Shown piece after piece: positions 1-13,756 of a stretch of 13,756 bases of DNA. The stretch is from Candidatus Sumerlaeia bacterium (GTDB lineage Bacteria > Sumerlaeota > Sumerlaeia > SLMS01), in assembly GCA_038208905.1 (NCBI GenBank), contig JBBQYG010000106.1, positions 1-13,756 of the forward strand. Reading direction: 5' to 3'. The number at the start of each line of letters is the position of its first letter. Within the stretch, counting starts at the first letter, position 1. The position numbers and the translations under genes are program-made. The notes beneath the pieces are model-generated. The model saw only the letters and a program-made list of their open reading frames with translations, searched no databases and was not told the origin of the DNA.

Positions 1-2
1 CA

Positions 3-147
3 TAGAGCGGTTCTCGAAAGTCTTGTCGCGATGGAGGACGCCGTAAAAGAGTATCGTGGGCATCTTGCCCGCGTGTGGGGGCGACGGGGCTCGGGCGAGA
101 CGCCCAAGCTACGTTGGAATACGACAGGACTTTCGAGAGTCACTCTA
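3..147. mobile_element. MITE-like element with 26-bp imperfect terminal inverted repeats, TA at both ends
   Basis: 3-28 TAGAGCGGTTCTCGAAAGTCTTGTCG is complementary to 122-147 CGACAGGACTTTCGAGAGTCACTCTA at 22/26 positions. Both ends terminate in TA. No credible gene inside and no transposase in the window. Confidence 0.6.
51..112. repeat. Inverted REP-like doublet (REPIN-like, GTAG-type)
   Basis: 51-71 GTATCGTGGGCATCTTGCCCG matches the reverse complement of 92-112 (GTAGCTTGGGCGTCTCGCCCG) at 17/21. Each unit has its own hairpin (GGGCA-TCT-TGCCC; GGGCG-AGA-CGCCC) preceded by GTAT/GTAG. Confidence 0.65.
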
Positions 148-162
148 ATACCCCGCGACTCC

Positions 163-226
163 GCATTCCGAATGCCATTGACAAGCGCGGTGTTTTTTCA
201 TACCTATTTTATAAAAGAGCAAAGTA
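163..226 (+). promoter_or_regulatory. Putative sigma70-type promoter/operator region of the pilin-gal operon
   Basis: Perfect TTGACA at 178-183, but only a weak -10 (TACCTA, 201-206) at 17-nt spacing. Palindromes GCATTC-C-GAATGC (163-175) and TTTTATAAAA (207-216). AT-rich island in GC-rich DNA. RBS GGAG at 262-265. Confidence 0.5.
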
Positions 227-274
227 AATTACCCGTCACCATCGACCCTGCCCCCCCCTCCGGAGAACCCGCCC

Positions 275-847
275 ATGCGCCGCGCCTTTACCCTTATCGA
301 GCTTCTCATCGTCGTCGCGATCATCGCGATCCTGGCCGCCATCGCCGTTCCAAATTTTCTGGAGGCCCAGACCCGTTCCAAGGTCAGCCGCGCCCAGGCG
401 GATAACCGGACGATTGCCACCGCGGTGGAGGCCTACATGGTGGACAACAACCGCTACATGCCGTTTGCCGTTCCCGTGCGCGGGCTCATCGGCGAGCAGC
501 AGCTTTACCTCCTTACCTCGCCCATCGCCTACATTACCAGCGTCCCGGCCGACGTCTTCCAGTCCTCCAAGCCGACGCTCTCGACCAACGCCTCCAAGAA
601 CTTCAGCGAATTCTATGGCCCGATCCCGCGCTACTACGTCTATTCCGACAGTACCTTCCTACTCAACGGCAGGACGGGCTGGTCGGTCCGCTGCATGGGG
701 CCCGACACGGACTTCGACTTGGTGGGCCATGTGCCCGACAACGACACCGCGGTGCCAGAGAATGGGAAGTACGACCCGACCAACGGCACGCTCTCCAACG
801 GCGATGTCCTGCGCGCCGGCGGCGGCGTCACGTTCTTCAATAGCTAA
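275..847 (+). CDS. Prepilin-type N-terminal cleavage/methylation protein (GspG/type IV pilin-like), 190 aa
   Basis: MRRA|FTLIELLIVVAIIAILAAIAVP class III signal with E5. GspG-like helix RSKVSRAQADNRTIATAVEAYMVDN, then LTSPIAYITSVPADVF, GPDTD and C-terminal YDPTNGTLSNGD. RBS present. Confidence 0.93.
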   Translation: MRRAFTLIELLIVVAIIAILAAIAVPNFLEAQTRSKVSRAQADNRTIATAVEAYMVDNNRYMPFAVPVRGLIGEQQLYLLTSPIAYITSVPADVFQSSKPTLSTNASKNFSEFYGPIPRYYVYSDSTFLLNGRTGWSVRCMGPDTDFDLVGHVPDNDTAVPENGKYDPTNGTLSNGDVLRAGGGVTFFNS

Positions 848-859
848 GGAATCGCTCCC

Positions 860-1966
860 GTGCCCCCACACACCAGATTCCGCCTTGGCGTCATCGGCCT
901 TGGCGACATGGGCAGCGGCCACTGCCGCGGATTTCACGGGCTCCCCAACTGCGAGATCGTGGGCATCGCCGATCCCGACGAGGGGAAGCTCCGCGTGCAG
1001 GAGTTTCCCTGGGGCGACGCGCCGCCGCCGTTCTTTCGCGACCACCGCGAGATGATTGCGAAGACGCGCCCCGACGCCTGCGTGGTTGTGGTGCCCGATC
1101 ACCTCCATCGCGCCGTGTGCGAGGACGTGATCGAGGCCGGCTGCGACGTGTTCCTCGAAAAGCCCATGGCGACGAACATCGGGGACACCGACGCGATCAT
1201 CGCAAAGGCCCGCGCGGCGAATCGCATCCTGCAAATCGGATTGGTCTATCGGTACTCCAACTTCTATCGCCGCATGGCCGACATCGGGCGCGAGCCCGGG
1301 CACGAGACCATGCTGATGTGGTGCAAGGAACTCCGCCAGTGCTTTCCCCAGCGCCCGTGGTTCTACAGCCAGGCGATGACCGGCGGCAGCATCGTGGAGA
1401 AGGACTGCCACCACTTCGACATTTTCAACTGGGTGATCGGCTCGGAGCCCATCCGCGTCTTCGCCAGCGGAGGTCAGCACGTGTGGAAGCCGGGTTCGAC
1501 CATCGCGTGCGGCTATTGTCCCGATCCGCCGCGCCGCATCGACGAGATTGACACCGTGGACCACGCCATCGTCACGGTGGACTATCGCAACGGCGCCAAG
1601 GCGAGCCTGATCCTGTGCATGTACTTGCAGCCCCAGAACGTGATGCCCGAGGGGCTTGAGATCGGCGGCATCGCGAGGAGCGGGCGGCAGTTCTGCGGAT
1701 ACGGCGACGCGCGCCTCGGCGTGGGCGGGCTCGGCCAGCCGTTCGAGTGGGAGGAGATCGACATGGTCTCCGACAACGACGGCATCGGCCACATCGGCTG
1801 CCAGGAGCAGCGGCGCGACTTCCTGCGCTGTCTGGAAACGCGCAAGGAGCCCTTTGCGAACTGGAAGGTCGGGCGCGATTCGCTGGTCGTCGCGCTGGCG
1901 GCGGAGAAGTCGATCCAGACGGGCCAGCCCGTCGACCTCTCGGAGTATGCCCCATGTCCCGCATGA
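860..1966 (+). CDS. Gfo/Idh/MocA family NAD(P)-dependent oxidoreductase, 368 aa
   Basis: GTG start with AAGGA RBS. Rossmann motif LGVIGLGDMG, VVVPDHLH, VFLEKPMA, LQIGLVYRY, GGSIVEKDCHHFD, and C-terminal ALAAEKSIQTGQPV. Confidence 0.93.
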   Translation: MPPHTRFRLGVIGLGDMGSGHCRGFHGLPNCEIVGIADPDEGKLRVQEFPWGDAPPPFFRDHREMIAKTRPDACVVVVPDHLHRAVCEDVIEAGCDVFLEKPMATNIGDTDAIIAKARAANRILQIGLVYRYSNFYRRMADIGREPGHETMLMWCKELRQCFPQRPWFYSQAMTGGSIVEKDCHHFDIFNWVIGSEPIRVFASGGQHVWKPGSTIACGYCPDPPRRIDEIDTVDHAIVTVDYRNGAKASLILCMYLQPQNVMPEGLEIGGIARSGRQFCGYGDARLGVGGLGQPFEWEEIDMVSDNDGIGHIGCQEQRRDFLRCLETRKEPFANWKVGRDSLVVALAAEKSIQTGQPVDLSEYAPCPA

Positions 1967-3024
1967 CCAATCCAATTCCGCTGCGCGTTTCCGCTCCGGG
2001 GCGGATCTGCCTCTTTGGCGAGCACCAGGACTACCTTGGCCTTCCCGTGATCGCGGCGGCCATCGACCTGCGCATCGAACTCGCGGCCACTCCGCGCGCC
2101 GATGCGCTGTTCGTTGTCGAGATGCCCGACATCGGCGAACGCCTGGAGCTGGACCCCAACATGGAGAACCGCTATCGCCACGGGCGCGACTACATTCCCG
2201 CGGCGGCGAACGTGCTGCGGCGCGAGGGGCTTTCCTGGGCCACCGGCTACGACGTTACCGTGACGAGCGGTATTCCCATCAACGCGGGGGCGTCGAGTTC
2301 TTCCGCGTTGCAGGTGGCGTGGTGCGCGCTGCTGCTGGCGGCGGCGGGCGATCCGCGCGCGGGCGACGCGGAGTCCATCGCGCGTGTCGCGCATCAGTCG
2401 GAGGTCACCGAATTCGATTCCCCCGGCGGCATGATGGACCATTTCTCCTCGGCGGTTGGCGGCGCGATCTGGCTGGACTGCCGTCCACCCTATGCGGTGA
2501 CGGACCTGCCCGCGTGGATGGGCGAGTTTGTGCTGGTGGAGTCGGGAATCCCCAAGGACACCAACGGCGTTCTGGGCGAGAAGCGGCGTCGCGCGGAATC
2601 ACTTGGCGCGGAGCAATTGCTCGACAACGCCGACACGTCGCAACTCTCCGCCGCCGACCGCGCGATCCGCGAGGCCGTGGTGCAGAATCGCAAGCTGACG
2701 CTGGCTGCGCGCGCGCTGATCGAGACCAGCGAGGATGCCGACCTGCTGGGCGTCCTCCTCTCCCGCCATCACGATCAGTTGTCGGGGAACCTGGGCGTTT
2801 CGCTGCCGGAGATCGACCGCCTCTTGGCGCGCGGCATTGGGGCGGGTGCGCTGGGGGGAAAGATCAACGGATCGGGATGCGGCGGATCGTTCTTTCTGAT
2901 GTGCCCGGGCCAGGGCGCGCGGATTGCGGCGCTGTATCGCGGCGTCGGCCTCTCGGCGCACGTTGTCAGGATCGGAAAAGGCGTGGCCGTGGAAGCAGAT
3001 CAACGGATGGAGCTGACATCATGA
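1963..3024 (+). CDS. galK: Galactokinase-like GHMP sugar kinase, about 353 aa (alternative start 1954)
   Basis: APGRICLFGEHQDY (galactokinase GRxNLxGEHxDY signature), IPINAGASSSSA ATP loop, GGMMDH, GALGGKINGSGCGG. ATGA overlap with the upstream stop. Exact substrate is uncertain. Confidence 0.85.
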   Translation: MTNPIPLRVSAPGRICLFGEHQDYLGLPVIAAAIDLRIELAATPRADALFVVEMPDIGERLELDPNMENRYRHGRDYIPAAANVLRREGLSWATGYDVTVTSGIPINAGASSSSALQVAWCALLLAAAGDPRAGDAESIARVAHQSEVTEFDSPGGMMDHFSSAVGGAIWLDCRPPYAVTDLPAWMGEFVLVESGIPKDTNGVLGEKRRRAESLGAEQLLDNADTSQLSAADRAIREAVVQNRKLTLAARALIETSEDADLLGVLLSRHHDQLSGNLGVSLPEIDRLLARGIGAGALGGKINGSGCGGSFFLMCPGQGARIAALYRGVGLSAHVVRIGKGVAVEADQRMELTS

Positions 3025-4382
3025 AGCGAATCTTGGCGGCAATTGCAGTCGTTGTCTCGGCGGTTTCCCCATCGTGGGGCGCGGGGATGAAGTGGCTGGC
3101 GCCGGGCGAGGCGGCGAAGATCACGGGGAAGGCGATCTACTACTTCCGCCAGGATCAGGTGGCACTCTGCATGATTGCGGAGGAGGACGTCTGGACGGAC
3201 CAGCGCGTGATCGCGGCGGCGGGGAGGATGCCATGCGTTCTGATCGATCTCGCCAGCGACAGCGCGACCGGGCTTGCCCGCGAGCACGGTGTCCTGGTGG
3301 TGCCGACCACGCTCCTCGTCGAGAACGGCAAGGAGATCGGGCGGCTCTCTCGCAGCACGAGGCCCGAGGAGTACGTGGCGCTGGCCGAAGGCAAACCCAT
3401 CGCCGCCACGCCCATGCCCGCCGCGCCATCGACCACCACCGCGCGCGTTGTAGAGGCCGCCGATCCCACCGGAGACGGCGCGCCCGCGCCTCTGGACATC
3501 ACGATGGTGAAGGGCGCGATCACTGCGGAGGGGATCAACCTGGAGCTGACGCTGGCAGGGCCCGTGAACACGAGCTTCGCCGCGGCCTACAACTTCTTCC
3601 TCGATGCGGACCAGAGCGAGGCCACCGGCCATGCGGGCGCCGCGTTCAAGGGCGCCGACTTCCTGGTGCAGGGCGCCACGGTGTTCCGCTTCAACGGCAA
3701 GACGCAGGAAGAGTGGGGCTGGGAGCAGATCGGCGCCGCCAAGAATAACGCCGCGGGAAATACCGTCCGCGTGGCGATTCCCGCCCGCCTGATTCCTCCC
3801 TCGCCCGCGCCGTTTGTCTATGCATGCAGCCAGAACGAGCAGTGGACGACGATCGACTGGGCCCCGGCGACGGCGCGGCTGTCGCTGGCCGGAGTCGCCG
3901 CGATCGTGCCCGTGGCCGCGGCGCCCGCGGCGCCGGGCGCCGAGTTCAAGGACGCCGCCGGCGACGGGCCCGGCTCCGAGGATCTCCTTGGCGCTGCGGT
4001 TTCCTCCTCGGGCGACAATCTCGCGATTCGCCTCTCCTTTTCGGCCCCGCCCGTTGTCGAGCGCCAGCACGTGTTCATCGACGCCGACAAGGTCGAGCCA
4101 ACCGGCTACAGCGACGGCGCGCGCAACGGCGCCGATTTCATGATCGAGGGCAACACGCTCTATCGCCACAAGGGGGGCTCCACCGGATGGGATTGGAACA
4201 GCCTGGGCGCCGTGGAGTTCAAGATCGAGGGGAACACGGGCACCTATACGGTTCCGCGCTCGCGCATCGGCGCCAAGGCGGGCGCGGCGATCAAGCTGTG
4301 GTTCACGACGACCGGCGCCGATTGGGCCCCGGCGGATTTCCTTCCCGACGCGGGAACGGTGGAGCTTGTGATTCCCCAATGA
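3021..4382 (+). CDS. Secreted protein, 453 aa: signal peptide, thioredoxin-like fold lacking CxxC, P/A/T linker, two tandem DOMON/CBM9-like domains
   Basis: ATG 3021 overlaps the galK stop. Signal MKRILAAIAVVVSAVSPSWG. LAREHGVLVVPTTLLVENGKEIGRL resembles a thioredoxin C-terminal half. Repeats share DxxGDG, F[LI]DAD...TG[HY], GADF[LM][VI][QE]G and WxW..[IL]G. Confidence 0.8.
   Translation: MKRILAAIAVVVSAVSPSWGAGMKWLAPGEAAKITGKAIYYFRQDQVALCMIAEEDVWTDQRVIAAAGRMPCVLIDLASDSATGLAREHGVLVVPTTLLVENGKEIGRLSRSTRPEEYVALAEGKPIAATPMPAAPSTTTARVVEAADPTGDGAPAPLDITMVKGAITAEGINLELTLAGPVNTSFAAAYNFFLDADQSEATGHAGAAFKGADFLVQGATVFRFNGKTQEEWGWEQIGAAKNNAAGNTVRVAIPARLIPPSPAPFVYACSQNEQWTTIDWAPATARLSLAGVAAIVPVAAAPAAPGAEFKDAAGDGPGSEDLLGAAVSSSGDNLAIRLSFSAPPVVERQHVFIDADKVEPTGYSDGARNGADFMIEGNTLYRHKGGSTGWDWNSLGAVEFKIEGNTGTYTVPRSRIGAKAGAAIKLWFTTTGADWAPADFLPDAGTVELVIPQ
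3459..4376 (+). repeat. Protein-level tandem duplication of a ~140-aa domain (about 3459-3885 and 3948-4376)
   Basis: FFLDADQSEATGH...GADFLVQGATVFRFNG...WGWEQIG aligns with VFIDADKVEPTGY...GADFMIEGNTLYRHKG...WDWNSLG. An Ala/Pro linker separates the copies. Confidence 0.85.
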
Positions 4383-7300
4383 TCATGCGCCGCCCGATCT
4401 ACGCCCTCGCCGCCGCGATGGTCATGGCCTCCGCGATTCCGGCGGAGATTTCCCTCCAGCAGAAGGGGAACCAGATATACATCGTCCGCGATGGAGTCCT
4501 CGTCTCCCAGCGTCCCGCGCGCTTCGTGGTGCAGGAGTGGCAACGCCGCCAGGCCGACGCCCCCGCCAACGCTGCGCGGGCCGGTGTTGGGTCCATCGTG
4601 GAGACCGACGCGCTGGAATCGGTGCTTCTCTCTCCGGCCAATGACGCATGGACCGAAGAGCCTGTCTCCGTCATTGTCGGGGAAGGCAACGTCTATACAC
4701 AGGAACTCGTCTTTCCGCGAGAGCTTTCGGTCACAGCCGAATGGTCCGCGGAGAACGGAGGCGTCCGCGTGAGGGGCAAGGTGCGCAACCTTTCCACCAC
4801 GGCGGAGCGGCGCGAGATTCCGATCACATTCTCGCTCGCGATTCCCGTCGATGGAGAATCGCTGACGTGGCTGGCCGACAATCATCGAAGCGAGGCCATC
4901 GAGGGCACGACCGAGATCCTCAACACCGTGGCCACCATGGCGGGCCCTCGCGGCGCGATGTCGCGCTATCCCTTTGCCGCCATCGCGGGGGATCGGCAGC
5001 TAGCCGTGGGGATGCCGCTGGATCAGCCGCGCATCCAGCGCCTGCTGTGGGATGGCAAGCACCGCGCGCTGGTGGCGGAGGTTGACGTGACGATCAGCCC
5101 CGACACGGAGAAGTTCCCCGGCTATGTTCCATTCGATTTCATGCTCTTCGATTTCGAGGCGGAATTCGGCTTTCGCTCCGTCGCCAACGCCTACTACGCG
5201 CTGAATCCCGATTCCTATTCCACCCGCATCGACTATCAGGGCCAATGGATGCCCTTCACCCAGATCGACAGTGTCCAGCGCGCCGAGGATTTTCGCTTCG
5301 CGTTTCACGAGTACCACCCCAATGTCTCCGTCGCCTACAACACCGCGCAGGGGATCGAGTCGCTGGTCTATTGCGAGCCGCCGGTGCAGTACATCAACGT
5401 TGCGGCGAATGTGCCGAAGGAGCTGGCTTCGCTCCTTGGGATTCTCGATGGCATGGGGAACACGCAGGGCTCCCAGGTGCGGGGCTCGGGGACGTGGGAC
5501 CGCTCGGGTAACCTTCAGGCCGCGTGGGTGGAGACGCCGTGGGCCGTGGGCGCGCGCGTGCCCACCAACGGCGATCCCGAACTGCCGCGCACCGCGCGCA
5601 ACCCGCACAACAGCTTCGACGCCAACTGGCTGCCCTATCGCGACCTGTGGCAGCGCCGCGCAGAGGACCAGCCCGCCGCGTGGAATGGCGGGCGCATCAT
5701 GGAGGGGGTGGTCGGCGCCTCGGGCCGCGCGCTGAACCTGCGCGCGGGCGAAAGCAGCGAACTCGTCCTCTCCAACGCCGCCGACCTCAAGCTCTCGATC
5801 ACCGCCATGGGCGCGCCCGGCGCAACGGTACGCGTGGGGATCGGCGACGCAGCGCAGGCGTTTCCGCTCTCGCGCAGCTTCGCCGCGCTGGAGTTCGCCG
5901 CTTCCGCCGCGCCGGGGGCGTCGCTCCGACTCACCGCCCAGGGCGGCGATGTCTATATAGACAGCATCACGGGAGCAGACGCCGCCCTCGCCAATGCGCA
6001 GTTCGACGCAGGGCGTCTCGATGAGGAGGCTGTGACAGGGCTGTATCTCGACAGCTTCGAGGGATGGGATTCCAAGGACCTGAATTTCCGGCGCGAGCAC
6101 TTCGCCACGTCGGACTATCCGCTGACCTTCGATGCGCGCACGGGCGAAACGGCGCAGGTCATCATGATGCACAATTTCGAACTCGCCGCCGAGGCGCGCC
6201 GCCGCCTTCACGCGCGCGGCGACCTGCTGATGGCCAACACGGCCCTCTATCAGTGGTCGTGGAGCGCCCACTTCCTCGACGTGCTTGGCATCGAGACCTC
6301 CTGGGGAGAGGGCGAGCGCATTGTGCCGCCCAAGATCGCCGATCTCGACTACCTGCGCACGATGCTCTATCACAAGCCCTACTGCTATTTGCAGAATCTG
6401 CGCTTCGACATGTTCCGCGGCCAGAAGGTGGAGGACTACTTCGCCCGCTGCCTGCACTATGGGATGTGGCCGAGCTTCTTCAGCTTCAACGCCGCCGAGG
6501 AGCCCTATTGGCAGAACCCCGGTCTATACAACGCCGACCGCGCCTACTTCCTCACGTTCATGGAGCCCCAGGGCCGCATGACGCGCGGCGGGTGGGAGCC
6601 TATCACGCTGGCCGCGTCGGCGAACAGGGAACTGCTGGTCGAGCGATGGGGAGGCGGCGCGTGGAAGGGAGAGCCGCTCTCCGCGGAGTCCTTCTACATC
6701 AGTATCTACAACCCCAGCGAACGGATGCAGTCCGGCGATTTGCGCGCGGATGCTCGGCTCACGGCGGAGACTGCCTATCTCGTGCTGGACGCACTGACCG
6801 GGCGCAGCGTGGAGAACCTCCTTGGCCGCGATGGATCGGTGCCCGTGCGGTTGAGGTCGCTCGGCGTGTCGTCGCTGTGGTTCGTCGCGCGGACGGAGGT
6901 CGCGCTGGGATCGGTGCTTCGGCAGGAGGTCGGCGAATTGCTCCGCCTCTCGGGGAAGTATCAGCGCTATGGCTTGATCGACGCGGCGACCGTTGCCGCG
7001 CTGAAGTCGGCGCTGGCTGCCGCGACACCGTCGGAGAGCGAGAAGGAAATTGCCAAGCTGCTGTCCACCGTGGGCGGCGAATACCGCGCCGAGATCGAGC
7101 GCTCCTATAGCACGTGGCGCATCGCGTCCGCCGCGTTGGAGGAAGTCCGCGGCGGCAAGGTGGAACCCATCGCGCTCCCGCGGAGCATTGCGCGCGGCGT
7201 GGAGTATCGCATTCAGGCGCCCGCCAGTTCTCCCGTTGAACTTGAACTGAAAGTCACCACCTCCGCCGGGGAGCATAACATCGCATTTCGCGATGGCGTG

Positions 7301-8173
7301 GCGCAGTTTGTGGCTCCCGCCACACTGGAGGACGGCGTCGCGATCGGGTTCCTGGTTTCGCGCGCGGGCGCGGCGGGATTCGCGCCGTATCTGGAATCGT
7401 CGGCGGTGCTGGTGCCGCCGGTGGAACTACTCGGCCTGCCGCGCCGCGTGGTGGTGGGTCCGCCCACGATGCTGACGGTGGCCGTCAGGAACAACCTGCC
7501 GACGAAGGCCGTCGGTGAAGTGTCGTTCGCCGCGAGCAGCCTCGCCTCGGCGTCGCCGGTGCCGCTCGAACTCGCCCCCGGAGAGGAACGCGCCATCCAA
7601 CTCCGCCTCGTTGCCGCAAGCCGCCCGGCAATGGACATGCACGAGCCGCTGGCCATCGGGTGGAACGCGGGCGACGACGATGCGGGCGCGGCCTCCGCGG
7701 AGGTGCCGCTGGTGCTGCTCTCCGCCGACGCCAGCCTCCTGCGCACGAGCGGCGTGACCGTGACGGTCGATTCATTCTACTTTGGATACGACAAGCTGGC
7801 GATCACCGATGGCGTGCGCGATGGCGCTGGTCTCGACTGGACGGAGGCCGCGTGGGCCAGCGACGAGGGCATGGTCCCGCACTGGGCCCAGTTCGATTTC
7901 GAGAAGCCCACGATGCTCCGCGAGGTGCGGATATTCTGGGCCTTCGACAGCGGCAAGCACTGGACCTCCCGCGAGCTGACCGTTGAGGGCTGGCGCCCCG
8001 GCGCAACCGCGTGGGAGGTGCTCGCGCGGCACGGCGACGGGACATTGGTTCCCGAAACGCGCCTCGCGTTTCCCGCGGGCGAATATACACGCATCCGCCT
8101 GTACCAAGCACCGGGTGGCGGCGCGGCGGAGCGGCCCGGCCTGCTGTGGCTTGGCGAGGTGGAGGCGCGATGA
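4379..8173 (+). CDS. Large secreted multidomain putative glycoside hydrolase, 1264 aa, with inserted CBM-like domain, Ig/NEW3-like domain and C-terminal F5/8C (discoidin/CBM32-like) domain
   Basis: ATG 4379 overlaps the upstream stop (alternative 4385). Signal MIMRRPIYALAAAMVMASAIPA. Aromatic-rich core with YCEP, GLYLDSFEGW, LLMANT and LDVLGIETSW. LTVAVRN...LAPGEERAI is Ig-like. AITDG...AWAS...PHWAQFDFEKPTMLREVRIFW...LWLGEVEA is discoidin-like. The CDS is secure; hydrolase function is inferred. Confidence 0.75.
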   Translation: MIMRRPIYALAAAMVMASAIPAEISLQQKGNQIYIVRDGVLVSQRPARFVVQEWQRRQADAPANAARAGVGSIVETDALESVLLSPANDAWTEEPVSVIVGEGNVYTQELVFPRELSVTAEWSAENGGVRVRGKVRNLSTTAERREIPITFSLAIPVDGESLTWLADNHRSEAIEGTTEILNTVATMAGPRGAMSRYPFAAIAGDRQLAVGMPLDQPRIQRLLWDGKHRALVAEVDVTISPDTEKFPGYVPFDFMLFDFEAEFGFRSVANAYYALNPDSYSTRIDYQGQWMPFTQIDSVQRAEDFRFAFHEYHPNVSVAYNTAQGIESLVYCEPPVQYINVAANVPKELASLLGILDGMGNTQGSQVRGSGTWDRSGNLQAAWVETPWAVGARVPTNGDPELPRTARNPHNSFDANWLPYRDLWQRRAEDQPAAWNGGRIMEGVVGASGRALNLRAGESSELVLSNAADLKLSITAMGAPGATVRVGIGDAAQAFPLSRSFAALEFAASAAPGASLRLTAQGGDVYIDSITGADAALANAQFDAGRLDEEAVTGLYLDSFEGWDSKDLNFRREHFATSDYPLTFDARTGETAQVIMMHNFELAAEARRRLHARGDLLMANTALYQWSWSAHFLDVLGIETSWGEGERIVPPKIADLDYLRTMLYHKPYCYLQNLRFDMFRGQKVEDYFARCLHYGMWPSFFSFNAAEEPYWQNPGLYNADRAYFLTFMEPQGRMTRGGWEPITLAASANRELLVERWGGGAWKGEPLSAESFYISIYNPSERMQSGDLRADARLTAETAYLVLDALTGRSVENLLGRDGSVPVRLRSLGVSSLWFVARTEVALGSVLRQEVGELLRLSGKYQRYGLIDAATVAALKSALAAATPSESEKEIAKLLSTVGGEYRAEIERSYSTWRIASAALEEVRGGKVEPIALPRSIARGVEYRIQAPASSPVELELKVTTSAGEHNIAFRDGVAQFVAPATLEDGVAIGFLVSRAGAAGFAPYLESSAVLVPPVELLGLPRRVVVGPPTMLTVAVRNNLPTKAVGEVSFAASSLASASPVPLELAPGEERAIQLRLVAASRPAMDMHEPLAIGWNAGDDDAGAASAEVPLVLLSADASLLRTSGVTVTVDSFYFGYDKLAITDGVRDGAGLDWTEAAWASDEGMVPHWAQFDFEKPTMLREVRIFWAFDSGKHWTSRELTVEGWRPGATAWEVLARHGDGTLVPETRLAFPAGEYTRIRLYQAPGGGAAERPGLLWLGEVEAR

Positions 8174-9225
8174 TCGCCACGATGAAACACTCGACGCTCG
8201 CTGCGGGGCAGATCCTTGCGCAGGGTGAAGTCCAGCGACTTCTTGCTGCGCCGTTCGCGGCAAGTGGCGATCTCGATGCTGCGCTGCGAAACCTGGGCGC
8301 ATGGCTGGAATCCATCGGCTACTTCGCGCACCTGACCGACACCAACGAGCGACTGAGCTTCCGCGACGACGCGTTGGGCCTGATGTTGCGCCTGCAAGTC
8401 AACTACTCTCGCCTCGCCTACCGCAGCCCCGCCGCCGACCGCCGCGTGGCGTGCCCGCTCTGCATCGAGAACATCGGCACTCCGGGCAAGGAACTGCTCC
8501 GCGTGTTTCATTTCGCGCTGGCCGGGCGGCCCTTCTTCTCGCATCCCACGCCGTTCCCCCTCTGCGAAGGTCACTTCGTCGTCAACTCGCTCGCGCACGA
8601 ACCGATGGCCATCGGGGAGCGCGGCTTGCGCGAATCCGCGGACTTCGTCGCGCAAACGCAGTCGTGGCTCGTCGCCTCCAATAGCGATGTGGAATGGGCC
8701 GGCGCGTCGGTGCTGGGGCACCACCACATGCAGGTGTTCGCCGGCCTCGTGCTGCCGCTGGAGTCGGCGCACCCGCTGCACGATCTTACACTATCCGAAT
8801 GCGAGGGATCCTTTCTCGACTGGCCCTGTCCGGTGGTTCGCCTGGCGGGAGATACGGAACCGACGCTCGCAGCCGCCAGCCGACTGATCGCCGCGTGGAA
8901 GGCGATTGATCCGGGCAAGGCCACGTTCAACTCCCTGATGCGTAGGAAGGCAGGCGGCGGACTCGCGATTCATCTGCTGTTTCGCCATCCGGACTTCCGG
9001 ACGCAGGAACCGTTGCGCCAGATCAAGTCCGAGGGAATCGGCATCATCGAAATGGCGGGCGAGGTGATCGTGCCGCCGATCGCGGGGAAGTCGCGCGAGG
9101 AAAACCGCGCATACTTCGAGCGCGAGGGACTTGCCGTCATCCGCGGAATCATCGGCCAGAACGCCCCATGGCCGGCCCAGTGGACGCCGGAGTGGTTTGC
9201 GGATCTGGCGCGGAAAATCGGATAG
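8170..9225 (+). CDS. galT: Galactose-1-phosphate uridylyltransferase-like protein (class II / Gram-positive-type GalT, HIT superfamily), 351 aa
   Basis: ATG 8170 overlaps the upstream stop (alternative 8182). CPLCIENIG, AGASVLGHHHMQ (HxHxQ; compare GGSILSHDHFQ) and IKSEGIGIIEMAGEVIVP (compare HIKKENIGLIEVMGLAILP). Shares an operon with a galK-like gene. Confidence 0.8.
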   Translation: MIATMKHSTLAAGQILAQGEVQRLLAAPFAASGDLDAALRNLGAWLESIGYFAHLTDTNERLSFRDDALGLMLRLQVNYSRLAYRSPAADRRVACPLCIENIGTPGKELLRVFHFALAGRPFFSHPTPFPLCEGHFVVNSLAHEPMAIGERGLRESADFVAQTQSWLVASNSDVEWAGASVLGHHHMQVFAGLVLPLESAHPLHDLTLSECEGSFLDWPCPVVRLAGDTEPTLAAASRLIAAWKAIDPGKATFNSLMRRKAGGGLAIHLLFRHPDFRTQEPLRQIKSEGIGIIEMAGEVIVPPIAGKSREENRAYFEREGLAVIRGIIGQNAPWPAQWTPEWFADLARKIG

Positions 9226-9249
9226 GGAAAGGAGAATCGGAGAAAGGCC

Positions 9250-9300
9250 TTGACCATACGCGGCCCTAATTTATTCTGTCTTAAATTAAAGAACAAAACA
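9250..9300 (+). promoter_or_regulatory. Putative sigma70-type promoter with downstream palindrome
   Basis: TTGACC 9250-9255, 16-nt spacer, TATTCT 9272-9277. Imperfect palindrome TCTTAAATTAAAGA at 9279-9292 (12/14). RBS GGAG at 9361-9364. Confidence 0.6.
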
Positions 9301-9369
9301 TAGAAACCCCGGGATTAGCCTCTCGCGCCGCGAGACACCCCCACACCGACCAAATCAAAAGGAGAAGCC

Positions 9370-10533
9370 ATGAAGAAGACAGCCTTTCTCGCTCCCATCG
9401 CCGCCGCCCTCGCGATCCTCGCGTCGTCCGCAACCGCCCAGGTCTGGAGCCCGGGCATCGTCATCGATGGAAACTTCGACGACTGGGACGGTCAGGTGCC
9501 CGCCCTGATTACGGACGTGACCGGCGACGGCGGCACCGGCCGTGACATCGTCGCGATCTACCTCGGCAACGACCAGAACAACCTCTACGTCCGCATTCAG
9601 GGCGCCAACGCCGATGCGTATGACGGCAGCGAATTCTCCGGCATTGACAAGGACAACAACGTGGCCACGGGCTTCAACCTGTTCGGCGCGGGCAAGGGAT
9701 CCGAGACGATGGTCGCCGGCGCCAGCGTCGTTGGCCAGGCCGGGGGCGCATTCAACGAGGGCGCCGCAACGCCGGGCTCCGTTCCCTTCGGGCCGTTCGT
9801 CGCTTCGACTGACATTGAGTACGCGATCGCGCTGAACACGGTCGTCCCCACCGCCATCGCTTCCTTCCCGGCCCTGGGCCAGATCATTGGCTTCGTGTAT
9901 GGCGACGGCAACGGCGGCGCGACCGACGTCGCCAGCGGCGACTACACCCTTGCCACCGGCTCGGCGGCGACGCCGGGCGCGACGATCGATCTCTTCGCGA
10001 ACTACGGAACCAATGCCGCGGGCAAGACGCGCGACGGCAGCCCCACGGGCGGCTTCTCCGCCGCGCGCAGCAACTTCGCCCCGGGGGGCCCGCTCGGCGT
10101 TGCCGACACCGCGCTCGGCGTCAGCCACACCACCGCCGCCGTGGACTTCGGCCTTTCGCTGGTCACGCATCGCTTCGCCACGCCGGTGAATATCACCGGC
10201 CACAACCGCGTCACGCTGGACGTTTTCGGCAATGCCGCGGCCGCCAACAAGAACCTCTGGCTTGGCCTCGTCGATACCGGCGGAACCTACTATGCCGTCG
10301 GCGCGGTCTTCCCCACCACCGCAACCTGGACCACTGTGGACGTCGGCCCGACGAGCGGTTGGTTCTCTCAGGTGGCCGGAGACGACAACGTCCTCGACCT
10401 CGCCAACATCGTCGAGTGGCGCATCGGCCTTCAAGAGACCACCCCCGCCGCGCCGGGCACCTTCGCCGTGGCCTATGACAACCTGCTGGCGCCGACAACG
10501 GCCGGCGTCGCCGAATGGATGACGATGGAGTAA
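9370..10533 (+). CDS. Secreted non-catalytic carbohydrate-binding-like protein, 387 aa (DOMON/CBM9-like + CBM11-like domains, short Trp-containing C-terminal tail)
   Basis: Signal MKKTAFLAPIAAALAILASSATA|Q. First domain IVIDGNFDDW, DVTGDG...DI...NDQNNLYVRI, IDKDNNVATGF. Second domain PVNITGHNRVTLDVFG...WTTVDV...LDLANI...AVAYDNL. Ends AGVAEWMTME. Confidence 0.8.
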   Translation: MKKTAFLAPIAAALAILASSATAQVWSPGIVIDGNFDDWDGQVPALITDVTGDGGTGRDIVAIYLGNDQNNLYVRIQGANADAYDGSEFSGIDKDNNVATGFNLFGAGKGSETMVAGASVVGQAGGAFNEGAATPGSVPFGPFVASTDIEYAIALNTVVPTAIASFPALGQIIGFVYGDGNGGATDVASGDYTLATGSAATPGATIDLFANYGTNAAGKTRDGSPTGGFSAARSNFAPGGPLGVADTALGVSHTTAAVDFGLSLVTHRFATPVNITGHNRVTLDVFGNAAAANKNLWLGLVDTGGTYYAVGAVFPTTATWTTVDVGPTSGWFSQVAGDDNVLDLANIVEWRIGLQETTPAAPGTFAVAYDNLLAPTTAGVAEWMTME

Positions 10534-10568
10534 CCGCCCCTACGGGCCATCGCGAAGGAACCATCAAT

Positions 10569-10603
10569 CGGCGGGCGGCGCGGGATGCGTCGCCCGCCGT
10601 TTT
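10569..10603 (+). terminator. Intrinsic terminator between convergent genes
   Basis: 13-bp stem CGGCGGGCGGCGC / GCGTCGCCCGCCG (one G-U), GGGAT loop, then TTTT. Starts 35 nt after the stop at 10533. Confidence 0.8.
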
Positions 10604-10638
10604 GCGTTGGAGGGATACTGCTGTCGGCCGTCGTTCTA

Positions 10639-11268
10639 CTACTTCTTCTTCCAATCATCGTCCAGCCACGGCGAGGCCTTCACGGCGTCGAATTCGCGCC
10701 GGGCGTCCTCGCCCAGCTTGCGGTCCATCAAGTCCCAGAACCGTGGCATCGTCCACGCGGGAAAGGGGCGCTCTACGCGGCGCAGCGGGGCGCCGGGCGA
10801 GAGCGCGCCGGCGACCTCCACCGCCATGTACCAGCCGGTGACGCGCTGCTCCTTCGTCCACAGGTGGAAGCCCTTGTCTCCCCAGTGCGCGGCCAGCGTG
10901 CGGCAGGGGGCGCGCGGCCCGGCGACGCGGACGCTAACACCCCCATCGAGTTCGTACAGATCGCCCACGCACACGTCGGCATCCACAAGGCCGCCCAGAT
11001 GGAGGTTCTCTCCAAAGGAACCCGGCGGCATCGCCACCCCGGCGCGGGCGTGGCAGGCGGGATAGTGCTCGCTGGCGTAGGCGCAGAGGGCCTTGAACCG
11101 CCCCCCGTGATGGCGGGTGTCCACCTGCACATCTCCCCTGACGCCGAGCGTGTCCACGAATACAGGCCCGGGGAGGGCAACCTTTCGGATGGCGGAGGTG
11201 GCGCCGGGCTTGCCGGCCAAGGGCTCCTGCTTGCCGGAGTGAATCGAGAGCACGAGGGGCGATGTCAT
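10639..11268 (-). CDS. MOSC domain protein (YiiM-like), 209 aa
   Basis: ATG 11268 with AGGAAA upstream. GDVQVDTRHHGG, KALCAY..EHY, PGSFGENL, VCVGDLY, PRAPC (conserved Cys), TGWY, and a 3-alpha-like C-terminus. Tandem TAG stops. Confidence 0.92.
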   Translation of the reverse strand: MTSPLVLSIHSGKQEPLAGKPGATSAIRKVALPGPVFVDTLGVRGDVQVDTRHHGGRFKALCAYASEHYPACHARAGVAMPPGSFGENLHLGGLVDADVCVGDLYELDGGVSVRVAGPRAPCRTLAAHWGDKGFHLWTKEQRVTGWYMAVEVAGALSPGAPLRRVERPFPAWTMPRFWDLMDRKLGEDARREFDAVKASPWLDDDWKKK

Positions 11269-11272
11269 GGAT

Positions 11273-12736
11273 CTACTTTCCTTTCGGGCTGTTGTCGCGG
11301 CGATCCTTGGCGGGCCCCGCAACGGAGGAGAGAACCTTCACCGGCCAGTCATAGACCAACTGCAGGAGCACCGCATGAGCCGGGAGGGCCTTGGCCTCGG
11401 GCACACTTCCCAGAAGCGCCTGGGCCGCCGCCCCCAACCCCAGCATCGCCCCAAACACCACCGCGAAGGGCGCCAGCCCCGATGACTGCCCGCCCGCATC
11501 CCCGCCGTGGCGCAACCAGTCCAGCGTCACGCCAAAGATGAGTGGCGCGGCGCCCCCGCTGAGAGCAACGAGCACCTGGAACACGGTGTTGCCGATAACC
11601 TGATCCTCCCGCGGGATGGTCGCCAGCACCAGGCGCATCTGGGCAATGGCGTGGGCCGCGTTGAAGACCCCAAACAGGAAATAGGCCCCGCCCACCAGCC
11701 ACAGCCCCGGCTTGAACAGGTGGAGTCCGGCCGCCGCCCAGAACGCGCATGCCGCCAACAGCGCCCCGCCAGAGAGGCGAATTAGCGGGCGGCTCCCCAC
11801 GCGGTCGCTCAGCGAGCCCCAGTAAACCGCCGTCAGCAGCACCCCCAGCATGGTGAGCGACTGAAACTTGAGCACGGCGCCATCGGGCCAGCCGAGTTCC
11901 TCGCGGACGAAGAGCACCAGATAGACAGGGAGCGCGGCGAACGCGAAGGTCATCATCAGCACATAGCGCGTGGTGCGGCGGAACCCGGGAAGCGCCCACA
12001 GCTCCAGCGCCTTGCGCCAAATATCGGCCAGCGACCAGTTGGGCGGGCGGGCGGCGGAGGAGGAGAGGCGCGCGGGCTCTGGCGCGCGGCGCAGGCAGAG
12101 GACGCTGCCCATGCCGGCCGCCCATGCGAAAACGAACAACGCCCCGAATCGCCAGGCCGGAGGATCAGAGCCAAGGAACGCGCCGCACCCCAGCAGCGTC
12201 AGGAAGGCGCAGATGTTCATCACGCTCTGCTCCTTTCCCAGATACTGGCCGCGCTGCTCCTCGGGCACCACCTCCGCAATCCACGGGAACCAAGCCCCCG
12301 ACGCAAAACCGCGGATCGCGTTGAACCCCGCCACCGGCAGAATGAGCGCCACCGTAAGGAACATCGTCGAGAAGCCGTGGCTGGCCATCAGCGGCAGCGG
12401 CGCAATCAGCAGCAGCATGTAGGATCGAAGCCCCCAGCCCCACAGCAGCATCCGCTTGCAGCCGAAGCGATAGACCAGGTTGGTCGCGAAAAGCTGAAGC
12501 ATCACCAGCAGCGGCTGGATCGAGTTCAGGATGCCGATGGCCGACTCGCCTGCGCCCAGATACCGCGCCGTCAGCACCAGCGGCGCCCCCAGCGCGATGG
12601 TGAAGTTGACAGAGTTCAGCCCCTGAAAATAGAGAAGCCATCGAAGTTCCGGCGGAAGCGGCGGGGGAGCATGGTGGGGCTGGCGCGAAGACACGCGGGC
12701 AAGCCTTGGGCGGGGGCCAATCCGTGTCCAGCCCAT
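11273..12736 (-). CDS. MFS transporter (start uncertain: 12754, 12736 or GTG 12694)
   Basis: About 12 hydrophobic segments. LVYRFGCKRML and WGSLSDRVGSRPL (MFS motif A copies), WIAEVVPEEQRGQYLG. Stop lies 4 nt before the MOSC start. Confidence 0.9.
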   Translation of the reverse strand: MGWTRIGPRPRLARVSSRQPHHAPPPLPPELRWLLYFQGLNSVNFTIALGAPLVLTARYLGAGESAIGILNSIQPLLVMLQLFATNLVYRFGCKRMLLWGWGLRSYMLLLIAPLPLMASHGFSTMFLTVALILPVAGFNAIRGFASGAWFPWIAEVVPEEQRGQYLGKEQSVMNICAFLTLLGCGAFLGSDPPAWRFGALFVFAWAAGMGSVLCLRRAPEPARLSSSAARPPNWSLADIWRKALELWALPGFRRTTRYVLMMTFAFAALPVYLVLFVREELGWPDGAVLKFQSLTMLGVLLTAVYWGSLSDRVGSRPLIRLSGGALLAACAFWAAAGLHLFKPGLWLVGGAYFLFGVFNAAHAIAQMRLVLATIPREDQVIGNTVFQVLVALSGGAAPLIFGVTLDWLRHGGDAGGQSSGLAPFAVVFGAMLGLGAAAQALLGSVPEAKALPAHAVLLQLVYDWPVKVLSSVAGPAKDRRDNSPKGK

Positions 12737-12805
12737 CGTTCCCGCGCCTTGCATTTGTCGCCCCGCGTGGCTGACCGAGCGGCCAATTGCGGGGGGGGAA
12801 AGCCC

Positions 12806-12896
12806 TTGACACCCGGCACCCTCCAAACGTCCCTTGGAACTCCGAAAGCGTTGTTTTTCAAGACTTTTGGGATACCCAAAGACCCCCATTGGAGGA
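12806..12896 (+). promoter_or_regulatory. Possible promoter/leader of the lipoprotein gene
   Basis: TTGACA at 12806-12811 with no convincing -10. Hairpin TTTGGG-ATA-CCCAAA at 12866-12880. Strong RBS GGAGGA at 12891-12896. Confidence 0.35.
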
Positions 12897-12903
12897 TTGT
12901 CTG

Positions 12904-13461
12904 GTGAAATTCCTGAGACTGCTTCCCGCCTTGCTCGTTGCGATCGCCCTCTTGGCCTCTGGTTGCGGAGAGAGCGCGCAGGAGAAGGAAATCAAGGAGC
13001 TCTCGACGAGCCAGAAGGACCTCGCCGCGAAGGTTCAGCAGACGACCTCGGAGATCAATTCGACTCTCGGCGAGCTGAAGAAGGAAAAAGACGCCCTTTC
13101 CGCCGCGCTTTCCGGCCTTCAGGAAAGCAAAGTCCGCCTTGAAGTTCGCCTTTCCGATCTCGATTCCAAGATCGGCAACCTGAACGCCATCGTTAAGTCC
13201 AACGTGGACGAGTTGACGGCGAAGGAAGCGGCACGCGCCGCCAGCGGCGGCGGCAGCTTCTGGCGCCTGCTCCTGATCGTCATCATCGTCGTCGTCATCC
13301 TGATCGTGATCATCCGCATCCTCCGCTCGCGCAGCGAGTTCGACGACGAGGAAGAGGACTACGAGGACTTCGAGGACGACGAGGACCTTGGCTTCGAGGA
13401 CGACGAGGAGTTCGAGGACGAGGACACCAGCAACAAGAAGAAGAACAACGACGACGTCTGA
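12904..13461 (+). CDS. Lipoprotein with long coiled coil, C-terminal transmembrane helix and acidic tail, 185 aa
   Basis: GTG 12904 after GGAGGA. Lipobox MKFLRLLPALLVAIALLASG|C, then about 89 aa of heptad pattern, SGGGS, TM LLLIVIIVVVILIVII, basic RILRSR and a D/E-rich tail. Confidence 0.88.
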   Translation: MKFLRLLPALLVAIALLASGCGESAQEKEIKELSTSQKDLAAKVQQTTSEINSTLGELKKEKDALSAALSGLQESKVRLEVRLSDLDSKIGNLNAIVKSNVDELTAKEAARAASGGGSFWRLLLIVIIVVVILIVIIRILRSRSEFDDEEEDYEDFEDDEDLGFEDDEEFEDEDTSNKKKNNDDV

Positions 13462-13495
13462 TCCACGGCGCGCCGGACCACTGAAGACATGACTC

Positions 13496-13531
13496 GGGCC
13501 CCGGGAACTTTCCCGGGGCCTGTTCTTTTTT
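13496..13531 (+). terminator. Intrinsic terminator
   Basis: Perfect 10-bp stem GGCCCCGGGA-ACTT-TCCCGGGGCC (13497-13520) followed by TGTTCTTTTTT. Confidence 0.92.
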
Positions 13532-13532
13532 G

Positions 13533-13646
13533 GGGAATGGTGAATAGGGAATGGTGAATTGAAGGGCGGGCGGCGGGCGCCCACCACCCAGATCGCATCA
13601 GGCCTTTCCTATTCCCCGTTCCCTATTCCCCGTCCCCCCATTCCCC
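13533..13646. repeat. Two inverted arrays of heptamer tandem repeats (STRR-like)
   Basis: GGGAATG GTGAATA GGGAATG GTGAATT (13533-13560) faces CCTATTC CCCGTTC CCTATTC CCCGTCC C CCCATTC (13608-13643). Confidence 0.75.
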
Positions 13647-13756
13647 TCTTGTCCCCCCCCGCCGCCACGGGGCATTTCCCACGCCTCTCGCCGGGTGGCG
13701 GGTTGCCAATCAGAGAAGAGGTGTTCACGTGCCAGTTACGGTCATTGTCGGGTGCC

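Follow-up and report, generated by a model that had tools for sequence, protein, structure and literature searches.

Results

Gene content of the window

The window analysed here comes from an uncultured Sumerlaeota bacterium and is the entire contig C106 (13,756 bp), the start of which falls within a dispersed repeat. It carries six genes in one orientation, whose junctions are short or overlap (positions 275–9225, forward strand). A gap of 144 bp containing a promoter-like site separates these from a further gene on the same strand (9370–10533), and a terminator-like hairpin with a 14-pair stem and a T run (10569–10599, forward strand) closes the locus. No T2SS or T4P assembly gene and no SusC/D, TonB or ABC gene is present inside the window, as the earlier note had stated. 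Its description of the locus as pilin-led applies to one transcription unit, which the pilin gene does head, and to that unit alone.

The first gene (275–847, forward strand) encodes a type 4 (GspG-like) prepilin of the YDPTNG family, belonging to a locus-specific clade (N_methyl, E 3e-7). The class III signal peptide, hydrophobic helix and Glu5 of the type 4 pilin superfamily are all present, and the scores exceed the cut-offs of PF07963 (30.1 versus 21.2 bits) and TIGR02532 (32.7 versus 16.3). The GspG/T2SSG models scored below cut-off (TIGR01710, 45 versus 88.85, residues 3–64 only; PF08334, 15.3 versus 21), and there is no gsp operon context, assembly genes being absent from the locus in every relative examined. 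On these grounds a canonical GspG identity was rejected. Membership of the DUF1559 / H-X9-DG prepilins of PVC was also rejected, because PF07596 gave no match at E 0.1. The motif YDPTNG ends the pilin head, a trait shared by 134 of the 150 best representatives of the family. The head matched no carbohydrate-binding family in Pfam, and its AF2 model was of low confidence (pLDDT 34.6).

Three genes of the operon encode putative sugar-converting enzymes. The Gfo/Idh/MocA oxidoreductase (860–1966, forward strand; Pfam E 3e-22; no signal peptide seen) scored under every NCBIfam cut-off and is 52–68% identical in relatives; a GH109 C-terminal domain gave no Pfam row at E 0.1. It is followed by a GalK-like anomeric sugar kinase of the GHMP type (GalKase_gal_bdg), which starts at 1948 or 1954 and ends at 3024 on the forward strand. 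The best PDB matches of the kinase are galactokinases (E 5e-20), and its E-H-x-D-Y, Arg and Asp motifs, placed by alignment to human GALK1, are invariant in 7 of 7 aligned sequences; it scored under the GalK equivalog cut-offs (105.6 versus 443 and 83.3 versus 226.65 bits). The GalT2-like hexose-1-phosphate uridylyltransferase (8170–9225, forward strand) matches galT_2 with E 9e-19 over about 155 residues and retains the H-x-H-x-Q motif in 7/7 sequences; it stayed below the galT_2 cut-off (68 versus 650 bits, residues 93–248 only) and matched no PDB sequence. The names GalK and GalT given in the earlier note thus need qualification: both proteins are look-alikes with their catalytic motifs kept, but both fall below the curated cut-offs. 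The nearest comparator is the Leloir-type GalK/GalT2/GalE set, as in the lnp HexNAc route of Bifidobacterium. Both sets have a kinase, a uridylyltransferase and an epimerase that keep their catalytic motifs, whereas the enzymes here are all sub-equivalog, and a GNAT acetyltransferase and the Gfo/Idh/MocA enzyme are added.

Three proteins of the locus are exported. The product of 3021–4382 (forward strand) has a signal peptide, a thioredoxin-like N domain without CxxC and two beta-sandwich-like repeats, one of which weakly resembles the family of the 9370–10533 product (E 7.5e-5). Pfam was empty at E 0.1 and the Thioredoxin_2 match was weak. This is the least conserved member of the cluster (about 29%) and is missing from relative L004. 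The product of 4379–8173 (forward strand; 1264 aa; signal peptide) is an unclassified glycoside hydrolase composed of a beta-sandwich, a TIM barrel with an inserted domain and a C-terminal CBM32-like domain. Its fold is like that of retaining alpha-glycosidases, with GH129, GH36 and GH66 tied, and the top fold matches include an alpha-GalNAcase and an alpha-galactosaminidase. The catalytic part had no Pfam, NCBIfam or PDB sequence match, nor did the protein match GH129 by sequence (PF11308, solved members). Identity to GH129 NagBb (5wzp), GH36 FpGalNase (9ayu) and GH66 CITase (3wnk) is 8–12%, and unlike these three enzymes it has the extra inserted domain and the CBM32-like C terminus. The product of 9370–10533 (forward strand) is lectin-like, has two domains and carries at its C terminus the tryptophan tail of Sumerlaeota, which 47 proteins bear in all. 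The assignment of its domains follows ESM Atlas leads only (CIA30-type 0.92, CBM9-type 0.88). Homologues (E<=1e-15) occur in 9 of the 75 genomes of the phylum, all of them cluster genomes, and in 3 relatives 9370-type domains are fused to a weakly GH114-like domain. For the 3021–4382 product, which the earlier note had counted among the secreted glycan-binding or hydrolytic proteins, glycan binding is at most putative, and no sign of a hydrolase was found in it.

A probable continuation of the locus on a second contig

The dispersed repeat at the contig start (3–147, unstranded) is MITE-like, 145 bp long, and has a long terminal hairpin. It has 38 matches in the genome, 17 of them at contig ends; the assembly breaks there, which conceals a link to contig C20. 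The C106 repeat and the left end of C20 overlap by 141 bp with one mismatch. Another assembly, L033, likewise terminates in the repeat, and among contigs from 4 runs searched for the C20–C106 join none spans it. The left end of C20 encodes an SBP_bac_1 lipoprotein, two permeases and a ROK repressor, 58–75% identical to their L001 orthologues, and C20 also carries a GalE-like epimerase and a DUF4874/DUF4832 hydrolase. The lipoprotein, permease and ROK genes lie upstream of the operon in 8/8 relatives with enough fetched DNA, the ROK gene being relocated in 2 of them. The elements by which ABC-based carbohydrate loci are defined (a substrate-binding protein, two permeases, a regulator and a glycosidase, co-located or co-regulated) are thus all found here. 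The apparent lack of an importer, on which the earlier note had relied, is an artefact of the contig edge falling in the repeat. A dedicated importer just outside the window, which that note had said would count against its reading, exists for the inner-membrane step in the form of the ABC system of C20.

A predicted -35 box (178–183) and a ROK-type operator (206–229) precede the pilin operon (178–229, forward strand); TTGACA also precedes the operon in L001, L004, L028 and L090. The promoter-like site upstream of the lectin-like gene (9250–9277) overlaps a second ROK-type operator (9268–9291; together 9250–9291, forward strand). Scored with a 24-bp matrix trained solely on 17 regions from relatives, the four best sites of the genome were C106:206 (20.0), C106:9268 (18.1), C20:4459 (13.8) and C20:5942 (12.7), the fifth scoring 10.6. 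That the top four all lie on C106 and C20 points to one regulon spanning both contigs. The ROK protein of C20 is nearest to NagC. The two contigs very probably form a sugar-catabolic regulon, the window being one half of a conserved, probably ROK-repressed unit. A biosynthetic reading was rejected in view of the ROK, ABC and exported hydrolase genes and of PelG, which was sought in this genome and not found.

Conservation and relatives of the pilin

The pilin is one of 30 paralogues in the genome. Its head is 53–71% identical to 7 orthologues and 32% to an eighth, versus 20–29% to the 29 in-genome paralogues, and the orthologous clade has support of 99/96. This clade was found in 12 of the 75 phylum genomes. 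The 1264-aa hydrolase is present in 11 of these 12, and the pilin in 11 of the 13 genomes with the hydrolase; in 9 of those 11 the two share one locus, through two rearrangements. In G035 and G001 the pilin lies apart from the locus and adjoins tail-tagged proteins with 9370-family domains, and G043 has an orphan pilin copy. Across five GTDB families the pilin head is better conserved than GalK, GalT and the hydrolase (mean pairwise identity in 8 genomes 62%, with 54% for GalK and 51% for GalT), and invariant Arg, Tyr and Asp positions indicate strong constraint. The cluster genomes are not independent, since the patchy spread of the cluster suggests block transfer. Rank correlations between identities of the pilin head and those of other cluster genes (0.44–0.70) were no higher than among those genes themselves and were left out of the evidence because they reflect kinship. 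A co-fold of pilin residues 31–190 (50-row alignment) with residues 24–387 of the lectin-like protein (26 rows), run with no controls, scored 0.00 and counts neither way on binding.

Among the 14 genomes with this GalT-like gene, 5 lack the pilin clade, an outcome that the earlier note had listed as counting against its reading, but these also lack the hydrolase; the pilin therefore goes with the hydrolase/lectin module rather than with GalK/GalT. Genome-wide, a tail-tagged exported protein adjoins 6/30 such pilins versus 1.6% of other genes. The proposed enrichment of sugar genes near the paralogues depended on the count. A strict post-hoc count gave 13/104 versus 2/103 neighbours (p=0.0055), but a lenient one gave 15/104 versus 7/103 (p=0.11), and at the level of loci (8/29 versus 2/28, p=0.08) the difference was not significant. 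Only 8 of the 29 paralogues have sugar neighbours, and a general rule that YDPTNG pilins mark sugar loci was rejected because the other 21 fail it.

Pilus and secretion assembly machines were placed on other contigs of this genome, which carries 4 secretins and 17 PilB/PilT/GspE-type matches. A TonB-dependent barrel, a plug and an OprB porin were sought in this 94% complete diderm genome and none was found. A TonB barrel match occurs in 12/75 phylum genomes, one apiece; among the 11 cluster genomes, 8 gave no match, including single-contig G066.

Discussion

A Pel/galactosaminogalactan-type polymer is, by association, the somewhat favoured candidate substrate of this regulon. DUF4832 genes are reported to flank Gram-positive pel operons (PMC7112168), and Pel aggregates are reportedly broken up by SIR_1591, a DUF4832 hydrolase (PMC12345266). 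DUF4874/DUF4832 matches occurred in 9/75 genomes, every one a cluster genome. The prediction draws on these reports, this distribution, the weakly GH114-like domain, the alpha-GalNAcase and alpha-galactosaminidase folds, the NagC-like ROK and the failure to find PelG.

Our overall reading, held tentatively, is that the regulon degrades and imports an alpha-linked polymer rich in GalNAc or galactosamine, and that the co-inherited, substrate-induced pilin helps to export or display tail-tagged lectins and hydrolases. An inducer would free the ROK protein from the four operators. The exported DUF4874/DUF4832 enzyme would then cleave the polymer, held in place by the 9370-type lectin, and the 4379–8173 retaining alpha-glycosidase would trim the oligomers. 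These would pass the outer membrane, and the ABC transporter would import them with a shared MsmK-like ATPase (C63:11900-13024). GalK-like, GalT-like and GalE-like enzymes and the GNAT acetyltransferase would convert Gal(N)(Ac) into the UDP-sugars of central metabolism. The pilin would be a substrate-induced subunit used by a shared machine, either a type II secretion system or a type 4 pilus.

That the pilin is a functional member of the regulon is probable. Orthology, the common operator and the secretins and assembly ATPases elsewhere support the earlier proposal of a locus-specific pilin on a shared machine. The pilin might instead be a passenger, one of some 30 scattered paralogues, having entered the cluster a single time and then travelled with it by vertical and horizontal transfer. 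The 21 paralogues in non-sugar contexts, the lack of significance at locus level, the orphan copy in G043 and the patchy spread all agree with this, but we regard it as improbable, because the head is conserved above GalK, GalT and the hydrolase, the pilin was kept through rearrangements, and it heads an operon behind the best operator site of the genome.

What the pilin does is less certain. Export or display of the proteins of the locus is a possible role, predicted at slightly under even confidence. Competence pili take up DNA by retraction, and a pilin head binding the polymer could allow type 4 pilus retraction to pull it through a secretin into the periplasm, replacing SusC/D. We consider such import unlikely. 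The lack of a TonB-dependent barrel, plug or OprB match here, the rarity of barrels in the phylum, the secretins and ATPases and the constrained head would suit it, as would the pilus-linked glycan foraging proposed for Akkermansiaceae (PMC13174399); however, the head matched no carbohydrate-binding family in Pfam, unrecognised porins could perform the outer-membrane step, displaced pilins adjoin tail-tagged proteins and not ABC genes, and most paralogues stand beside non-sugar genes. Slightly less likely still is co-induction for adhesion alone, with the pilus anchoring the cell to polymer-coated surfaces such as the biofilms of other microbes and having no part in export or import. A common operator and co-inheritance require just a common substrate, all studied Sumerlaeota MAGs are reported to have type IV pilus genes (PMC8092238), and MUL2 has been proposed to serve in attachment (PMC13174399); the recurrent position of these pilins next to tail-tagged exported proteins would then be left unexplained.

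Bacteroidota PULs (SusC/SusD) and Gram-positive-type ABC loci (gpPULs) combine co-regulated hydrolases, binding proteins, an importer, a regulator and sugar-activating enzymes, and the present regulon does the same. Unlike a Bacteroidota PUL it has no adjacent susC/susD pair, and no TonB barrel or plug was found in the genome; its inner-membrane part is the ordinary ROK and CUT1 ABC set of a gpPUL, although the host is diderm. The earlier note had proposed an undescribed system, but the principle is already published. In Verruconatronum alginivorum, an alginate-induced operon (pgaptmp_000046-60) contains a pulG-like pseudopilin (pgaptmp_000050) with 67 homologues, and T2SS export of the enzymes was proposed (PMC13274419). 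Both cases have a single pseudopilin of an expanded family (67 there, 30 here) in a polysaccharide operon, with the machine genes elsewhere (T2SS there). Phylum and substrate differ, and V. alginivorum relies on TonB-dependent transport and an SSF symporter in its genome, where the present one has an ABC importer and no TonB receptor found. Pilin orthology, operator and tail-tagged partners are presented here and were not met in the passages of that account consulted. Akkermansiaceae MUL2 (PMC13174399) similarly links a type IV-like pilus to glycan foraging, but is one conserved assembly-linked locus (PilM and an archaeal-like pilin), whereas here a substrate-specific paralogue lies inside an enzyme operon.

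The locus is a tractable case: its pilin forms a single clade of strict orthologues, its regulon is defined, its substrate can be guessed at in a testable way, and two of its enzymes can be expressed. To our knowledge, no function has been assigned to the expanded pilin-like families of PVC-type and related phyla. If the substrate is as predicted, the locus would encode a pathway that catabolises Pel/GAG biofilm polymers, of which a limited literature search yielded no description, and the hydrolases of the locus would be candidate biofilm-dispersing enzymes. It is conceivable, though we think it rather unlikely, that Sumerlaeota carry out the outer-membrane step of polysaccharide use with interchangeable pilins, each specific to a substrate, on a type 4 filament machine common to them all, this locus being the version for the Pel/galactosaminogalactan biofilm matrix of other microbes, with a new hydrolase family and filament-borne tail-tagged lectins. 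Should the pilin perform that step, it would offer a substitute for SusC/D in a phylum largely without them.

The cluster and its pilin

The genome (4.24 Mb, 301 contigs, 94% complete) has Sumerlaeota MAGs as its closest named relatives, and the window is its complete contig C106. All seven genes listed in the earlier note proved to be real. Six of them, from the pilin (275-847) to the transferase, form one unit with short or overlapping junctions; the seventh, 9370, has a separate promoter-like site and a terminator-like hairpin. Library scans of the window identified a prepilin, a Gfo/Idh/MocA oxidoreductase, a GalK-like GHMP kinase and a GalT2-like transferase. The GalK and GalT labels did not reach curated cut-offs, but the catalytic motifs are unchanged in all seven aligned sequences. 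Genes for a MOSC protein, an MFS transporter and a coiled-coil lipoprotein with an acidic tail follow (10639-13461) and show no synteny with the cluster in relatives. In G040, one of the 75 phylum genomes compared, a single in-frame TAG splits the hydrolase gene (L027, 9201-13028) into frames of 851 and 422 aa.

By sequence comparison, the pilin is part of the locus. Its head was 53-71% identical to seven orthologues and 32% to an eighth, versus 20-29% to the 29 paralogues that bring the YDPTNG-type pilins of this genome to 30, and its clade had a support of 99/96. The family comprises about 2,400 clusters (E<=1e-30); for the locus clade just two exceed the plateau. Over 8 genomes, mean identity of the head (62%) was higher than that of GalK (54%) and GalT (51%), and near that of Gfo (65%) and a permease (69%).

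The pilin was found in 12 of the 75 genomes, the hydrolase in 13 and both in 11, with the pilin inside the locus in nine of these 11; the counts are not independent, the genomes being kin or sharing a transferred block, and absences are softer in 13 genomes (including G006, G008 and G064), where only 56 of a larger number of pilin candidates were scored. In G035 the pilin is on a separate contig among three tail-tagged proteins (exported, ending in a short tryptophan tail), and in G001 it is flanked by the DUF4832 gene on one side and by a tail-tagged CBM11-like protein on the other. G043 (pilin but no hydrolase match) and G006 and G008 (short hydrolases, no pilin found) argue against a strict link. 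The orphan orthologue of G043 (L092, 9738-10433) adjoins a lexA-like gene. The pilin is missing from 5 of the 14 genomes with this GalT, which the earlier note would have counted against its reading, yet these five also lack the hydrolase. In G060 the same GalK/GalT pair is preceded by a GH123 beta-GalNAcase and by a tail-tagged protein (L096, 1879-5979), and no prepilin motif was present in the 12 kb fetched.

An ABC importer on a second contig

The cluster had been described as lacking an importer, which was incorrect. The fetched DNA extended far enough upstream in eight relatives (G053, G056, G054, G038, G066, G040, G041 and G035; G002 and G001 were too fragmented to judge), and in every one of them the operon follows genes for an SBP_bac_1 lipoprotein and two permeases. 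These 8 loci also contain a GalE-like epimerase and a ROK repressor, relocated in some, and five contain a GNAT gene. Orthologues were found in this genome at C20:139-5888, with 58-75% identity to the compared locus L001 (GNAT 40%); the ROK gene ends 138 bases from the end of contig C20. A probable shared ATPase is encoded on contig C63, 74% identical to the ATPase adjoining the G040 locus. Past the DUF4832 gene (C20:7739-16544, L068; L061, 5991-7418) are genes for a tail-tagged protein of 634 aa and for two large exported proteins, one FG-GAP/Ig and one DUF4955 pectate-lyase-like; none of the three was seen in the relatives' fetched loci.

A 24-bp palindromic operator matrix, trained solely on 17 intergenic regions of relatives, was used to score 78,360 AT-rich windows across the present genome. 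The four top-scoring sites were, in order, those upstream of the pilin, of 9370, of the SBP gene and of the galE/DUF4832 pair, giving independent support for C20 and C106 belonging together. Both contigs end inside one 145-bp dispersed repeat, overlapping by 141 bases with one mismatch. This MITE-like element with terminal inverted repeats (window 3-147) has 38 matches genome-wide, 17 at contig ends, and accounts for several assembly breaks; tandem copies occur on contig C46. Without the repeat, the putative join would have an ordinary stop codon approximately 35 bases before a -35 box, much like L001. Exact 141-base links lead to other contigs, and the repeat was not spanned in a second assembly or in four runs, which leaves the physical join of C20 and C106 putative.

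Neighbours of the pilin family

Two genes per side were compared for the 29 other pilins (104 proteins) and 28 random anchors (103 proteins). The predicted sugar-gene enrichment appeared under strict counting (13/104 versus 2/103, p=0.0055) but not under lenient counting (15 versus 7, p=0.11) or clearly per locus (8/29 pilins versus 2/28 anchors, p=0.08), with classes assigned after the matches were seen and one control anchor lying in the C20 half of this locus. The YDPTNG family is sugar-linked only in part.

Tail-tagged exported proteins were the stronger neighbour class. The tail pattern matched 47 proteins in the genome, 33 of them with a crude signal peptide, 9370 included. One directly adjoined 6 of the 30 pilins versus 1.6% of other genes, and one lay within three genes of 9 of the 30 versus 4.8%; the p-values overstate this adjacency because the pattern was tuned on examples. 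At one C-terminal position the 9370 family (P0065-P0087) carries either a tryptophan tail (14/23) or a P-V-E-L-type tail (9/23, one of the nine assigned by eye), which suggests that the two are interchangeable terminal signals. G035 encodes an exported protein of 898 aa (L100, 10101-12794) that joins a weakly GH114-like barrel to fn3 and a complete 9370 homologue; related barrels occur in G038 and G041.

Possible role of the pilin

The host is a diderm with Omp85. TonB-dependent receptor barrels occur in 12 of the 75 phylum genomes, one in each, a scarcity unusual in diderm polysaccharide degraders. The idea of a pilin instead of an importer fails at the inner membrane, where the ABC system is present, but survives for the outer membrane, because no TonB-dependent barrel, plug or OprB was found in this genome while four secretins and 17 matches to assembly or retraction ATPases were; by our reading, pilMNOPQ-like and gspE-K-like clusters lie elsewhere in it. 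Pilus-driven import, which would use that machinery at an outer membrane with no TonB-type receptor found and an ABC importer beneath, is rather unlikely; a type IV-like pilus locus has been proposed to serve glycan foraging in Akkermansiaceae (PMC13174399). A role in adhesion only is unlikely as well, and it is very improbable that the pilin is a passenger.

Our literature searches found no paper on YDPTNG-type pilins in Sumerlaeota sugar loci and no described Pel/GAG utilisation locus; the accessible text of a Sumerlaeota survey mentions pili for twitching only (PMC8092238). For Verruconatronum alginivorum, the accessible text reports a pulG-like pseudopilin, with 67 homologues, within an alginate-induced operon, and T2SS export was proposed (PMC13274419). 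For the present pilin we tentatively favour a role in export or display, in which it may serve to bring tail-tagged lectins and hydrolases out of the cell or present them there.

Follow-up and report, generated by a model that had tools for sequence, protein, structure and literature searches.

A 13,756-nucleotide stretch of DNA from a Candidatus Sumerlaeia bacterium, hereafter the window, carries a gene for a large multidomain protein (referred to as the target) next to genes for a putative sugar kinase and a putative nucleotidyltransferase, which raises the question of what this protein does and whether it belongs to any named enzyme family. A first-pass annotation of the sequence had proposed an unclassified glycoside hydrolase, possibly akin to alpha-galactosidases or alpha-N-acetylgalactosaminidases, feeding GalK and GalT. 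The following genes and signals were recognized around it.

275-847, + strand: prepilin-type protein of 190 aa with an N-terminal methylation motif (Pfam N_methyl, 3.2e-7)
860-1966, + strand: GFO/IDH/MocA NAD-binding oxidoreductase of 368 aa (Pfam GFO_IDH_MocA, 3e-22)
1954-3024, + strand: GalK-like GHMP sugar kinase of 356 aa (Pfam GalKase_gal_bdg, GHMP_kinases_N and GHMP_kinases_C)
3021-4382, + strand: secreted 453-aa protein (sec453) of no known family (GC3-phase frame switch, signal-like N-terminus)
4379-8173, + strand: target gene, coding for a secreted multidomain protein of 1264 aa from an unnamed family
8170-9225, + strand: GalT-like HIT-type nucleotidyltransferase of 351 aa (partial match to NCBIfam type-2 GalT; Pfam DUF4922, 0.002)
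9370-10533, + strand: 387-aa protein of no known family (no match in Pfam; found downstream in five of the eight orthologous loci)
10569-10599, + strand: terminator-like hairpin whose 14-pair stem precedes a T run (consensus scan only)

The gene that had been annotated at 4379-8173 is real. Its open frame stops at 8173, its likely start at 4379 is an ATG sharing four bases (ATGA) with the stop of the upstream gene, the GC content at the third codon position stays between 0.76 and 0.91 in this frame over the whole gene length, and the translation begins with a signal-like stretch. Signal-like N-termini were detected by a heuristic in 82 of the 124 relatives that begin with M, and the target protein is probably exported. 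The two motifs singled out in the first pass lie exactly where they had been placed, GLYLDSFEGW at 6038-6067 (one match in the window and none in 200 shuffles) and LDVLGIETSW at 6275-6304 (residues 633-642).

The GalK-like and GalT-like neighbors that had been reported also proved genuine. All three Pfam domains of the kinase score above their cut-offs (PF10509, 42.2 bits for a cut-off of 23.1; PF00288, 42.4 for 22.3; PF08544, 37.4 for 21), GalKase_gal_bdg with an E-value of 5.7e-11, and the best solved match is the galactokinase chain 6q8z_A (4.8e-20). Against the NCBIfam galactokinase model the kinase reaches 105.6 bits, far under the cut-off of 443, and the mevalonate kinase model does nearly as well (95.5 bits for a cut-off of 163); the sources name the orthologue variously, once as 'mevalonate kinase'. 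The GalT-like protein, whose ATG overlaps the target stop codon, scores 43-70 bits against type-2 GalT models with cut-offs of 628-1223, over residues ~90-250 only, and gave no match to PF01087 GalT. It contains a His-His-His-Met-Gln stretch, and the active-site motif of GalT is of the His-x-His-x-Gln type.

No signal peptide was seen in the GFO protein. Its best solved relatives are GH188 NAD+-dependent sulfoquinovosidases (8QC3, 4.7e-25; 8QC2, 4.3e-23), the match spanning residues 7-261, and its orthologues are 61-68% identical in all eight loci examined. As described for SqgA (GH188), the active site comprises Tyr136, Glu163, His193 and His321 (PMC10755693). Within a numbering uncertainty of about one residue between chain and paper, equivalents of the Tyr, the Glu and one His appear to be kept in the GFO protein, and the region of the fourth residue, His321, was unaligned in this comparison. 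Active-site residues of the SqgA type are in part common to GFO proteins at large. The sec453 protein gave no Pfam match at E≤5 and is internally duplicated, residues 151-300 aligning with 301-453 (30% identity over 155 aa, E = 1.7e-16). The genome contains numerous paralogues (36 HSPs) of the prepilin-type product, which falls below cut-off for all NCBIfam pilin models. The hairpin at 10569-10599 is the probable end of the plus-strand unit.

Four consecutive overlapping junctions connect the GFO gene through to the GalT-like gene. All eight Sumerlaeota loci with a full-length orthologue show the gene order GFO, GalK-like, target, GalT-like, sec453 standing between the GalK-like gene and the target in seven of them and a prepilin-type gene accompanying the cassette in seven; the GalT-like gene adjoins the target in all nine genomes that carry a full-length orthologue. 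Since the cassette order is kept in every one of the eight loci, the tie to GalK and GalT proposed in the first pass is far stronger than adjacency. Neither a transporter nor an epimerase was found in the conserved cassette. In the genome, which is 93.9% complete, the kinase of the window is the sole GalKase_gal_bdg match, no PF01087 GalT was found, and the kinase/transferase pair is the only such pair detected. The same pair lies directly behind a GH123 gene (GH123_cat, 1.6e-56) in the sister Sumerlaeota genome G060 and adjoins a longer GalK-signature kinase in genome G064; GH123 enzymes are beta-N-acetylgalactosaminidases. Across the wider family, tblastn found a GalK/GalT-like pair at 3 of 80 loci, all from Sumerlaeia, and in about 11 of 23 loci at least one of the four nearest ORFs is a carbohydrate gene. 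Neighbors outside the Sumerlaeia clade are heterogeneous, so that different members of the family may act on different sugars.

This family is large. Searches recovered 1135 cluster representatives at E≤1e-3, 788 at E≤1e-10 and 329 at E≤1e-30, and of 599 pattern stretches in species genomes at least 478 proved to be members. Matches occur in 17 of 75 Sumerlaeota, 17 of 31 Armatimonadota, 6 of 31 Verrucomicrobiota and 2 of 41 Planctomycetota genomes (seed genome included in each count), and members are also present in other, mostly uncultured phyla. In the tree, the 13 Sumerlaeia-type proteins group together as a single clade (support 1.0). As the first-pass annotation had suspected, no named family in the libraries searched accounts for the core of the target or its relatives. 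Residues 1-1134 of the target matched nothing in Pfam or NCBIfam; the core gave no Pfam match in 40 relatives at E≤0.001 or in 30 at E≤10, and no NCBIfam match in 28 members; and PDB sequences searched by phmmer, and with two profiles at E≤10, gave no core match. Judged by these searches, the target belongs to a large family unnamed in Pfam, NCBIfam or the sequences of solved structures.

The protein divides into the following regions, all encoded on the plus strand.

4379-4444, + strand: signal-like N-terminus, residues 1-22 (read from the translation)
4805-5638, + strand: core block 1, residues ~143-420 (column occupancy 0.9-1.0 in distant relatives)
5651-6013, + strand: insertion of ~120 aa, residues ~425-545 (Sumerlaeia-type clade only)
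6014-6658, + strand: core block 2, residues ~546-760 (conserved columns, residue counts)
6050-6052, + strand: codon of Asp558, candidate catalytic nucleophile, within the motif at 6038-6067
6293-6295, + strand: codon of Glu639, candidate acid/base, within the motif at 6275-6304
6659-6892, + strand: beta-sandwich after the core, residues ~761-838 (hhalign to GH123_N/GHL6-type proteins)
6896-7153, + strand: clade-specific linker, residues ~840-925 (occupancy ≤0.06 in distant relatives)
7154-7678, + strand: probable Ig-like beta-sandwich region, residues ~926-1100 (hhalign to NPCBM_assoc segments)
7706-8170, + strand: likely discoidin/F5-8 type C (CBM32-like) domain, residues ~1110-1264 (Pfam, relatives, PDB profile)

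Matches of relatives to the target fall in a two-block pattern. Near-invariant residues of block 1 are D236, R266, W290, D304, E311, Y331, E333 and W388, and block 2 holds D558, N620, D634, E639, R660, N673, W739 and E755. In the Sumerlaeia clade the two blocks are split by the insertion, which has an occupancy of 0.04 in distant relatives, gave no Pfam match and weakly resembles a CBM-like N-terminal module of distant relatives (hhalign 11.7%, E = 0.0025). Of the acidic residues in the family, the two best conserved are those that the first pass had picked as catalytic, Asp in YLD and Glu in GIETSW: among 131 aligned rows of relatives, Asp558 is D in all 131 and Glu639 is E in 130 and D in one, followed by E311, D634 and E755 (129 each). 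Even the most remote member found keeps equivalents of D558, N620, D634 and E639. Asp558 and Glu639, 81 residues apart, each lie where a hydrophobic strand-like stretch ends and are the best candidates for a catalytic pair, in which they would act as nucleophile and acid/base, respectively. By analogy with known glycosidases, the apparent strand/helix spacing of the core might be read as a TIM barrel, and a retaining mechanism with alpha specificity may be envisaged on the same analogy.

The beta-sandwich that follows the core aligned with a 7-sequence profile of GH123_N/GHL6-type proteins at a probability of 91.4% (hhalign, E = 9e-7, 90 columns) and with a 3-sequence profile at 83.7%, and 5 of 30 relatives have weak Pfam matches to Melibiase_C or Malt_amylase_C; profile similarity thus makes it homologous to the sandwich of GHL6/GH123_N-type proteins. 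A crude and noisy propensity profile hints that the linker behind it is probably helical. For the Ig-like region that had been annotated next, the evidence is divided: the corresponding region of the orthologues (~925-1105) is linked to NPCBM_assoc segments of five relatives (hhalign 65.4%, E = 5.9e-5, 73 columns), but the target itself has no Pfam match there even at E≤5. The C-terminal discoidin domain is likely, as previously suggested, for 24 of 35 relatives match it in Pfam at E≤0.1 (best 5.8e-12) and a profile of the relatives matches discoidin modules solved from a Paenibacillus glucanase/chitosanase (5.4e-5), though the target scores 23.2 and 23.5 bits, below the Pfam cut-offs of 28.2 and 27.8 (PF00754 and PF22633, residues 1135-1240). 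CBM32 modules often bind Gal or GalNAc; the nearest solved matches of the target domain are chitosan-binding modules, not galactose-binding ones. Accessory domains were detected in 13 of 40 relatives (F5/8 type C in six, NPCBM_assoc in five, and also CBM9, CBM4_9, SLH and Big_2), and minimal members of 610-700 aa comprise barely more than the core and its sandwich.

Comparison of the core with glycosidase profiles by hhalign gave no link to GH31 (0.2%), GH36 (0.7%), GHL6 (0.1%), DUF6259 (2.7%) or GHL10 (9%), nor to GH2, GH123 or GH128-like profiles (≤1.5%). GH27 reached 21.7% with a 2-sequence profile, which aligned the last strand-like core segment and the sandwich, and 8.2% with a 9-sequence profile, whose alignment covers the C-terminal domain only. 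The likeness to GH101 raised in the first pass was not upheld: neither the target nor 30 relatives match Glyco_hydro_101 (PF12905) or GH129 in Pfam, and one automatically picked, probably wrong ORF of a GH101 locus scored 0.1%, a weak test. The templates were thin and devoid of secondary structure, and among controls in the same set-up GH36-GH31 scored 84.1%, GH27-GH36 98.5% and GH27-GH31 just 20.3%. Because GH27 and GH31 are true partners, a real link to clan GH-D could be missed. The named clusters nearest to the target in a protein atlas are GH123_N, GHL6 and DUF6259 (0.96), to be taken as leads only.

We propose, with a probability of roughly 0.5, that the target is a secreted enzyme, a glycoside hydrolase from an unclassified family, predicted to release a galactose-type sugar. 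Outside the cell, and perhaps assisted by sec453, it would cut such a sugar (Gal or GalNAc) or short oligosaccharides off a glycan. After uptake, the GalK-like kinase would form the sugar 1-phosphate, the GalT-like enzyme would convert it to a nucleotide sugar, and the GFO protein might either oxidize the sugar or be an NAD+-dependent cytoplasmic glycosidase acting on imported oligosaccharides. The hydrolase activity, the barrel fold, the roles of D558 and E639, the identity of the sugar and the order of these steps are inferred. More tentatively, the target could both found a new glycoside hydrolase family and be the extracellular entry enzyme of an undescribed galactose/GalNAc-glycan pathway of Sumerlaeota. 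If so, the family would comprise more than 1000 sequence clusters, be common and multi-copy in Armatimonadota, and have a catalytic domain unrelated at the family level to any solved structure, and the pathway would combine a secreted helper and a GH188-like NAD+-dependent cytoplasmic glycosidase with a minimal, divergent kinase/uridylyltransferase pair replacing the canonical Leloir enzymes.

The homologous sandwich would also be expected of a very distant member of an existing CAZy family, be it clan GH-D-like, GHL-type or a recent family lacking a model, in which case the family would be unannotated and not new. Through this sandwich module GH123_N/GHL6 proteins also connect with DUF6259 (95.7%) and, weakly, with GH27 (41%), and the 2-sequence GH27 profile, the low GH27-GH31 control and the protein-atlas neighbors point the same way. 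Yet none of 30 members has a Pfam catalytic-domain match at E≤10, two profiles drew no core match from the PDB, the GH27 signal fell and retreated to the C-terminal domain with the larger profile, GH31, GH36 and GHL6 stayed at or below 0.7%, and among the source names seen all are 'hypothetical' save one 'discoidin domain-containing protein', so that we regard such a membership as unlikely. Doubts about the sugar bear on another part of the proposal. A glycoside hydrolase freeing something other than galactose or GalNAc, with a GHMP kinase and a HIT-type transferase salvaging another sugar 1-phosphate, would make the 'Leloir' label wrong, and it would agree with the low kinase score and variable naming, with a transferase at ~70 bits (cut-offs ≥628) whose match to type-2 GalT models is confined to their middle part, and with a GFO enzyme whose closest solved relatives act on sulfoquinovosides. 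We think this improbable in view of the galactose-binding signature above its Pfam cut-off, the galactokinases that are the best solved relatives of the kinase, the placement of the pair behind GH123 in G060 and beside a longer GalK-signature kinase in G064, and a genome in which no other GalK or GalT was found.

It seems quite improbable that the target is not a hydrolase at all, but instead works as a transglycosylase or polysaccharide lyase, or has no catalytic function and serves at the surface or in adhesion, with its conserved acidic residues binding metal or sugar. The lack of a catalytic family match of any kind, the many binding-type modules and the prepilin-type gene at seven of the eight loci speak for it; against it, about 28 near-invariant residues, eight of them acidic, are spread over ~500 residues, a pattern more in keeping with the active site of an enzyme than with a surface for binding, minimal members have little beyond core and sandwich, and the cassette couples the target to sugar-activating enzymes. 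An unclassified secreted glycoside hydrolase releasing a galactose-type sugar remains our preferred reading.

Among known systems, the putative glycosidases GHL6 (PF14871), GH123_N (PF19543) and DUF6259 (PF19773) come closest to the target in architecture, with a homologous sandwich directly after the catalytic region, a similar size, layout and set of accessory modules (Laminin_G_3, CBMs), and the same phyla. However, the catalytic regions of GHL6 and DUF6259 fail to align with the target core, the GH123_N/GHL6 profile aligns with the target at the C-terminal sandwich only, and no family member among the relatives searched matches the three Pfam models. GHL6, DUF6259 and GH123_N link to one another at 58-96%. 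In enzymes of clan GH-D (GH27, GH36, GH31), a barrel carrying the Asp nucleophile on its fourth strand and the acid/base on its sixth lies between an N-terminal beta domain and a C-terminal Greek-key sandwich. The layout of the target and its D558-E639 spacing would fit this plan, but its second acidic residue would be Glu, not Asp, and no significant profile link was obtained. GH101 and GH129 share with our proposal the idea of an Asp nucleophile, a downstream Glu acid/base and a Gal/GalNAc-related context; membership of the target in either is unsupported.

Salvage modules of the Leloir and GNB/LNB types combine a sugar 1-kinase with a hexose-1-phosphate uridylyltransferase, and a similar pair flanks the target. 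Unlike in those modules, both enzymes of the cassette score far under the curated cut-offs, the match of the 351-aa transferase to type-2 GalT models is partial, and the cassette includes a GFO oxidoreductase but neither an epimerase nor a transporter. Catalysis by GH123 enzymes is substrate-assisted and relies on neighboring Asp and Glu residues; the target family shows no conserved pair of this kind, and hhalign against a single GH123 sequence (1.1%) indicated no sequence relation. In G060, however, GH123 sits beside the kinase/transferase pair in a place comparable to that of the target, and since its gene lies directly before the pair, this analogy suggests that GH123 in G060 and the target play comparable roles as the sugar-releasing enzyme of the module.

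The gene at 4379-8173 had been described in the first-pass annotation as coding for a candidate glycoside hydrolase, and what had been observed of it proved largely right: it starts at 4379, has a signal-like N-terminus and is 1264 aa long, and GLYLDSFEGW and LDVLGIETSW, the motifs holding the candidate catalytic residues D558 and E639 (numbering of this protein throughout), were found encoded at 6038-6067 and 6275-6304, respectively. The window is an entire contig (13,756 bases) of a genome that measures 4.24 Mb in 301 contigs, is 93.9% complete and, judged by its named relatives, belongs to Candidatus Sumerlaeota. Gene limits in the window were set by GC content at the third codon position, which gave the following map.

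Genes of the window
275-847, +, prepilin-type (N_methyl) gene
860-1966, +, GFO/IDH/MocA gene
1954-3024, +, GHMP kinase gene (GalK-like)
3021-4382, +, gene for a secreted 453-aa protein
4379-8173, +, candidate glycoside hydrolase gene
8170-9225, +, GalT-like gene
9370-10533, +, gene of no known family, 387 aa
10639-11322, minus, MOSC gene
11273-12889, minus, MFS gene
12787-13461, +, coiled-coil ORF, 224 aa

All four junctions from the GFO gene to the GalT-like gene, which delimit a five-gene cassette, overlap, with ATGA at three of the four. A strong hairpin of terminator type is found at 10569-10599. The 908-aa ORF at 1656-4382 of a mechanical ORF list is in fact two genes in different frames. 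Searches of the window for Rfam families, tRNAs and notable repeats returned none. At the contig start, 5′ of the prepilin-type gene, a 26-nt inverted repeat (3-28 and 122-147, 85% complementary) has its arms 93 nt apart, and the coiled-coil ORF at 12787-13461 ends in an acidic Asp/Glu-rich repeat with a 9-nt period (13336-13424, +). The secreted 453-aa protein (3021-4382, +) belongs to no known family and contains an internal duplication (residues 151-300 versus 301-453, 30% identity, E = 1.7e-16).

We compared eight orthologue loci of the cassette, namely seven further Sumerlaeota regions, two of them on contigs of earlier loci, and locus L004. The order GFO, GalK-like, candidate hydrolase, GalT-like was kept in all eight; the 453-aa protein gene between kinase and hydrolase and the prepilin-type gene were each found in seven, and the 387-aa gene in five. 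One of these loci lies in a genome assembled as a single contig of 3,289,105 bases (G066), where the genes flanking the cassette are AXA37334 to AXA37340. Of 75 Sumerlaeota genomes, 14 have the GalT-like gene, which adjoins the hydrolase gene in 9/9 of those with a full-length orthologue of the latter. Five genomes carry it without the hydrolase gene, and in three of the four examined it follows a GalK-type kinase: the order is ROK, kinase, transferase in G049; an ORF of unknown function (523 aa), GH123 (GH123_cat, 1.6e-56), kinase, transferase in G060 (L183, G060:C251, 1879-5982); and a GalK-signature kinase of 471 aa, then transferase, in G064. In G060 the GalK-like/GalT-like pair goes together with another sugar-releasing enzyme. 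The cassette kinase is the only galactokinase-signature match in the genome of the window, where no PF01087 GalT was found. Conserved gene order gives strong support to the functional link to GalK and GalT proposed at first. The prepilin-type gene has many paralogues in the genome (36 HSPs), and in some Verrucomicrobiota, Omnitrophota and unnamed-bacterium loci (L016, L030, L040 and L053) similar genes are found close to members of the family.

Beyond Sumerlaeia the association is not kept. In tblastn searches of the window's proteins against the best 80 family loci, GalK-like and GalT-like genes were nearby in three only, all Sumerlaeia. Neighbours outside Sumerlaeia were heterogeneous in a scan of 90 ORFs from 23 loci; full flanks were available for 29, of which the other six, and one further ORF, were left out for size. 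About 11 of the 23 had carbohydrate-related genes as neighbours, among them GH2, GHL10, GH123, WbsX, GH128-like, DUF4962/heparinase, GxGYxYP, CBM4_9, Laminin_G_3, ThuA and GFO. The best solved relatives of the cassette's own GFO/IDH/MocA protein (860-1966, +) are 8QC3 and 8QC2 (4.7e-25 and 4.3e-23; next entry 3.1e-18), identified in PMC10755693 as ArSqgA and FlSqgA, NAD+-dependent sulfoquinovosidases of GH188. Three of the four GH188 active-site residues given in that paper seem to be kept in the alignment, with an uncertain numbering match and residues partly generic to the fold. The GFO protein could be an ordinary sugar dehydrogenase or, in the cytoplasm, an NAD+-dependent glycosidase.

The family itself is large. 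When 1.84 billion cluster representatives were searched exhaustively with HMMER, 1135 matched at E≤1e-3, of which 788 also reached ≤1e-10 and 329 reached ≤1e-30; the matches fall in two blocks (query 90-395 and 525-740) with a variable gap between them. Of at least 599 pattern matches in species-representative genomes, at least 478 were confirmed. The best 80 of these at least 478 loci came nearly all from MAGs of Sumerlaeia, Planctomycetota, Verrucomicrobiota, Armatimonadota, Hydrogenedentota, Omnitrophota, Poribacteria, Anaerolineales and Limnocylindrales, and Lentisphaerae. A search for shorter proteins yielded one fragment and nothing more.

Genomes with a match, by phylum (counts include the seed genome; E-value limits differ between phyla)
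Sumerlaeota, 17/75 (12/43 high-quality), E 1e-10
Armatimonadota, 17/31, E 1e-60
Verrucomicrobiota, 6/31, E 1e-60
Planctomycetota, 2/41, E 1e-40

The Armatimonadota genomes sampled often hold several copies, with a maximum of 8 matches per genome at the limit given above. The Armatimonadia genome G079 has 31 matches at E≤1 in at least 10 genes of 870-1543 aa, a strong paralogue expansion (loci L135, L137, L139, L141-L161 and L166-L174) that includes the divergent L161. The gene of the window is single copy in its own genome and had no match in plasmid and phage collections; GC content is 0.668 for the cassette versus 0.645 for the genome. A FastTree phylogeny built on 601 core columns unites the 13 Sumerlaeia-type rows in a single clade (support 1.0). 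The gene of the window is also present in freshwater, sediment and microbial mat metagenomes, where contigs of four DNA runs, each from a different study, cover 29-30 of 30 bins; nearly all pieces were ≥95% identical, with no insertions or deletions listed, and none of the listed sequencing runs with the gene was an RNA run.

Column occupancy in a 91-row alignment gave the domain map below; propensities calculated from the alignment by a Chou-Fasman-type method were too noisy for use.

Domain map of the protein
Residues 1-22, signal-like N-terminus
Residues 23-140, N-terminal region, shared in part
Residues 143-420, core block 1
Residues 425-545, insertion in the close clade only (occupancy 0.04)
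Residues 546-760, core block 2
Residues 761-838, shared beta-sandwich
Residues 840-925, linker specific to the clade
Residues 926-1100, Ig-like region
Residues ~1110-1264, discoidin domain

Both accessory domains at the C-terminus had been proposed from the sequence. In Pfam the protein matches only two discoidin models, which overlap at residues 1135-1240 and score below the gathering threshold; the domain is nonetheless likely, as it is matched by 24 of 35 relatives, is carried by 6 of 40 more distant ones, and makes the family profile match solved discoidin modules (5.4e-5). The Ig-like region found moderate support only. Comparison of the clade-specific core insertion (5651-6013, +, ~120 aa) with the CBM-like module that distant relatives have at the N-terminus instead showed a faint resemblance below significance (hhalign 11.7%, E = 0.0025), which may reflect a domain relocation. 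In one relative of 787 aa (P0084), the C-terminal part (residues 542-675) gave weak PHB-depolymerase-type esterase matches (4e-5, far below cut-off), which may reflect a fusion or chance.

Residue conservation was counted over 131 aligned rows.

Most conserved residues (rows of 131 with the same residue)
D558, 131
E639, 130, plus 1 D
R660, 130
W739, 130
E311, 129
D634, 129, plus 2 E
E755, 129
D236, 126
D304, 126
E333, 124

The most remote member found, the 961-aa product of L161 (hhalign link 95.9%, 503 columns; no Pfam match), retains equivalents of D558, N620, D634 and E639. Block 2 shows hydrophobic strand-like stretches with conserved polar ends every 20-60 residues (Y-x-D558, M-A-N620, G-x-E639, x-x-N673, P-x-F-F-S702), and block 1 a like pattern (W290, H-E311, Y-x-E333). 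We read this spacing, as an interpretation of the sequence rather than a result, as what would be expected of a (beta/alpha)8 glycosidase. Signal-like N-termini were predicted heuristically in 82 of 124 relatives. Probable export, binding modules and the enzyme-like invariant acidic and aromatic residues of the family together suggest, in our reading, that the protein is a glycoside hydrolase. The GH101/GH129-like barrel suggested in the first-pass annotation, with an Asp nucleophile, a Glu acid/base and an alpha-retaining mechanism, would be one hypothetical form of such an enzyme. The cassette argues that it would release a galactose-type sugar, which would then be 1-phosphorylated and uridylylated; given the GH123 gene beside the same kinase/transferase pair in G060, GalNAc is as plausible as galactose.

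That the protein could not be placed in a named family was upheld within Pfam, NCBIfam, PDB sequences and limited profile comparisons. It had no match in NCBIfam, or in PDB sequences at E≤1. Two profiles, one built from 35 relatives and the other from 91, matched accessory parts but not the core when the whole set of PDB sequences was searched (E≤10); these parts were discoidin, the CBM-like module at the N-terminus of distant relatives, and the C-terminal domain of an alpha-amylase (E = 0.96). On the conserved core, Pfam gave nothing in 40 relatives (E≤0.001) or in 30 mostly short ones (E≤10), and NCBIfam nothing among 28 members. The source names seen were all "hypothetical protein" or absent, save one "discoidin domain-containing protein". 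Literature text searches found no description of the family, a weak result since a nameless family escapes text search. We also compared the family profile by hhalign with small profiles of known families built from genomes covered by the analysis, using ORFs picked automatically from loci, of which the GH101 ORF at least, and possibly two more, were in wrong frames. No link was found between the core and GHL10, GH123, GH31, DUF6259, GH101, GH36, GHL6, GH2, GH128-like, WbsX, GxGYxYP, heparinase II/III and GH27, and still none after 10 divergent Armatimonadia paralogues were added to the family profile.

hhalign probabilities for the family profile and for controls
Family vs GH31 (5 sequences), 0.2%
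Family vs GH36-type (12 sequences), 0.7%
Family vs GHL6 (8 sequences), 0.1%
Family vs DUF6259 (11 sequences), 2.7%
Family vs GHL10 (2 sequences), 9%
Family vs GH2, GH123, GH128-like, WbsX, GxGYxYP, heparinase, ≤1.5%
Family vs GH27, 21.7% (2 sequences), 8.2% (9 sequences)
Control GH36 vs GH31, 84.1%
Control GH27 vs GH36, 98.5%
Control DUF6259 vs GHL6, 57.9%
Control GH27 vs GH31, 20.3%

Judged by the controls, the 20.3% for GH27 versus GH31 included, these negative results are informative without being proof.

More than 1000 sequence clusters resemble a secreted carbohydrate-active enzyme and are nameless in Pfam, NCBIfam and PDB, a gap in every CAZyme census that covers Armatimonadota, Verrucomicrobiota, Planctomycetota, Sumerlaeota and other uncultured groups like them. 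The function is unusually accessible in the Sumerlaeia clade: there the gene is fixed in a cassette of five, together with a sugar 1-kinase and an enzyme resembling uridylyltransferases, which makes guesses at the substrate directly testable. If activity were demonstrated, the family would count as a new one among the GH families, and predictions of carbon cycling in these phyla would shift accordingly; should dbCAN or a fold search assign it to an existing family or clan, the gain would be limited to better annotation.

One positive link came from the post-core beta-sandwich. Compared with the sandwich at the C-terminus of Laminin_G_3/GH123_N/GHL6 proteins, it scored 83.7% when 3 sequences were used and 91.4% (E = 9e-7) with 7, robustly suggesting homology of this module. 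The same sandwich joins those proteins to DUF6259 (95.7%), and a protein-atlas feature search, taken as a lead only, placed GH123_N, GHL6 and DUF6259 as the nearest clusters (0.96). Although its catalytic region has no match in theirs, the protein thus resembles the GH123_N/GHL6/DUF6259 putative glycosidases in its layout.
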